Positions 1-64,000 of a DNA stretch of 64,000 nt are shown here, in pieces (the first letter of the stretch is position 1; every line of letters begins with the position of its first letter). The notes below the pieces were generated by a model. It was given only the letters and a program-made list of their open reading frames with translations. It did no database searches and was not told the DNA's origin. The position numbers and the translations under genes are program-made. The stretch is from a virus (Duplodnaviria > Caudoviricetes), in IMG/VR virus record IMGVR_UViG_3300033066_000386, positions 25,758-89,757 of that record; one strand, 5' to 3'.

Positions 1-218
1 ACCGTTCCACCCGCTGCACTGACAATCGTTCCGGCCACCACCTGGGTAACACCAGCATCCCACGTATCGCCAATCTTCTTGATTTGGCAATACACCGATA
101 CGGCCACGAAGTCGGTCAAGAGGTTGATGACTTCATCCGTGTTGTAGTCCATGAACGTGTAGATACCGATTACCACCGGCATGTTCACGCGAATCGGGTC
201 TGAGTATTGGACTGACAT
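1..218 (-). CDS. hypothetical virion-associated protein (partial, runs off left edge)
   Basis: Hand-translated open frame MSVQYSDPIRVNMPVVIG...AAGGT from ATG at 218; co-oriented with structural genes; not in ORF track. Confidence 0.45.
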   Translation of the reverse strand, partial: MSVQYSDPIRVNMPVVIGIYTFMDYNTDEVINLLTDFVAVSVYCQIKKIGDTWDAGVTQVVAGTIVSAAGGT

Positions 219-220
219 AG

Positions 221-391
221 TTAGCAACTCGTGGAACTAGAACCACCCACTGCCGGAATACTCAAGGCCGTGTAGCCCACGGCAGGGATGCTCATTGCCG
301 TGTGCCCTACCGCTGGTATCTGAATAAAGGGCACGGGGGCCACCGCCGATGACCCTCCCATCAATACCCCTGGAACCAATAGTGCGAGCAT
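221..391 (-). CDS. small 56-aa hydrophobic protein with three IPAVG repeats
   Basis: Hand-translated MLALLVPGVLMGG...QIPAVGHTAMSIPAVGYTALSIPAVGGSSSTSC; fills gap between neighbouring genes. Confidence 0.5.
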   Translation of the reverse strand: MLALLVPGVLMGGSSAVAPVPFIQIPAVGHTAMSIPAVGYTALSIPAVGGSSSTSC

Positions 392-421
392 GATTCACCT
401 TTAGCGAAGCATCATACAGCC

Positions 422-1915
422 TTAATCGGCTGCCGTAAAGCCTTGTAGGTTTACGAGAACCCCTTGCGTGGCCGTGTTGGTCACTTCGGCAATCACGATG
501 GCCGTATTGGCCGTTCCTTGCAAGGGCCGAGCGAAGGATAAGGCATAGCCCCCACCGTTGGCTTGTGCCCATCCGCGATGGATGACCGTACCGCTAGGAC
601 CGTCTTTAATCACCACTTCCGTGCCGGTGGTGTTGTTTGAGTTAATCACTTGAAGGGCACTAATGTAATTCCGAATTCCTGCCCCTGATGCCGCCTTGGC
701 AGTCACTTCGACGCTGTTGAGGATTCCACCTGCCGGGGCTGCATATTGCCAGCTCAAGGAGCTTGGGGCATAGGGTTGAAAAACTTGTTTGCCCAAGGCA
801 TCGGCATAGCCATTGACCCGATCCGCATTAGCCACTGCTGTTGGGTCACTAGTCCTGGCTTGGTATCCAACCTTGACCGGATTGCCGGAGTCCGCTGTAT
901 CGCTGGCCACATCCCCTTGCGTGTTCACCGTATTGGTGATGGAGGTCAAGGTGGTGATATTCCAAGTGCCGGATTGAGTGGCTGCTACCGTACCCGTTAC
1001 GGTAACGGTCGGCATGGTCAACACATCAATCTGTAGCTCACCGCTAGCATCCGTCTTGAACACCCTTGCATTGGTTCCATCCGTGCCCACCCCCACGAAT
1101 CCCTTGGTTGGGATGGCCGCTCCCGTTGTTCCTACCGCATCGTCTAGCAATTGGAGGGAAGTGGTCTGGCTCTGTTGCTCGGCTAGAGTAGAGGCTCCCG
1201 TTGGGAGAGATACCGTGCCACTAATGTTGGTGACGTTCCACACACCGGACTGTGCGGCTTGAGTCGCAAAGGTTCCAGCGTTCGTAACCGCAATCGTCGT
1301 GTTAGAAAAGGCTACCGTTCCACTGACTGGTTGGGTAACGGCACTGCCGTCTACCTTCAAGGCAGTCATGGATGCGATGCCCTGCACGGTGATTACGTCA
1401 CTCGATGCGGTCCCAGCCGTTCCTAATGCTGGTTGCTTTGCAGCAGTTGAAGCCCCTGTTGGGAGGGATACCGTACCGCTAACATTGGTGATATTCCATG
1501 TACCGCTCTGGGTTGCTGCTACCGTCGATAGGGGCGTGAGCGTAGATATCTGTGCTGCCGTCAGCACCACCGGAACCGATGCCGCTGACAGGGCTTGACC
1601 CAAGGCTGGAGTCTTACCGTCGATAGAGGCCAGGGAAGCAATCTCCGTCGCTTGGTTGGCTGCTGTAGCCGGTCCAATGAAACTAGAGCCATCCGATATC
1701 CTTACGGCAACCGGAGTGCCTACGGGAGCGTCTACGGTGAGGCTGCCACCGGCATCGCTAATGGGCAATCCAGTGCTGGAGGTGACTTCCGTAAAGGTTC
1801 CGTTCGGACCAAACATGAGCTTGATCCACTGAACCTGCGCACCGCTGCCGTTTTCGTCAGAGGCAATCGTGGCCCCTGTTCCCACGGGGGCCGAAAGAAC
1901 CACATTATCAGCCAA
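422..1915 (-). CDS. virion structural/fibre-like protein, Thr/Ala/Gly/Ser-rich with internal repeats
   Basis: 497 aa, TTG start; repeats QSGTWNITNVSGTVSLPTGAS / QSGVWNVTNISGTVSLPTGAS; beta-rich C-terminal domain; structural gene context. Confidence 0.6.
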   Translation of the reverse strand: MADNVVLSAPVGTGATIASDENGSGAQVQWIKLMFGPNGTFTEVTSSTGLPISDAGGSLTVDAPVGTPVAVRISDGSSFIGPATAANQATEIASLASIDGKTPALGQALSAASVPVVLTAAQISTLTPLSTVAATQSGTWNITNVSGTVSLPTGASTAAKQPALGTAGTASSDVITVQGIASMTALKVDGSAVTQPVSGTVAFSNTTIAVTNAGTFATQAAQSGVWNVTNISGTVSLPTGASTLAEQQSQTTSLQLLDDAVGTTGAAIPTKGFVGVGTDGTNARVFKTDASGELQIDVLTMPTVTVTGTVAATQSGTWNITTLTSITNTVNTQGDVASDTADSGNPVKVGYQARTSDPTAVANADRVNGYADALGKQVFQPYAPSSLSWQYAAPAGGILNSVEVTAKAASGAGIRNYISALQVINSNNTTGTEVVIKDGPSGTVIHRGWAQANGGGYALSFARPLQGTANTAIVIAEVTNTATQGVLVNLQGFTAAD

Positions 1916-1916
1916 T

Positions 1917-2033
1917 TTATACCCCCACCCCTAGAAGGGAACGGAAAATCACATTGGGAGCCGTGAATGAGGTCTGATAGAAGAACGGTCCCGCACCGAA
2001 CGGAATGTAGCCAAAGGGAGAATAACCGTACAT
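1917..2033 (-). CDS. small 38-aa aromatic-rich protein
   Basis: Hand-translated MYGYSPFGYIPFGAGPFFYQTSFTAPNVIFRSLLGVGV; tightly packed between neighbours. Confidence 0.4.
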   Translation of the reverse strand: MYGYSPFGYIPFGAGPFFYQTSFTAPNVIFRSLLGVGV

Positions 2034-2036
2034 GAA

Positions 2037-2324
2037 TCACCCCACCGTAATCGTCACAACTTCCGCCATTGCCGACACCTGTTCGGACGCTTTCTTGCGT
2101 TGATCAGCAATCGCCGATTCCAACTGCTTGTTGACCTTGGACCGCAAGTGATCCCCCAGCCATGCCAACAATTCGTTCTTGGCAAAATCTAGCTTCGATA
2201 CAGGATTATCGATGACCTTGCCGTCGCCGCCGTTCATTTGCGATTGATAACCCTTGTTCTCGCAGATGGCTTCCACGCACAGATCGAATTGCTCATCAGG
2301 AGCGGAAATCGTAATACTCTTCAT
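2037..2324 (-). CDS. hypothetical protein
   Basis: 95-aa ORF with SD (gagg), operon packing. Confidence 0.6.
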   Translation of the reverse strand: MKSITISAPDEQFDLCVEAICENKGYQSQMNGGDGKVIDNPVSKLDFAKNELLAWLGDHLRSKVNKQLESAIADQRKKASEQVSAMAEVVTITVG

Positions 2325-2332
2325 GTGTACCT

Positions 2333-2620
2333 CTAGGGAATGATTCTTCCGTCACTCAGTTTGTACAGGTTGTCATCGTGATTGTTGTCCACGATGAACG
2401 TGTTGATCGCTGCCAGCGAACCCAAAGCATTGTCCATCTCTTCGTCCGTGATTCCCTGATTGTTTCCAGTAAAGTCGGCATCACCAATAGTCGTACCAGC
2501 GTCTATTTGCTGGGCCATCCTTCCTAATGAAACGGCACTCTCGATGGTCCTCAATAGGTCCGTCGATACCTTGCGAACGTCGTTAATGAAGTTCGTCTTC
2601 TGATTCGCAGTAAGAGACAT
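2333..2620 (-). CDS. hypothetical protein
   Basis: 95-aa ORF with SD (aggag), operon packing. Confidence 0.6.
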   Translation of the reverse strand: MSLTANQKTNFINDVRKVSTDLLRTIESAVSLGRMAQQIDAGTTIGDADFTGNNQGITDEEMDNALGSLAAINTFIVDNNHDDNLYKLSDGRIIP

Positions 2621-2688
2621 AGCACTTCTCCTGATTGAAGATTGTCAACCAAATGGGCGAGCCATGATTCATTTGCCGTTTCATCGCC

Positions 2689-3768
2689 TTACTTATCCAC
2701 GGTGTCGTATAGTGCCAGCCATGAGCCAGCCCCAAGCGTCATCGTTCCGGTTGCCGTTGTATCCTCCGATGCTCGAAGAATAAACGTCCCACCGGCATTC
2801 ACTTCCAAGTAGCCTTGCACGAAGATTCGTGTCGTCCCAGTTACGCTCGTGTAGTTCAGGTCCGTGTCTAACGCCGTAGCCGCAATCGTCCCTGGAACCA
2901 CCGTGCCGCCCACCGCGTTGAAGGCCACGTCGAACGTCGTCCGAGTTGCCGTACCACCGTCGAAGTCGAATTTGGCCCCTTCCCCCGCCACGCTGTTGCT
3001 GACGATGAGGTAGCCTGTGATTCGATAACTACGCCCTGCAATGACCGTTATGCTAAGATTGGTACTGGTAAGTGTGGCATCGCTGCGAGTGAATGCGGAT
3101 TCAAGTGCGGCTTCACCTGCGGAGTTCTGAATCCAGCCTGTGCCGGATGTACCGCCACTTCCCACACCCCACACGCCAGACGCCAGACGATATAAACTAA
3201 TGTCGCACGCTACACCATTTGGGTCCCCTGGACTTACAGCAAATGCACAATTATTTGTTTGTATAGCACCTGTTACGATCCGAAGGTAAGAATTCACAAA
3301 AAGTCTGTCATAAAAACAAAACTCTAATGCGCCAAGTCTCATTTTATTTGACCCAGAACTCTCAATATTCTGGATAAAAAATGTGGTTCCATCGTGGTAA
3401 AATAACACCTCATTGTTTCCAGGAGTGCCCCCTGGCTGACGCACAACCAACGTGCCTTCGGTCAACGGGGAGCAAGCGATGTACCTTGTCCCCGCCGACC
3501 AGTTCACCGCAGCGTTGCTGTTGGAAGAAGTGTAGATTGTCGTGCGTGCCAGCGTCGTGCCTGATGCCGTATACGTGCCTAAACCGTTCTCCCATCCGCC
3601 GCTAGGATTGCCACTGGCGTCTACTTCCCATGCCGAGTATTGGACCGTGTTGGCGTTGCCGACGATGGCGAAGGATTGGAAGCCCGTCACAGCACCGGCG
3701 AGCGTGTACGTGCCTACGCCAGTAGTTGTAGAGGACTCAAGTACCCTGTCCTGATTTGATAAAGTCAT
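2689..3768 (-). CDS. tail/virion-associated protein
   Basis: N-terminus DRVLESSTTTGVGTYTLAGAVTGFQSF resembles a common phage tail-protein N-terminal module; Gly/Thr-rich beta C-terminus. Confidence 0.6.
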   Translation of the reverse strand: MTLSNQDRVLESSTTTGVGTYTLAGAVTGFQSFAIVGNANTVQYSAWEVDASGNPSGGWENGLGTYTASGTTLARTTIYTSSNSNAAVNWSAGTRYIACSPLTEGTLVVRQPGGTPGNNEVLFYHDGTTFFIQNIESSGSNKMRLGALEFCFYDRLFVNSYLRIVTGAIQTNNCAFAVSPGDPNGVACDISLYRLASGVWGVGSGGTSGTGWIQNSAGEAALESAFTRSDATLTSTNLSITVIAGRSYRITGYLIVSNSVAGEGAKFDFDGGTATRTTFDVAFNAVGGTVVPGTIAATALDTDLNYTSVTGTTRIFVQGYLEVNAGGTFILRASEDTTATGTMTLGAGSWLALYDTVDK

Positions 3769-3851
3769 AAAACATTCCGGTTCTTACGTTGCCATTGGTT
3801 CCATTTCGGCATACAATGCTTGTGTCTATGTTCTCATTTAAGGAGCAATCT

Positions 3852-4460
3852 ATGCCAGCCAAAAGCCACGGAATGACCAATACCAAGGAATACCGCACTT
3901 GGGAAAACATGAAAAAACGCTGCCATTGCGTTACTGACCCTCATTACCCAAGGTGGGGAGGTCGAGGCATATTCGTTTGCGACGAATGGAAGAAATCCTT
4001 CATGGCGTTTTACAACGATATTGGCCCATGCCCTTCCAAAGATCATCAAATAGAGAGAATAAACAACGACGGTCCGTATTGCAAGGATAATTGCCGCTGG
4101 GCACACAAAAGCGAACAAGCCGCCAACACGAGAAAGAACGTCTTTCTTGTCTACAAAGGAGAAAGGAAAACCGTCAGCGAATGGGCAAGGACAATCGGCA
4201 TAGATGTGTCTGCCCTTAAGGGGAGGATTTATGGAGGATGGCCCGTAGAGAAAGCGATAGAGACTCCTTCTTACATTGGCAATCGGCTTCACGGAACCGC
4301 AATTGAATATCTCGGCCAAACGAAAAGTGTTGCCGCTTGGGCGCGACAATTCGGCGTCCCTTCTCTTCGCATAAGAAGAAGGCTTGCTTCTGGCATGAGT
4401 ATCCACGATGCAATCCATACGCCACTTCAACAAGGAAGGAAAAGGAACACCCGATCTTGA
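3852..4460 (+). CDS. HNH-type homing endonuclease, antisense to the structural operon
   Basis: YRTWENMKKRC...RWGGRGIFVC...IERINNDGPYCKDNCRWA motif plus repeated C-terminal YKGERKTVSEWAR/YLGQTKSVAAWAR modules; SD aaggag before ATG 3852. Confidence 0.8.
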   Translation: MPAKSHGMTNTKEYRTWENMKKRCHCVTDPHYPRWGGRGIFVCDEWKKSFMAFYNDIGPCPSKDHQIERINNDGPYCKDNCRWAHKSEQAANTRKNVFLVYKGERKTVSEWARTIGIDVSALKGRIYGGWPVEKAIETPSYIGNRLHGTAIEYLGQTKSVAAWARQFGVPSLRIRRRLASGMSIHDAIHTPLQQGRKRNTRS

Positions 4461-4508
4461 TTCGATAATGCCATTTAATTAACCGTGTATACTCGCGCGA
4501 CTAGAACT

Positions 4509-5468
4509 CTAGTTTGCCCAACTGACTTCTCGATACCGTGCCAAGATTCGTCTCACGCTCCCCAATTCTGGGTTCTCGGCATCGCTCAATAGTGAGTAAG
4601 AGTATGCACCTAGACTCTCGCTTTGTAGTAACGCTCCCATCGGTTGGGTGCGGATCATGACCGCCGTTAGTGCCTGGCAAGCGTAGGTCAAGTCCGGGGG
4701 GATTTGATCGGGGGCATAGCCTGCGGTGTAACACACCTTGATGTTGCCCATCCCTACCGGCCATCCCGCTAGCCTTGCTGCGGAGAGCTTGCCCAATTGG
4801 AAGGTCTGTTGTCCGTAACCGCCTCCGCCCCATCCCCACCATGCACCGATGTTGCCGCCGATTCTCCGTACCAATCCTCTGTGTGAAACCATCTCTCCAT
4901 CCACCATCACGGCGTAGTTATTGCCTTGGGTTAGGAGGCTCGTGTCAGCGAATCCACCTTGACCTTGCCCGTAGTACCCTGCCGGGTTGAAGTAGATGGC
5001 TGGGCTACCCACTTGATAATCCGTTGCTAGCGTTCCCGTGCCGCCCGTGCAACCCGTGAAGGTGGTTGCCGTGGTTCCGGTGTAGGTGACAAGCGTTTGC
5101 GTTGTCGTCCCATTTTGGATCGATAGAGTCGGTGCAGGGACGTTGCTATCGCCGTTCTGTCCTGGATGGAAGCCAACCGTTGAGGCTACGTTGATGGTCC
5201 CTGTAGGCAGGGCTACTCCGTTGCTTCCTGCGGCTATCGTGGTGAGGCCCGACCATACCGGACGTTGCCGTAGAATCACGTCTACCTGGCCCGTGCCGTC
5301 GTAGAATTCCTGATAGGCTTCCATCTCCAGTCGTTGCTTGCACCACTGTTTAATCGAGGTGTCGGCAGCGTGGACCAGATTGTAGAGCCATTCATCGGAG
5401 GCCAAGGCCGGGAGATTTAAGCCCGGAATCAGCCTCACATTGGCGACGGTTGTCAGCACGTTAAGCAC
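4509..5468 (-). CDS. head-tail adaptor (gp6/gp15-like) with inserted beta-rich domain
   Basis: LVHAADTSIKQWC...IKVCYTAGY...IPPDLTYACQALTAVM...SESLGAYSYS pattern typical of head-tail connectors; position downstream of capsid genes. Confidence 0.7.
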   Translation of the reverse strand: MLNVLTTVANVRLIPGLNLPALASDEWLYNLVHAADTSIKQWCKQRLEMEAYQEFYDGTGQVDVILRQRPVWSGLTTIAAGSNGVALPTGTINVASTVGFHPGQNGDSNVPAPTLSIQNGTTTQTLVTYTGTTATTFTGCTGGTGTLATDYQVGSPAIYFNPAGYYGQGQGGFADTSLLTQGNNYAVMVDGEMVSHRGLVRRIGGNIGAWWGWGGGGYGQQTFQLGKLSAARLAGWPVGMGNIKVCYTAGYAPDQIPPDLTYACQALTAVMIRTQPMGALLQSESLGAYSYSLLSDAENPELGSVRRILARYREVSWAN

Positions 5469-5844
5469 TCACCTTTTGCAGACGTTTCTTTTCTTCCTCG
5501 GCACGCTTCTTCTCTTCCTGTCTCGTCTCGTCGAGATCGCGCATCCGCTGGATTGCCACGGCTTCCCCTAACGGGTAAATCCAGGCCACGGGCGGGATGA
5601 CGGCTTGGCGAAGGGGTTCTTCACCGCCCATGCGGGTGGGAAGCTGGCGGATCAAGGTCTTGACGCTCTTTTGTGGAACCGCACCTTTGGGGTCTTCCCA
5701 AGTACTAAGCCCGCCCTCATCCTTGGCCAAGCATTTCCAATTGCGTGAGGTCAAGTACTCGTTGCATTCATCGATTACCGATTTGTTCTGTTGCAAGAGT
5801 CCCGGTGGGGGGGCTTGCGGTCGTTTGCCTACTTCGTTTGCCAT
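5461..5844 (-). CDS. hypothetical protein
   Basis: 127-aa ORF in operon, overlaps next gene. Confidence 0.55.
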   Translation of the reverse strand: MANEVGKRPQAPPPGLLQQNKSVIDECNEYLTSRNWKCLAKDEGGLSTWEDPKGAVPQKSVKTLIRQLPTRMGGEEPLRQAVIPPVAWIYPLGEAVAIQRMRDLDETRQEEKKRAEEEKKRLQKVSA

Positions 5845-5846
5845 GA

Positions 5847-6713
5847 CTACTCTCCTACTTGAATGGTGATTCCGGCACTCGGCTTTTCCCCGATGGGAGA
5901 GCCAATGTGCTGGTTTTTGTGAACATGTTCCAAGGCTTTATCGGTTGGCCATTCTCCCCACGGATGCTCGTTGGAGAATGGGAAGTGACCCATATGCTTG
6001 AGCTTGACCTTGCGGGTGGCCATTACTTTGCCGCCCATTTTGGCGATCTCCCTTGAGATGTGCCAGTCGCTGGGGGCATGATGGGCCATCCATTTTCCGT
6101 CGTCGTTTCGTGCCACTCGGTCGTAGCCTGCGAAGTTGAGCTTGAGGATGCCGTTTTCGTCAACCTCGTTTCTCCACGCGCGACTAAAATTCATCAGAAT
6201 GCAACTGGTGTTGACCAGCAATCTCCGATCCGGGTAGCCGCAATCGACGTTATCGAAGGTCTCCGGTAGCCTATAGATTTCCTCCATCGTGATCCTACGG
6301 TGGACCAAGAAGGGGTTGTCATGACTGTCAATGGCCGTCGAGGATAGCCCGTTGAAATCCTTGATGGGTGAGACTGCCCCTAACAAGTCGCAATCGGTGC
6401 GGATCATCTCTTCCAAGAGAATGTCGATCCACCCGTTCTCCGGCACTACGTCATTGTGCAAGAGAGCGATATGCGTGATGGGGATATCGTTGGCTTCGAT
6501 GCTGTTAAGAGCCGCAGCCAAGAGGATGTTATGGCTACTAAAGCTGGTCTCGACCTGATCTTGGAATAGCTTGCCGTGCAGCTTGCTATCGGCACGCAAT
6601 GACCCTTGCCAGAATGCGCGGCTAGAGGTTGGATAGGTTTGCCCGTAAGTGCAGTGAAGACTCAGGACTCGAATGTCCTTGTAGGGGTCTTCTGATTCTT
6701 TCTCGTTGTCCAT
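5847..6713 (-). CDS. GT-A fold glycosyltransferase-like protein
   Basis: THIALLHNDVVP (DxD-equivalent), LLVNTSCIL, SDWHISR...GGKV...KLKHMG matches the layout of phage GT2-like enzymes. Confidence 0.65.
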   Translation of the reverse strand: MDNEKESEDPYKDIRVLSLHCTYGQTYPTSSRAFWQGSLRADSKLHGKLFQDQVETSFSSHNILLAAALNSIEANDIPITHIALLHNDVVPENGWIDILLEEMIRTDCDLLGAVSPIKDFNGLSSTAIDSHDNPFLVHRRITMEEIYRLPETFDNVDCGYPDRRLLVNTSCILMNFSRAWRNEVDENGILKLNFAGYDRVARNDDGKWMAHHAPSDWHISREIAKMGGKVMATRKVKLKHMGHFPFSNEHPWGEWPTDKALEHVHKNQHIGSPIGEKPSAGITIQVGE

Positions 6714-6747
6714 CTTGCTTGCTCCTCAAGTAGACAAGGGGGTTGTT

Positions 6748-6789
6748 AAAAAGCTGAGAGGGGGAAAGGGTGCACACCCGCCTCTCAGC
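6748..6789 (-). terminator. rho-independent terminator after decoration gene
   Basis: Minus strand gctgagagg...cctctcagc stem followed by TTTTT. Confidence 0.6.
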
Positions 6790-6806
6790 CGCGACTGGAA
6801 ACACGC

Positions 6807-7286
6807 TTAGATATTGCTGGTGTTCTGGACAACATAGGTGCTGTTGGCGGTCGGCACGTTGTCCTTGGCGGGTTTATAGGCCGACACATCCCCTTCGAGA
6901 ACGGCCCCGAAGAAGCTGGCACAGTTCGGATTGCAGAGGAGCATCAGGTAGCGTTTGCCGCTTGGCAATTGATCCGCTCGAATCTCGATCTGGCCGCACA
7001 TGTTGGCCGTCGGTGCAACCGTCGGGCCGTTGGTGACCGCCGACCATAGTCCGGTGCAAAGCGTGTTGGAGGAGTTGCTGGCAAGGAACGTTGCCGTAAC
7101 CGTGCAGCTCGCACCGACCGTTGCCCCGACGATGACCGTACCGCGCGCGCGACGAACGATGCTCATGTCGATTGCACCCGTAACCAACCCGGCAGCGTTG
7201 GATACCGAGTTGGCCGCATAGTTCGCCGTTGGCAACGGTTGAACCACCGCGATTGATTGGATCATTGTTTCTGTCATGGAAGCCAT
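6807..7286 (-). CDS. putative capsid decoration/cement protein
   Basis: 159-aa beta-rich protein directly after capsid gene; IDMS...RYLML pattern seen in post-MCP decoration proteins. Confidence 0.5.
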   Translation of the reverse strand: MASMTETMIQSIAVVQPLPTANYAANSVSNAAGLVTGAIDMSIVRRARGTVIVGATVGASCTVTATFLASNSSNTLCTGLWSAVTNGPTVAPTANMCGQIEIRADQLPSGKRYLMLLCNPNCASFFGAVLEGDVSAYKPAKDNVPTANSTYVVQNTSNI

Positions 7287-7310
7287 GATGATTCTCCTAT
7301 TAAAAAATGG

Positions 7311-8417
7311 TCAATTGAGAACTACGTAAGGGCTGACGGTTGTCGAACCATCACCGGCCATCGTGATCGGGCCGCTAACTTCGGGCCGTCCATCCATGCG
7401 GAGCCAAGTGCGGAATTGCGATTGATTGTTGGCGAATAACTGCTCGGTACTGATGTCGATCATCACTTCGCTCCTCACCCCAATCGTGTAGAGCGAGGGA
7501 TCGAACAGGATCAGGTCTCCTGCCGTGCCAAGGTTGGGCAGCTTATCCGTGACGAACAAAGGTCGGGATAGCAAGTAGCCCGCTTGTCCCGGTGCTGGAT
7601 CGGCCCAGTTCGGGGTGTAGCCCGTGACCTTGGTGATTTGGCCTAGTGCCGGTGGGCTGCACACCCAGATCGAATTGGTCCAAGAGTAGGGCAGTAGTGC
7701 CGCTGCCATGTTCGAGATATCGGCGATGGCGATGGCGTTGCCACCGGCCCTTGTCACCGATTTCTTGCCTGGGCAGTTGAGGATTCCCAAAGGCATGGAC
7801 GTGGCCGCTCCTAGCCCTCGTAAGAAGGCGTATTCGGAGTACCATGCGGCAGCCTTGCCGAACAGGTTGATGAGATAAGCATCCCCACCTGGTCCCAAGT
7901 CCATGAGGAAGTTGTTGGAGACGTTGCTATAGCCGATCAAATCCCAAGCGTTCAATTCGTTCTGCTTGAACGTGGGCTCGGTCTGAGATGGTGCTTGAGA
8001 GAACCCCCACGAGAAGGTCATGCCACCGAAATAGGGAGCAACCCCTGCGGATTGAATCGTCTCCACATTCAAGCGTGGTAATAGCGTCGTGGAGGAACCC
8101 ATCGGAACTCTAGTCGCGCGAGGATAAACGATGCTATTCTCTTCAATGGTCCGCATAAGTTCCAAGCTGAACTCTTTCGGAACCAAGTAGCCGCCCACTT
8201 CTCCTGTCGTCTCTCCCATAACCGTCTTGGTGGTTTGCACTGGGCTGACGTTGTGGTGACTACCGTAGGACTTCTCCAAGGTCTCGATGGCCGCATGCCG
8301 ACGGTAAGGGTCTTTATGCGTGGAGTCCTTGACCGCCTTGAGGAAGCCAACGAAAGAGCGGTCGGCGGGTTGCTCCACCTCCGTCTCTCTCATTCGTGTG
8401 TTCAATGCGGTTGCCAT
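7311..8417 (-). CDS. HK97-fold major capsid protein, paralog 2
   Basis: GETTGEVGGYLVPKEF...EPTF...GDLILFDPSLYTIGVR...FRTWLRMDGRP...SPYVVL. Confidence 0.9.
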   Translation of the reverse strand: MATALNTRMRETEVEQPADRSFVGFLKAVKDSTHKDPYRRHAAIETLEKSYGSHHNVSPVQTTKTVMGETTGEVGGYLVPKEFSLELMRTIEENSIVYPRATRVPMGSSTTLLPRLNVETIQSAGVAPYFGGMTFSWGFSQAPSQTEPTFKQNELNAWDLIGYSNVSNNFLMDLGPGGDAYLINLFGKAAAWYSEYAFLRGLGAATSMPLGILNCPGKKSVTRAGGNAIAIADISNMAAALLPYSWTNSIWVCSPPALGQITKVTGYTPNWADPAPGQAGYLLSRPLFVTDKLPNLGTAGDLILFDPSLYTIGVRSEVMIDISTEQLFANNQSQFRTWLRMDGRPEVSGPITMAGDGSTTVSPYVVLN

Positions 8418-8527
8418 ATTAACCTTGTGTTACAATGTACTTGGGTGAACCGACGGGTTCCGTAAGTGCTTCCTTGATGCATCCTGAGTCTTGGAAGCAG
8501 CCCCACTTTTTACTACAGGAGTCTCGT

Positions 8528-9112
8528 ATGTCACTGTTTCCGATCCCAACGTTTATTTGCACGGCTTGCAAAGAGCCTAAGGAAATTCGTTTCTTCAATC
8601 TTCGTAGAGACGGTAGGCCAACTACGCAATGCAAACTTTGTCAGAGAAAACGGTGTCGAGAAGCTACCCAGAGATACCGCAAAGGCAAACGTCCTGAAAT
8701 CGTCCCTGACCCTACTTCTCGAAAATTCACTTGCATACGCTGCAAGAAAACAATGGGCGAAGAATACTTCAACAAGAATGCCGCTCGTCATCGTGGCTGT
8801 GACAACCGCTGCAAAGAGTGTTCTTCCAAGGAGGTTTTCGATAGACGACTCAGATTCCAATTCGGCATCAGCGAAGATGACTACAATCGAATGCTGAAGA
8901 AACAGAAAAATCTGTGCTTCATTTGCCGAAAACCAGAATCAGCCGTTCATATGGGAAAGACTCCCAGGCTTAGCGTTGACCACTGCCACAAAACCAACAA
9001 GGTTCGTGGGCTACTCTGTTACGCTTGCAATCACTTAATTGGCTTTCTCGAACGTCACGGTAAGGTTCAGGTCGAGAAAGCTTGGAAGTATATTGCCGAG
9101 CATTCTAGTTAG
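8528..9112 (+). CDS. endonuclease VII-like homing endonuclease, antisense, between the two capsid genes
   Basis: QFGISEDDYNRML..Q...CFIC...LSVDHCHKTNKVRGLLCYACN motif; N-terminal CxxC repeats; SD aggag before ATG 8528. Confidence 0.85.
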   Translation: MSLFPIPTFICTACKEPKEIRFFNLRRDGRPTTQCKLCQRKRCREATQRYRKGKRPEIVPDPTSRKFTCIRCKKTMGEEYFNKNAARHRGCDNRCKECSSKEVFDRRLRFQFGISEDDYNRMLKKQKNLCFICRKPESAVHMGKTPRLSVDHCHKTNKVRGLLCYACNHLIGFLERHGKVQVEKAWKYIAEHSS

Positions 9113-10521
9113 TTCAGATAAACGAACGGGCTGACGGTCCATCCGTTGGCATCCTGGATCGAGTCATTGAGCCACGGGCGCCCATCGCAGCGGGTAATCA
9201 CACGCCAGCACAACTGGTTGTTCTGGAACTTGTACTGATTGCTCACGTCGATCTGCATTTCCATGCGGTTGCCGATGACGTACTTGGACCAATCCACCAA
9301 CATCACATCTCCCGCCGTTCCGAGCGTTGGCAATTTTTCCGTGAAGAAGATCGGCAAGCCATTCAAGAAGGCTTGCGGTAACTTCTGAGCCATCGGGCCA
9401 TTGACGCCCTGTTGGTACATGTTGGTCCAAACCAACTGATTGCCTGGAATGAATGTGGTAGTAGCCGTGTTGGCTACCGCACCCGATGCCATCTGGATCA
9501 ACTGAGGAATCACGCTTTGGTGCATGATCCAACAGGCGTCATCCCAAGAGCGAATCTGGAGATGGCTCAACATGGCTGCGGCGTCTGCCAAGGTGAAGCG
9601 GCTAGCCACGGTTCGGTTCTGAGCGATTGCTGCGGGGGCATTGAGAACACCGAGAGGCATGCTCGAACCCGCACCCAACCCACGAAGGAAGGCGTACTCT
9701 TTGTACCAGACGATGGCCTGGCCGAAGAGTTGAGTGAGGAGTGCATCCAAGCCCACACCGTTGTCCATCAATAGCTGATTGCTGGCAACCGTGAATAGCT
9801 GGAGGTTCCAGGCCGTCCACTCGCTTTGCTTGAAGGTCGGCTCCGTCTCGTTGATGAGTTGGGCTTCTGGTTGCCACGTGGCTTGCACGCCGCCGAAATA
9901 GGGGGACACACCGGATGCTTGAGCCGTGGTAATGTCCAACATCGGCCATTGTGCCGTGTAGGAGGTCATCGGAACCACTTTGGCCCGTTGTTCGATAAAG
10001 CCATCTTCCGCAGCGATGGTTAGAAGCTCGCTGATGAATTGAGGTGGCACGATGTAACCACCGGTGACACCGCTGCCTTCCGCTAAGGCTGCCTTGCGGA
10101 TTTCACCAGTGGCCTTATCCCGAACTCCACCTTGCTTGATGGCCTTGTGAACCGAGCAGAACTCGTGTTCTTTCTCGAAGCTATCGTCGTTGTAGTTGTC
10201 GTTCCACAGCCCTTGGCTTTTGGCCACTTCCATTGCGTTGCGATCACCGCTCAAGGCTGCGAGCTTGACCAAGGCGGGACCAGCACCGCATAGACGGGGC
10301 TTGCCGTTGTGCTTTTTCGCGAACATATCCGCCGCTGCCGCACTGCCGTAGCTTTTGGCGATGCGCTGCAAGCGATCATAGGTGCGCTGATTGAAGTCGC
10401 CCTTTTGGTCCCATGCGTCCTTCTCGGCGAACACCATATCGGGGGCATGCCGTGATGCCGGAGTGCTGGCCGCTTTCTGGAGTGCGGCTTCGATTTTGTC
10501 GAGTTGAGCTTTTGCGGACAT
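9109..10521 (-). CDS. HK97-fold major capsid protein, paralog 1 (with N-terminal delta/scaffold-like domain)
   Basis: ALAEGSGVTGGYIVPPQF...ETEPTF...GDVMLVDWSKYVIGNR...WRVITRCDGRP...SPFVYL. Confidence 0.92.
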   Translation of the reverse strand: MSAKAQLDKIEAALQKAASTPASRHAPDMVFAEKDAWDQKGDFNQRTYDRLQRIAKSYGSAAAADMFAKKHNGKPRLCGAGPALVKLAALSGDRNAMEVAKSQGLWNDNYNDDSFEKEHEFCSVHKAIKQGGVRDKATGEIRKAALAEGSGVTGGYIVPPQFISELLTIAAEDGFIEQRAKVVPMTSYTAQWPMLDITTAQASGVSPYFGGVQATWQPEAQLINETEPTFKQSEWTAWNLQLFTVASNQLLMDNGVGLDALLTQLFGQAIVWYKEYAFLRGLGAGSSMPLGVLNAPAAIAQNRTVASRFTLADAAAMLSHLQIRSWDDACWIMHQSVIPQLIQMASGAVANTATTTFIPGNQLVWTNMYQQGVNGPMAQKLPQAFLNGLPIFFTEKLPTLGTAGDVMLVDWSKYVIGNRMEMQIDVSNQYKFQNNQLCWRVITRCDGRPWLNDSIQDANGWTVSPFVYLN

Positions 10522-10613
10522 TGAAATATTCTCCTATTACAAAGAAGCTATGTAGTGAAGCGTTGTAGAGCGACATTCGCTCCACCGATGCTTCGATGTT
10601 TACTCGCGCGACC

Positions 10614-13600
10614 CTAAATGGCGAAACCGTAGTCCTTCAATCGATTGGTCAGTACCTTGAGGCGTTCCATGTCTTCCGGTGACAAGTCGTCGTCCTCGTC
10701 TTTTTCTTTGGTACACTTGCAATCGGACGACTTCTTTTTGCCCTTTCCTACATTGGCGAACATGGCCCGACATTCATCGTCCTGATCTTCACCCTCGCAG
10801 TCCTCACCGTAGATAATTTTTTCCTCTACAACTTCGCTAGAGGAATCCTTGGTTTCTTCCTCTTCCTCAAGGAACTCGGCCTCCTTGACCAACACCAGTT
10901 TGTTGCCCACTCGTTTGGCCGTGCCGACCTTGCGGGTGTACCACTTGAGGTTCTTCGGGTGCTGGTAGCGCTCCAGAATCTCCTCAGTGTCCTCATCGGG
11001 GTTGATGCCCACTTCCTCGTCGATGACATCTTCGTGTTCCGGCTCGGCTTCCTCTTGCTCCGCCCATTCCACGAGATCAAGGTCTTTGTCTTCGACCTCT
11101 TCGGAGATGTTGTCGTCTTCGAGGGATTTCTTTTCTTGGATGCCAGGATAGTTCTGTCTGAGCCAATGAAGAAGTTCGGTTACATTGGAGGCCCTTGCGG
11201 AGTCTATGATTTCCCCAGAGGCATCAAAGACTTCTACCAAAGGGGCTTTTGGGTCTTTCGTTAGCCTGAACTTCTCTCCCGATTTCCGCACCGACTTACG
11301 ACGCTTGCTCACCACCTCGTCTTCGGGTGGGATTTCACCGGCTTGAACCATGCCTTCCTCGCCGGGATCGGTCTCTGATCCACCCGTGCCGTCCGTCTCC
11401 ATGCCCTTCATGCACTTGTCAAGGAACTCATCGGGGTCGCCCTCACCCTTGGCGTGGTGGGTGTGCAACATGCCCTTGAGGTGTTCCATGCGGGGATCGA
11501 CGTACTTGGCCTTGTATTTGGTCAACCCCTCTTCAATGCCGGGGTGGTCGAGTTTGGAAATCTCGTCTTCGAGGAACTCCGCTTCGGCCTTGGCGTGCTG
11601 ATAGGTCTTGACGATGGATGCCGCCGATGGCTTGACCGTGAACGGCTCCTCCATCTCGATATCCTCGGCGATGAGATCGTGTGCATCGTCCTTCATGACC
11701 TGATCCTCTTCGTCCATGTCGGCTTTGCGTACCGGCTTGCTCTTGGCCACTGGTTGCTTGACCGGAGTTTTCTTTTTCATTGATTTGCCCCTTAGTTCAG
11801 AAGCAACCTTGTTGGCTTCCTGTAAAGTGTCGTAAAGCAACCCGTCTTTCGACGAAGCCACTCCCCCACCGTCCACAATTACCCTTCCGTCTGGTAGAAC
11901 GTTTTCCACGGTCTTGACCAGACCTCTCGTATCAACAATGAATTTCCCGTAGCCAGGTAGCTTGGGCTTGTCCATGAAATTGACGGCGACGACTTTCGTG
12001 GCTGGCTTAACGCTGTCAATGGAGATTGATTTCTTCTTTTTGTTGCCGCACGGACAATCGGGCTTGCCACCGCACTCGCAGGGGGGAACGGTGTAGCCAC
12101 CGCTGGCTCCGGAGGACTCGGCCAGGGATTTTTCGGCTCGTGAAAGGATCGCCTGCTGTAACTTAAGAGCTGCCCTGGAGGCTAGAGTACTTCCGTCGTC
12201 TGGGTCTCGACCCCTTACCCAAGATTGGTCAAAATAAATAGGTATAGTAACTACATCTCGTGAACCAACCGCTGCCCCAATCTCCATGTTTATTCCGGAT
12301 GGAACCCCACCAGCTCTTTGAACAGCCTTGTCTGCGATGTCATCCAAATCAGCATCAGTTAGTCTTCTTCCTTTGTAATTTGAGGGGATGGGTATGACTG
12401 CAACGATCCTACCCCCTAAAGATTTGTTAATCGACTTCCACACTTTTGGGTCATCCAGCCTATCCTTTGGCTCGGCCAGGGATTTTAGTTGTCTGTAGTT
12501 GTCGTTCTCGAAAAACCCTTTCGGGTCAACCATGAGCAGTATTCTTTCGCGAGTTGAATTACCCAACTTGATTGGTGTGTCCAACTGCACCGTTGCTTGC
12601 CCAAAGTTTCCACCGGCTGTATCGTTGTGAATCCCGGTGATACGTCCTTTGAAATCACTCTCCCCCAATCCTGGGACTGAGTAATGCCCTTCAACGTGCA
12701 TTCCTACTGACAACTTTTTCCCTTTAGTCACGGCTTTCGACTTGCACCCACAGTCCTTCTTGGCGGCTTTTGCTACTTCAATTTCGTCGCCATCGTATCT
12801 CTGAATTTCTCCGTCGTCCATTTCCACGATATATTGAGCCAATCTGCCTGAGCCGCGAACTTCCTCTATCTTTCCTTTGCCATGGCGACTCTGCACCCGA
12901 TCCCCGACCTTAAAGGAATAACCCCGGTCAAGACGAGAGTCCCCGCGAGGAGCGTTGTTTCTTAGTGAAGATTTCTTCACGGTGCAATCTCCGTTCGGAC
13001 ACCACCCCGACCACACAATTCCTTGTTCCTTGCGGCTCTTGGCGGCATAGGGCTTCAAGGCTTTTTGCAGTCTGGGAGTGATGAAGGATTTCTCTTTGTC
13101 GAGGCTGTCACGGATGGCCCCGGCGTTGGCGGGGACTCCGACGATGCTCGTTTCGGTGTGATCCCATGAATCGAATCGCCACCCCGAAGGACGGGTATCG
13201 CGTGGATTCGACTTGTACATCTCTTCCCGGCGTTGAGCGATGAGCGGGACGAATGCAATGCTCGTGGCGTTGAGAATTCCGCGCTGAACCTTCCCGAATA
13301 CGAACATCGCGTCGGGGTCGGCACGGTCGGGGTAGAAATTGGAGATGCACTTATCCCGCTGGGAAACCACCGCTATCGATCCATCAGGTGCGCGGCTCGT
13401 TCCAATGGGGATTTCCCATTCCTGATGGCCGAAGAACCACACGGGATTATTCGCGTAGTTTTTGCCTACTCGACCCATCGGCACGACGATATCTCCATCC
13501 CGATCCTCTTCCAGGGTGGTGATGATGAATTGGATATAGTCGTTGGTGGACCCGCTCAAGTTGGCCGATCCGCTCCGGCCCATGCCCAAAGCGGAGTTGC

Positions 13601-13742
13601 CCGAATGGTCCTTGTAGACGAATGCGTATTGTTCTTGCAATGACATGAAGTCCTTGACGGACACGTTGCCGTCCCTAATCGCTTTGGCGACTAGCGACTT
13701 TCGCGTCTCTACGTCTTTCAGGACTTTTAGGGTGTTACGCAT
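10614..13742 (-). CDS. HK97-type prohead protease with long multi-domain and acidic C-terminal extension
   Basis: ITTLEEDRDGDIVVP...NPVWFFGH...ATSIAF...ETSIVGVPAN protease motifs; start refined to ATG 13742 (SD agggg); 1043 aa. Confidence 0.85.
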   Translation of the reverse strand: MRNTLKVLKDVETRKSLVAKAIRDGNVSVKDFMSLQEQYAFVYKDHSGNSALGMGRSGSANLSGSTNDYIQFIITTLEEDRDGDIVVPMGRVGKNYANNPVWFFGHQEWEIPIGTSRAPDGSIAVVSQRDKCISNFYPDRADPDAMFVFGKVQRGILNATSIAFVPLIAQRREEMYKSNPRDTRPSGWRFDSWDHTETSIVGVPANAGAIRDSLDKEKSFITPRLQKALKPYAAKSRKEQGIVWSGWCPNGDCTVKKSSLRNNAPRGDSRLDRGYSFKVGDRVQSRHGKGKIEEVRGSGRLAQYIVEMDDGEIQRYDGDEIEVAKAAKKDCGCKSKAVTKGKKLSVGMHVEGHYSVPGLGESDFKGRITGIHNDTAGGNFGQATVQLDTPIKLGNSTRERILLMVDPKGFFENDNYRQLKSLAEPKDRLDDPKVWKSINKSLGGRIVAVIPIPSNYKGRRLTDADLDDIADKAVQRAGGVPSGINMEIGAAVGSRDVVTIPIYFDQSWVRGRDPDDGSTLASRAALKLQQAILSRAEKSLAESSGASGGYTVPPCECGGKPDCPCGNKKKKSISIDSVKPATKVVAVNFMDKPKLPGYGKFIVDTRGLVKTVENVLPDGRVIVDGGGVASSKDGLLYDTLQEANKVASELRGKSMKKKTPVKQPVAKSKPVRKADMDEEDQVMKDDAHDLIAEDIEMEEPFTVKPSAASIVKTYQHAKAEAEFLEDEISKLDHPGIEEGLTKYKAKYVDPRMEHLKGMLHTHHAKGEGDPDEFLDKCMKGMETDGTGGSETDPGEEGMVQAGEIPPEDEVVSKRRKSVRKSGEKFRLTKDPKAPLVEVFDASGEIIDSARASNVTELLHWLRQNYPGIQEKKSLEDDNISEEVEDKDLDLVEWAEQEEAEPEHEDVIDEEVGINPDEDTEEILERYQHPKNLKWYTRKVGTAKRVGNKLVLVKEAEFLEEEEETKDSSSEVVEEKIIYGEDCEGEDQDDECRAMFANVGKGKKKSSDCKCTKEKDEDDDLSPEDMERLKVLTNRLKDYGFAI

Positions 13743-13871
13743 ACCCCTAAAGCTAGCTAGGGGTACGGAGATAGTAAATCGGAAATGACTTAGGGGTGTG
13801 TAAGTGTAACTACTGGTTATCCACAAAACGAACGGCACGGAAAATATTTTGGAAAAATCTTTCGCTAGGGC

Positions 13872-13900
13872 TTGCACTTGGTGAATCAGGGGTGTATATT
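13872..13900 (+). promoter_or_regulatory. sigma70-type promoter P1 for plus-strand island
   Basis: TTGCAC-N17-TATATT with A/T-rich upstream tract. Confidence 0.7.
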
Positions 13901-13943
13901 GATAGTGTAGTCAGCAATGGTAACACTTAACCGGAGAAAGCTC

Positions 13944-14261
13944 ATGTCCTTCAATCGCAATCTCGACAAAGTCACCATCAACGGCACGGAATACAGTCTT
14001 AATGGCCGCTCGGAGTGCGAGATCATTGGCCAATGCCAGTATGTTGTCGCGGTTGACCCTGATGGCATTGACGGCGAAGTTCAGACGCAAATTTACATCG
14101 AGTCCGTTGACGCCGAATATGGCGACGATGAAACGACGATGTATCGATGGGTCGAAAACGATGACAATGGAAGTCATGAAAGCGGCGACTGGACGCTATC
14201 CCGCGAAGAGGCGGTTGAGGCAGGCCGCAAATTCGCCGCGAGCAATCAGGAGTCGCTGTAA
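13944..14261 (+). CDS. hypothetical acidic protein (island 1)
   Basis: SD ggag, ATG 13944, downstream of P1. Confidence 0.65.
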   Translation: MSFNRNLDKVTINGTEYSLNGRSECEIIGQCQYVVAVDPDGIDGEVQTQIYIESVDAEYGDDETTMYRWVENDDNGSHESGDWTLSREEAVEAGRKFAASNQESL

Positions 14262-14322
14262 CAGCCATGACACCCTGAGCCATGCCGTTATATAGCGGTG
14301 TGGCGTCTTGGAGCAACAAGCC

Positions 14323-14604
14323 ATGTCTACTTACACCCACGTCGGTTTCAAGCGATTCACCGGCTACATTCATCGCGCAAAACTGTACGGCCACCGTGAT
14401 TATCATGGGGTCATTCACGCGATCAACGGTGAGTCCGCTGGCTCTCTACATGAAGGCAAGCCTTATGTGTCGCTGTGCGGAAAGTCGGTCATCGCCGACA
14501 CTGATTTTGATGGTCGATACAATCTCTGGCACGCGAGCGAAGGCCCGAAAGTGACCTGCAAACGATGCGCGAAAATCATAAAGGAGGCGGTCAGTGAGGC
14601 CTAA
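14323..14604 (+). CDS. hypothetical protein (island 1)
   Basis: SD ggag, ATG 14323; SLCG...CKRC Cys pattern. Confidence 0.6.
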   Translation: MSTYTHVGFKRFTGYIHRAKLYGHRDYHGVIHAINGESAGSLHEGKPYVSLCGKSVIADTDFDGRYNLWHASEGPKVTCKRCAKIIKEAVSEA

Positions 14605-14794
14605 ACCCAAACCCAAACGCCCAGGCGGCGCGGCCCAACTCCGCGCCCTCGGCAAGATCCCGATCCAGGTCACGTTGACCGCCGAACAGTTGGAATTAAT
14701 CGACCGTGCACGTACCAAGGATGGACGCTCGCGGGCCGGGTTCTTCGCACATTACACGATGGAAGCCGCGAATAAGTTGCTCAAAGAAAACTGA
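14594..14794 (+). CDS. ribbon-helix-helix-like DNA-binding protein
   Basis: PIQVTLTAEQLELIDRARTKDGRSRAGF pattern; basic N-terminus. Confidence 0.6.
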   Translation: MRPKPKPKRPGGAAQLRALGKIPIQVTLTAEQLELIDRARTKDGRSRAGFFAHYTMEAANKLLKEN

Positions 14795-14795
14795 C

Positions 14796-15044
14796 TTACT
14801 TGGAAATGGTGCGGATTAGACGGAAGTAGAGTTTGCCCTTAATGAACTGACAGAGGATGTCTTGCCGCTTGGATTTGACGTACTTGCGAATCTCGAAAAT
14901 GTGTCTGCGCACCGCCGTGATGCCGCTTAGATCGTCCGGTAGGCATAGGTGCAATTCTTGCCGATGATGGGGCAATCCGTCCGATAGAACCTTGAGAATC
15001 TTCTTCTGAGTCACCGTCAAAGGCTTTAGCTGCTGAGTCTCCAT
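14796..15044 (-). CDS. winged-helix DNA-binding protein
   Basis: LTVTQKKILKVLSDG...RRHIFEIRK...KLYFRL. Confidence 0.55.
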   Translation of the reverse strand: METQQLKPLTVTQKKILKVLSDGLPHHRQELHLCLPDDLSGITAVRRHIFEIRKYVKSKRQDILCQFIKGKLYFRLIRTISK

Positions 15045-15053
15045 TCGTTCTCC

Positions 15054-15365
15054 TTAAGAAACCCACATTCCCAAGATGTGCCGCTCAACTATTTGACCGT
15101 TGCGGATTAAATCAATGCCGCCAGACCCGCTAAGGCCGTTCATGGTTACTCCGTGGGTGACGAAGACACCATCTTGACCCTGCATTTGCTCCAGCTTAAT
15201 CCTCAGCGATTCCACCTGCCCTTTCGGTATATCTTCTTCACGCCAGCCTTTGAAATGCCTGTTGATAATCCGGTCAATGGATATCGGGTAGGCGTGCTGG
15301 AATATGGCTTCGTTGACAACTGGGTAAAGATGCTTTACCGACTCGTCGATTACTATGTTTGACAT
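15054..15365 (-). CDS. hypothetical protein
   Basis: 103-aa ORF abutting neighbours. Confidence 0.55.
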   Translation of the reverse strand: MSNIVIDESVKHLYPVVNEAIFQHAYPISIDRIINRHFKGWREEDIPKGQVESLRIKLEQMQGQDGVFVTHGVTMNGLSGSGGIDLIRNGQIVERHILGMWVS

Positions 15366-15587
15366 TCACAACCCCTTCTTGACCATGTGGACTGCCGTGC
15401 CGCTTGGATGAACGCCCTTGGATCGTGCCTTGCAGGTTGGGCATTCGGCGATGAGGATTTCTTCTCCCATCGCCTTGCCTAGCTTGCACTCGTAGCGAAA
15501 ACACTCCATGAGCGTATCGCACGATAGGCACTTCCCACGCATCACGTCATGAGGATTGGTGGGGAGATTTGTCTTCTTAATCAACAT
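15366..15587 (-). CDS. small zinc-ribbon protein
   Basis: CLSC...CPTC. Confidence 0.55.
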   Translation of the reverse strand: MLIKKTNLPTNPHDVMRGKCLSCDTLMECFRYECKLGKAMGEEILIAECPTCKARSKGVHPSGTAVHMVKKGL

Positions 15588-15716
15588 GCAACTTCTCCCC
15601 TAGTGCGGAACAGAGGATGATTTCAAGAGCAAATAGCAAATTGCCGGGTAGGTCCGAGGCATGCTCTTTTGCATAACCCATATAGACTCGCGCGACTAGA
15701 TATACCTGATTCATGA

Positions 15717-16055
15717 TTACACCAATCCGTTAACGCCTTGAATTCCACACGCTTCATTGAACATCTGCCGTAGCCTGCCCTTGATGAGCATCTCATCCCC
15801 ATCACGGCATCGCCCCTCATTGGCAGCCCATACACATATCCGTAGTTGATCTTGAGAGAAGGGGATATCGAGCGGTTCCCTCATGTTGGGAGCGATGGTG
15901 GAATCGATCATCTCGTCGAATCGGGAGATGAGTGCCATTCGTGTGGCCGTCTCTCCGGCACTGCGCGTCTGCACATTCCTCACGGCGAACACGAACCATC
16001 GCAGATCGTTGAGGGTGATACGCAGCGTGGTGACTGATTGAACTTCTTCACTCAT
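15717..16055 (-). CDS. hypothetical protein
   Basis: 112-aa ORF in operon. Confidence 0.55.
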   Translation of the reverse strand: MSEEVQSVTTLRITLNDLRWFVFAVRNVQTRSAGETATRMALISRFDEMIDSTIAPNMREPLDIPFSQDQLRICVWAANEGRCRDGDEMLIKGRLRQMFNEACGIQGVNGLV

Positions 16056-16064
16056 TCCATTTCC

Positions 16065-16367
16065 TCACGAATTGTCGGGAACGTTGGTAGGTTCCACCAT
16101 CTCAACAGTTTGCCCAGACAGACTATGTTGGCAGTCTCCGCAATATTCGATTTTACCTCCACGAACGTGGTAGTGGCAGATCGTTTCTTCCGCGCGGTTT
16201 TCCCCTGCCGGGATGTAGTGCCTAACAGACGGCGACAACGTTGGGGATTCCTCATCACCATTCCAATGCCATCGCTCGGCAGGTACTCCGTGAAGATGTT
16301 TACAGCCTGGGCAGTGATACCAAACGTGCTGAACACCTTGATAATTTCTGACGGCTACCTTATTCAT
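16065..16367 (-). CDS. DUF6527-like Cys/His zinc-binding protein
   Basis: CPGCKHLH...WHWNGDEESPTLSPSV...CHYHVRGGKIEYCGDCQH. Confidence 0.65.
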   Translation of the reverse strand: MNKVAVRNYQGVQHVWYHCPGCKHLHGVPAERWHWNGDEESPTLSPSVRHYIPAGENRAEETICHYHVRGGKIEYCGDCQHSLSGQTVEMVEPTNVPDNS

Positions 16368-17140
16368 TCCATTTCCTCCGTCATCGAGCAGCTACAGTGA
16401 GGATGCCTCGGCGGACACATTACCCGTGCATAGGGGCCGGTTCCATCTACGACAAAAGGTTCGTTCAACCTCACCAATTTGCCCTCTAGTTCCGCGCACT
16501 TGGGGCAGCAGTCCCAACTACTAAGCCACCGCTTGTGCGTTGCCCCCGCCTCTTGTGCAGCATCGATTTGGCCCAGGTGGGTGAATCGGCTCGACTCCGT
16601 TTGTGCTATTGTAAACGCTCGGTTGGGGTTGGAGAATATCTCCCGTATCTTTTTTGCCAGGAGCTTGTGGGCTGCACCGGCTTCTAGACCCTCCCGCATC
16701 AGTTGGCGTAGGTTGACCATTGCCGTCTTGAGGTCCGTGGTTGCCGTCTCTAGCGTGGACCTAGCGAAGATGAAGGTGTGGTTGTCCACGGCGTCTAGTA
16801 TCTTCGGGTTGAATAGCTCGAAGTCCTCTTCGATGGTTGCTGCCTTGAAGATGGCACGTTGGAGCCGTTTCTTGGTTCCGAATGCCCTATCGGTGGGTAG
16901 GGTGTGGCTTGCGATACCCGTTTGTAGTCGCGCGAGTCTACTTGCTGCCTGCATGATGCCAGTCTGGTACTGATCCGTCATCACGGGCTTGATCGCTTCC
17001 ACAGTCACGCTCACCCACGGGGTCAAGTCGGGGACCGTCATCTTGTCCATGTCGATCCTCGACGCAACCTCTCTGGCCTGCAACGTGAATATGCGCTGAA
17101 GGATTCTTTGGAGCGTCAAGGCGTTGTTGCTTTTCTTCAT
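16364..17140 (-). CDS. MuF/gp7-like minor head morphogenesis protein
   Basis: RAFTIAQTESSR...KRWLSSWDCCPKC..LEG...PPRHPHCSC. Confidence 0.88.
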   Translation of the reverse strand: MKKSNNALTLQRILQRIFTLQAREVASRIDMDKMTVPDLTPWVSVTVEAIKPVMTDQYQTGIMQAASRLARLQTGIASHTLPTDRAFGTKKRLQRAIFKAATIEEDFELFNPKILDAVDNHTFIFARSTLETATTDLKTAMVNLRQLMREGLEAGAAHKLLAKKIREIFSNPNRAFTIAQTESSRFTHLGQIDAAQEAGATHKRWLSSWDCCPKCAELEGKLVRLNEPFVVDGTGPYARVMCPPRHPHCSCSMTEEME

Positions 17141-17162
17141 TCTTGATCCGGCTGAACATAAT

Positions 17163-17633
17163 CTACGATTGCATTGCCACGATCATTTCCGATAGGGTGC
17201 GCACCTTCTCTTCGGCGTCCTCATCGTTCGGGTCGATGTTGTCGGCAATCAATTGAGCCACGGTGTCATCCAGTTTGGCTTGACGCTCTTCGGCATCCTT
17301 GCGAATGAGGCTTTTGTAGATCGGGGAGGACAATAGCCGCTTGTTCTTGGGAGGGGGCACTTCTTCATTCGGCTTGCCCACACCATAATAGGGCTTGTCC
17401 GTTTCCGGGTTTAGCTCGATCTCTCCACCCATCTTTTCTTTGACCAAGTTGGCTGCCAACCATCCCGGTCTGCCGTCCGATTCGCCGTATTCATACGCAG
17501 GGTAACTGGCCACTAAATTGGCCTCAACTGCTAACAGATTACCCAAGTCGCTTTCCTCATAAACAGTCCAAGTATTGTCGTCACCCAAAACGAGGGTGTC
17601 GTCACCTATTTCCACTTTGGCTAGCCATTTCAT
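17163..17633 (-). CDS. hypothetical head-module protein
   Basis: Start refined to ATG overlapping upstream stop (TAATG); carries SSPIYK motif. Confidence 0.6.
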   Translation of the reverse strand: MKWLAKVEIGDDTLVLGDDNTWTVYEESDLGNLLAVEANLVASYPAYEYGESDGRPGWLAANLVKEKMGGEIELNPETDKPYYGVGKPNEEVPPPKNKRLLSSPIYKSLIRKDAEERQAKLDDTVAQLIADNIDPNDEDAEEKVRTLSEMIVAMQS

Positions 17634-20062
17634 TACTTGATCTCCTGATTTTTGAGAAGAGAGCCGTCCAAAACCCCTAGCACGAACGAGCAATATTCAG
17701 GGTCTCGTTTGGCGAATCCCGATGGGTCTTTGTAAAGAAGCTCTACTCCCATAGAGAGTATCTCCGTCGCTGGAGCTTCAATCAGACCTGGTACACCGTA
17801 ATCTTTGCCGACGTAATAAGCTCTGATTTCGGCCTTCTTGTCGTTTGGATCGTCTGAAAACGCTTTGGCAAAATCATCTTTAGAGCCAATTTCGTTTTCA
17901 GAATATCCTCCACCAAACTTTTTCTTGAGAGATGTGGGTTCTTCGTCTTTTATGCGGTACTTCAGGAATTCCATACAGGCATCGTGTGCCCCCGGCATAT
18001 TGAACTCCACCCCATGAGACATTTCGTGGACAAATATATCAGTACCATCTTCTGGAGTGCAGTACACAGACTTAATTCCGTCCTTGTAATAAGCTCTGCC
18101 GTCGAACTCTGCGAATCTAATTTGAGGCATGTCCTTACCGCCAAGCCCTTTGGCCAGTACGTTGCTGAGGAACTCGTGTGCCTTGTTTGCTTTCTCCTTG
18201 TAGACCGGGCTAACAACGGTCTGACTAAACTTGATCGGTATCTTGGCTGGGTTATCAACCTTCAAGGTTTTTATCAACGCATCATGGTTGTCAGAATCCT
18301 GAGCCCTACTAGCCTTGACAGTCTCATCGTACAAGTTCTGAGACATTGAGGTAATCTCGTTAAGAATCTTCACACGCTTTGGATGACCGAACTTCAACTT
18401 ATCCGCTTCGGCCTTGGCACTAGATATTTTGTTCTTCAACTCCTCAATCTTTTTCTTTATGGCTTGCTTGCCGCTGCTAATTGACTCCAAGGATTTCAAC
18501 TTCTTCTTCAAAGACTCATTGCCAGCAATGCGCTCACCTATCGGGATAGGTTTGGCAAAAGCGTCTCGGATGTCTTCTTTTGTTATGTCATCAAATTGCG
18601 TAACATGGGGTTTTATGTCAGCAACTTCTCCCGTAGAACTGTAACTTCTGGTACTCAGCTTGCCCATCGATACCAGCTTATTGACGGCACGTTTCGCATC
18701 TTCAGCCGATATGCCTTTGGGCATTTTGGCAAGCAAGTCGTCCAGGGAGGTTTCTTTACCCTTTAAGTCGAATACCTCTGGATTAGGTAAGTCGTCGATT
18801 ATTGGTTCCGGTTCTACCTTCGGTTCAGGGTTTGGAGTTGGCTGCACCGGATCGGGCTTAACTTCAGGTTCCGGCTCTTCCTTGCCTTTCATCAACGTCA
18901 GTGCACCTTGAGCAATGGCATCCGCCCTCTTGGCCTTGGCGGGGTTGCCCTTAATGCTCAATCCCAGCTCGGCCTGAATCTTCTTGAGTTCTGGGATGGT
19001 GTGGCCGGATATTAGCCCTAGCAGCTTCTCCGGTGTGCCTTGGCCGGACTCCACCAAGTCCCTAATTTCCTTTACCGATTGCTCTACGGGCTTCTTGGCT
19101 GGCTTTTTGGACGCTGGCTTCTTTTTGCCCTCACCGAGAGCATTGCAGGGAACTCTCTTGCCATTCTGATAGCAGATGTTGTATCCGCGTGCATCGGTCT
19201 TCTTGCCGGTGAATCCGCCCTTGACCACGGTCTTGACTTGCTTGTAAATGGGGCTGGACCCTAATCCTTCGTCCTCCTCTTCGGGTGGAGCGTAGGGGGA
19301 GACGTCGTGTGCCCTTTTTAGGAATTTCTCGGATGCCTTCACGGTCGCTATACGAAAGTCGTCGTTTGCCGTCATCTTCATGTTGCGGACGGCATCGTTA
19401 AGGGCTTTCTCCAAATCCTTTGGGTCATCATCATTGGTAGTTGTGCGGGTGATGATGTAGTCGTCGAGAGCGTCTTTCACGATTTGGCACTTATCGACGA
19501 AATCGGAATATGCTTGATTCACCGATTCTTTAAACTCCTCTTCCGCCTCTCCAAACTCGGCATCGAAGCTTTCTATTTCCTCATCGCCATAAACGTCCTC
19601 TTCGGGCCGGAAGGATTCAATGAGGTGTTCCGTAACGTTCTCGACCATCGTGTTAGCGTAGAACTCGGCTTCTTCCGTGGCTTTCTGAACCAAGTCATTG
19701 GCGTCTGATTGGATGCTGGCTATGGCACTAGAGTCAAACGTTCCTTCATCATCGTCTACGGCATTCTCAACCTCACCCATGAGGTCCGCCAATCCATCCA
19801 CGCAATCAAACCCAGTTTGCTCAATTCCTTCGGCAGCTTTGTCGATTGACTTGGTTGCCGCTTCCGTTAGATGATCGCCCTGCGAGTTCTCCCCAACGAC
19901 GTGTTCGGAATCACTCTTGTCGTCATCTGGCTTGGCGGACTCCCCACCCTGACCGCTGGGCTTGCAATGGCCCTTGTCGTCCCTATCGCATTCCTCAAAA
20001 AAGGAACCCTTTTGGACGTACTTTTTGTCCCGGTAAATGGGGCTGGTCCAGAGCATTGTCAT
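17633..20062 (-). CDS. 809-aa putative internal head protein with C-terminal HExxH metallopeptidase-like domain
   Basis: CDRDDKGHCKP N-terminal motif, very acidic region, Pro/Glu linker, DIFVHEMSHGVE and TEILSMGVE zincin-like motifs. Confidence 0.6.
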   Translation of the reverse strand: MTMLWTSPIYRDKKYVQKGSFFEECDRDDKGHCKPSGQGGESAKPDDDKSDSEHVVGENSQGDHLTEAATKSIDKAAEGIEQTGFDCVDGLADLMGEVENAVDDDEGTFDSSAIASIQSDANDLVQKATEEAEFYANTMVENVTEHLIESFRPEEDVYGDEEIESFDAEFGEAEEEFKESVNQAYSDFVDKCQIVKDALDDYIITRTTTNDDDPKDLEKALNDAVRNMKMTANDDFRIATVKASEKFLKRAHDVSPYAPPEEEDEGLGSSPIYKQVKTVVKGGFTGKKTDARGYNICYQNGKRVPCNALGEGKKKPASKKPAKKPVEQSVKEIRDLVESGQGTPEKLLGLISGHTIPELKKIQAELGLSIKGNPAKAKRADAIAQGALTLMKGKEEPEPEVKPDPVQPTPNPEPKVEPEPIIDDLPNPEVFDLKGKETSLDDLLAKMPKGISAEDAKRAVNKLVSMGKLSTRSYSSTGEVADIKPHVTQFDDITKEDIRDAFAKPIPIGERIAGNESLKKKLKSLESISSGKQAIKKKIEELKNKISSAKAEADKLKFGHPKRVKILNEITSMSQNLYDETVKASRAQDSDNHDALIKTLKVDNPAKIPIKFSQTVVSPVYKEKANKAHEFLSNVLAKGLGGKDMPQIRFAEFDGRAYYKDGIKSVYCTPEDGTDIFVHEMSHGVEFNMPGAHDACMEFLKYRIKDEEPTSLKKKFGGGYSENEIGSKDDFAKAFSDDPNDKKAEIRAYYVGKDYGVPGLIEAPATEILSMGVELLYKDPSGFAKRDPEYCSFVLGVLDGSLLKNQEIK

Positions 20063-20089
20063 TCTCCAAACTGAGTTGTACTCGCGCGA

Positions 20090-20314
20090 CTAGATACCGT
20101 CGAAGGCTAAAGCATCCTCTTCCGTCAAGTCCTCGTTGGTCCAATCCGGTGCGGTGGGTTGCTCGGCAAAGGCTTTATCGGCCTTGTCTAGCGCCTCTTG
20201 GCGGCTATGGGTCTCGTCGAGTGCCACGGCGAGCAACGCCATATACCAATCGGCATTGTCCCCGGCCTTCTGGACCCTAGCGCACACCTCTCGTGCATAT
20301 TCTTTGCTTGTCAT
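20090..20314 (-). CDS. hypothetical protein
   Basis: 74-aa ORF overlapping portal stop (ATGA). Confidence 0.55.
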   Translation of the reverse strand: MTSKEYAREVCARVQKAGDNADWYMALLAVALDETHSRQEALDKADKAFAEQPTAPDWTNEDLTEEDALAFDGI

Positions 20315-23300
20315 TTCTTGACCTTCTTTTTAGCGGGTTTACGTGCCGTCTTCCTTGATTTCTTGGGTTCTTCCTTCTTACCGGAGATCATCTTCTTGGC
20401 CGCTCGGATCGTTGCCATTGGGTTCCTTACCGTACTGTAGGCGATGTAGCCCAATGAGCAGGCTGGAATCCATGTCCCCACCTTAGCTGCGGCTACGTTG
20501 CCTCCCGTAGCGAGCAAGATGGCCGGGGCTTGGATCGTCCAGCCAACGGCTAGATCGGCGATTCCAACGGCCTTGCCAACCATCTTAGCATGCTCCTCGC
20601 CTAGCCCACGCTCAATGGCCACGGTCTCGGCCATCTCACGGGATTTGTTATAGCCGGTCATGAGCTTGTGTTCAACGAATCTTACCGCTCCGTAGGTTTT
20701 GACTAGCGCGGTTTGAACCGATTCGGGCAGCACGCTTCCACCGATCTCCCCAATGGTCAACATCGTTTCCTTCACATCGCTAAACTTCTCCGCTGCCGCC
20801 TTGAAGTTATCGACGATGGCCGTCTTGACCTTGGAGGAGCTGCCTGCACTCGTCTCCGTCGTCTTGGCCCCACCCTCTCCCGATAGGGGCGTGCATCCAG
20901 TCAAGTCTGCCCGCTCACCTGGCTTGCACGAACCTTCCGATTTAGTTTTTTGAGAAGACATGCTTGGTTCCCGCAAGATACCAATACCTTTCCCACCCTG
21001 ACTTGATTCTCGTACTTCTGGTAATCCCATGTGTTGTAGTCGCCCATCGACTGTGCGTGTGCCGCCACCACCGCTTGATAGGGTGTTAGAAGGTATTCCC
21101 TTTCTTTTAGCGTTGCTAGGTCGATTACTTTTACCAACATTGTTTCTCTCCCTCAATTTCTTGGACCAATCTTCGATCACGTTGAAAATCTCTGGGCTAT
21201 ACGATTTTAACTCATCTGGGGCCGTCACGTATGCCGCCGCTGCTTCCATGAGATTTTCTAGCTTACCGGCAATCCCCCCGTATACAGAGACGCTTTTTTT
21301 CAGCCCGGAGAGCTTTTCAGCATAGGATTTAGCTAAATCAGGATCGCTGCTGTAGGCGTGGTGAGCTACCTCATGGGCGGCAAAGTGCATTCCTTGGGTT
21401 ACGTTAGGTGATTTGAATAGGAATGCCGCTGGTGAATCTTTGTGTGCGTTTACCACGAACACTCCATCATGAGATGCGTCTCCACCGATGCCAAAGGAGG
21501 ATTTGCGCGAACCAAACTTCAGCTTTGGCATACCGATCCCAAACGTCTCCGCTGTTTTTTCGGCTGATTTTTTCGCGGACGCCACCAATTCCTCTCCACC
21601 ATCTTTCGGAACCCAAGCAGATATCTTTGAGTCTTCTGGGGGATTTTCTCGAATATTTTTGTCAACATCCTGAACCCACTTGGCTATATCGTCCTTCGTG
21701 CCAGACACCACTCCTTCGCTGCCGTCCCTACCCGTGTAGAACATATACCCGTCAATAAGTTGATACGATTGCACGGCTGGCGGAAATGAGTAGTCTGAAT
21801 CTACCGGTTCTACTTCGTATTTCCCCCCATTGACCATTACCGAACTACCAACTTTGGGTAGTTTCTGAATGTCCTTTCCTAGGGCTAAGTGAACTGCCTT
21901 ACCGCCGCTGCCGTTGATTGGGGTACATCCGGTGAGGTCCGCGCGTTCCCCAGGCTTGCATGATCCGCCATCGGCCTTACGGACGGCATACTTGGCAATG
22001 TACTTGAGGGAATTGCTGACCTTGAACGATTTGGTTTGGGTTGCACGTTGCAGGTGTTCCAAGTCGTCCAATAGTTCTGGACGAAGATTGTGGTTGTCGA
22101 AGTCCTTGGGTGATACCCACGCAACCACCTCAAATACGTCACCGTCCGGGTTCGTGTCCAATCGGCGGTTGACGATATCGACCGTATCCTCTGCCGCCAC
22201 TTGGTAGACGAATCCTTCGTACTTCCCATTCGTGCCACGCCAGTTATCGACAATCTTCCCATCCGGTAATTCGATACCCGTTTCCTCAAACCACTCTCGC
22301 TTGGCAGATTCAAGTGGATCGCCGTTGCCCTCAATCTTGCCTCCAGGGAATTCCCATGTGCCGCCCCGATGATCGTCGATATGGCGTTGGAGCATCAACA
22401 CCCTACCGGTATCCCTAGCGATGACTGCCAGCCCCGATGCAACCACGCTCTTGCGAACCAAGTTGTTTTTCTTGAGGTAGGCGTTGAGTTCCTTTTCCGT
22501 TGAGAATTCAATCGACTTATCGTACTTGTTGGGGAACACCTGTTGCCATTCCGGTCCTGGCTTGCCGCCCTCGTTTTGAACGATGACCCGCTGTTCATCT
22601 CCGGTCCACTTGGAAGCTTGGCTCTTGATGGCTAACTCAGTTTCTACGCCACCATCGAACCAATCCATGAAGTCAACGATGGCCAGTTTAGGAGGGCCTT
22701 GATTGACCCAAACGTAAAGCCCTTCCTTGTGTTCTTCGGGAAGAGCGTCTAGGTAGTTGCTGAGGTCTCCTACTGCTGCATCTGCCGTCGATTTAACAAT
22801 CGTCTTGGCGTCCTTGATCTTTTGATTTAGGCGATTCATTTCGATTATGTGTGCCCAACCTAGCAATTCGTTATCAGTCTTGCATACCGACTTGGCAGCA
22901 TTCCATTCCTTTGTATGGCTGATCGTCTTGAACCATTCATCCCAATGCTTGACCGATTTCGTAGGTTCTCCATTTGGTTCCTCTACTCCGGCGTCCATAT
23001 CCAGTGGCTTGGATTCGATGGCTAGCGGGTTGTCCGGTGCGGATTCTTCCCCACCTTCGGGCAGCTCCAAGGGTCCACCCTCCATAGCTTGCTGCTCGGC
23101 CTGTTCGGGTTGGGTGAACGGCTTGAGCAAATCGGCCAAGTCCTGTTGATCTTCTCCCGTGTTGAGTGGTAGCGGGACCATACCGCCTGGACCCGAAACC
23201 AATGGATCATCCCCACCATGCTCGTACCTAGGCCGACCTCTTAACGCGCGGACTTCGTTCGGAGTCACTGAATGGCATTGCATGTCGGTCGCCAAATCCG

Positions 23301-25659
23301 CGTTAACTTGGGCTGGATCGGCTGGAGTGCAATTGCCGGTGATGTGAACCTTGCCCCCACGCCGAACAACAAACTTCCCTGTCGGTACTTCAACGCACCA
23401 TACAAGCCCGCTATAGGGAATCGTGGAACGATGTTCCGGCTCCACCACGGCGTGCATTCTGGCACACAAGTTGACGGAGTAAATGTCGGAATGCCCTTTC
23501 TTGACCCCTACCTTTTTTACGATTGCCGCCGCTATACCGCACTTGATGGCAATTTCTTGAACATCGTCCGCGAGTTGTTTGCTGATCGTGAAGTATTTTG
23601 AATTCCACACTCCGGTGTTTTTGTTGATCTTGGGTTTGATGCCATCTCCAGCAATGAGGGCGTCTAACAATATGCGTAGGTATTCCGCTGGCCACGCCTT
23701 GACGTAGCTGGGGATTCGCATGTTTACCGACCCCTTGCCGCAATGCTCCTCAAGATGTTCGTACATGCCACGGTTGTTGCAAACAAATTGCATGGCCTTT
23801 TCGGTCTTTTGCCGCTTCTTCCAATTGCCCGGCATCCTGTCAATGCAAGCTTCCATCTTTGGGTAGCTAAGATTGTCGTTGTTTTGACTGATGTAAATCA
23901 GCCACGATCCGCCATATGGCTTGTTTCTTTGCAAGCATCCTTCGCTCAAGTAATAACCCATAAACTCTAGCCATAGCTTTGGCTCCATTTGCATCGGGTT
24001 GAGTAGGGTTTGTTGGTGTCCTCCACCATACTCTTTGACGGTTATATTGGTTGGGGTCTCGCATGCCGCTGGAGCAGCTTTGAGAATGTGATACGTGAGG
24101 CTTTCGGCCAAATCTTCGGCTAGCCGGAAACCCCATTGAGGAATTGCTCGACCCGATTTCGGCCTATCCTGCACCCACACGCGATGCCTAGGCGTCATTG
24201 CCACATTGATGCGACCACTTTCCCAGACATGGAGAACCCCTTCGTGTTGACGGCGGATGATTCGCTTCGGCTGGTGGTAAGAAAGCGTGTTTGTCACTTC
24301 GTCATAACAGGCGATTTCCGTACCGTAGGTGATGTCTTCTTGACGCTTCCACCCATCGGACGTTAGGCATTCTGTTTCTAGGTCCAAGCAGTCATCCCAC
24401 CACAATTTCGCCCTTTTTCCAGGTTGCGACCAGCGCGAAGCTAGATGTTTAGTCAACGTTTGACCGCGCATTTGTAAGCGAGGGTTAATACATTGGCTGC
24501 ACATGGATGCCAAAGTCGCCAACACGCTCCCAAACGTAAGGCCATCTGATATGCCTACGGCAGCCTTAGGAACTTGGAACAGCGACAAGATCATATCCCT
24601 AATTTGTTCCTCTGAGGAAAAATACGCCATCTCGGTAGGGGAAAAGCTTAACGGCGTGATCTTGGCTCCTGGCGGGGTGATGACGGGTTTGCCGTAGTTG
24701 CCCTCGCCCTGCATCCTGGACATGAACTTCGATTCGATACGGGCAATCATGTTGTCGTCAGGGTCTTCATAGCCTTGGGCTAGTTCCAGCCAAAACTCAG
24801 GGCGGGCTTGATTGATGAACTGTGCCCATCGTGAACGGCTGATGCTCTCTTCCGTATCAATCCATTGGCTACCCGCCGTTAGCTTGCTCCATCCGCCGAT
24901 CTTGTTCTGAGGACTCTTCCACCGCTCCATGATGATTTCATTGGGTGGGAACTTGAGTAGTCCCGATGCACCCGCTCCACCCCACGGACGCACTTCGTAA
25001 TATTCGATCAACTCCCCGGCATGGGGATGATCCGCGCTGACGTGCAATCCCCCACCCGTCCGTGGCCATACCCAGTGCGTGGGGATCACCCATAGCTCAC
25101 AGGGGGTTCCGTTGAGGGAATTGGGGACTGCCCAGATATAGCTGACTCCGCATAGCTCTTGGAACATCTGGCTTTCGTAGAGGATGTCAAAGGTGGTATC
25201 GACTGGGTTGGGGTTCTCTAGCAATCGGCGTAGAGGGTGATCGTTGCCCATCGGCTCAAGGTCGTCATGAGGCTTGATGACACTGAGGGCCTTGCTCCTC
25301 CACTCCCCCATCGTCAAATAGGAATGGCCTGCCCAATCCATCGTGCAACTACCGCCAAACCCCCTGCCCTTGGAGTTGAGCAGCCCTCGGTGCATCCCCT
25401 TCACGGTTAACCCCGGCTTCTCGGCGTCCACCACGTAGGCCAAATTCGGGAATAGGCCACCCATGCGGCAACATATGGCATTGACCGCCACGTAAGTCCA
25501 ATTGCGGAAGTGGGCCACCTGCTCGGCAACGTTCTGATCCCACCCATACGATGTGGTACGGTTGGGGAATAGGCTGGATATGACGCGCTCCCCAGGCGTG
25601 GCAACTTTTTGTATCGAATTGAATCGCTTGAGCTGGGGGAGGTACTTGGCACTTCTCAT
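20311..25659 (-). CDS. portal protein polyprotein (HK97-like portal + intein + NUDIX + HExxH + C-terminal hydrophobic/basic domain)
   Basis: LLENPNP...LCGVSYIW...ELWVIP...SEEQIRDMILSLFQVP...VTPNEVRALRG portal motifs; WEFPGGKIE...REWFEETG; HEVAH; 1782 aa with no stop. Confidence 0.85.
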   Translation of the reverse strand: MRSAKYLPQLKRFNSIQKVATPGERVISSLFPNRTTSYGWDQNVAEQVAHFRNWTYVAVNAICCRMGGLFPNLAYVVDAEKPGLTVKGMHRGLLNSKGRGFGGSCTMDWAGHSYLTMGEWRSKALSVIKPHDDLEPMGNDHPLRRLLENPNPVDTTFDILYESQMFQELCGVSYIWAVPNSLNGTPCELWVIPTHWVWPRTGGGLHVSADHPHAGELIEYYEVRPWGGAGASGLLKFPPNEIIMERWKSPQNKIGGWSKLTAGSQWIDTEESISRSRWAQFINQARPEFWLELAQGYEDPDDNMIARIESKFMSRMQGEGNYGKPVITPPGAKITPLSFSPTEMAYFSSEEQIRDMILSLFQVPKAAVGISDGLTFGSVLATLASMCSQCINPRLQMRGQTLTKHLASRWSQPGKRAKLWWDDCLDLETECLTSDGWKRQEDITYGTEIACYDEVTNTLSYHQPKRIIRRQHEGVLHVWESGRINVAMTPRHRVWVQDRPKSGRAIPQWGFRLAEDLAESLTYHILKAAPAACETPTNITVKEYGGGHQQTLLNPMQMEPKLWLEFMGYYLSEGCLQRNKPYGGSWLIYISQNNDNLSYPKMEACIDRMPGNWKKRQKTEKAMQFVCNNRGMYEHLEEHCGKGSVNMRIPSYVKAWPAEYLRILLDALIAGDGIKPKINKNTGVWNSKYFTISKQLADDVQEIAIKCGIAAAIVKKVGVKKGHSDIYSVNLCARMHAVVEPEHRSTIPYSGLVWCVEVPTGKFVVRRGGKVHITGNCTPADPAQVNADLATDMQCHSVTPNEVRALRGRPRYEHGGDDPLVSGPGGMVPLPLNTGEDQQDLADLLKPFTQPEQAEQQAMEGGPLELPEGGEESAPDNPLAIESKPLDMDAGVEEPNGEPTKSVKHWDEWFKTISHTKEWNAAKSVCKTDNELLGWAHIIEMNRLNQKIKDAKTIVKSTADAAVGDLSNYLDALPEEHKEGLYVWVNQGPPKLAIVDFMDWFDGGVETELAIKSQASKWTGDEQRVIVQNEGGKPGPEWQQVFPNKYDKSIEFSTEKELNAYLKKNNLVRKSVVASGLAVIARDTGRVLMLQRHIDDHRGGTWEFPGGKIEGNGDPLESAKREWFEETGIELPDGKIVDNWRGTNGKYEGFVYQVAAEDTVDIVNRRLDTNPDGDVFEVVAWVSPKDFDNHNLRPELLDDLEHLQRATQTKSFKVSNSLKYIAKYAVRKADGGSCKPGERADLTGCTPINGSGGKAVHLALGKDIQKLPKVGSSVMVNGGKYEVEPVDSDYSFPPAVQSYQLIDGYMFYTGRDGSEGVVSGTKDDIAKWVQDVDKNIRENPPEDSKISAWVPKDGGEELVASAKKSAEKTAETFGIGMPKLKFGSRKSSFGIGGDASHDGVFVVNAHKDSPAAFLFKSPNVTQGMHFAAHEVAHHAYSSDPDLAKSYAEKLSGLKKSVSVYGGIAGKLENLMEAAAAYVTAPDELKSYSPEIFNVIEDWSKKLRERNNVGKSNRPSNAKRKGIPSNTLSSGGGGTRTVDGRLQHMGLPEVRESSQGGKGIGILREPSMSSQKTKSEGSCKPGERADLTGCTPLSGEGGAKTTETSAGSSSKVKTAIVDNFKAAAEKFSDVKETMLTIGEIGGSVLPESVQTALVKTYGAVRFVEHKLMTGYNKSREMAETVAIERGLGEEHAKMVGKAVGIADLAVGWTIQAPAILLATGGNVAAAKVGTWIPACSLGYIAYSTVRNPMATIRAAKKMISGKKEEPKKSRKTARKPAKKKVKK
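20901..21140 (-). CDS. nested out-of-frame gene inside the portal ORF (phage hypothetical protein)
   Basis: 79-aa ORF with SD GAGGGAG; protein-like sequence YLLTPYQAVVAAHAQSMGDYNTWDY while the portal frame here is S/R/G/P-rich. Confidence 0.5.
   Translation of the reverse strand: MLVKVIDLATLKEREYLLTPYQAVVAAHAQSMGDYNTWDYQKYENQVRVGKVLVSCGNQACLLKKLNRKVRASQVSGQT
23332..24390 (-). mobile_element. intein with LAGLIDADG homing endonuclease in portal
   Basis: WWDD|CLDLETECLT...TPRHR...GYYLSEG...ALIAGDG...WCVEV...GKVHITGN|CTPAD; 353 aa; +1 Cys. Confidence 0.9.
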
Positions 25660-25789
25660 ATCTTCTATCCTTTTGGGAAGTCAATTTCCGAATTATTGTA
25701 ACTACCCACTCGGCAAAGGGATAGCCCACTTTTTGGCCATGTATAGTCGCGCGACTAAAAACTATTTTCAACTTTTTCTAAAATCCCCC

Positions 25790-25818
25790 TTGCACTTATC
25801 CGATTCTAAGTGTATATT
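25790..25818 (+). promoter_or_regulatory. sigma70-type promoter P2
   Basis: TTGCAC-N17-TATATT preceded by aaaactattttc tract. Confidence 0.72.
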
Positions 25819-25861
25819 GAGTGTGTAGGGATAACCGAACACGAAATGAAAGGGTAGAACA

Positions 25862-26122
25862 ATGGCAGCTATCATGGAAATCAGGATTGAAGGCGAAGTG
25901 AAGGGCGTAAGCTGTGCAGTTGCTCATTTCAGCATTGACGGCAAGGAATACCTAATCACCGGAACGAAGTCTTTTGTTTCTGTGTACGCTGGGCGTTGGA
26001 TCAATGACCGTCGTGGGCTTGGCAAGACGTTTTGGAACGTCGCTGAAATTTCCAAGCACTACAAGAAGAACGCGGATATCTTGACCGAATACGCCAACCG
26101 CGTAATGAACATGGCAAGCTAA
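25862..26122 (+). CDS. hypothetical protein (island 2)
   Basis: 86-aa ORF right after P2. Confidence 0.6.
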   Translation: MAAIMEIRIEGEVKGVSCAVAHFSIDGKEYLITGTKSFVSVYAGRWINDRRGLGKTFWNVAEISKHYKKNADILTEYANRVMNMAS

Positions 26123-26194
26123 CTGCTTTTCTCATCGGGTCGGTCATCAATGGGACCGACCCCAACTTGGTTTCCATTTTCAACGGAGAATAAC

Positions 26195-26446
26195 ATGAAA
26201 TGCTCGCACTGGGCCGACGATAGCCGCACGGAACGAACGGAAAGCGGTCGCATTGTCGTTATTGAAGATTCGCAACGATGTACCAACGCCGCAACAGTTT
26301 GGCTCCATGCCCCGGACGGTCGCAAAGTACCCGGTTGCTGGTATTGCCAACAGCACGCCAATGCAATCGTTACCGAATACCGTGAAAAACTTAACGAAGT
26401 CTGGACCGCGCGGAAGATTGACAATCTTGGGGGCCTTATCAAATGA
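26195..26446 (+). CDS. hypothetical Cys-containing protein (island 2)
   Basis: SD ggag, ATG 26195; C...C...CWYC pattern. Confidence 0.55.
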   Translation: MKCSHWADDSRTERTESGRIVVIEDSQRCTNAATVWLHAPDGRKVPGCWYCQQHANAIVTEYREKLNEVWTARKIDNLGGLIK

Positions 26447-26952
26447 CAACCGAAACCAAACATTCCGCGATGTTCTACTTCGACCTTGCCGTTGGCCTGA
26501 TGCGTCAGCATGGGCTGGAATCGTGGGCCTTCGTGTTCGACAATGCCAAGCGTAGGGCAGGGGTATGCCGGTATCGATGCAAGGTCATCTCGCTATCCCG
26601 CCACTACGTCCGGCTCAATGCCGACAACTACGAGGACATACGCGACACCATCCTCCACGAGATTGCCCATGCCCTTGCCGGTCACAAAGCCGGGCATGGT
26701 CCGGCATGGAAAGCGGTATGCCGTCGCATCGGGGCCAAACCGGAGCGATGCTACGATCCGAGCAAGGTAGTCATGCCCAAGGGTTCCTTGCAAGCCACTT
26801 GCGGTGGATGCCTCAAGGTGTTCACCCGTCACAAGGCTGTACGCAAGGGTTCGTGGCGGTATTGCGTCAAGTGCGGCAAGGACAAGGGTCGATTGACCTT
26901 CGCCAAACGTGTAGAGTCGCGCGAGTACAAACCCTCATCACTGTTTCAATGA
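26443..26952 (+). CDS. SprT-like zinc metalloprotease domain protein
   Basis: NAKRRAGVC...DTILHEIAHAL...GHGPAWK...C-terminal CGGC/CVKC. Confidence 0.88.
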   Translation: MTTETKHSAMFYFDLAVGLMRQHGLESWAFVFDNAKRRAGVCRYRCKVISLSRHYVRLNADNYEDIRDTILHEIAHALAGHKAGHGPAWKAVCRRIGAKPERCYDPSKVVMPKGSLQATCGGCLKVFTRHKAVRKGSWRYCVKCGKDKGRLTFAKRVESREYKPSSLFQ

Positions 26953-26961
26953 GGAACCGAC

Positions 26962-27180
26962 ATGAAAGCCAAACCAACGAAATCTACCGCCAAGAAGAAG
27001 CGGCCTAGCGGATATGCCCAAGCCAAAGCTTCCGGCAAGGTGGTGGTGATGCTCCAGCTCACTCCCGATCAAGCCGCCGTCATCGACCTTGCCGCTACCC
27101 TTGAGGGCAGGTCACGAACCAACTACATCGCCCATCACGCTTACCTAACCGCTTCCCAACACAAGGAGAAGACGACGTAG
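26962..27180 (+). CDS. ribbon-helix-helix-like DNA-binding protein (paralog of 14594..14794)
   Basis: VVMLQLTPDQAAVIDLAATLEGRSRTNY. Confidence 0.6.
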   Translation: MKAKPTKSTAKKKRPSGYAQAKASGKVVVMLQLTPDQAAVIDLAATLEGRSRTNYIAHHAYLTASQHKEKTT

Positions 27181-27212
27181 AAAACTATTTTCCACTTTTT
27201 CTAAAAATCGTG

Positions 27213-27241
27213 TTGCACTTAAACGAATTTAAGCGTATACT
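27213..27241 (+). promoter_or_regulatory. sigma70-type promoter P3
   Basis: TTGCAC-N17-TATACT; upstream tract nearly identical to P2. Confidence 0.72.
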
Positions 27242-27280
27242 AAGTGTGTAGAGACGAGCGACAACCAAACGCAAAGGAGA

Positions 27281-27574
27281 ATGACGATGGCAACCGAACT
27301 GATCACCAGGACGTGCAAATGCCTCGCGTGCGGGCGACGACCCGCCGCAACGACGCCGGAATGGCCGGCGCTTTGTGCATCGTGCCTCGACCGCACCGGC
27401 GAACGCATCAGGCCCGGTGTCCGCGTGATCTGCGAAGTCGATGATGGATGCAGCGGTACGGTCAATCGAATCGAAGATGGCCTGGCGGTTGTGACGACCA
27501 GCGATGGCAAGGAAGCGTGGATACCCATCCCCGAATTGGTTGCCATCACGAAAAGCATGAGATCCAAGTCCTAG
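27281..27574 (+). CDS. zinc-ribbon plus KOW/SH3-like small protein
   Basis: CLAC...CASC then IRPGVRV...GTVNRIEDGLAVV. Confidence 0.55.
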   Translation: MTMATELITRTCKCLACGRRPAATTPEWPALCASCLDRTGERIRPGVRVICEVDDGCSGTVNRIEDGLAVVTTSDGKEAWIPIPELVAITKSMRSKS

Positions 27575-27596
27575 CCCCAACATCGGTACAGCGTCC

Positions 27597-27893
27597 TCAA
27601 TCGCCCAACCATTTTCGGTAGTACGTTTCGGAAGCAGTCGGTTCATCGCCAAATGTCTGGCCTGATTGCTTGAACTGCTTCCACAAAGCTTCTTCCATCG
27701 CTTCCGCAGCATCCAACCAATAGAAGCATCGGTACAAAACCGATGTCCTAATTTCCATCGTTGGTGGTAGGTCAGCCGTGGGTGGGGTGGAGCAGAATTC
27801 ACATCCGCAATCCCCCCGTAGCCCATCGTGCTGGCATGTGGCACACAAGCTCTCCACCAAGTCTTGACCGCAATTCGGGCAATTACCGTTCAT
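27597..27893 (-). CDS. Cys-rich hypothetical protein
   Basis: CPNC, CATC, CGCEFC. Confidence 0.5.
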   Translation of the reverse strand: MNGNCPNCGQDLVESLCATCQHDGLRGDCGCEFCSTPPTADLPPTMEIRTSVLYRCFYWLDAAEAMEEALWKQFKQSGQTFGDEPTASETYYRKWLGD

Positions 27894-28086
27894 TGGATTT
27901 CTCCGGTTCGTACCGTTGGCAAACTCTCACTCGTCGCATCATCACTCTATAGGTGTGGCAGTCATGTGCCTCAAAGAATCTATCGCATAGACCGTTAATG
28001 ACTGATAAATGCAACAACATTCTTCTTGTCTCGATATCATCGCATTCCAACAAATCCATGTAGTTTTGCATGTAGTAATCGAGCAT
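27883..28086 (-). CDS. hypothetical protein
   Basis: Start overlaps upstream stop (TAATG). Confidence 0.5.
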   Translation of the reverse strand: MLDYYMQNYMDLLECDDIETRRMLLHLSVINGLCDRFFEAHDCHTYRVMMRRVRVCQRYEPEKSNER

Positions 28087-29720
28087 TACACTTCCTTCGG
28101 CAATAGGATTTGTTGGTCGTGCTTGCATTCGATTTCGATGACGGCGGGGTCGGTATATTTAAGTACTCGTTCAAGTTCAGATATGTTTTCTCTGGTTAAG
28201 CGACTGTGTATGACAATTCCCATTGCTTCGGCTACGTCTGAAATGTCTGGTATGGCCACATCATCGCCGCTACCTATCCTCCTGCCCTCACAGTATCGGT
28301 CTTGGGTATTACGAATGGACGCATAGCCACCGTTGCTGATGACGATGATCTTGACGTTGAGTTCTAGTCGCGCGAGTACGCTTAGCTCCTGCACGTTGGT
28401 CATGAAGCTACCATCCCCGATAACGGCAACCACCGGCACATTCGGATTGGCCAGGGCTGCTCCGATGGACGCTGGCAATGCCCACCCCATTTGGGCCAAT
28501 GATCCAGGGCAGATGAATCTTCGGTTGCCCATCATCTGCATGACCTGAGGAATGGCGTAGTAGGGCTGCCCGGCATCGTAAAGGATAATGGCGTCTTGGG
28601 ATATCTCGTCGTTCAAAGCGGATAAGGCTTCGTACAGGTCTAGCGGTCCATCTTCGTTGTCTACGATATACTCTTGGCTATGTTGGTGGTAGGCGTCTCC
28701 ACATGCCCTATGCCAATCGCTTCCCTCATGGGTAAATTCCAGCTTGAGCTTAACCAGCTTTCTAAGGAACTCGCCCACGTCGCACTCGAACTTCAAGCCG
28801 CCGTGATCCACCTTGTCCAGTACGGCGCGGTCCGGGTCCACATGGATGATCGTGGCGTTCTTGGGCAGGTACTCGCCATCCCATCCGATGGTTTGGTTGT
28901 GTAGGCTACAGCCCATGACGAGGACCACATCGGCATTCTTGAGCATCCAGTTCGCTGCGGTATGACCCTTCACTCCTGGGTGGCCATAGCTGTATCGGAT
29001 GGCATCTTTGGCGAATTGGGTGGTGATGATCGGGATGGTGCAGGACTCGTCTAGCTGGCGTGCCGCCTCAATCGCTCCAGAACAGCGTATGCCGTGTCCA
29101 AATAGGATCAACGGGCGTCTAGCCTCCTTGAGCAGTTTGGATGCCTGCAAGGGCCATTCTGGATTGATTTTAACCCGTTCTAGGGCCGGATTTAGTGGCT
29201 CTTTAGGAATCGGCAGCTTGTCTTGGCTGATTTCGCTGCTTTGAAAGTCGAGGGGGACTTCCAAATAGACCGGCCCCGGCCTTCCCGACACGCATTCCAT
29301 CCATGAGCCTTCGATGCAGATAATGCCGTGATCCTTGGTGAAGGCCGAGACGATGGGGAACGTATCTACTTCAAGAAACCCCGTTTGTCTCAATCTAGTT
29401 CCATTATTGCAATCCTTGACCTTGCTTTGACCCACGATGTAGATGACGGGGATGGAGTCTTGGTACGCGCTGACGATTCCCGTAATGAGGTTGGGTCCAC
29501 CTGGTCCACCCGTGGCAAGGCATAGGCTGGGTCTGCCCGTTATCCGAGCGTAGGCATCGGCAGCATAGGCTGCGGCTTGCTCATGGTGGAAGCAGGTGTA
29601 CCCCATGCCGCTCTTCTTAACCGCGTCCATCAAGTACATCATCTGCCCACCCGATACCAGGAAGGCGTGGTCAATGCCCTGGGCTTGCAGGAATTGGATG
29701 AGGTAGTCAGCTACGATCAT
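28086..29720 (-). CDS. thiamine-diphosphate-dependent enzyme (acetolactate-synthase fold, YerE-like)
   Basis: MIVADYL...HHEQAAAYAADAYAR...TGGPGGPN...RPGPVYLEVPLD...MGWALPASIGA...GDGSFMTN...NGGY; SD aggag at 29720; frame stays open to 29855. Confidence 0.9.
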   Translation of the reverse strand: MIVADYLIQFLQAQGIDHAFLVSGGQMMYLMDAVKKSGMGYTCFHHEQAAAYAADAYARITGRPSLCLATGGPGGPNLITGIVSAYQDSIPVIYIVGQSKVKDCNNGTRLRQTGFLEVDTFPIVSAFTKDHGIICIEGSWMECVSGRPGPVYLEVPLDFQSSEISQDKLPIPKEPLNPALERVKINPEWPLQASKLLKEARRPLILFGHGIRCSGAIEAARQLDESCTIPIITTQFAKDAIRYSYGHPGVKGHTAANWMLKNADVVLVMGCSLHNQTIGWDGEYLPKNATIIHVDPDRAVLDKVDHGGLKFECDVGEFLRKLVKLKLEFTHEGSDWHRACGDAYHQHSQEYIVDNEDGPLDLYEALSALNDEISQDAIILYDAGQPYYAIPQVMQMMGNRRFICPGSLAQMGWALPASIGAALANPNVPVVAVIGDGSFMTNVQELSVLARLELNVKIIVISNGGYASIRNTQDRYCEGRRIGSGDDVAIPDISDVAEAMGIVIHSRLTRENISELERVLKYTDPAVIEIECKHDQQILLPKEV

Positions 29721-29869
29721 GGTTGCTCCTTTTCGTATTTGAGGGAGAACGCTAGCAACTCTTCGAGCGTGGGGGCCGCGATCTTCGTCATAACGATTGC
29801 CGCACCTCTCACACACGTCATCCTCAAGGTGATATCCACATTCACATGTAAGCATTGAATTACTCCTAG

Positions 29870-30115
29870 CTATCGCACGCTGGACAACGCATTGGATACT
29901 CGAAGCTCCACTTGGTCAACTGCTAACTCAAACGCATGTTCCAACCCGTCTGCCCTATCTCCCATATAGGTCTGCCATCTCCATCCGTAATCCTTCTCAC
30001 CCACCCCTTCCGTGAAGTACACGTCTGCAACCTTACGGACCAATCCGCGCACCTTTGGGCCGAAGTTCCATGTGTCGTCACCGATGTATTGCCACTCCAT
30101 TTCGTCAATGCTCAT
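29870..30115 (-). CDS. hypothetical protein
   Basis: 81-aa ORF with SD aggag. Confidence 0.55.
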   Translation of the reverse strand: MSIDEMEWQYIGDDTWNFGPKVRGLVRKVADVYFTEGVGEKDYGWRWQTYMGDRADGLEHAFELAVDQVELRVSNALSSVR

Positions 30116-30123
30116 GGTTGCTC

Positions 30124-30351
30124 CTAGCAGCGAATAATCGGATTGTTGTCGGAATGGATTTTGTTCAGCGCGTCCTGCATTTCCTTATCCCCAAACGAGG
30201 GATCAATCTCGTGCTTGAACACCAGATCGAGATGCTTCCTAATCATCGTTGTTGCCTCTGGGTCAATGCCTTCGTCCAAGATGCTGCCCCTTCCCTTACC
30301 GCTAATCTCAAAATACCCTTGTAACCAGTAACAGAAATCTCGACTTGTCAT
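30124..30351 (-). CDS. conserved phage hypothetical protein
   Basis: MTSRDFCYWLQGYFEI...IRKHLDLVF, a familiar phage small-protein pattern. Confidence 0.65.
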   Translation of the reverse strand: MTSRDFCYWLQGYFEISGKGRGSILDEGIDPEATTMIRKHLDLVFKHEIDPSFGDKEMQDALNKIHSDNNPIIRC

Positions 30352-30518
30352 GACGTTCTCCCATAAAAGTGAAAGCGGGTTCCGTGGCTTCGATTGCTAC
30401 ACCCGCCACATAGCACGGTCTGTGGGTTGGGGCCTTGTTATCGGCCTGCTTGCGTGGGAACTGGCGAAGACGTAGGCCACGCAAGCCCCGGAGAGCCACG
30501 GCTGCTCCTATGAAACTC

Positions 30519-31376
30519 CTACGTCTTCCTGAGTCCTTCGAGTACGTAATAGTTCATGGTCCGCTTGAGGGCATCTTCGAGCGGAATGGTGGGCTCGTAA
30601 TTACCAAGAATGAAGTCCTTTTCTGGTTCATCGTCTCCGAGAACCACGTTGTCCGTTAGTAGTCGCGCGACCCTGACTAGGCTAACAGCATCGAGACTTC
30701 CTAGTTCACACAACAGATTCTCTACAGTTGCTCGCAACAATTCAATTACCATATCGCAAGCGTGGAGATAACCCCTAACGGTGTTGGGAGAGCGTACCAA
30801 GACCGGCTCACCGGCAAGGGCTTGCTTGATGAAGTTGCCCACCGCGAATCGCTCTAGGTCCATCATGGGGCCGACGAAGCTGTAACCACGAACAATGCTG
30901 GCTTCCAATCCGTCTTCTTCACACGCTCGGTGCAACATCGTTTCACATAGACGCTTGGTCTCGGCTATCACCCTGCGCGAATCGTTCCACCCATAATCCA
31001 TGTGGACCGCTTGGCTGGAGGTGAATAACAGCTTCTTTACGCCTTGCACCTTGCAGAATTCCAAGACACGTTCCATGCCCACAATGTTGTTGGCGATGCT
31101 CTTGTGGTCGTAGGCAAAGTGCATGACGTAATCGTGGCCGTCAGCATGGTCCAAGCCCAATAGCGGGTCCAAGTTCTGAATTCGGTAAGCGTCGTGGTAG
31201 CTCCAGAACGTGGTGATGCCTAGCAATTCATCCGCGCGATCCAACGTCATCGTCATCCACCTACCAAAGAACCCAGCGGCTCCCGTGATGAAGATGCGTT
31301 TGCCGTCAAGCTGCCTCAGATACGGCTCCGCATGCTTGACGATGTGGTCCAAGTCGGCTTGTAGTTGTGGGTTCAT
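30519..31376 (-). CDS. NAD-dependent epimerase/dehydratase/reductase (extended SDR)
   Basis: KRIFITGAAGFFG, LLFTSS, AETKRLCE, RGYSFVGP, RGYLHACD; start refined to MNPQLQ. Confidence 0.85.
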   Translation of the reverse strand: MNPQLQADLDHIVKHAEPYLRQLDGKRIFITGAAGFFGRWMTMTLDRADELLGITTFWSYHDAYRIQNLDPLLGLDHADGHDYVMHFAYDHKSIANNIVGMERVLEFCKVQGVKKLLFTSSQAVHMDYGWNDSRRVIAETKRLCETMLHRACEEDGLEASIVRGYSFVGPMMDLERFAVGNFIKQALAGEPVLVRSPNTVRGYLHACDMVIELLRATVENLLCELGSLDAVSLVRVARLLTDNVVLGDDEPEKDFILGNYEPTIPLEDALKRTMNYYVLEGLRKT

Positions 31377-31524
31377 CGCATGATCCTTTCGATGATAGCA
31401 GAGGCGGCGAATGGAATTAGGGTGCAGACAAATCCGATGATCGACCCCACCACCATCCCTGTTCGCCAAGCCCTACCGTAAGCCCTGATCTCCCCTTCGG
31501 TCTTGTAGTCGTCTATGTCGAAAA

Positions 31525-31716
31525 TCATTCCTTGCCTCCCAGCCCTGCGGCTTTACAGACTTCCTCAACCGCTTGATCCAATACGTCGATCTTATCCTCA
31601 GCCTTCCTCAAGCGGTGATAGAGGAAGGGGACAATGGAGGCCAATGCGACCGCGGCCACGGACAGGCACGCACACACAATGCCAAGACACACGCAGACCG
31701 TTTCTAGAGTATTCAC
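31525..31716 (-). CDS. small single-TM membrane protein
   Basis: Long hydrophobic N-terminal helix then coiled coil. Confidence 0.5.
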   Translation of the reverse strand: MNTLETVCVCLGIVCACLSVAAVALASIVPFLYHRLRKAEDKIDVLDQAVEEVCKAAGLGGKE

Positions 31717-31907
31717 TCGGTTACTCCGTTGTCTTGGTAGGTCGTCGCAACGAACTGTGCGTGCGAATCGTCTATGGCCAGTTCTTCCTCGTAGCAGTCG
31801 TTACAGATTGGCTCATAAAGGTCAGCAGGATGCCCAGGGAAGTTGTCTGAAGCAACCTTTATTGGGAATGACTTCTCACACTTCCAGCACACGAATTCTC
31901 CGCTCAT
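31713..31907 (-). CDS. small zinc-finger protein
   Basis: CWKC...CNDC; overlaps neighbours. Confidence 0.5.
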   Translation of the reverse strand: MSGEFVCWKCEKSFPIKVASDNFPGHPADLYEPICNDCYEEELAIDDSHAQFVATTYQDNGVTE

Positions 31908-32101
31908 TTCGCACCACCTTTCTCCACCAGCTTGGGGGGCTGTTCCTGGCCGTTGGCAATTTCATGAGTGAGTGAGTCGATGTACTTGAGCAATTCGCCC
32001 ACATGCTCGGCGTAGGTTTGGTTGCTGGCGGCATTGTAGCCCAGGCTTGCTTCCGCATGCCGCTTACGAATCACTTCCAATCGTTCCTTAGTCATCATCA
32101 T
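31904..32101 (-). CDS. hypothetical protein
   Basis: 65-aa ORF, coupled overlaps. Confidence 0.5.
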   Translation of the reverse strand: MMMTKERLEVIRKRHAEASLGYNAASNQTYAEHVGELLKYIDSLTHEIANGQEQPPKLVEKGGAK

Positions 32102-32609
32102 TCTCCCTTGGTTGCATTAAACCATTTCGTTTCTTGTTGGGACCGAATCCTAGACGCCTTCGACGGGCGGCAAAGCTGGGGGGCTTGATTCCCAACTCGG
32201 ATGCGGCTTCCTTGTCCGTGTATCCGGCGTCCATCAGTCGTATCGTTTGTTCTCGCACTTCCCAATCCACATTCTTGACGTACCAGTCTTCGTCGCCTAC
32301 CTTGCAATTGGGCTTTAATCCGCGCGCCTTGCGCCATTGGCGGATGTTGCTGGACGTGCATCCGATTCTATCCGCAATGTCCCGATCCGATAGACCTGAA
32401 CCATAAAGCTCTTGCCCCATCTCGGACAGCTTCCGGCTATGGCGGAACGTGGGTATCGCCGGTATCCCCCGCTTGGCCCTCCATTGCTGGACCAACCATT
32501 TCGTGCAACCCACCTTTTGGGCAATGACGGAATCACGCAGCCCCATCTCGACCATGCCCCTACCGATCTGGTCTAGTACCTTGGTTGCCCCGGTATGTAT
32601 GTGCGACAT
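32088..32609 (-). CDS. DNA-binding protein with three tandem HTH repeats
   Basis: LRDSVIAQKVGC..WR, LSDRDIADRIGC..WR, YTDKEAASELGI..RR. Confidence 0.65.
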   Translation of the reverse strand: MSHIHTGATKVLDQIGRGMVEMGLRDSVIAQKVGCTKWLVQQWRAKRGIPAIPTFRHSRKLSEMGQELYGSGLSDRDIADRIGCTSSNIRQWRKARGLKPNCKVGDEDWYVKNVDWEVREQTIRLMDAGYTDKEAASELGIKPPSFAARRRRLGFGPNKKRNGLMQPRENDDD

Positions 32610-32619
32610 GAACCCTCCG

Positions 32620-32883
32620 TCATTTCTTTTTCAAGTGCTTTCCCGCAATGATCGTTTCCAGGTGTTCCACACGCACCCGTAACTCCGATAACTCGTCTTC
32701 CAAGGTAAGCTGCTCGCCACCACCCCCACCTTCCCCGTCGTCTTCGTCCTCATCTGGTGGTCCAAGGCCAATGATTACATCCACGAGGGCTTCTACGTGA
32801 TCGGTGGTTAGCTGATCCGTCTCGACCATTTGAGAGAAGGAACCCCTGTCAGGACGATTGCTAACGCTATGGTACTTAAACAT
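32620..32883 (-). CDS. hypothetical protein
   Basis: 87-aa ORF with acidic/Gly linker. Confidence 0.5.
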   Translation of the reverse strand: MFKYHSVSNRPDRGSFSQMVETDQLTTDHVEALVDVIIGLGPPDEDEDDGEGGGGGEQLTLEDELSELRVRVEHLETIIAGKHLKKK

Positions 32884-33251
32884 GCTGCCCCTCCCTCATC
32901 CGTAGTTTCTTCCGTGCCTCTCGATACGCCACTTGCTGTTGAGCGACGGTGAACCTTTTCTTGAACGTCAACCTGCTATGGATGACCGCCGTCTCATAGT
33001 TGACCATGATTTCCCAATTCTTCCGCGCGGATTCCACGATGGCATCGCGTAGCACATCGATTGCCTTCATGTACTCTTCCGGTGTATCCATCATCCTTGC
33101 ACCCCCCTTTCTTTCTTGGGCTTCGGGCTGCCCTTGCCGCACATCGAATGCTTCAACCCATCTCGGTACTTGGAATTGGATTGAGAGCATTTCTTGCAAA
33201 CGCGCTGCCCGTCGAATTGTTGAGGCTTTTCCTCTCGGCACTTAAGGCAAA

Positions 33252-33539
33252 TCATGTCATCACTCCGTGACCAGGGTTCTTCAAATCCCCTCCATCCAAT
33301 GCCAGCCCCTCTTTGGCCAGCTTGGATAGACGCTTGATGGCATATTCCATTTGTAGGGCTTCCGACTTGCTCTCGCATTTTAGCATCCATACCAGCGATA
33401 CGGGCAGTCTTGATCGGGTGTATTTGGCCCCCTTGCCGCTATTGTGTTTCTTCTCGCGCGAGTACACATCATTGGACACGCCGCAATAGAGGCTGCCATC
33501 GGAGCATCGCAAGATGTAAGTGTGCCACGTTAGTACCAT
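33252..33539 (-). CDS. GIY-YIG nuclease (UPF0213/YhbQ-like)
   Basis: YILRCSDGSLYCG...HNSGKGAKYTRSRLPV...EALQMEYAIKRL. Confidence 0.88.
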   Translation of the reverse strand: MVLTWHTYILRCSDGSLYCGVSNDVYSREKKHNSGKGAKYTRSRLPVSLVWMLKCESKSEALQMEYAIKRLSKLAKEGLALDGGDLKNPGHGVMT

Positions 33540-33772
33540 GTCGGAACGCTCGGCTGGGTCAGGACGTTGAACCGCTTCTGAACGGCTGCCATGACCCTAT
33601 CGTAGACCCAATCCGGTAGCTGCTCGGTTGGCGTTGTGAGGATGATGTCTTTCGGTATCTCGGCTAGGAATGTCATCCTATCCGCCGTCCCAAGCAGCTT
33701 CCGTGCCCGCATCATGAGGATGAAGGCATTGGGTTCCTTGAGGTCCGTGATGTCGATTTGCTTACGCTCCAC
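33530..33772 (-). CDS. hypothetical protein
   Basis: 80-aa ORF in operon. Confidence 0.5.
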   Translation of the reverse strand: MERKQIDITDLKEPNAFILMMRARKLLGTADRMTFLAEIPKDIILTTPTEQLPDWVYDRVMAAVQKRFNVLTQPSVPTWY

Positions 33773-33976
33773 TAGTAATCCTCCAATTTAGTTAGTCGCA
33801 CCCGTTGTCCGACATGCCGTCAATCCAATTTGTTTCGATGACCTGCCTCTTCTCTTCTACGGCGTCAATAGCCCATTGGCATCCTTTGAGAGCGAATGCC
33901 AACATCCACTCGTCTCCGGTTGGGTAATAGGTGGAACCGTCTTTACAGACTATACCTGGGCGTATTGGCTCTAACA

Positions 33977-34207
33977 TCAGTAATCCTCCGTTAGAAACTC
34001 CACGTCTTTGCACCACACGCACTCGAACTTGGTTTCGACCCGAATCTTGCCATCCTTGGTGTATCGCCCATGCCCCTTGTAGGCGTAGCTCCCACCGCAA
34101 TAGGAATGTCTACAGGGCTTGCCGTGGCCCTTGTCATGGAGTCGGTCGATGAACTCCGATAGCCCCGGCTTGGCTGGCGTTACCTTCCGTGTCGGTTTCA
34201 TGGTCAA
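33977..34207 (-). CDS. hypothetical Cys-containing protein
   Basis: 76-aa ORF, CVWC. Confidence 0.45.
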   Translation of the reverse strand: MTMKPTRKVTPAKPGLSEFIDRLHDKGHGKPCRHSYCGGSYAYKGHGRYTKDGKIRVETKFECVWCKDVEFLTEDY

Positions 34208-34443
34208 CCCTTGTCTATCTGCTCGGCAAATTCCATAGCGGCTTTAACGGTATTAAACCTCTTATGCCACGGTGTGCCGTTGCTCTTTTTGTGTACGTTG
34301 GAAATCAGTAGTGCCGCCGATCCTCGACGTAAAATCTCAAATTTCCCATCTTCCGAATCGTACCCTGCGATTGCATTATCTTTACGAATCCACAATCGGA
34401 AATCGCTACCCAAGGTAATGTGTTTAGGAAATGCCGGTCTCAT
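34204..34443 (-). CDS. hypothetical protein
   Basis: Start overlaps rfbH stop (ATGA). Confidence 0.5.
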   Translation of the reverse strand: MRPAFPKHITLGSDFRLWIRKDNAIAGYDSEDGKFEILRRGSAALLISNVHKKSNGTPWHKRFNTVKAAMEFAEQIDKG

Positions 34444-35765
34444 CGCTCCACCACCTTTTCGTGAAAAATCTCTAGAACGTAATCCAGCATAGCAGTCGTT
34501 AGCCCCGGCCAACAACCTACCCAGAATGTATTGTGCATCACATAATCAGTGTTGGCAAGTTGGCCCACCACTCGCTTCTCCACGTCCTTGTAGGCCGGTT
34601 GCTTGGTGAGATTGCCCCCGAATAACAATCGGGTCTGGATGCCATGATCGTTTAACTTGGCTACTACGTAGTTGCGATTAAAGAATGCAGAGGATGTTGG
34701 ACGTATCGACAAGGCGAACCCGAACCATGAGGGGTTGCTGTTGGGTGTAGGCTCCGGCAGGATGAAGTATTCTTCCAAGTCTTTGAGGCCATCGTAGAGG
34801 TACTTCCAGTTGAATCTGCGCGATTCGATGAACGACGGCAGCTTCTTGAGTTGAGCCAACCCCAAGGCGGCTTGCATCTCGGTTGCTTTCAAGTTGTAGC
34901 CAATCTCCGAGAAGGCGTACTTATGATCCCATCCATCCGGCAATTCGCCTAGCACGCTCTTGGGCTGATTGAACCGCTTACCACAAGAGTTGTCCACCCC
35001 TGGCGGACACCAGCAAGAACGCCCCCAGTCCCGTAGCGAGTTGACGATAGAGTTTAGCTTGGCGTTGCTCGTCACCACCATGCCTCCCTCGCCGGTTGTC
35101 ATGTGGTGGGCTGGATAGAAGCTGTAGGTGGAAAAATGACCGGCCACGCCCACATGGTCGCCAATTATCTCATCCCCATACCTTGAGCCTAGCGCGTCGC
35201 ACGAATCTTCGATCAGGTAGAGGTCGTGCTTGTGAACGAACTCGTAGACTTCCGTCATGTTGAAGGGGTTGCCCAGCGTATGGGCGATCATAACCGCGCG
35301 GGTCTTGTCGCTCCTTGCGGCTTCCAACTGGGTCACGTCGATGTTGTAGGTCGGCAAGGTCACGTCCACGAATACAGGAACTAAACCATTCTGAATGATC
35401 GGGTTGACCGTGGTGGGGAACCCTGCGGCTACGGTGATTACCTCATCCACCTTCCTGAGAGGGTTGTCCAATCGCTTCGAGGTGAGGGCGGTGAGGGCTA
35501 GTAGATTCGCACTACTCCCGCTATTGGCGAAGGATGCGAACCGTTGCTCCACCGTATCCGCAAATGCCTTCTCGAATGCCGGTACACGATGCCCACCCGT
35601 TAGGTCGAAGTCCAGGGCGGATTCCACCAAGGCCACCATCTCCTCATGATCGTAGACCTTGCCGCTCACGGGGACTTTGTTCTTGCCTGGGATGAACGGC
35701 GTGGGCTTGTGGAACAAGTCGCAATATCGCTTGACGGAATCGAGAATGGAGGCTTTGTCGTTCAC
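34440..35765 (-). CDS. rfbH: CDP-4-keto-6-deoxy-D-glucose 3-dehydrase (E1), PLP/PMP-dependent
   Basis: VPVSGKVY...NSGSSANLLAL...AHTLGNPF...EDSCDALGS...SFYPAHHMTTGEGG (His in place of Schiff-base Lys), RDWGRSCWCPPG...C Cys motif. Confidence 0.92.
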   Translation of the reverse strand: MNDKASILDSVKRYCDLFHKPTPFIPGKNKVPVSGKVYDHEEMVALVESALDFDLTGGHRVPAFEKAFADTVEQRFASFANSGSSANLLALTALTSKRLDNPLRKVDEVITVAAGFPTTVNPIIQNGLVPVFVDVTLPTYNIDVTQLEAARSDKTRAVMIAHTLGNPFNMTEVYEFVHKHDLYLIEDSCDALGSRYGDEIIGDHVGVAGHFSTYSFYPAHHMTTGEGGMVVTSNAKLNSIVNSLRDWGRSCWCPPGVDNSCGKRFNQPKSVLGELPDGWDHKYAFSEIGYNLKATEMQAALGLAQLKKLPSFIESRRFNWKYLYDGLKDLEEYFILPEPTPNSNPSWFGFALSIRPTSSAFFNRNYVVAKLNDHGIQTRLLFGGNLTKQPAYKDVEKRVVGQLANTDYVMHNTFWVGCWPGLTTAMLDYVLEIFHEKVVER

Positions 35766-36073
35766 TTTGATAACTCCGCGTTGAGCATATCGGTCAGGTC
35801 GGAAAGGAATAGGTTCATGCAGACGGATTTACAGGGGTCTTTTTCGGACAAGCTGTAATGATTAAAGACAACCATTTCGAGCGGTCTTAGATTAAAGTAT
35901 CTTTGAGACACCTCCCTAATCATCTCCACCGTTAGTAGTCGCTTGGGCTTGTCATCCCGTTTGTACTCGTGCGACTCCAACTCGCTTAGCCGATCATTCA
36001 CTTCGGCCAACGTATCGTAGCCAACCTCCCGTGTCATATCCCCTAGCGTCTCACGAACGTAATACCTACTCAT
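35762..36073 (-). CDS. hypothetical protein
   Basis: Start refined to MSRYYVRE. Confidence 0.5.
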   Translation of the reverse strand: MSRYYVRETLGDMTREVGYDTLAEVNDRLSELESHEYKRDDKPKRLLTVEMIREVSQRYFNLRPLEMVVFNHYSLSEKDPCKSVCMNLFLSDLTDMLNAELSK

Positions 36074-36440
36074 GGCGTTGCTCCTTCGGCCACCCCGACC
36101 ACGACTCTCCGTGCATGGGATGGAACATTGATAAAGCATCCAGTATTGAGTTTATTTTTTGAGACAGTTCCCATGACCACGAACTACTACCAACGTTCCT
36201 AGTTAGGTCAGCTATTAACTGAATGGCTTCCTGATGCTTCTCTAAGATACAATCACGGTTAGCCTCAATTAAGCCAGCCATAGGATCGTACCTAGCGGAT
36301 AACTCCTTTTCCAATTCATCAATCACTGCTGCCCTACGAAGCAACTGCCTGCTTAAGATGCGTAGATCATCATCAGGATCACAATTAGGCTCGTTGAGTA
36401 ATTTGTTGGCCAGCACTATAGAGTCAGATTTCTCGCTCAC
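36066..36440 (-). CDS. hypothetical protein
   Basis: GTG start overlapping rfbG-like stop; visibly AT-richer. Confidence 0.5.
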   Translation of the reverse strand: MSEKSDSIVLANKLLNEPNCDPDDDLRILSRQLLRRAAVIDELEKELSARYDPMAGLIEANRDCILEKHQEAIQLIADLTRNVGSSSWSWELSQKINSILDALSMFHPMHGESWSGWPKEQRHE

Positions 36441-37390
36441 GGCTTGTTCTCCCCAAAGTATTTGCGATACCACTTAACCGTCTCTTTCAACCCATCCGCT
36501 AGCGTCCAATTGGGAACCCAGCCCAGCTTGGCACGGGCTTTTTGAGAGGAGAGATGCTGGGCCTGAATCTCGTTCGTGGCCTCGTTGCGGATATCGATTT
36601 TACAATACCTAGCGTCGGACATGAACAAGCCATGCATCTCAGCTAGAACGTTGACCACCATTTCTTTAGCGTCAATCGGCTCATCGTTGCTGAAGTTGAA
36701 TGCCTCACCGTTCTGCACCATGCCGAATGCCAGGCCCTCCGCTAAAGCAATGTAGGCGTTGACGGCATCCTCTACGTAGAAGTAGTCGCGGATTGGTGTA
36801 CCATCGCTACGAATAACGGGATTCTGACCTTGGAGTACACTACGAATGGTCCCTGGTACGATACGGTTCCAGTTGAGGTCCCCTCCCCCGTAGATATTAC
36901 CCATGCGTGCAATGGCAATGGGGAGGTCATAGGTTTTGGCGTAGCACTGGGAGATGAGGTCGGCACAGGCTTTGGAGCAATCATAGGGGTAGAGTCCTCG
37001 TAAGGGCGTGTTCTCGGTGTAGGGCAGGATGGGGGATTCGCCATACGCCTTGTCGGACGACACGGTAATTATCTGCTCAACTTTTCCGTGTCTTCGGCAG
37101 GCGTCGAGAACGTTCACCGTTCCCATTACGTTGGTGTCCATTGTCGATTTTGGATTTTTGATTGCCTCACCTACCTGCGACTGCGCGGCCAAATGAAAGA
37201 CTGTCTTGCTAATTTCGGTCAAGCGGTAAACGGCTTGGAGGATCGTTACGTCCATCTCTTCGTGGAGGCACAAATCAAGTCTCCAAACGAATGCCCCCAT
37301 CTCCTCCAGCTTCCTTACCAGCCATGATCCAACGAATCCGCTGGAGCCGGTGACGAGGACGGATCGATCTTTCCAGAATTCGGGTTTCAT
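36437..37390 (-). CDS. rfbG: CDP-glucose 4,6-dehydratase-like SDR
   Basis: FWKDRSVLVTGSSGFVGSWL, HLAAQ, SSDKAYG, YDCSK, ARMGNIYGGGDLNWNRIVP. Confidence 0.8.
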   Translation of the reverse strand: MKPEFWKDRSVLVTGSSGFVGSWLVRKLEEMGAFVWRLDLCLHEEMDVTILQAVYRLTEISKTVFHLAAQSQVGEAIKNPKSTMDTNVMGTVNVLDACRRHGKVEQIITVSSDKAYGESPILPYTENTPLRGLYPYDCSKACADLISQCYAKTYDLPIAIARMGNIYGGGDLNWNRIVPGTIRSVLQGQNPVIRSDGTPIRDYFYVEDAVNAYIALAEGLAFGMVQNGEAFNFSNDEPIDAKEMVVNVLAEMHGLFMSDARYCKIDIRNEATNEIQAQHLSSQKARAKLGWVPNWTLADGLKETVKWYRKYFGENKP

Positions 37391-37436
37391 TGCTTTGCTC
37401 CAATCGAGTTAGGCTCGCGCGAGTAAATACGGGTAA

Positions 37437-37679
37437 TTACCCCTCCACTTTCTTCATCGGGCAAGATGGATGATGCCCGCAAGCGCCTGGGTCATTGCTG
37501 GCCCCGCAATCACACTTCGGGGAGTTGTCGTCTACCGGCTGTAACGCTTCTCTGGCAAGCTTCAAAGCATCGTAGAGAACGTCGTGGTCATTGCTTGTCA
37601 GCATGTAGCCGATGGTCCAATCTAGCTGAACCAACCTCTCACAAGCTTGCTGACACAAATCCAAGTTTACTTTATCCAC
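37437..37679 (-). CDS. hypothetical protein with C-terminal Cys motif
   Basis: GTG start within end of rfbF; CDCG...HHPSC. Confidence 0.45.
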   Translation of the reverse strand: MDKVNLDLCQQACERLVQLDWTIGYMLTSNDHDVLYDALKLAREALQPVDDNSPKCDCGASNDPGACGHHPSCPMKKVEG

Positions 37680-38464
37680 GGTGCATTCCCTTCCTTCCAC
37701 ATTTGGTTGAGTTCTGCCAAATCCTTCGAGGTATCGCACGATGCGAAGAACCCCTTGTGACGATACGCCATGAGGTCGCTCGTCTCGGCCATGTCCTTGA
37801 GAGTGTCTTCGAGTGGACCCTTGCTTAATCGATCCAGGATGCCCCTATTGAACACGAAGAACCCCGCATTGACCCATTCATCGGTTTGGGGCTTTTCCTT
37901 GAAGGAGAGGACCGTATCGGCAGCTAGGATGTAGCCTTGGGCATCGGTATAGGTTCGGTCGTTGATGTCCAAGACCCCGTACTTGGATCGGGGCTGGACG
38001 GCTACCAGGGTTGCCATGCGTCCGTGAGTGCGATGGAAATCCACCACCTCTTGAATGTCCACATTGGATAGTCCATCCCCGTAGGTGCAAAGGAAGGTGG
38101 GTTCGGTGATGTAGTCGCGCAGTCTTAACAGCCTCTCACCCGTTTGGGATTCCATGCCGGTGTCCACCATCGTGACCTTGAACGAGTCCTTTTCGTCCAT
38201 TGGGTCGCCGTGGTACTTCATGGCCCCGATGTTGGAGATGGTGTAAGGATGCTGCATCATCGGGTACTCGAAGAAATAGCGCTTTATCATATCGCCCTTG
38301 TAGCCCAAGGCCATGATGAAGTGGCGGTAGGATCTAAGCATGTACCCTTCCATAATGTGCTTGATGATGGGCTTGTTGCCGATCTCGACCATGCATTTGG
38401 GCTTGTATTCCGTCTCCTCCCTCATCCTAGTCCCTAGGCCACCACATAGAATTACCGTTTTCAC
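37667..38464 (-). CDS. rfbF: glucose-1-phosphate cytidylyltransferase
   Basis: VKTVILCGGLGTRMREETEYKPKCMVEIG...LGYKGDMIKRYF...VDTG..SQTGERL...TYGDGLSN...NAGFFV...YRHKGFF. Confidence 0.92.
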   Translation of the reverse strand: MKTVILCGGLGTRMREETEYKPKCMVEIGNKPIIKHIMEGYMLRSYRHFIMALGYKGDMIKRYFFEYPMMQHPYTISNIGAMKYHGDPMDEKDSFKVTMVDTGMESQTGERLLRLRDYITEPTFLCTYGDGLSNVDIQEVVDFHRTHGRMATLVAVQPRSKYGVLDINDRTYTDAQGYILAADTVLSFKEKPQTDEWVNAGFFVFNRGILDRLSKGPLEDTLKDMAETSDLMAYRHKGFFASCDTSKDLAELNQMWKEGNAPWIK

Positions 38465-38661
38465 TGCCTGCTCCTCTTGTTGAATTCCATTGCCAATCGA
38501 TTCAATTCTAGCACGCACTCATGCCAGTCCTCGACCATGATTTGCTTGAACCGCATGCCGATGGGCAATGATGGGCGGCAATCGTGAGCGGACTGCCACA
38601 TGTCGCTGGCACACCTCACACAGTTGTCAATCGTCTTGGAATCCACTTGAACGAAGATCAT
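38461..38661 (-). CDS. hypothetical protein
   Basis: 66-aa ORF coupled to rfbF (GTGA). Confidence 0.45.
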   Translation of the reverse strand: MIFVQVDSKTIDNCVRCASDMWQSAHDCRPSLPIGMRFKQIMVEDWHECVLELNRLAMEFNKRSRQ

Positions 38662-38663
38662 GG

Positions 38664-39038
38664 TTAAGCATTTCTTGTCGCGCGAGTAACGGAGTCAAAA
38701 TCGGCCATCGCCCTGTCACGGGTGGAATACCTACGCTGGTTCCCCTCCTGTGTGCCTTCGGTCAGAGCGTTGAATATGGTTGGGGGCAATTCGTAAATGC
38801 AATCGCTTTCCGACTCCGCAAGATACCACACATAGGTATCTGCCAGCACCCCCACGCTATAGAATGGCTCCTTGACCTGACTCACGATCTCCGCTTTCGG
38901 TTCCGATTCCAAGGCGGAAAGAACCGCATCGGCGTAAGCCAATCCCTTGACTGCGGCATCCTTGGGGGATAGCCCGGAGTAGATGATCGGCCACATGAAC
39001 TGCCTCACCAAATCGTATCGTTGCTCTTCTTTGGTCAT
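38664..39038 (-). CDS. hypothetical protein
   Basis: KDAAVKGLAYADAVLSAL motif shared with 44018..44311. Confidence 0.55.
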   Translation of the reverse strand: MTKEEQRYDLVRQFMWPIIYSGLSPKDAAVKGLAYADAVLSALESEPKAEIVSQVKEPFYSVGVLADTYVWYLAESESDCIYELPPTIFNALTEGTQEGNQRRYSTRDRAMADFDSVTRATRNA

Positions 39039-39403
39039 GACTTCTCCTTGAGCTTGATCCCTAGTGCCCTGCACAGACGCCGCACATCTCCACGGGTCGG
39101 ATTGTCCTTGACGACGGATGTTCCGATTGTCAAGCACGGAGCAAGATTGCCACACGCAGGACACCATGCCAAATCTAGCCCAGACTTAGACGCCAGCAGC
39201 AATGCGTATCTCTTCCAGGGGCAAGGCGGCAGGTGCGGCCCAAACATTGCTTCCAACCATTCTTCTGTTACAGGCTCACCGTCATCTAAGAGGTGTTCGG
39301 CTAGATGCTCCTTCGCCAACATCACGCCAGCGTTGTCGTACCGATTGCTAATGCTATTTTTGGACATGAGCAGCTTAGCCGCCGCTCTCAATTCTTCGCT
39401 CAT
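39035..39403 (-). CDS. hypothetical protein
   Basis: NPTRGDVRRLCRALGI C-terminus; coupled overlaps. Confidence 0.55.
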   Translation of the reverse strand: MSEELRAAAKLLMSKNSISNRYDNAGVMLAKEHLAEHLLDDGEPVTEEWLEAMFGPHLPPCPWKRYALLLASKSGLDLAWCPACGNLAPCLTIGTSVVKDNPTRGDVRRLCRALGIKLKEKS

Positions 39404-40191
39404 TGAATCCCCCCTTTCAGTAGCTCAACGCACCAGCAACCAACAACGTGCCGCACAGGGCGATTGCCTGTGCCGTTGCAGTCATCACATCTCTGTTTAC
39501 ATTGCAAGCGATCATCCTCGTCGTAGAATCTAGCCCCCTCACCATCGCAATGCGGACACGGCTCCGTCCCTCGCAGGTGATCCAGAATCGCCGCCTCCGC
39601 ACAGCCCGCTTCCTCAAGAACATCACCAAGGATCGGCAGCATGGCCCATTGCGGTTCATCGCGAGGGATGACATTGGTTCCTTTGCATTGCGGGCAATAT
39701 TCGTCGCACAAATGAAGTTCCAATTGGTTGCCACTCGCAACAGTATAACTCGGAACCGGGACGGTCCAACGATTCTCGTTGTCGCACTCTTCCTCCATCA
39801 TCGCACGAATCAAGTTCGGGATGGTGGCGTTGTTCCAGGTGAGCCATGCGGGGTCAAACTCAATCGAGTTGGGTGGCTTTTCTTCCCACAACCATTGAGG
39901 AATAGCCACATTACTCCTCCAGAATTCACCTTCACGGCGCACGATGGGCCGAAATGGATTCCCGATGATCTCACGGAGAATGTCCGCGCGAAGTTCCGCA
40001 GGCAATAACTCACGGAAGTTGCACCATTCCGCAAATCGACCTGCATCCGCCTCTGCCATATTGCCAGGAACGCCTAATGCCTCTCTGCACGCCTCCACGA
40101 AGAACCGCATCTGCCGTTCCGTTACCCGATCACAGATGAAGGCGTGCATTGCCTGCGGATCGGTCGAAGATAACCACTGATTCTCCGTCAT
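39400..40191 (-). CDS. Gemmataceae-type repetitive family protein with zinc-ribbon insertions
   Basis: MTENQWL..TDP...LREIIGNPFRP...FDPAWLTW...LPILGDVLEEAGC...ILDHLRG...HVVGCWCVELL. Confidence 0.65.
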   Translation of the reverse strand: MTENQWLSSTDPQAMHAFICDRVTERQMRFFVEACREALGVPGNMAEADAGRFAEWCNFRELLPAELRADILREIIGNPFRPIVRREGEFWRSNVAIPQWLWEEKPPNSIEFDPAWLTWNNATIPNLIRAMMEEECDNENRWTVPVPSYTVASGNQLELHLCDEYCPQCKGTNVIPRDEPQWAMLPILGDVLEEAGCAEAAILDHLRGTEPCPHCDGEGARFYDEDDRLQCKQRCDDCNGTGNRPVRHVVGCWCVELLKGGIQ

Positions 40192-40757
40192 GACTTCTCC
40201 TTCGGGCAATCGCAAGCCATGTTGTCTGCGTACCTATTGCAGCACACGGATTTCAACGCTACTTGTTTGCCAGTCACTTCTGGAGGCGGATCGTCTCCAC
40301 GTCGGTATTCGTATCCAGGTGGTGGAATAAACTCGTGTCTGATGTTCCTACCGACCCAATCAATACCCTCAGTGGCACGCATCCAATAATACCCCGCTGG
40401 AAGTTTCTCATGTCCAGGTGGAGGGTACAACTTGTTGCGAATGTAGTCGATGACACTGATCTGGTTCATGTCCTTGACAACAAGGTAACTGAGGTTGTTG
40501 CAAACCACGCCAAGTACCCGCTCACGCTCGGACTCATCCCGCTCCTTCTCGCGGGATTCGAGGGCGGCAATAATGTTTTTAGTGAACGGCTCGTTTTCTT
40601 TAACAGTTTCACGTATCGTCTTCATTGCTTCTCTTTTCTTAATAAGTCCCACGTACCTTTCCGCATCCGATTTGTTGGTGGATATACCAACCAGTTCTTG
40701 ACACGGAGCATCCGAATAAACACACCACATGCCGCTGCCGTTTGGTCCAATAGTCAT
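40188..40757 (-). CDS. hypothetical protein
   Basis: 190-aa ORF, coupled overlaps. Confidence 0.5.
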   Translation of the reverse strand: MTIGPNGSGMWCVYSDAPCQELVGISTNKSDAERYVGLIKKREAMKTIRETVKENEPFTKNIIAALESREKERDESERERVLGVVCNNLSYLVVKDMNQISVIDYIRNKLYPPPGHEKLPAGYYWMRATEGIDWVGRNIRHEFIPPPGYEYRRGDDPPPEVTGKQVALKSVCCNRYADNMACDCPKEKS

Positions 40758-41225
40758 GACACGTTCCTCCCCACGAATGCCAACGTCCACCACACGAACA
40801 ATGATACACCACCTCCGATGAGCATCTGGCCCACGTCTGGGTATCCGCCCATTGCCCTACAAGCGGAGAAGATTAGAATCATGCCCCATTGATTATCGTC
40901 GGGTGTTTGCCAACTCATGAAGTGATTTCCAGTCGCGCGAGTAAAAATGAATGGGTCTTCCGTGACCCGAAGTCCCCCAATCCTCAGTTGCTCTGGCCGG
41001 TTACGATCCGGCTCCGTTTGCTCAAACGTATTAGCTTTCGGATAGGCAGGCAAACGTATTCCTGCACTTGCGTGTCACCATCCACGCCGCAGAGCAAGCA
41101 GCCGGATTCTCTCCATCCGGCGTAAGTCACGCCATATTAATTTTGGGTTGCATACCCGGCTGTCCCGCTAGCAGGGACGCATCTCTTCGGCGTTCAAGTT
41201 TCCGCTTCCATCAATGCTAACGTAG

Positions 41226-41429
41226 TCAACGTACCTGACACTGACCGTTGCTGCATCCACCGGAGAAGATTCCGGCCACTCGATGCGTAACCGCGCGGAT
41301 CGGTTGAGCATTGCTCGCACCGCATCCACCACGGTTGGCACGTAGACGCTGGAATAATCGGGCCTCTGCTTCCGTAGAAGCAAACGCTGACACTACGGCT
41401 ACTGCACAAATCAAAAACAACATACGCAT
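41226..41429 (-). CDS. small secreted Cys/Gly-rich peptide
   Basis: Signal peptide MRMLFLICAVAVVSAFASTEAEA; RLFQRLR...CSNGQC. Confidence 0.55.
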   Translation of the reverse strand: MRMLFLICAVAVVSAFASTEAEARLFQRLRANRGGCGASNAQPIRAVTHRVAGIFSGGCSNGQCQVR

Positions 41430-41514
41430 ACCAAACCTCCTTGAAAAAGGGCGAAACAAAGCCCAGCCGCAACGAGCGGACTGGGCACGCACCGCAAGGA
41501 AATCCTTGCTCACC

Positions 41515-42003
41515 TCAATATCCTTTTAGCGTCTGTTCCACCAACGCAATCAAGTCGTCGCTAATCGACTCATTCGCATTCTTGAAATTTCCTCCAGCAT
41601 TCTCGTACTCCGCAAAAGCAGAGTTGTAGGAATCAATCGCCTCTCCCCACTTTTCCAAGGCATACGATGCCGCCGCCGCTTCCACATGCGTTGTACCCGA
41701 ATCGATGCATCCATCACCGGCAACAATGTATCCATCACACGACGCTACTTGTGTATCGAGCTTCGTGAATGATAACCCCAAGAAGAACGCATCCGTCTCG
41801 TTCAGACAGCCCTTGACGGCGAGATACTTGGCATATGACGCCGCGATCCTTGCCGTCTGGAAGTCACGGCTCTTCTTTGCCCCAGCCATGTAATCCACCG
41901 CACTAACCGCAGAATCGCCAGCACTCTTTTGGGCAGCATCCGCCCCAGCCTTCGTTGGTGGGACCATCGCCACAACTAGAAACGCGCACATTAACGAATT
42001 CAT
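41515..42003 (-). CDS. putative exported Ala-rich helical protein
   Basis: N-terminal hydrophobic segment; 162 aa. Confidence 0.55.
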   Translation of the reverse strand: MNSLMCAFLVVAMVPPTKAGADAAQKSAGDSAVSAVDYMAGAKKSRDFQTARIAASYAKYLAVKGCLNETDAFFLGLSFTKLDTQVASCDGYIVAGDGCIDSGTTHVEAAAASYALEKWGEAIDSYNSAFAEYENAGGNFKNANESISDDLIALVEQTLKGY

Positions 42004-42082
42004 CTGAAACTCCCTTCCTAAAGAAACTCAAAACTAGTCAATCTCTACTATCCCATCGTCTGTTATTCCTTCTCCTTAGGTA

Positions 42083-42310
42083 TTAGCCACAACGCAAGGT
42101 GTCTTCCTTCACTCCCATTATCGCATCCCTCACCCACCGCTCCGCCTCCCCTTCCGTGACATGCTTGCTAACCGGCTCCGTGGCGTCAATCGTATCACGG
42201 ATGGCCACGAACTTGATGCACTCCAAGTCCACCCTTAGCACCACCCACTCCCCATTGCGTTTCTCCACACGGTAGGGAATGCGGTATCCAATGTTGACGG
42301 CACGGGGCAT
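42083..42310 (-). CDS. hypothetical protein
   Basis: 75-aa ORF with SD ggag. Confidence 0.5.
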   Translation of the reverse strand: MPRAVNIGYRIPYRVEKRNGEWVVLRVDLECIKFVAIRDTIDATEPVSKHVTEGEAERWVRDAIMGVKEDTLRCG

Positions 42311-42349
42311 AATTTAAACTCCATTCTTAGTCGCGCGACCTTAACTGTC

Positions 42350-43090
42350 TCACGCAATCCAGAACTGCTTTGTACCACGTTCGCCCACCCATAAGGCCAA
42401 AGCACATGCCAGGACCATGTCGTCATGCTCGGCTTCCCGCCACACGTCGGCGGCATCGTCCCCCGCCTTGTCCTTGCGAATCTCGTACTTGAAATTCTCG
42501 AACTCCTTGAGCAATGTAGCACATGAGGGTATCCGCTTCTCGATTGACAGCCTGCCCGTGCCCATCAAGGCTTGCAACACTGATACCAATTCCTTCTTTG
42601 GCACTTTCCACCCCGCTCCATCAGGATTTACCGTGTTGCCTCCAGTAATCGATATGGGACGGATACTAGCCCGATGAAGTGAGGTTGCTTCCTTCTTCAT
42701 CTCGTTGACCACGATCTCCAGTACCGCATTGCCCACCCCGGTCTTATCCACGGCCAGGATGGTTCCTCCTAGCCCGCCTTGCTCTACTGGCTTGCTATAC
42801 GCTTTGGCCAACCATGAGGCGATCTTGTAATAGTCCGTACCCAACTCCCATCGGTCCATGCGGATGAGGTTGTACTTCCAATCCCGCTTCTGATTCCCGA
42901 ATACGGACAAGGGCTTGATTGCGGATAGCGAGGTTGTCTTGCTCCCACCCTCATCCACCACCACAACACCCGGATTCTTGACGATGGGACGTGTCCGCTC
43001 GAATACGGCGAAGGCAGTGTAGTCGGAAATTTTTCCGAGATCACACCCGCTGATGATTTGTCGTTCAGTCTCTTTGGGGGAATCGCTCAT
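42350..43090 (-). CDS. terminase large subunit, stand-alone C-terminal RNase H-like nuclease domain
   Basis: ISGCDLGKISDYTAFAV...LAVDKTGVGNAV...ISITGG...VPKKELVS...HDDMVLACALALW. Confidence 0.85.
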   Translation of the reverse strand: MSDSPKETERQIISGCDLGKISDYTAFAVFERTRPIVKNPGVVVVDEGGSKTTSLSAIKPLSVFGNQKRDWKYNLIRMDRWELGTDYYKIASWLAKAYSKPVEQGGLGGTILAVDKTGVGNAVLEIVVNEMKKEATSLHRASIRPISITGGNTVNPDGAGWKVPKKELVSVLQALMGTGRLSIEKRIPSCATLLKEFENFKYEIRKDKAGDDAADVWREAEHDDMVLACALALWVGERGTKQFWIA

Positions 43091-43578
43091 CGGTTGTTAC
43101 TCGCTCGAGTAGGTACGCCATTCCAAGGGTAGCCTAGCGACCCGAAGTATACGCCTTCTGGCACCGGCAACTGCCTTGACCTGAGCCAAATGGAATTCAA
43201 GCTCCCAGCGGTGTCGTCGATGAAGATGACTTTCTTGTTTTCGATTACGCACAGTTCCAATGCCTTCGTCCGTGCTTCTCTTTCAACTTCGTAGCATAGG
43301 ACTGGGATGCCGAACAATCTAGCGTCAAGCCAATTGGGCTGCTCAATGTCGCTTGAACCAATCGTCTTAATCACAATGTCCAACCCCTGCTTCGATGCCA
43401 CGATGTAATCGATCTTGGCTAGAGGGTTCTTGGCCATCTCGTCCTTGACCTTGTTCATCGTCTCCATGAGCTTAGCGTAGTTCCAATCAGACGTGGAGTT
43501 GCTTGTCGTCGTTGTGCAGGTATCCACAATAACTCTCCTACTCGAAATAGAGTTTGTACGTCCACTCGTCACCGCCAA
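43087..43578 (-). CDS. hypothetical protein
   Basis: ORF coupled to terminase nuclease gene; start uncertain. Confidence 0.45.
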   Translation of the reverse strand: MAVTSGRTNSISSRRVIVDTCTTTTSNSTSDWNYAKLMETMNKVKDEMAKNPLAKIDYIVASKQGLDIVIKTIGSSDIEQPNWLDARLFGIPVLCYEVEREARTKALELCVIENKKVIFIDDTAGSLNSIWLRSRQLPVPEGVYFGSLGYPWNGVPTRASNNR

Positions 43579-43873
43579 CCTGTTCCACCCTCATGCACTT
43601 CTTGTCAGGAAAGAATGGATGCGACTGCCCTATTATCAAGGCGACTTCAAGATTAGAAAGACGATGATCGAACCTAGCCAAGGAAGTCATCTTGGAGTTC
43701 GATAAGTGATGGCCGACTAGAACTGGCTTTCTGTTGTCCACCAACTCATAGGCAACGTACCCATCGTGTTCCTTACCATCGTCCTTGAAGGAAAGACCGT
43801 GATCGGCCAGAGCCAAGTTCACTGCCCGCATGATGTCTTCAGCCGAGTCATCGTATTGAATCTTAAGCCACAT
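43538..43873 (-). CDS. hypothetical protein
   Basis: 111-aa ORF. Confidence 0.5.
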   Translation of the reverse strand: MWLKIQYDDSAEDIMRAVNLALADHGLSFKDDGKEHDGYVAYELVDNRKPVLVGHHLSNSKMTSLARFDHRLSNLEVALIIGQSHPFFPDKKCMRVEQVGGDEWTYKLYFE

Positions 43874-44017
43874 ACTTCACCCCCGCCTCTTTCATGTCTC
43901 GGTACAGGTCCGCACCACTTCCACCCACTTCGACCTCTTGTGTGATCGACTCAATCTTGTGGTTCTCATCCAGCATCACCGTTACCCGCCACAGTCCAGA
44001 CGGCATCAGTTGTGCTT

Positions 44018-44311
44018 TCATCCTTCCAGCCTTTCTAGTAGGGCGTCAGCGTACAGCACCGCATCTTCCGCCACTACTTTAGGGTCGCTATCGTTCAATT
44101 CCCCTGACAATAACCCTTGCATTGCGGCTACGGCAGCCTCGAACCTCATTCTAGTGCGGTCTCTCTCAAGCCGTTCCTTGCGGATGTTGCCCCACTCTAT
44201 CATTGTGTAATCACCACTGCTCATGATCGATTCTCCATATGTAGTCGCGAGTTGTGCCTTCATTTGCATTTCCTCCATTCCCACCGAACCACTCCCGTCG
44301 CTGGGTCGCAT
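44018..44311 (-). CDS. conserved phage hypothetical protein
   Basis: FEAAVAAMQGLLS...AEDAVLYADALLERL, a common phage small-protein motif; start uncertain. Confidence 0.6.
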   Translation of the reverse strand: MRPSDGSGSVGMEEMQMKAQLATTYGESIMSSGDYTMIEWGNIRKERLERDRTRMRFEAAVAAMQGLLSGELNDSDPKVVAEDAVLYADALLERLEG

Positions 44312-44469
44312 ACATACGCAGCGGCCCCGGGTTCGATTGCTTCGGATTTGAACTGATGCACCTTTACCTCGTTAGAGTGGTTGACGAACATTCCCGTAGC
44401 TACCATGCCCACAAGAGCAATCGTAAAGGCAAAGGCTACCCAAGCGATTGTCGGTGTTGACCCTTCCAT
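44260..44469 (-). CDS. small membrane protein
   Basis: N-terminal TM helix. Confidence 0.5.
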   Translation of the reverse strand: MEGSTPTIAWVAFAFTIALVGMVATGMFVNHSNEVKVHQFKSEAIEPGAAAYVCDPATGVVRWEWRKCK

Positions 44470-44514
44470 AATTCACTCCCATGTATAGTCGCGCGAGTGA
44501 GCTTCGCTTAAAAA

Positions 44515-45018
44515 TCATTCAACGTCACGATTGGCAATGTGTTCTTCCGTCAAGACGCGAACGCTCACGTCTAAGAACTTAGTTCGTGCTTCATTCGTCA
44601 GGGTCCACTTCTGGCCGTCTTTGGCGAACCAGCCACACATCAGGGCGTCCATTGCCACGGCTCCGGTTAGGTGAAGGCGTGCGGCGATGGATTCAACGTC
44701 TTGAGGACCATTGAAAGCGATGAGGCAGGCAATCAGCTTGCGCACTTCCAATTTGTAATCCACGATGCCGCCCTGCTCACGCACCACCTCTTCACGGCTG
44801 GTTGACGTGGTGGTGGCGTTGAGCATGTCGATGATTAGCTTTGCAGACTTGGTATCGCCGCCCTTGGCCTTATCGACTTGCACGCCCACGATCTCCTGCA
44901 TGTCACCCTCGCTCACCGTCTTGAGCATGGTGTAAAGCAGATTCTTCCGTAGTGCGTCAATGGCCGACACCGGAACGGATTCCGATATCTCAGACAACTT
45001 CATTTTTCCCTTGCTCAT
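44515..45018 (-). CDS. hypothetical protein with C-terminal winged helix
   Basis: KAKGGDTKSAKLIID; NGPQDVESIAARLHL...WF. Confidence 0.55.
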   Translation of the reverse strand: MSKGKMKLSEISESVPVSAIDALRKNLLYTMLKTVSEGDMQEIVGVQVDKAKGGDTKSAKLIIDMLNATTTSTSREEVVREQGGIVDYKLEVRKLIACLIAFNGPQDVESIAARLHLTGAVAMDALMCGWFAKDGQKWTLTNEARTKFLDVSVRVLTEEHIANRDVE

Positions 45019-45646
45019 TTGCTCGACCCTCCAGTATTTTCAACGACTTAATGCTAAGTTGGTAAAGCCTTTTGTTTCCCGATTCCACCCTATTCAACAA
45101 ATCTTTGTCAAACAAATGCTTGATGCCCCTACTGGATGTCAACACAGTTATTTCCAAGGCGTTAGCTATGTCTTTTACACTTGCTGGCAGACCAATTTCA
45201 GCGAATGCGTTCCAAATTCTGACAGCATTGTACTTTGTTCCTTCAGGTAATCCGGATCTTTTGGCGAACTTATTAACCACCTCACGGTACTCATCTCTGA
45301 CCTTTTTGGTGGAGCAGTACTTGCAGTCAACTCCCCTCCTTAAGGAAGCTCCATCTACTTCTTTAATTTCTTGACAGCCTTCACATTGGCATACCCACAG
45401 TATAGACTTACCTATCTTCCTGCTTTTTGCTATCACTGTTCGGCTTCCAAACTTTCTCCCAATCATGCCTATCTTTTTACACTCGCAACACGATTTTCGG
45501 AGACCTTTTAGTAAGTAGTCACACCTGATTTCTTTAACGGTTCCGCATTCGCACTGACACACCCAATGATCTAAGCCGTATTTTCTTTCTCCTTTGTGGA
45601 GAACTGTCCATTTCCCAAACTTTTCACCCGTCAAATCCCTTCCCAT
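44990..45646 (-). CDS. HNH-endonuclease-associated repeat protein with winged helix
   Basis: Two DLTGEKFGKWTV...WVCQCECG / FGSRTV...WVCQC repeats; no clear HNH core; AT-richer. Confidence 0.6.
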   Translation of the reverse strand: MGRDLTGEKFGKWTVLHKGERKYGLDHWVCQCECGTVKEIRCDYLLKGLRKSCCECKKIGMIGRKFGSRTVIAKSRKIGKSILWVCQCEGCQEIKEVDGASLRRGVDCKYCSTKKVRDEYREVVNKFAKRSGLPEGTKYNAVRIWNAFAEIGLPASVKDIANALEITVLTSSRGIKHLFDKDLLNRVESGNKRLYQLSIKSLKILEGRANEQGKNEVV

Positions 45647-45672
45647 GCTACACCCCGATTCTACTCGCGCGA

Positions 45673-45948
45673 CTACACATGACTTTTGGCAAACGGATTT
45701 ATGACCTTCCTGAGCATCGCCGCCACTTCCTCTTCGGTCAATCCAAAATGGATGATGACGCTCTTTAACGTCCATGTCTCAAACACATCATCCCAATTTC
45801 GGTCGAACCAGTCTTCTTTCTTCCCACGCTTAGTGGCCTTTCGGCAAGCCCAGACGAACCTGCGTTTTTGGTTGAGAGTGATCCTGTTCTTACAAAACCC
45901 AGCCATCTCAACCAAGTTCGTTGATGTTTTCCATTCTTGCTCTGTCAT
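45673..45948 (-). CDS. protein resembling N-terminus of the 39400..40191 family
   Basis: MTEQEWKTSTNLVEM...KRRFVWACR. Confidence 0.5.
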   Translation of the reverse strand: MTEQEWKTSTNLVEMAGFCKNRITLNQKRRFVWACRKATKRGKKEDWFDRNWDDVFETWTLKSVIIHFGLTEEEVAAMLRKVINPFAKSHV

Positions 45949-45959
45949 CTCATTAGCCC

Positions 45960-46262
45960 CTACAGTCGCATCCCCTCAAATTCCTTCTCCAGAATCTTCG
46001 TCTCGGATAGAAGGAACTCTTTGAGGAGGTTGAATAATCTTCGCCTCGATGAATCCGATTGCAGGTTCAAGTCGAATCTCTTTCCGTCTGCCCCAATATG
46101 CACCTCCGCGCTAACCCATTTCTGGGTGTCGGAGGTGAACGGCATATCTCGTAGATTCTTGATATCTGCAAGAATGGTCCGCCCGGCAATGATCTTGTCT
46201 TGGACCGCTTCCATCTCTTCAATGGTCATTTGAATTCCCCTTTTGTTGTTCGATTCACTCAA
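45960..46262 (-). CDS. hypothetical protein
   Basis: 100-aa ORF, start uncertain. Confidence 0.5.
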   Translation of the reverse strand: MSESNNKRGIQMTIEEMEAVQDKIIAGRTILADIKNLRDMPFTSDTQKWVSAEVHIGADGKRFDLNLQSDSSRRRLFNLLKEFLLSETKILEKEFEGMRL

Positions 46263-47250
46263 ACCACAGCTTCAAGGGTTCCTGCGTGTCCTTGACCATT
46301 GCGTGGATGAGGTCATGAGAGAACACGGAGTTAACCGACGACAGGAAGCTGCATCCATACTCTTGATTGAACCACATTTCCCCCAACTCGGCACGCTCTT
46401 GGGCCAAGAACTCCTTGGATATGCGTGGGCATTGCTCGGCTGTCACTTGAATGATTTTCCAGTATTCCTTCTCGCCCTTGGCCCTTGCCTCCATCGTCTT
46501 ATTGTAAGCTTCCCAGAACCATCCGCGCTTCCCGAAGGGAGTGGAGGCTGCTACCAACCGTCCGGGCCTGCCATGCACTTGCTCGGTCACGGTGAGGAAG
46601 GGCCTGGCTACCGATAAGAGGTTGTCGGGTACACGAGCGGCCTCATCGATGATGAGCAACGTCACCGCACTAAAGCCAACGATGGTATCGGGATTGCCTG
46701 GGAGGGAGGTGATTCTAGCCCGGTTAGGGAACTCGTGGGTCAACGCCTTTTCCTTGACCCCGGATAGCTCGTAGGAACCCGATAGAGCCGCAGCATCCCA
46801 CCCCTCCTTTTGGATGGCGGCATCGTCCTCCCTCACTTCCTCAACGATGGTCTTGGGCTTCCAAGACTGACGACGCAAGACTCGCCCCCCGGTGAGTCCG
46901 CGCCATAGTTCCTTGACCTTCCTCAGTAGCTCGACCGATTGCCTCAAGGATCGGGATAGGAGTAGGATTTCGGCATGTGGATGCTTGATTGCTTCCGCCA
47001 ATGCCATTGCCGCGATGACGCTCGACTTGCCCCCCTGCCGTGTGCATAGGAGCATGGTCTGGATATGATCCGAATTCATGACCTCTCGCTGCCAAGGGTC
47101 AATGTCCGGCATGAGCGGATACATCACTCGGCAAGGGTCTTCACGGATCGCGCGTTCCAAGCTCTTGCCGTCATCCCATACCGACAACTCCTTGTACACG
47201 TCGGCCCAGGCATTGCCCTTGCCCTTGAACTTGTCGGCTAGTGTTTTCAT
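46255..47250 (-). CDS. terminase large subunit, stand-alone N-terminal ATPase domain
   Basis: DPWQREV, CTRQGGKS (Walker A), LLIIDEAA (Walker B), ASTPFGKRGWF, QEYGCSF; ends without nuclease domain. Confidence 0.88.
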   Translation of the reverse strand: MKTLADKFKGKGNAWADVYKELSVWDDGKSLERAIREDPCRVMYPLMPDIDPWQREVMNSDHIQTMLLCTRQGGKSSVIAAMALAEAIKHPHAEILLLSRSLRQSVELLRKVKELWRGLTGGRVLRRQSWKPKTIVEEVREDDAAIQKEGWDAAALSGSYELSGVKEKALTHEFPNRARITSLPGNPDTIVGFSAVTLLIIDEAARVPDNLLSVARPFLTVTEQVHGRPGRLVAASTPFGKRGWFWEAYNKTMEARAKGEKEYWKIIQVTAEQCPRISKEFLAQERAELGEMWFNQEYGCSFLSSVNSVFSHDLIHAMVKDTQEPLKLWFE

Positions 47251-47510
47251 CCTTCGAGAACCTTCTTCTCCAAGATGTCTTTCATTTTGGCATCGGCATT
47301 TGCAAAGACTTTGAGAGAAATAAACTCAGGGATGCCGTGTTCCTTTTCTAGTCTCTTGGCTTCCCTGGCCGACAATTCTTGGAGGGCTTTCCAAGCGTAT
47401 TCCAGCCTAGACCGCCGCAAGCAATTCAATTCGTCTTCAATGGGAATGCTCATGATCGCTCCTAAATGATTTCTAGTCGCGCGACTGTAACTCGCTTGGC
47501 TTGCTCTCAA
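47247..47510 (-). CDS. hypothetical protein
   Basis: Coupled to terminase ATPase gene; true start probably near MSIPIED. Confidence 0.45.
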   Translation of the reverse strand: MRASQASYSRATRNHLGAIMSIPIEDELNCLRRSRLEYAWKALQELSAREAKRLEKEHGIPEFISLKVFANADAKMKDILEKKVLEG

Positions 47511-48114
47511 TGGGCACTGGCACGATTTGGATGGTCCGTTGTTGTAGTGCGCGGAGCAAGTCTGGATGTTGACCCAATACGTCCTTGGCCGCTTCCTTGA
47601 AGGCCCGAACCAATTCCAAGGCTTGCTCCAAGGTGATCGTCCTATCCTTCGTTTCGTCTAGACCTAGCAGCTCCCTCTCGGCCTTCAAGGTGTTCATGAT
47701 CGTGGTCAGATAGGTATTCTCCGGCAGCCTTCCCTCGATGGTCACGATCCGCTTGATGCGCTGTTCGGAACACTCCAAGCCCTCATCCTCCACCACCGCA
47801 TACTCGGATTGCTCCTTGAACGTATCCTTCTGACTCCGGTCATAGGCCAACCATGCCTCACGCCTAATGTCCCGATATTCCTCCAGCTTGGCACGAACCT
47901 TGGCCGCGCGGTCCTCAACCTCTTGCCTCTTGTAGTCCTCCCGAATCTTCTTCAAGTAGACCGAGATCATCGGTTGACTCAGGTCGAACCCCTCTCGGAG
48001 TAGCGCATCCTTGATGTCGAACTGCCCGAACCCCCTCCGGTCCATCTTGGCAATCAATGCCCTGACCTGGCTCCGTTGCGTCTTCGTCAGTTTGTTTGCC
48101 TTGCTTGCCGTCAT
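47473..48114 (-). CDS. putative terminase small subunit
   Basis: N-terminal HTH (GFGQFDIKDAL...SQPMISVYLK), helical middle, AERELLGLD; upstream of TerL. Confidence 0.65.
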   Translation of the reverse strand: MTASKANKLTKTQRSQVRALIAKMDRRGFGQFDIKDALLREGFDLSQPMISVYLKKIREDYKRQEVEDRAAKVRAKLEEYRDIRREAWLAYDRSQKDTFKEQSEYAVVEDEGLECSEQRIKRIVTIEGRLPENTYLTTIMNTLKAERELLGLDETKDRTITLEQALELVRAFKEAAKDVLGQHPDLLRALQQRTIQIVPVPIESKPSELQSRD

Positions 48115-48180
48115 AATGCCCTATGTATAATGCGATTCATTTGTCGTCGGTCATTGCTAGTCGCGCGACTCTAAACGTCG

Positions 48181-49014
48181 TTAAAACAATCCGCCCACCG
48201 CATGTTTTCTTTCCGCTTCCTCAAATCTTAGTCTACGCTCGTGTGCGGCTTGCGTGCGTTGCCTTGCTATCTTGCAATAATCCTCATGCACGTCAATGCC
48301 GATGCACAGCCTACCCGTATCCCTTGCCATTTTCGTGGTGGTCCCCGATCCCACAAAAGGGTCCAGCACCAAGTCCCCAACGTTGGACCACGATAGGATG
48401 TGGTCGCGTGCTAGGGCTTCTGGAAATGGTGCAGGGTGTTCCGTTAGTTGAGCCGGTTGCTCTCTCCAAACGTTGGTACGTTTCCCGTACTTTTTCCTAA
48501 CCACGATTCTTGATTCACTCGACTTATCAGCCCTCAAATTGCAGTTCACTTTGACCTGCCCGTTAGAAACTACGTTAAGGCGATCTTCAATTAGATTTAG
48601 AGACTTGGGCTTCCCGTTGGACATGACGAAAACGTATTCAAAGTTCTGCCCATAGCAATCTTGACTACCTAACGCTCCGCTGCCAGTCTTTTCCCAAATC
48701 ATCGTGTCGTGCAACCGCAGCCCGCATACGTCCTTGAAGTGCAGGGCTTGGCGGAAGCTGGTTCCCGTCTCGCTGCCGTCAATCGTGGCATCGGCCACCA
48801 CCCATACGATGACTCCACCCGGCTTAAGAATGCGAGTCAGTTGCTCGGCCACGCCCTCGAAGTTCCACGAATGCCCCCCATAAACACGAAGAGAATCGTA
48901 GGGCGGGCTAGTCACCACCAAGTCGATGCAGGCGTCTGGGAACGTCTTCATGACCTTGACGTTATCCCCGCACACGATTTGATTCAGCGGCAGCCTTGGA
49001 CGTATCGGAGGCAT
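48181..49014 (-). CDS. DNA methyltransferase (N4-C/N6-A, beta class)
   Basis: LVVTSPPY, HPAPFP, VLDPFVGSGTT. Confidence 0.92.
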   Translation of the reverse strand: MPPIRPRLPLNQIVCGDNVKVMKTFPDACIDLVVTSPPYDSLRVYGGHSWNFEGVAEQLTRILKPGGVIVWVVADATIDGSETGTSFRQALHFKDVCGLRLHDTMIWEKTGSGALGSQDCYGQNFEYVFVMSNGKPKSLNLIEDRLNVVSNGQVKVNCNLRADKSSESRIVVRKKYGKRTNVWREQPAQLTEHPAPFPEALARDHILSWSNVGDLVLDPFVGSGTTTKMARDTGRLCIGIDVHEDYCKIARQRTQAAHERRLRFEEAERKHAVGGLF

Positions 49015-49238
49015 TAGAGCACATCCCCCTCACACGGTTCGTATTCGTCGTACACCTCGCCCGTGCCACTGCATGTGCCGCACTTAACTCCCACACAGCC
49101 ATTGCAGCACTCTCGGCAACCAACCCCCTTACACACAAGACATTCTCCCTTGATTACGGCGTAGCCCTCACAGTCGGGGCATTCCTTCATTGGCCCGTTG
49201 GTGTAGGGGTTTTCGTCCCCAAATGCTTCTAAGCTCAT
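49014..49238 (-). CDS. DnaJ-type zinc-finger small protein
   Basis: Repeated CxxCxGxG. Confidence 0.6.
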   Translation of the reverse strand: MSLEAFGDENPYTNGPMKECPDCEGYAVIKGECLVCKGVGCRECCNGCVGVKCGTCSGTGEVYDEYEPCEGDVL

Positions 49239-49492
49239 CGTAGAATCTCCTCTAGTCTAGCCAGCTTGTTCTTGTCGCCGTGGTAACAGAATAGTTCGAG
49301 CAGCTTGTATTGCAGGCTGATGTATTTAGCAACGGCAGTGGACCTGCTCAACATTTCTAGCCCATCCACTACGGTCGTTCCCACATGCTCGACTCCCTTG
49401 ATCATTAGTATGGCTTCACGGATGACTTCGGCTTGATCTTCACCGTAGTCCTTGTCTAAAACAACAGTCAAGTTTCGCACCTTGTCGCTCAT
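49235..49492 (-). CDS. hypothetical protein
   Basis: Start refined to MSDKVRNL. Confidence 0.5.
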   Translation of the reverse strand: MSDKVRNLTVVLDKDYGEDQAEVIREAILMIKGVEHVGTTVVDGLEMLSRSTAVAKYISLQYKLLELFCYHGDKNKLARLEEILR

Positions 49493-49876
49493 GATGCCTT
49501 CTCCCTTACCGTTAGCGTTACTCCCGTGCCATCCCAGTCCTCTACGATCCATCCTATACCAAAGAATCAGCGGGATTGCGATGCCAAGAGATTGGCCCCC
49601 ACCTTGATGGCGGATAGCTCCACATCCGTAACCGTAGTCGCGCGAGAAGAAACGCACTTCACGACGATCTTGGCACGCTTCTTGTTTTCGTCTCTATCCA
49701 GCTCGATCAAGTGTCCTGCCACGGTGCGCGATAGTCCGGTGTAGATCGACATGATTCGAGCGTCCCTTAAGGTCTTCATGACTAGCGTAGATTTCATGTT
49801 GCTCCTCCATTTGAACCTGGCTCGTTTAAGTATAAGCCGGAAGGAGAGGAAAGTAAACGTTACGGTTCGGCCCAAT

Positions 49877-50338
49877 CTACTCGAACACATCTGCCGTGTT
49901 CTCAAGGATGCGTATCAGTTGCGGAGAAATGTGAAACCTCTCCGCGTTCTTCTCGATGCTCTTGCGAATGTTTCCGTCATTGTGTCGCAACGTTGCCGCC
50001 TTCCAGTCGCAAAACATTTCAATCAAATCAATGAGGTTCATGTCCTCAACGCCGTTCTTGAAATGCTCAGGGTGATGACGGTTGTGAGCGTAGTGATGCT
50101 TCAACGCTGGTCCAAGTGCCTTACGGAATTCGTCGTACTCCGCGCTGCCGTAAGTGCATCCTGCCAGCTTGGGCGTGTACTCCGTGAATAGGGCGACCTC
50201 CGGGTGATCCAGCTTGCTTTCGTCGTGGGCTTCCGCACGCCTCATCAATTCGTGGATGATCCGATTCACGAAATGCTGCACCTTCTGAATGTGCAACAAC
50301 GTTTCATAATTCGTGGCCCGCTCTTCTAGCGTCAACAT
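49877..50338 (-). CDS. DUF5662-like HD-related protein
   Basis: HIQKV...AEAHDESKL...HHYAHNRHHPEHF...DLIEMFCDW. Confidence 0.7.
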   Translation of the reverse strand: MLTLEERATNYETLLHIQKVQHFVNRIIHELMRRAEAHDESKLDHPEVALFTEYTPKLAGCTYGSAEYDEFRKALGPALKHHYAHNRHHPEHFKNGVEDMNLIDLIEMFCDWKAATLRHNDGNIRKSIEKNAERFHISPQLIRILENTADVFE

Positions 50339-50585
50339 TTCTTGCTCCTCAAAAAGAATTTCCCCGATTGCCCTTGCCACTATCCTATCGCACACACTAC
50401 AATTGTTATGTACGACCTTAAGATGGCCAGGGGGACGCACACACAACAAAAACACCATAGGTGTTTAGGATTCAGAAAAAATCAGAAACCACACATCCGC
50501 TAACCAGTCATCCACCGCCTCAATCCATTCCTTCATAACACCCTCCTAGCTGAGTTCTACTCGCGCGAGTAACGTAGTCCATACA

Positions 50586-50837
50586 TCAAAACGGGATATC
50601 CCCATCCACCTTGGGATTGGGTGGGGCTAGGCAATCCTCGAATCGGTAGACGTTGCCTGCATCATCGACCAATGTCTTTTCATTCTTGACCCAATCCTCT
50701 GCCAAGCGGATCAAGGTCGAGTCTCTGGGCTGGGCATCCCCGATTAACCCTAACTTGTGCAGCATGGATGCCAGTGCGGTCCGTAGCCGTTGCTCGGTTA
50801 GGAACTCTCGGAACTTCTCACGGTTGATCGGAGGCAT
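50586..50837 (-). CDS. hypothetical protein
   Basis: Start MPPINRE overlapping upstream stop; ends DIPF. Confidence 0.5.
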   Translation of the reverse strand: MPPINREKFREFLTEQRLRTALASMLHKLGLIGDAQPRDSTLIRLAEDWVKNEKTLVDDAGNVYRFEDCLAPPNPKVDGDIPF

Positions 50838-51187
50838 CACATGTCCTTTTCGGGCTGATGGTATTTGCCGTAGAGCAAGCACTTCCGAATCCATCTGCCC
50901 ACCCATTTGGGGGCATGGCTAGAGCAAGCCTTGGGGTTGGTCTCTTTTAGCCAGTCTCCCGTTCCGTAGAGGTCCATCGCCATCTTCTTTAGCACGGCTT
51001 CCGACAACCCTTTGACGACTGCCCACTTGCACGGCATGAGCGTGAGGGCGTATTTGTCCCCATCGTCGTCCTCGTTCTCGTGGATGAGGAACGGGCCGAA
51101 CATGATGCCTTCCACTTTTCTAGGAAAGGATATGCCATCCCTGTTCATCAGGATTTCCGCCTCACCCTTCCGCCAAAAGCTCGGCAT
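50837..51187 (-). CDS. hypothetical protein
   Basis: 116-aa ORF with SD aggag. Confidence 0.5.
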   Translation of the reverse strand: MPSFWRKGEAEILMNRDGISFPRKVEGIMFGPFLIHENEDDDGDKYALTLMPCKWAVVKGLSEAVLKKMAMDLYGTGDWLKETNPKACSSHAPKWVGRWIRKCLLYGKYHQPEKDM

Positions 51188-51195
51188 GGTTGCTC

Positions 51196-51498
51196 CTAGA
51201 ACGGTATCGGTTCTTCGACTTTTACTCGCGCGAGACTAACTAGACCATCGAATACGCGATGGCAGCCCTTGCACATGGGTCGGTAGCAATCGGGGTTCTT
51301 TAGCACGTCCCGATATCGCCTATCCAAGCCTCTGCTAGGACCCTTGAGGCCCGTGGGCTTGACGTGGGCGGCATGCTCGGAGGGTTGCTTGCAGAACACG
51401 CATTGCACCCCGATGAGCGTCAATGCCCTAGTCTTGAGCCGTTGCCGATACGTGCGGTTCCTGTCCTTGCCCTCAACCATAGCTGGCAACCTCCGCAT
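51196..51498 (-). CDS. HNH-like zinc-binding nuclease
   Basis: CVFC...HAAHV...MCKGCH; ends PIPF. Confidence 0.6.
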   Translation of the reverse strand: MRRLPAMVEGKDRNRTYRQRLKTRALTLIGVQCVFCKQPSEHAAHVKPTGLKGPSRGLDRRYRDVLKNPDCYRPMCKGCHRVFDGLVSLARVKVEEPIPF

Positions 51499-53236
51499 AG
51501 AGTCGTGATAGCCGTGGGGTCAATCGCCAAGCCATGCGATTGCCGTGGGCCTTGTCTTGCCATAGTTCCACCGCCCCTAGCTTACGCAGGAATTGGAGTA
51601 GCTTGCGTTCCTCTTGACTTGATTGGCTGGTCAGGATGGCCAAGGCACGTAGCTCCAAGCCTTCATCCCCGGCTTCGTGCAGGTACTTGACGATCTCGGT
51701 GGTACGCCCACTAGAGGTGTCCATCGCACACTTGACCACGATTTCTAGCACCCGCTTGTCTATCGTGGTTTGACCTCGTGCCGCAGCCAGGCATATGGCC
51801 AGCCTAGCATATTGCTCTACCAATCGCGCGGAGAATTCCCTTTCCGTCTTCTCCTGTTGCTTGAGCGATGGCCTGGCACGTAGGTATGCCGAGTACGTGG
51901 CTAGGTTGACGATCTGATTGGCTACGTATTCATCCGTTTCCACGTTGGACAAAAGGAACTCGGCATTGTCGTGGAGGTATTCGATATAGCCCCCGGTCAT
52001 TTGCATCATCTTAACCATGTCTGGGTTGAGTTGGGTGGTCATGGTTCCATTGGAGCGAGTCTTGACGTTCTTAAATGCGCGGTTTACCACGCTCATATTG
52101 ATTTCCCGTTCCAAGTCTTCGTCGATGCCCTCCATCATGATGCAATCCACGAACCTAGCCCCTAGCTCGTTCATGTCCGATCCGGCCATGCCCGAACCAG
52201 TGCCGCACATGATCCACGTCATGTTGATGCCTTCGGAGTCCATGCCCATGCCGTTGCGATAGTTGGTCCTCGATACGCGGTCGAATAGATCGCGTGCTTC
52301 CCCCATGATTTGAGGCCAATTCGGGGATTTCACCATGCTATCAGCATCCTTGGTAATGAGCGTCTTGCCCTTCAATTCGAGTACCACGCTCTTATTCGTG
52401 CCGCTATCGTCCCGATGACCTGAGTGAAATCCGCGCATGGTTGACAGGGCTTTGACGTGGGTCTTGTTGGTGGAGAGGGCTTCGCACAAAGTCGATTTGC
52501 CGCAGTTATGGTTAATCACGTTCCCGGCCCAATAGGATTCCAGCAACGGCACATGGAAATCGTAGTATTCCCGATCCTCCAAATACACGATGCTCTCGAT
52601 CTCGTCGAACTCCACCAGCTTCCTACCCTCAAGGTCATCCCCTGAGATGGTCGGAAGACGGTAAACGCCGGATTGCCGAAGCATGTCGGAAACGCTCACG
52701 TAAGAAGTCCTATCCCAAAAGCGATGACCCTCAGTAACGTCCATCGTCGTGCCGGATTTGAACGTCACCCGATACATCGGAGCCGGTGGATAGACGGCAG
52801 GTGGTAGGGCTTGAGCAACCCCCATCGTGCCGTCATCCCTCTTGCTCCACACGAAGAATCGTTTGCCCAATTCGTAGCGTTCCTTAACCGTCTTGGTAGT
52901 ACCATCCATAGGGTCATAGATGGGCGTATCCCCGTCCAAACATGAGGGAGGCCCGATCAGGCGAATCCACAGTTGGGAACCCACCGACCCCGTGCCTAGA
53001 ATGGCTGCTAGACACACGCTAAAGCCCCGGTCTAGCCCTTCGGTCCATTTCATGGCCTTCTTGCACACCTCGACCAGTTCTTCCCAACTCTCGCAAGGCA
53101 AGGTCTCCATCTCGACGGAGCCGCTGCCATTGGCATTGCCGTTGGGCTTGCGTCCACCAATCACCCAATCATCGGGAATGGGCTTGATGCGGTCCATCAA
53201 TCGTTCAAGTAGGCGTACTCGTATCGCAATCGTCAT
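51473..53236 (-). CDS. AAA+/MCM-like ATPase (putative replicative helicase) with mini-intein
   Basis: Spliced Walker A LIGPPSCGKST; LITKDADSM; LGARF; winged-helix-like C-terminus; downstream of primase. Confidence 0.7.
   Translation of the reverse strand: MTIAIRVRLLERLMDRIKPIPDDWVIGGRKPNGNANGSGSVEMETLPCESWEELVEVCKKAMKWTEGLDRGFSVCLAAILGTGSVGSQLWIRLIGPPSCLDGDTPIYDPMDGTTKTVKERYELGKRFFVWSKRDDGTMGVAQALPPAVYPPAPMYRVTFKSGTTMDVTEGHRFWDRTSYVSVSDMLRQSGVYRLPTISGDDLEGRKLVEFDEIESIVYLEDREYYDFHVPLLESYWAGNVINHNCGKSTLCEALSTNKTHVKALSTMRGFHSGHRDDSGTNKSVVLELKGKTLITKDADSMVKSPNWPQIMGEARDLFDRVSRTNYRNGMGMDSEGINMTWIMCGTGSGMAGSDMNELGARFVDCIMMEGIDEDLEREINMSVVNRAFKNVKTRSNGTMTTQLNPDMVKMMQMTGGYIEYLHDNAEFLLSNVETDEYVANQIVNLATYSAYLRARPSLKQQEKTEREFSARLVEQYARLAICLAAARGQTTIDKRVLEIVVKCAMDTSSGRTTEIVKYLHEAGDEGLELRALAILTSQSSQEERKLLQFLRKLGAVELWQDKAHGNRMAWRLTPRLSRLYAEVASYG
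52505..52942 (-). mobile_element. mini-intein (146 aa, no endonuclease) in Walker A
   Basis: GPPS|CLDGDTPI...TEGHRF...YYDFHV...NVINHN|CGKST. Confidence 0.9.
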
Positions 53237-53244
53237 GTCGAATC

Positions 53245-53994
53245 CTATTGGAAAAGCGAGTTCTCTGATCGTCCCTTATGTGCCTCTTCCGCCAGCCGCA
53301 ACCGTTCCATCCTATCCCATTCCTTTTGCATCCTCTCGGCAGCGATCTTGCAGTACTTCTCCTCAATCTCGATGCCGGTGAATTTCCTTCCCAGCCTGAT
53401 GCAAGCCACTCCGGTGGTCCCCGATCCGGTGAATGGGTCCAAGACAGCCCCTCGTACTGATATGCCAAGCAGCTCTAAAATTAGGCTAAGCGGTTTTGTA
53501 TGGGGGTGGCCTGTCTCAGATGTTGTTCCTGACTGACCCTCCAACGTTCTGAAGACGCAAGAGCGTTCTACGTTTCTGGTTGGCCACTCTCCTACCAAGA
53601 ATATCGGTTCGGCGTCCCTACGTAGACCAGTTACCGATCCAACCAATCCAGAATCAGGAGGCTTATGCCATACGCATACCTGCTTCACTCTCAACGGATA
53701 GGGTGCGTAGAAAGAGCCAAAAACTATACCTGGAAAATCCAACATTCCCAACACGCTATCTCTTAGTGAGGTATCTTCGTCCCCTAGAATCCCTGAGTGA
53801 GACTTGCTAGCCCGCTGATTGTTTGTGCCACGCTTCCAAGCTATCCCATACGGTGGGTCGGTGACAACGGCGTCCACCTTGCCTAACAGGGGCAGAATCT
53901 TGAGGCAGTCGCCGTGGTAGAGGACGTGATTACCGCAAGGGCTTTTCCAATACGGTTCTGGGAGTCTGGGTCTAATTGGAGGCATTGGTATCAT
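53245..53994 (-). CDS. DNA adenine methyltransferase (beta class)
   Basis: VVTDPPY, HPHTKP, VLDPFTGSGTT; second ATG at 53985 gives MPPIRP start. Confidence 0.9.
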   Translation of the reverse strand: MIPMPPIRPRLPEPYWKSPCGNHVLYHGDCLKILPLLGKVDAVVTDPPYGIAWKRGTNNQRASKSHSGILGDEDTSLRDSVLGMLDFPGIVFGSFYAPYPLRVKQVCVWHKPPDSGLVGSVTGLRRDAEPIFLVGEWPTRNVERSCVFRTLEGQSGTTSETGHPHTKPLSLILELLGISVRGAVLDPFTGSGTTGVACIRLGRKFTGIEIEEKYCKIAAERMQKEWDRMERLRLAEEAHKGRSENSLFQ

Positions 53995-54908
53995 CCCTCG
54001 TGATTATTCTTGCCGCTCAGCCAGTCGCGCACATCGTAGCCATCGGGGAGAGAGGGATCATAGCCCTTGCCTTCGCCCCAGTCCAGGTATCTCAATTCAC
54101 TAGGCTGTCCATCCGTGGATTTGGAAAAGAGCTGGGCTATTCGTTTCATGCCATCGTGTCCCGACATGGCCCCATTCTCGCGGGGATGATCACTATCGTA
54201 AAGCATCGTCATCTGTTTGCCCGTGAATAGCGTGGCCCAATGCTCGTGGAAGGTGGTGGCTCCCGGTGCGGCCAAGACGTTGATATCGGCATAGAGACTA
54301 ATGGCATCGTTGGCCGTCACTTCCAGCTTGCCGTCGTCGTTCTCCTTGCAGTTCTTTAGCACCTCGTAGATCGCCATGCCATCCCATACGCCCTCAGCTA
54401 AATAGACCTGGGATTTCTTGGGGGACCACAGATGCCTGCCAAGTAGCCCGTGACCCATGCCGGGGGCGGTCATGAGCGTTCTAGGGCGTCCCACGTAGCG
54501 GTAGAGCGTGACCATCTTGCCGTCCGCATTCCACCCCGGTATCACCCATTCCCCCGTAATGGCCGACCGACGCACCCCCCATTCGACTAGGGTGGAGGTG
54601 TAGAGCAAGCCCCGATTGTCCCGCAGCTTTTCCCAGTCCTTGTCGATCTCTTCGCTTGAATGCTCCCACAGCTTGCGGACAAAGGTAAGAGGGTTGCCCC
54701 CCTTGATGACCTTGCCGTTCTCCGATCCCTCATTGCACACGAAGCAACGCCATAGACCCAAGCTGTCTTCCTTGAGCGAGACGCTAAATTTGTTCTTACC
54801 GCAGAAGGGGCATTCCCCCATTGCCTGACCGTTACTGTTCTCTTGCAAGTCCATGCCGTGGAATTCGTAGACGGCCAATGGGTTGGCCTCCTTGGTCTTT
54901 ACCGCCAT
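53991..54908 (-). CDS. DNA primase (zinc finger + TOPRIM)
   Basis: CPFC...WRCFVC; VYLAEGVWDG; MLYDSD; DVRD. Confidence 0.85.
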   Translation of the reverse strand: MAVKTKEANPLAVYEFHGMDLQENSNGQAMGECPFCGKNKFSVSLKEDSLGLWRCFVCNEGSENGKVIKGGNPLTFVRKLWEHSSEEIDKDWEKLRDNRGLLYTSTLVEWGVRRSAITGEWVIPGWNADGKMVTLYRYVGRPRTLMTAPGMGHGLLGRHLWSPKKSQVYLAEGVWDGMAIYEVLKNCKENDDGKLEVTANDAISLYADINVLAAPGATTFHEHWATLFTGKQMTMLYDSDHPRENGAMSGHDGMKRIAQLFSKSTDGQPSELRYLDWGEGKGYDPSLPDGYDVRDWLSGKNNHEG

Positions 54909-54910
54909 GT

Positions 54911-55159
54911 CTAGCCCTCATATTTGAAGTTCATGTCTTCTATTTCAATCGCGCGTTGAATGCTGTCCATAGCCTCGACCATATCCTTACGCCAATCTTT
55001 ATCCGCTCGTCCCCCACGCAGCACCTTTTTTACGGCCTGGATTTGCCCCACGTTGGTGATGCCATACGAAGAAAGTAGATCGTAGATATCGCAGGTTAGC
55101 GTCTTGCCCTTGTCCGGCCCGTTGGAGGCTCGAATCGTCTTTAGATAGGGGTTGTCCAT
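54911..55159 (-). CDS. DUF3310-like phage protein
   Basis: DIYDLL...AVKKVLRGG...KDWRKDMVEAMDSIQRAIE. Confidence 0.5.
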   Translation of the reverse strand: MDNPYLKTIRASNGPDKGKTLTCDIYDLLSSYGITNVGQIQAVKKVLRGGRADKDWRKDMVEAMDSIQRAIEIEDMNFKYEG

Positions 55160-55189
55160 GCTTTTCCTTTCCGAAAATGACAATCGTGC

Positions 55190-55218
55190 TTGTCAAAACG
55201 CGCGATTCGACGTAGAAT
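55190..55218 (+). promoter_or_regulatory. sigma70-type promoter for winged-helix gene
   Basis: TTGTCA-N17-TAGAAT; spacer contains ACGCGCGAT. Confidence 0.55.
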
Positions 55219-55253
55219 CCTTTGAGTGTCCATTCATTCCAAGGAGCAATGCC

Positions 55254-55589
55254 ATGCCAAAGAAAGCCGATTATGTCCTCCGTAAGCCGCAAGTCCGTAT
55301 TCTGAAAGCACTTGCGAAATCCAAGTCCCGGCACGGACTAACGCGTGCCGAGATTGCGGAGGCTGCCAGCGTGTCCCCATCCATGACCGCCAACTTGGGT
55401 CCACTTGATCCCAAGCAAGTAAAAACCATCGAAGGCAAGTACGGCAAGCGGTCCCTGATGGAACTCAAGTACGTTGAATCGCGGGAGATTCCGGCCAACT
55501 TGGACGACGATACCGGAGAGGCCACCAGCTTTTATCTGCGCTATCTCATTACGGATGCCGGGAAGCAAGCACTTGAGACTCTGAAATAA
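55254..55589 (+). CDS. winged-helix transcription regulator (MarR/PadR-like)
   Basis: QVRILKAL...GLTRAEIAEAASVS...YVE...YLITDAGKQAL; SD aaggag. Confidence 0.65.
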   Translation: MPKKADYVLRKPQVRILKALAKSKSRHGLTRAEIAEAASVSPSMTANLGPLDPKQVKTIEGKYGKRSLMELKYVESREIPANLDDDTGEATSFYLRYLITDAGKQALETLK

Positions 55590-56235
55590 CCCCCTCATGT
55601 CGTCTCGTATCGCCCTTCGGGTAGGGCAGTACCTTGTATCTCAAGGCTGCCCTGGCTTTCTTGGTGAACCGTTTATTGCCAACGAACGTCACATATCGAT
55701 GCTTCCCCTTCTGCTTCTTTTTGATTAACTCGGTCCATTCCAATCCCATCGCTTCCGCCTTCGTGTCAATATGCCTACGGGTCATGGACACCACCGATCC
55801 ATCGTAAGGATGGAGCCAAATGGGTTCGGCGTTACCATGCCCGGTGTAAGTCCAATTCGTGGCCTGGTAGACGTAGCCCACATGACCCACATGCTCGTTG
55901 CAATCGGCGTAGCTGACCACGATCCAATCTTCCTTGCCCAACTCCCTCAAGGCTGCCCCGATCAGCTTGGAAGCGGCATTACGTTCTTTGGTGACGATGA
56001 CTAGCCTGGATAGCTCTAGCACTTGCTTGGAATACTCAGGGCCGCATACCCCCTTGCATAGCGTGTAGGATGCCGGGATGGAGAAGCACACGCACCCGAT
56101 TAACTGCTCGTTTCGATACAGCCCCCAGCAATACTTGATGGGTGGGGTTCTGCCGCTGTAATGATGCTTGAGAATCATTTCCTTACATGATTCCTTGCTC
56201 AGTTCCCCTACGGATGATGGACGGATTGGAGGCAT
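55549..56235 (-). CDS. Mom-like (GNAT-fold) DNA base modification enzyme
   Basis: HHYSGR...LIGCVCF...LELSRL...ASKLIG...VVSYAD...GHVGYVYQATNWTYTG. Confidence 0.78.
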   Translation of the reverse strand: MPPIRPSSVGELSKESCKEMILKHHYSGRTPPIKYCWGLYRNEQLIGCVCFSIPASYTLCKGVCGPEYSKQVLELSRLVIVTKERNAASKLIGAALRELGKEDWIVVSYADCNEHVGHVGYVYQATNWTYTGHGNAEPIWLHPYDGSVVSMTRRHIDTKAEAMGLEWTELIKKKQKGKHRYVTFVGNKRFTKKARAALRYKVLPYPKGDTRRHEGVISESQVLASRHP

Positions 56236-56237
56236 GT

Positions 56238-56921
56238 TTAGTCTTTGCCTCCCGACGGCAAAGGTTTTCGCCCACCTCTACATCGTTGGCAGAGCGGTAG
56301 ATAACTGTTTTGACCGCACTTCGTACACTTTTGCAGCTTTCTGCCGGTACGTTTCAAACCGCCCTTGCCGATCTTCTCCCTAACCTCTGGCGTCAATATC
56401 TTTCCTTCGGCATGGGCACGCTTCACGCCCTCGCTGAGTCTCCTACTTTTCTCTTCGCTTTGAATCTTCCTGACCCTTCGACAGTTCTCGGACAATAGGA
56501 GCCACCTACAATTCTCCGGTGAGTAACCCTTTTCCGGGTCTATGCGATCCACGGAGTATTCTTTGGAAGGTCGCTCGCCCATGTCCTCAAGGAAATTCTC
56601 AAACTTGTACCAGCGGTCGCAGATGGTGATGCCGTTGTAGCAAGCCTGTTTCTTTGCCGTATGGCATCGGGATATCATGTTGCTCCAGCACACATACGTT
56701 GACTTGTATTTGATGCCTAACCCTTGAGGGGTCTTAACCCTCTTTTCGACCGGCTTTCGCCAACATCCGCACGATTGCCTACCGCCAGTGGTTAAAACCC
56801 ACTCTCCTAATTTGACTAGCTCGCCGCATGAACAGCGGCATAACCAGCTGCATCCGCGCGGACCAACTCCGGCCATGCCTTCCACAACGAAATTACCGAA
56901 TTTCTTTCCTATCATCGACAT
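56238..56921 (-). CDS. HNH homing endonuclease
   Basis: FGNFVV...WLCRCSCG; WSNMISRC; SVDRIDPEKGYSPENCRW; NUMOD3-like tail. Confidence 0.85.
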   Translation of the reverse strand: MSMIGKKFGNFVVEGMAGVGPRGCSWLCRCSCGELVKLGEWVLTTGGRQSCGCWRKPVEKRVKTPQGLGIKYKSTYVCWSNMISRCHTAKKQACYNGITICDRWYKFENFLEDMGERPSKEYSVDRIDPEKGYSPENCRWLLLSENCRRVRKIQSEEKSRRLSEGVKRAHAEGKILTPEVREKIGKGGLKRTGRKLQKCTKCGQNSYLPLCQRCRGGRKPLPSGGKD

Positions 56922-57010
56922 TACCCCTTAAAGTAACCCTTGGAATTGTCTAAGCGGGCAGCCATGCAAGGACATGGTTTTCGGTGATCAGCCTAGCCCG
57001 CCGTAGATGT

Positions 57011-58453
57011 TTAGTATACGGATTTTCCCTCAGACCAATTGTCTTCATGCCGGGTAATCGACACCTTGAGGGGGACGCCTATGTCCTCCCCGGATTGCTC
57101 CATAATCGCCCTGATTTCTCGTGCCTTGTCGTCGTGGTCGCCTTCGGGGAAATCGAAGCCCAACTCGTCGTGAACGTACATGGTGACATAGTAGCCGCGC
57201 GGATCGTTCCTGGTCCACTCCCTAAGACGTTTATCGCAACGAATGAGAGCCTTGGACGCACACTGGCAAGCCGTGCTTTGAATGTAGTAATTGAGGGGAA
57301 CCGTGGGGCTAACCTTTCCCCACGAACCGCGCTGACAATAGATGGGGTATCCTCGTGTTGGATCGACCGTCTTATCCGGCATCGTCTCCACGTAGCCTAG
57401 CTTGCTTGCCATCGCTATTAGCTTGTCGTTGAGCTTCGTATGTTCCTTGAGCCTGTTCTGAACCATCGCTTGCGCACCGGGTCTTCGGGCTGCACGATCC
57501 GCCGTACCGCTAGCCAATAACGCCCCGTAGGATAGAGCAAATCCGAACCCCTTCACGTGCTTGTACCAGCTTGCTTCGTACCGTTTCTTGAATGCCCCCT
57601 TAATGTTGCACAGCTTCATCTTGGGTTTGCCGACATACTTTCCGTCCGACACGCATGGACAAGGCATCTTCTCCACCGATTTCAAAACGCTCTTGGTTCC
57701 CGCGCAGTCTGGGCACACCATCTCATTGAACAAGTCTTCGTAGATAATGCTCGCATTCATCAGGTGGTAGCTGCCAAAGCATGGCGGATCATCGGGCCTC
57801 TCAAACAATTCGATCATCACCCGTTCTTTGGAAGCGTATGCCGTTAGCCTTAGCTCCAGGTTTTCGTAGTCCAATGAATACCATACCCTGCCCTTCGCTG
57901 GCCCAAAACAGTAGCGCACATTGGCTTCCTCGATCTTACCTATCTGTTGGGAATTGGGGTTCGAGCTGCTAAATCGTAGTGTGCTAGTACCAGTGGGGTT
58001 TAACGAACTGTGAATGCGGTCATTGACAACAAACTTCTCATAGCTATCGATGTAGCCTATGGCCGTCTGACGTTTCCGGTACTGAGCTAGGTTCTTCACA
58101 AAATGGTAAGCAGGTGATGACCGTGGTAACGTCAATAGCCAATGCTCCATGACATACTTATCCATCGACGGATTTCCCTTCTCCGTCTTCTTTGGGGATT
58201 CCAATTTGAAGCCCTTGAATATCACGTCATTGAGGGCGTTGCTACGTCCATTTTTGGGCAACTCATCCAGCTCGGTTCCTTCCAGTCCATCCGCCAGGCT
58301 CAAGCAAATGTTACGGCTGCAATCGCTCTCCTCCTTGAGCCGTGTCTTGAGCTGCTTGGTGCGTTCCCGTGAGAACGTAACCCCACGTTCCTCCATGCCC
58401 TGAATGATGGGCAGGAGCTTCATGCGTTCGGCGTAGATGGCTTGTAGTGACAT
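57011..58453 (-). CDS. family A DNA polymerase, polymerase domain only
   Basis: TSTLRFSSSNPNSQQI, SLDYENLELR (motif A), KGFGFALSYG (motif B), VHDEL (motif C). Confidence 0.92.
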   Translation of the reverse strand: MSLQAIYAERMKLLPIIQGMEERGVTFSRERTKQLKTRLKEESDCSRNICLSLADGLEGTELDELPKNGRSNALNDVIFKGFKLESPKKTEKGNPSMDKYVMEHWLLTLPRSSPAYHFVKNLAQYRKRQTAIGYIDSYEKFVVNDRIHSSLNPTGTSTLRFSSSNPNSQQIGKIEEANVRYCFGPAKGRVWYSLDYENLELRLTAYASKERVMIELFERPDDPPCFGSYHLMNASIIYEDLFNEMVCPDCAGTKSVLKSVEKMPCPCVSDGKYVGKPKMKLCNIKGAFKKRYEASWYKHVKGFGFALSYGALLASGTADRAARRPGAQAMVQNRLKEHTKLNDKLIAMASKLGYVETMPDKTVDPTRGYPIYCQRGSWGKVSPTVPLNYYIQSTACQCASKALIRCDKRLREWTRNDPRGYYVTMYVHDELGFDFPEGDHDDKAREIRAIMEQSGEDIGVPLKVSITRHEDNWSEGKSVY

Positions 58454-58456
58454 GTT

Positions 58457-59182
58457 TCAATCGAATAATGAGTTGCGGTTGTGGTAGTTCTGCTCGGCGA
58501 TCCTCAGCCTCTCCATGCGTTCCCATTCCTCTTGCAAGCGTCTAGCCGATGCCTTACAAAACTGTTCTTTTAACTCGATGCCGGTGAATCTAAACCCTAA
58601 CCGAATGGCCGCTACGCCGGTGGTTCCTGACCCGCAGAATGGATCAAGTATCGTCTTGAACCCCTGAGGCAAATGTCCCAAACACCACAGCATCACGCCA
58701 ACCGGCTTTTGGGTAGGATGATCGCCACGAGGCTCTTTGTTTTCTCTCAACATTCCGTTCCAGCGATACTTGATCCTACGTACTGCCTTGTCAAGATTGG
58801 TCCAAGCTAGTTCACAATCAGCGAAATCACTTTCACCATTTTCCTTATCCCAGACTAGATAGCACTTGGTTGGACCTAAGTCATAGTAGTTTCCTCCGAA
58901 CACGATTGATTTACTTGCAGACGCTACCGCCTTTTCCATCGTGGCGTCGTCTATTGGTTTGTCATCCCAATCTTCGTCGCCATAATCTTTGGATATGGCC
59001 AGCTTTCCTCGCGACTTATTCTTCCCAGCAGCCTCACCAATGCCATAGGGAGGGTCCGTCACCACGGCGTCAACCTTTCCCAACAGCGGCAATATCTTCA
59101 AGCAATCCACGTGGTAGAGGACGTGGTGGCCGTCAGGGGATTTCCAATAGGGTTCCGGTAGTCTGGTTCGGATTGGGGGCAT
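58457..59182 (-). CDS. DNA adenine methyltransferase (beta class) inserted within polA
   Basis: VVTDPPY, HPTQKP, ILDPFCGSGTT. Confidence 0.92.
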   Translation of the reverse strand: MPPIRTRLPEPYWKSPDGHHVLYHVDCLKILPLLGKVDAVVTDPPYGIGEAAGKNKSRGKLAISKDYGDEDWDDKPIDDATMEKAVASASKSIVFGGNYYDLGPTKCYLVWDKENGESDFADCELAWTNLDKAVRRIKYRWNGMLRENKEPRGDHPTQKPVGVMLWCLGHLPQGFKTILDPFCGSGTTGVAAIRLGFRFTGIELKEQFCKASARRLQEEWERMERLRIAEQNYHNRNSLFD

Positions 59183-59880
59183 TACTTTTTCAACTCCTCT
59201 TCAATGTACATCCACAGCTTGAGCGTGTAGAGGCTATCCGTATTGGCATAGTCGCTTAGCACCGTCCACCACGGATGATCCGTAGGGTATTCCAGTTCTT
59301 TGGCAATCGCTCTTGGCAGCCAGTAGTCGGCACGCCATGCCTTGCCGGATTCAACGCCCTTGCCTTCCGCTTTGGATGAAGTCTTGATCGAAGGCATGTC
59401 TGGCAAGCCTTCCTTGGCGATACGCCAGTCCTTGAACTTGGATCGGGCCATGCGTCTTGCCTTTTGCACCGCATCCTGCAAGGCGTCCTCGTAGGGCGAA
59501 ATGTCCTCACCCAAGTAGTCCAGGCACATGGCGGTTAGATCGTGGGGCTTGCTTGAATTGAGCAGATGCCCGGCCATGAGCGTATCGTGGGTCTTGTGCC
59601 ACGGCCATTCGATGCCAAGACGGTGCAGGCCCTTGGCGTCGAAGCGTGAGTTATGCCCGATGAGATAGGTGCATCCGTCGATGAGGGCTTTGATTTCCAT
59701 TACGTCATCGGGAGGTATGGAAACCTTGCGGGTGAGCGGGTCTACGTCCCATTCCCAGAATAGCTGCGTGCCGTCTAATTGGCAGGTGGTGACTAGGAAA
59801 GGCATTGTGCCATGAAACCAATCGATGCCCTGGGTCTCACAGTCTAGGCTTAGGTATTTCTTGGGACGTAGTGGGGGCAT
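59182..59880 (-). CDS. family A polymerase 3'-5' exonuclease domain, stand-alone
   Basis: LDCETQG (ExoI), HNSRFD (ExoII), HDTL, YANTD (ExoIII). Confidence 0.88.
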   Translation of the reverse strand: MPPLRPKKYLSLDCETQGIDWFHGTMPFLVTTCQLDGTQLFWEWDVDPLTRKVSIPPDDVMEIKALIDGCTYLIGHNSRFDAKGLHRLGIEWPWHKTHDTLMAGHLLNSSKPHDLTAMCLDYLGEDISPYEDALQDAVQKARRMARSKFKDWRIAKEGLPDMPSIKTSSKAEGKGVESGKAWRADYWLPRAIAKELEYPTDHPWWTVLSDYANTDSLYTLKLWMYIEEELKK

Positions 59881-59890
59881 GCGTATTCCT

Positions 59891-60256
59891 TTACTTGGAT
59901 TGGGCTAAGTCTTCGATTCCGAACTTAACGCGGTAGCTGTCTAACACGTCCTTCGCTTCAAACGTGCTGTATGACTCCTCTGATTCCCGCATTTCCAATG
60001 TACCTACAGCCCAAGTCAAATATTGTGCGTCCGTCTCGCACAGGATCAGGTTGAGATTGCCGAACCGAACCGGCTCTTTACCATTCTCTGACATTCGGCG
60101 TAGGAAGTCTGCCGTTTCAGGGTCCACCCTAATCGCCAAGTCAACGTCCGATTCATCCGTTGGCTTGCCGTAGACGAACGATCCGGTTACGAATGCTCCA
60201 TTACCGATGTCCCCGTGGACCTTCGGTAGTGATTTCTTAGGATTCTTCTTTGGCAT
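59891..60256 (-). CDS. minimal nucleotidyltransferase (Pol beta-like/MNT)
   Basis: FVTGSFVYG...ESDVDLAI. Confidence 0.7.
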   Translation of the reverse strand: MPKKNPKKSLPKVHGDIGNGAFVTGSFVYGKPTDESDVDLAIRVDPETADFLRRMSENGKEPVRFGNLNLILCETDAQYLTWAVGTLEMRESEESYSTFEAKDVLDSYRVKFGIEDLAQSK

Positions 60257-60271
60257 TTCGTTCTCCTTGAA

Positions 60272-60305
60272 CTAAAGAAGATGGGGACGCTAGTAACGCC
60301 CCCAT
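60272..60305 (-). terminator. putative rho-independent terminator
   Basis: atgggg...ccccat stem then cttcttt on the minus strand, after SSB-like gene. Confidence 0.4.
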
Positions 60306-60334
60306 CGTGTCTAGTCGGTCGCGCGACTACAACT

Positions 60335-61435
60335 CTACTCTTCGACAGCCGACAACTCCGTGAGAGGAATTGGAATCGGCTTTTTGCCCTTGTCGAGAAT
60401 GGGCTTGCCGTTGCTAACCATCTTCACCGTGCAAGTGCCGTTCTTGGTGTTGATCGTTTGGACCTGAATTTGGTCCTTGAGCTTCTTCTTCGGGTTGGCC
60501 GGATCGGGGTGGGTCCACACGTAGATGTTGTTCACCTCGACCGTGAACTCTTCCGATGCCGTGCCCTCATCGCCAGCCCGTGCCTTCTCGATCATCGCCA
60601 CCACATCGTCCCAGTTGTCGGCAGCGGTAACGTCCTTATCGGGGATGCCTGCTGCCAAGGCGATTTCCGTCAAGCGGTCCACGGCGGTATCGTCACCATC
60701 GGCAGCCAGCTTTGCCAAGGCTTCCAAGTCTTCGGCCTCCGCTTCCGGCTTCGGTTCGGGGTCTTTCTTCTTGCCCTTGGTTGCCGTGGTGGTGGAGGGC
60801 TTTTCGGGTTCCGGCTCGTTCACCTTCACGTCGTCGGAGGCATCTTCCACGAAGTCCTCCAGTCCCTTCGTGCCGTACCAATTGTGATCCCATACGCCTG
60901 AGTTGGGGTAATCCTTGGTGGGTTCCTTGCTGCGGGTGGCGAATTTAAACTTGATGCACTGCTCGACTAACGTATCGAACAAAGCGTCGATGTCGGCATC
61001 GTCTTCCACGTCGTCCAAGCAGTTGGGTCCACCGAGCTTCTTGATCTCGTTGGCTGCCCGTGCCTCGTTCTCCTCTTGGGTGGCGATGACCGTGCCATCC
61101 TTCTTCTTCGTCTCGCAAAGCGGAATCATGATGTTGGTGAACAAGCCCTCGATGTTCATTTCCTTGGTGGAGTAGATTTCCACCTTGCCGTCCTTCCACA
61201 CCTTCTTCACGTCCGTGGCCGTCTTCGGGCTGATGACGCTACCCTCGAAGCGAAGGAACTCCTTGCCCTGATTTGGCCCCGACTTGTACTTGCCCCGCTT
61301 TATGGAGGCGAGCTTGGCCACTCCGTCGTGGATATCCCCCGGCAGGTCGGTTCGATCAGTGCCGAAGTCGATGGGGGCCTCCGCATGTTTCTTCATGTTC
61401 GATGCGAAGGACGATTTCTTTACCTGTGCTGCCAT
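60335..61435 (-). CDS. putative single-stranded DNA-binding/recombination protein with acidic linker
   Basis: OB-like N-terminus, Asp/Glu-rich, adjacent to helicase and Sak4-like ATPase; function inferred from context. Confidence 0.45.
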   Translation of the reverse strand: MAAQVKKSSFASNMKKHAEAPIDFGTDRTDLPGDIHDGVAKLASIKRGKYKSGPNQGKEFLRFEGSVISPKTATDVKKVWKDGKVEIYSTKEMNIEGLFTNIMIPLCETKKKDGTVIATQEENEARAANEIKKLGGPNCLDDVEDDADIDALFDTLVEQCIKFKFATRSKEPTKDYPNSGVWDHNWYGTKGLEDFVEDASDDVKVNEPEPEKPSTTTATKGKKKDPEPKPEAEAEDLEALAKLAADGDDTAVDRLTEIALAAGIPDKDVTAADNWDDVVAMIEKARAGDEGTASEEFTVEVNNIYVWTHPDPANPKKKLKDQIQVQTINTKNGTCTVKMVSNGKPILDKGKKPIPIPLTELSAVEE

Positions 61436-61481
61436 TACTGATGCTCCTCTGAAAATGAAACGGTTGGTTGACTCGGTTGAT

Positions 61482-62522
61482 TTAGTTTGCTAACACCCAT
61501 GTTAATTGATTCTTGGCCCGGCTAGCCGAAGTGTAGGTCCATCTTGCCATATCCCATTTGCTGCACTTCTGCTCGATGACGCATACGTGATCCGCCTCCG
61601 ACCCCTGGAATTTGTGGGTGGTGCAGCAATAGGCGTAGTCGAAGGGAATGAGGTTGCGGTCGTATTGCGGCTTGTTCTGGGAACCGAAAGCATCGGGGTT
61701 ATACCGGCAAGTGTATTTTATCCCATCCGACTCCATCGTTAGAAAAGGCGTATCTAGTCGCGCGAGTACACCTTGCATGCCGTTGAAAACTTTGGCGTCC
61801 TTGTCGTTCTGTAGGCACATGATGCGGTCGCCCACGCATGGATCGGGACCGTAGCCCAATTCCTCCCGATAGCTCTTGTTGATATTGACGCGAGTGGCGT
61901 TATAGGCACATAGCACCTGGTCTACGTGGGGCCAATCCACGGTGTCCATCTGATGCGTGCGGATGATCCTAACCTTGCCTTCCTTGCTCTTCCACGTCCG
62001 CGCATCGTTGCCCTTACGGAGATGGTCTGCAAACCGCGCGATTTCACCGGCATTGCGATGGATGGTTTCGAGTGTGATATCGGGCTGTAACATCAGGTTA
62101 AAGGAACCATCCCCAATCGGCTCTAGTTGGCCATGATCGCCGATGACGATGATGGGCAAGCCAAATCCTGTCAAGTCATCCCACAAAGGCTTGGGGACCA
62201 TGCTGCCCTCGTCGATGATGATGCCATCGCAATCCAAGTAGGGCTTGAGAAGGAATTCATCCAATTCCTTGTCGTAGTAATAGATCAAGCTATGGATAGT
62301 AGACGCCCCTGACACGCCCTTGGATCGTAGCACTTGAGCGGCCTTGCCCGTGTAGGAACAGGCATGCCATTGGTCCAACTCTTCCATCAGGGTTTGCACC
62401 AAGGTTGATTTTCCTGTTCCACCGATGCCCCCCATGATGCGTACTTGCTTTGGCGAGTGGATCAAGAAATCCACCGCCGCCATTTGCTCATCCGTCAACT
62501 CAATTCCGGTTTTGGTAATCAC
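61482..62522 (-). CDS. SF1B RecD/Dda-like helicase
   Basis: GIGGTGKST, SYTGKAA, TIHSLIY, IIIDEGSMV, GDHGQLEP, TTHKFQGSE, YTSASRA. Confidence 0.9.
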   Translation of the reverse strand: MITKTGIELTDEQMAAVDFLIHSPKQVRIMGGIGGTGKSTLVQTLMEELDQWHACSYTGKAAQVLRSKGVSGASTIHSLIYYYDKELDEFLLKPYLDCDGIIIDEGSMVPKPLWDDLTGFGLPIIVIGDHGQLEPIGDGSFNLMLQPDITLETIHRNAGEIARFADHLRKGNDARTWKSKEGKVRIIRTHQMDTVDWPHVDQVLCAYNATRVNINKSYREELGYGPDPCVGDRIMCLQNDKDAKVFNGMQGVLARLDTPFLTMESDGIKYTCRYNPDAFGSQNKPQYDRNLIPFDYAYCCTTHKFQGSEADHVCVIEQKCSKWDMARWTYTSASRAKNQLTWVLAN

Positions 62523-62523
62523 G

Positions 62524-63360
62524 TTACTTTCCCTCGATTACGGCACGTATCTTTTCGTAGCTGGGGTCGGCGATATCCTCTTCGGGTTCCTTGCTTCCTA
62601 GGGGCATGCGGAATCCCACCATGCTCTTTTCATGGGACACGATGCGAAGCATGTACTCGCTCTTGCCGGTGGACTTGGAAGTGGTCTTTTTCACCCCATT
62701 GATGACCTGTTCCTTGTACTCCATCTTCTCACGGATATACGTCTGGCATAGGTAGTCCACCGCTCCGTTGAGCCATAGTGCGGACGCCTTGCCTAGCGAT
62801 GGACCCATCATTCCGGGGATGCCTTGGATCATCTCCTCTTCGCTGGTCAGGTTGTTCTCGTGGGAGAGGACAATCATGTTCTTGCCGTGAGTGCTGGCCA
62901 GCTTGAAGAAGTCGTTGACGTTCTCCTTGAAGTTCCCCGCCACGGCCCCCCAGTCCTGTTTCTTGGCCATCGCCCACGTAAGCTGCACTGGCACGTTGAG
63001 CAAGCCTAGCTGCTCCTTCAAGAGGACCATGCGAAACCCGCTGGCCTCGTCCAAGATGACCGAATCGAACTTGTCTTCCACGGCGATGACCAACCCTTCC
63101 TTGAACTCATCCGATGAGGTGATTGGTAGCCAAATCGTATCCTTGCTCGTCGATACCGAACTAGTGCCATCCTCGAAGCCCAGAATCAGCTTCTTGCCAG
63201 GGAAGGTGCAAGCGATGCGAGTCTTGCCGCTCTTGGGTATGCCGTAGATGCAGACCCGCATGCCCTTTTTGATGTCTCCCACGGGGATCATCCGGTCACG
63301 TAATCCACCCTTGCTAACCTTGTCTCCGGTGGGGTTCTGTCTTTTAACGGTCGGCGGCAT
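62524..63360 (-). CDS. AAA_24/Sak4-like ATPase
   Basis: [28 protein letters not shown]. Confidence 0.8.
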
Positions 63361-63538
63361 TCTCTTCTCCTTTGTTGGGTTCTCGATCTAGTAATTCTCG
63401 GCGTAGGATGGGGATATCTTCGGGGGCATCGATGCCGATCCTGATGACGTTGCGGCTAATCGATATGACCTTGACCACGATATTGCCCTCCTTGCCGATG
63501 ACCACTTCCTCATTTACCTTCCGTGACACGATTAGCAT
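63344..63538 (-). CDS. csrA: carbon storage regulator CsrA/RsmA homolog
   Basis: [15 protein letters not shown]...VRIGIDAP..IPILRRE pattern. Confidence 0.88.
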
Positions 63539-64000
63539 GATTCAGCCTCTTGTAGTTCTGGGAATAGCGATTCTACCCTACGCAGCCCCACCGTGGAACC
63601 ATTGGCCAGGTATTCATCCAACTCGGAGAAACCGTGTTCCATGAGGGGGTTGTAGCATCCTAGCGGGGCATTCCAGTTCATCGGTGGGGTGGGGCATTCC
63701 TTTTTCTTCACCACCGTATCGTACCAGCAGCATAGATGCTCCAAGAACGGGTTGAGGAACGTGTGTTGGAAGAATGCCACGTCCGAGCTAGTCAAGTCGG
63801 ATTGGAAGCGAACGAACCACTCGGAGGGATCGGCCTGGAAGTAGTCGGTGCGTAGGCGGTTGAGCCATGCCTCCGTGGTCTCTCCAGGCTTGTATCCGCT
63901 CTTGAGTTGCCTTGCCTCATGTTGCTTGATGGGGCAGTCCCGTCTCACGATGTTGTAGCACACTCCGCGCACAACGAATCGAGACTTGTCCATTTTGGTT
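63532..64000 (-). CDS. C-terminal part of a probable PD-(D/E)xK exonuclease (partial)
   Basis: YNIVRR...C...NPLM pattern and position upstream of csrA/Sak4; frame continues past right edge. Confidence 0.4.

Follow-up and report, generated by a model that had tools for sequence, protein, structure and literature searches.

A short Met-Pro peptide begins mostly unrelated DNA-handling enzymes of a phage genome and varies in concert within related genomes: a putative N-terminal address label

Internal proteins of phage T4 carry a capsid targeting sequence (reviewed in PMC3012670 and PMC9958956). Like the peptide described here, it is an extreme N-terminal stretch of approximately ten residues that is found on unrelated proteins of one phage and acts as an address label. 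We detected our peptide (hereafter the tag) in a virus of the Caudoviricetes (IMG/VR record IMGVR_UViG_3300033066_000386), in a window of 64,000 nucleotides, which is the whole stretch of DNA analysed (positions 25,758 to 89,757 of the record). The two systems differ in that our tag is borne by enzymes of replication, recombination and modification rather than by head-internal proteins, that the sequences are unrelated, and that flavours of the tag differ among related phages; no prohead-protease cleavage motif is evident after the tag.

Replisomes bring in client proteins through shared terminal peptides, of which clamp motifs and SSB tails are examples. Sliding-clamp motifs (bacterial QL[S/D]LF and the C-terminal tails of T4 replication proteins) resemble the tag in being chain-end motifs that dock many enzymes on a hub. 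The tag matches neither QL[S/D]LF nor QLxLxL, as M-P-P-I-R-P-R-L-P has hydrophobic residues at positions 4 and 8, no Gln and the wrong spacing, and no gene for a phage clamp turned up among the annotated proteins of the module. The C-terminal tails of the three tagged methyltransferases (MT1, MT2 and MT3, Table 1) are closer to a clamp-docking motif than the tag is, with Ser-Leu-Phe in MT2 and MT3 and a Gly-Leu-Phe end in MT1, so the clamp role is, judging from these sequences, probably already taken by the Leu-Phe tails. The SSB C-terminal tip (D-D-D-I-P-F) is likewise a terminal peptide of replication and repair and is read by many proteins, but it is acidic, C-terminal and borne by one hub, whereas the tag is basic to neutral, N-terminal and borne by many clients. 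EF-P-dependent polyproline motifs share with the tag its adjacent prolines, placed immediately behind the start codon of eight phage genes; they differ in that the clade-wide form of the label needs no adjacent prolines and residues 4-8 are also constrained. The eukaryotic NTMT/NRMT X-Pro-Lys methylation motif needs a free N-terminus that has Pro as its second residue, followed by a basic one. Met-Pro-Lys, the commonest flavour in the clade, may resemble this motif. The studied phage has Pro rather than Lys at position 3, and no NTMT/NRMT-type enzyme is known from it or was seen in it. In the literature searched, we found no description of a Met-Pro label that is present on a third of DNA-metabolism genes, drifts in concert in each genome and is kept at the peptide level.

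The genome that holds the window, that of an uncultured phage, is 89.7 kb long and eight of its genes begin with Met-Pro-Pro, most of them encoding unrelated DNA-handling enzymes (Table 1). M-P-P-[I/L]-R-[P/T] is present at five of the eight starts. All starts listed in the original prediction were recovered on the minus strand, at the coordinates it gave. For MT1, MT3, Mom, the exonuclease and Sak4, the tagged ATG is the first possible start past the upstream stop. MT2 has an alternative in-frame ATG upstream at 53994; the Shine-Dalgarno (SD) sequence GAGGGA is directly adjacent to 53994 and stands 8 nt ahead of 53985, a spacing that favours 53985. The start at 50837 is coupled to the preceding gene (TGATG overlaps its stop) and is supported by AAAGGA 6 nt upstream. 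The ATG of MT3 overlaps the stop of the exonuclease gene by one base. Some of the tags, such as that of Mom, have near-zero net charge.

Table 1. Genes with Met-Pro-Pro starts and one gene with the basic clade-level flavour (window positions unless marked otherwise)
Feature	N-terminal peptide	Tag position	Strand	Gene	Annotation
MT1	M-P-P-I-R-P-R-L-P	48988..49014	-	48181-49014	N6_N4 methyltransferase (Pfam)
MT2	M-P-P-I-R-P-R-L-P	53959..53985	-	53245-53985	N6_N4 methyltransferase (Pfam)
MT3	M-P-P-I-R-T-R-L-P	59156..59182	-	58457-59182	N6_N4 methyltransferase (Pfam)
Mom family	M-P-P-I-R-P	56218..56235	-	55549-56235	PF25680
PolA 3'-5' exonuclease	M-P-P-L-R-P-K-K	59857..59880	-	59182-59880	
AAA_24/Sak4	M-P-P-T-V-K-R (weaker flavour)	63340..63360	-	62524-63360	
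83-aa protein	M-P-P-I-N-R-E (weaker flavour)	50817..50837	-	50586-50837	
MutS_I-domain protein, 514 aa	M-P-P (eighth Met-Pro-Pro gene)			genome 6715-8259, outside the window	
Nucleotidyltransferase-fold gene	M-P-K-K-N-P-K-K (clade-level Met-Pro basic flavour)		-	59891..60256	

Met-Pro-Pro starts are far more frequent than chance would give. They are found in 8/38 genes of the DNA-metabolism arc and 0/103 elsewhere (Fisher p=1.5e-5), and Met-Pro starts in 13/38 and 4/103, respectively (p=7e-6). For M-P-P-[IL]-R-[PT], five starts among approximately 140 genes compare with an expectation of about 2e-6 per gene, a rough figure based on assumed residue frequencies rather than computed. The motif never occurs inside proteins, only at position 2, and no structural or sugar-pathway gene of the same phage carries the tag. 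DNA enzymes of the same arc that are untagged include the polymerase domain, the primase, both helicases and the SSB-like protein. Tagged and untagged genes are interleaved within one co-oriented block, possibly a single temporal expression class, so that a limit to DNA enzymes cannot be told apart from a limit to the module. The earlier inference was of a tag that recruits modification enzymes. It is not special to these, being also present on the recombination and repair proteins Sak4 and MutS_I and on a PDDEXK nuclease, which carries it in a 98%-identical relative.

That the tag spans unrelated folds was borne out: methyltransferases, Mom, the PolA exonuclease, Sak4 and the MutS_I protein all carry it. 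It is not inherited with the fold, because MT1 and MT2 share 28% identity overall yet match in their first 9/9 residues, Mom homologues have other N-termini, and the tag of the PolA exonuclease is an extension of about eight residues that PolA of two relatives (L001 and L003) lacks. In MT1, the nine tag residues precede the conserved methyltransferase N-terminal region, and in a structure model of Mom residues 1-7 form a coil ahead of the first strand.

The tag is under constraint at the level of the peptide. Nucleotide conservation among the tagged genes runs from the ATG to codon 6; the invariant columns are codon positions 1-2 only, and all variable columns in the tag codons are wobble positions. 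Pairwise codon comparisons of the five tags gave 26 synonymous and 8 non-synonymous differences. The SD sequences and upstream regions of the tagged genes are unrelated. We found no RNA structure common to the five starts, with fold energies no better than shuffles (z -0.5 to +1.5). Since conservation is thus limited to codon positions 1-2 from ATG to codon 6 and no common RNA structure exists, the peptide is the unit selected, in agreement with the earlier claim that codons differ and that selection acts on the peptide rather than the RNA.

The clade as a whole has a more general label, M-P-x-[I/V/L]-[K/R/P]-[K/R], of which M-P-P-[I/L]-R-[P/T] is the version found here. Across 12 related phage contigs, the second residue is more often Pro than any other (98/479, 20%; start sites from a simple SD-based caller, with which public gene calls agree where available), compared with 2/71 in a control Bacillus phage. 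Second-position Pro in the relatives has the same codon usage as Pro in the protein body. Position 4 of the clade consensus is I/V/L in 49% versus 25%, and the mean charge of residues 2-10 is +1.27 versus +0.33. The studied phage has many unrelated DNA-handling proteins that begin with Met-Pro and a common short peptide, and relatives have their own versions. By family, Met-Pro starts were identified in Sak4 (10/10; universal in this lineage), methyltransferases (8/10), RuvC-like proteins (5/7), primase-helicases (8/15) and PolA (5/14), and the label is also present on Mom and PDDEXK proteins of relatives. No Met-Pro start was found in four other clusters, which are unannotated and have no recognised DNA-enzyme member.

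Searched as degenerate DNA, the nine-residue tag had 0 matches in viral contigs, and this exact search returned no closer relative with the same flavour; in metagenomes it had 57 matches, nearly all of them short out-of-frame ORFs in GC-rich DNA and none at a methyltransferase start. A search for cultured relatives gave no match at the DNA level and, for the PolA protein, a best match of only 26-27% identity. As to the host, two contigs come from MAG bins with the labels Dehalococcoidia and Saccharibacteria, although we consider this binning unreliable, and no host flank was seen on a contig with a provirus classification.

Within any one genome, residues 3-8 change together, and the flavours are genome-specific. 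Non-homologous pairs with at least 4/6 identical residues at positions 3-8 amount to 1.8% within genomes and 0.13% between genomes (p=5e-7), that is, non-homologous tag matches are 14x commoner within than between genomes. Composition was rejected as the source of this similarity: the excess is seen at positions 3-9 only and is absent from proteins that lack a Met-Pro start. Identical residues in the matching pairs are encoded by different codons in 34/55 cases, with 37.4 expected for independent draws, which rules out recent gene conversion.

Our preferred reading, which we hold tentatively, is that the tag may serve as an address or docking label at the N-terminus, which a single, co-evolving partner reads; we infer that there is such a reader, that this reader is a protein and that recruitment (to the replisome or a compartment, in the original prediction) is the purpose of the tag. 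The label is a proline-containing, mildly basic extension of 6-9 residues placed directly before the first structural element of DNA-handling enzymes, most of them unrelated. A single partner shared by the tagged enzymes would recognise its free N-terminus; most probably this would be a protein of the phage or its host whose role is to bring together, process or regulate these enzymes on replicating phage DNA. More elaborate, and doubtful though possible, is a genome-specific N-terminal address code in which a putative phage or host reader of free Met-Pro N-termini assembles or controls a replication, repair and modification factory, reader and label co-evolve, and newly acquired genes (e.g., extra methyltransferases) function only after gaining the resident label. 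If the reader exists, it would be a new hub of phage DNA metabolism, would explain the way in which modification genes, once acquired, join the replication programme, and would offer a portable tag for protein targeting in infected cells. A candidate reader is the conserved SSB-like protein, whose C-terminal domain is a Tudor/SH3-like barrel. In the one binding test, a complex prediction of this domain with Mom, the score was 0.00 (mark 0.32), a value that the tool takes as neither for nor against binding.

Strict N-terminal placement and an invariant Met-Pro are equally compatible with a co-translational or N-terminal processing role. The Met-Pro start could then be a signal that sets the expression or stability of a DNA-metabolism regulon, which we regard as less likely than the label but as a live alternative; it would itself be unusual for an entire regulon to be marked out by six initial codons. 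Formation of Pro-Pro bonds and of the first peptide bond is accelerated by EF-P, and Met is not removed when Pro occupies position 3. Possible routes are thus a slow first peptide bond, EF-P dependence, control of early elongation or drop-off, Pro-Pro-blocked Met removal and protection from aminopeptidases. Besides the adjacent prolines of this phage, such a signal would fit the location of tagged genes within tightly coupled, co-oriented blocks and the orthologues of the SSB-like protein, in which Met-Pro is replaced by Met-Ala, Ala being a small residue that also permits Met removal. However, a conserved ribosome would hardly yield genome-specific residues 3-8 across unrelated proteins, the structural and sugar-pathway genes are untagged, and the tagged genes have unrelated SD sequences and upstream regions. 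Adjacent prolines are found at the start in the studied phage and L093 but not in the equivalent tags of L003, L014 and L011, and the tags of relatives read M-P-x-P or M-P-x-I-P. Pro-Pro pausing, one of the mechanisms first put forward, is therefore not the general one; an effect of the Met-Pro start as such on translation may still operate.

By analogy with the N-terminal arms of DNA-binding domains, the basic, proline-kinked tail might be a non-specific nucleic-acid-binding arm that tethers the enzymes to DNA and aids sliding. Every tagged protein of known function handles DNA, and the charge of residues 2-10 given above and the Pro-Lys/Arg-rich starts of many relatives point the same way. 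This is nevertheless improbable: DNA as the reader accounts for neither genome-specific flavours nor the requirement for a strict N-terminus, the tags of the window are weakly charged (0 to +3), and a conserved hydrophobic position 4 would be unexpected in an electrostatic tail.

A historical relic, in which recombination or paralogy spread 5' ends from gene to gene within one genome and the copies now have no function, is disfavoured and seems very unlikely. It would suit the facts that three of the five carriers are methyltransferases, that MT2 and MT3 are close paralogues (47% identity) and that the MT3 gene is inserted within the PolA gene, but synonymous sites are saturated while the peptide is retained, upstream sequences are unrelated and every relative examined behaves in the same way. 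Least plausible of all is an RNA operator at the start codon, either an SD-sequestering hairpin or a binding site for a translational repressor such as the CsrA that the phage encodes nearby: CCUCC (codons 2-3) can pair with the upstream SD in 3/5 mRNAs and a CsrA homologue is encoded beside the module, but MT3 and the exonuclease have no hairpin, the folds and wobble-only variation described above argue against it, the starts match no Rfam family, the tag lacks the GGA motif that CsrA recognises, and it is codon meaning that is conserved here rather than nucleotides or structure as in RegA- or CsrA-type operators.

The address-label reading concerns N-termini; at the other end of the chain, D-I-P-F or P-I-P-F ends are present on two small proteins of the studied phage; the D-I-P-F end of the 83-aa protein is similar to an SSB tail.

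The original prediction had placed Met-Pro-Pro starts on seven minus-strand genes, and all seven match exactly (see the table); five of them open with M-P-P-[I/L]-R-[P/T]. Beyond the window there is an eighth gene with a Met-Pro-Pro start; its product has 514 residues and contains a MutS_I domain. The starts are well placed: five tagged genes have no earlier possible start between the upstream stop and their ATG, and a Shine-Dalgarno-like sequence precedes each at normal spacing. In the Mom-family protein and the exonuclease, a few residues at most separate the tag from the beginning of the Pfam domain. The second methyltransferase (MT2) has a further in-frame ATG nine bases upstream; its ribosome-binding site abuts that ATG and is well spaced for 53985.

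Features discussed, with positions in the window (bases 25758-89757 of the 89,757-base virus record) unless another sequence is named
Feature	Position	Strand	Remarks
MT1, N6_N4 DNA methyltransferase	ATG 49014	-	Pfam; starts Met-Pro-Pro
MT1 C-terminus	48181-48200	-	Gly-Gly-Leu-Phe
MT2, N6_N4 DNA methyltransferase	ATG 53985	-	Pfam; starts Met-Pro-Pro
MT2 C-terminus	53245-53265	-	Asn-Ser-Leu-Phe plus one residue
MT3, N6_N4 DNA methyltransferase	58457-59182, ATG 59182	-	Pfam; starts Met-Pro-Pro
MT3 C-terminus	58457-58475	-	Asn-Ser-Leu-Phe plus one residue
Mom-family protein	ATG 56235	-	Pfam; starts Met-Pro-Pro
Family-A DNA polymerase, split	57011-59880	-	
3'-5' exonuclease part	59182-59880, ATG 59880	-	Pfam; starts Met-Pro-Pro
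Polymerase part	57011-58453	-	
AAA_24/Sak4 protein	ATG 63360	-	Pfam; starts Met-Pro-Pro
83-residue protein	ATG 50837	-	starts Met-Pro-Pro
83-residue protein, C-terminus	50586-50605	-	Asp-Ile-Pro-Phe
HNH-like protein (~100 aa), C-terminus	51196-51215	-	Pro-Ile-Pro-Phe
587-aa protein	51473-53236	-	
111-aa protein	55254-55589	+	adjoins Mom
SSB-like protein (366 aa)	60335-61435	-	
CsrA homologue	63344-63538	-	PF02599, E=1.6e-17
153-aa frame	63532-63993	-	cut by contig end
tRNA-Ile, anticodon TAT	L017 6637-6709	-	outside window
Genes sharing a C-terminal tail in L001	73-258, 10001-10687, 11376-12389		positions in L001

Counting both strands, there are 44 copies of the sequence ATG-CCN-CCN, and just eight stand at the start of long reading frames. 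All eight belong to the DNA-metabolism arc, a stretch that begins near 73.9 kb, crosses the contig ends and reaches 8.3 kb: Met-Pro-Pro starts are found in 8/38 genes there against 0/103 elsewhere (p=1.5e-5), and Met-Pro starts in general in 13/38 against 4/103. Across the whole proteome the motif is present solely at position 2 and never internally.

As originally proposed, the tag spans unrelated folds (methyltransferases, Mom, exonuclease and AAA_24/Sak4). Our comparisons show that it is not inherited with the fold. MT1 and MT2 are identical over their first nine residues at an overall identity of 28%; MT2 is closely paralogous to MT3 (47% identity), and the two were counted as one origin. 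This N-terminus recurs in just one of 120 Mom homologues, a 99%-identical twin, and residues 1-7 of the Mom AlphaFold model (mean pLDDT 88.6) form a coil before the first strand. The polymerases of L001 and L003, two related uncultured phage contigs, lack the eight-residue extension and open with the first exonuclease strand itself.

A cultured relative was not found: there was no match at the DNA level, and the top PolA match was just 26-27% identical. We compared 12 uncultured relatives that have their genes in the same order, taking starts from a simple caller whose output was checked against public gene calls wherever available. In their replication modules proline is the commonest second residue (98/479 called genes; 2/71 in a control Bacillus phage), encoded with the codon usage of proline elsewhere, and in complete relatives Met-Pro starts are concentrated in this module. 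This Met-Pro label follows the loose consensus M-P-[K/T/P/Q]-[I/V]-[K/R/P]-[K/R]-[R/Q/K]-L, with I/V/L at position 4 in 49% of Met-Pro proteins (vs 25%) and a mean charge over residues 2-10 of +1.27 (vs +0.33). It is present on Sak4 in 10/10 genomes and in all 10 full-length database homologues, on 8/10 methyltransferases, 5/7 RuvC-like proteins, 8/15 primase-helicases, 5/14 PolA and 4/10 PDDEXK nucleases, and in none of four other clusters, which are unannotated and have no recognised DNA-enzyme member.

Each genome has its own flavour of the label: M-P-P-I in this phage, M-P-x-P-[K/R] in L003, and M-P-x-I-P, M-P-K-L and M-P-K-V-G in the relatives L014, L011 and L004. In L093, a closer relative, M-P-P-I heads both a methyltransferase and an intact PolA, and another five-residue start is common to the RuvC-like and UDG proteins. 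Among non-homologous Met-Pro pairs, at least 4/6 residues are identical at positions 3-8 in 1.8% within genomes and 0.13% between them (p=5e-7); proteins lacking Met-Pro show no within-genome excess in this comparison. Only positions 3-9 show the excess, which disappears at 10-16 and 31-37; it is therefore not explained by amino-acid composition. Identical residues in matching pairs use different codons in 34/55 cases, where independent draws predict 37.4; residue identity is therefore old and maintained, and recent copying is ruled out as its source. A co-translational or N-terminal processing role of the Met-Pro start would fit the strict N-terminal placement and the invariant Met-Pro, but it appears somewhat unlikely, since it leaves the genome-specific residues 3-8 and the relatives without adjacent prolines unexplained. 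Less probable still is a basic DNA-binding arm, which would account for the charge and for the set of clients, though for neither the flavours nor the restriction to the N-terminus.

Selection acts on the peptide, as had been suggested from its varied codons. Isoleucine is encoded by ATA, ATT and ATC and arginine by CGT, CGA and AGA; when five start regions are aligned, the invariant tag columns all fall at the first or second base of a codon, with no conservation before the ATG or beyond codon 6. Pairwise codon comparisons among these tags give 26 synonymous and 8 non-synonymous differences. Such codon data make it very unlikely that the tags are relics of 5'-end copying. They also leave an RNA operator hardly credible as the cause of the shared starts: predicted folds at the five starts are not better than shuffled controls, ribosome-binding-site pairing is seen only in the three CCUCC-bearing starts, and an Rfam search gave no matches.

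It is quite possible, then, that the tag serves as a label for a single reader that co-evolves with it, because a free N-terminus is required, selection is purifying, the clients form one functional class and the residues drift in concert per genome. We infer the existence and nature of this reader, which would recognise the free N-terminus and co-evolve with the tag in each genome, as well as its purpose, which may be recruitment of the enzymes to replicating phage DNA. The proteins scanned in the module included no clamp and no member of a known peptide-binding family. The original prediction also considered docking to a clamp or the replisome; the methyltransferase C-terminal tails, which end in or near Leu-Phe (Ser-Thr-Leu-Phe-Asp-Glu in the L093 orthologue), are much closer to the beta-clamp-binding pentapeptide than the N-terminal tag is, and judging by sequence they may compete for that role on the same proteins. 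The clade PDDEXK nucleases conserve Leu-Phe-x-Glu-Leu near the C-terminus. In L001, the tail Pro-Lys-Lys/Arg-Ile-Leu is common to Mom, a methyltransferase and a 61-aa protein, on top of the N-terminal label.

The SSB position is occupied by a conserved SSB-like protein without Pfam or PHROG matches. Its model has a beta-rich N-terminal domain, an acidic disordered linker, a helical piece and a small C-terminal barrel; the predicted barrel resembles Tudor/SH3-like domains, with Foldseek TM-scores of at most 0.8 to ~55-residue targets at E-values of only 0.01-0.1. Ends like the SSB C-terminal tip are found on the 83-residue and HNH-like proteins, the L007 SSB-like protein and a 72-aa protein of L011.

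The CsrA homologue overlaps the Sak4 gene start; a gene with a CsrA Pfam match lies directly upstream of Sak4 in L092 and L093, and a short gene with a similar N-terminal sequence does so in L008 and L011. The polymerase gene is split by MT3, and in L093 a methyltransferase lies upstream of the intact 679-residue PolA. The 587-aa protein is homologous to clade primase-helicases, and its residues 208-244 match Intein_splicing only weakly and below threshold (17.5 bits, cut-off 35.8; E=0.0038). The 111-aa protein, a possible regulator encoded by one of the few plus-strand genes of the module, has homologues in 8/12 genomes; the Mom-adjoining gene is also on the opposite strand in L001, L003, L004 and L007. 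The palindrome TCGCGCGA has 39 copies in the 89.7-kb genome (1.6 expected), many of them in the window, and four relatives have no comparable palindrome. The 153-aa frame encodes the C-terminal portion of a PDDEXK nuclease, which is whole in the 98%-identical relative L092 (392 aa, starting Met-Pro-Ser-Leu). The tRNA-Ile is the sole tRNA found in the genome.
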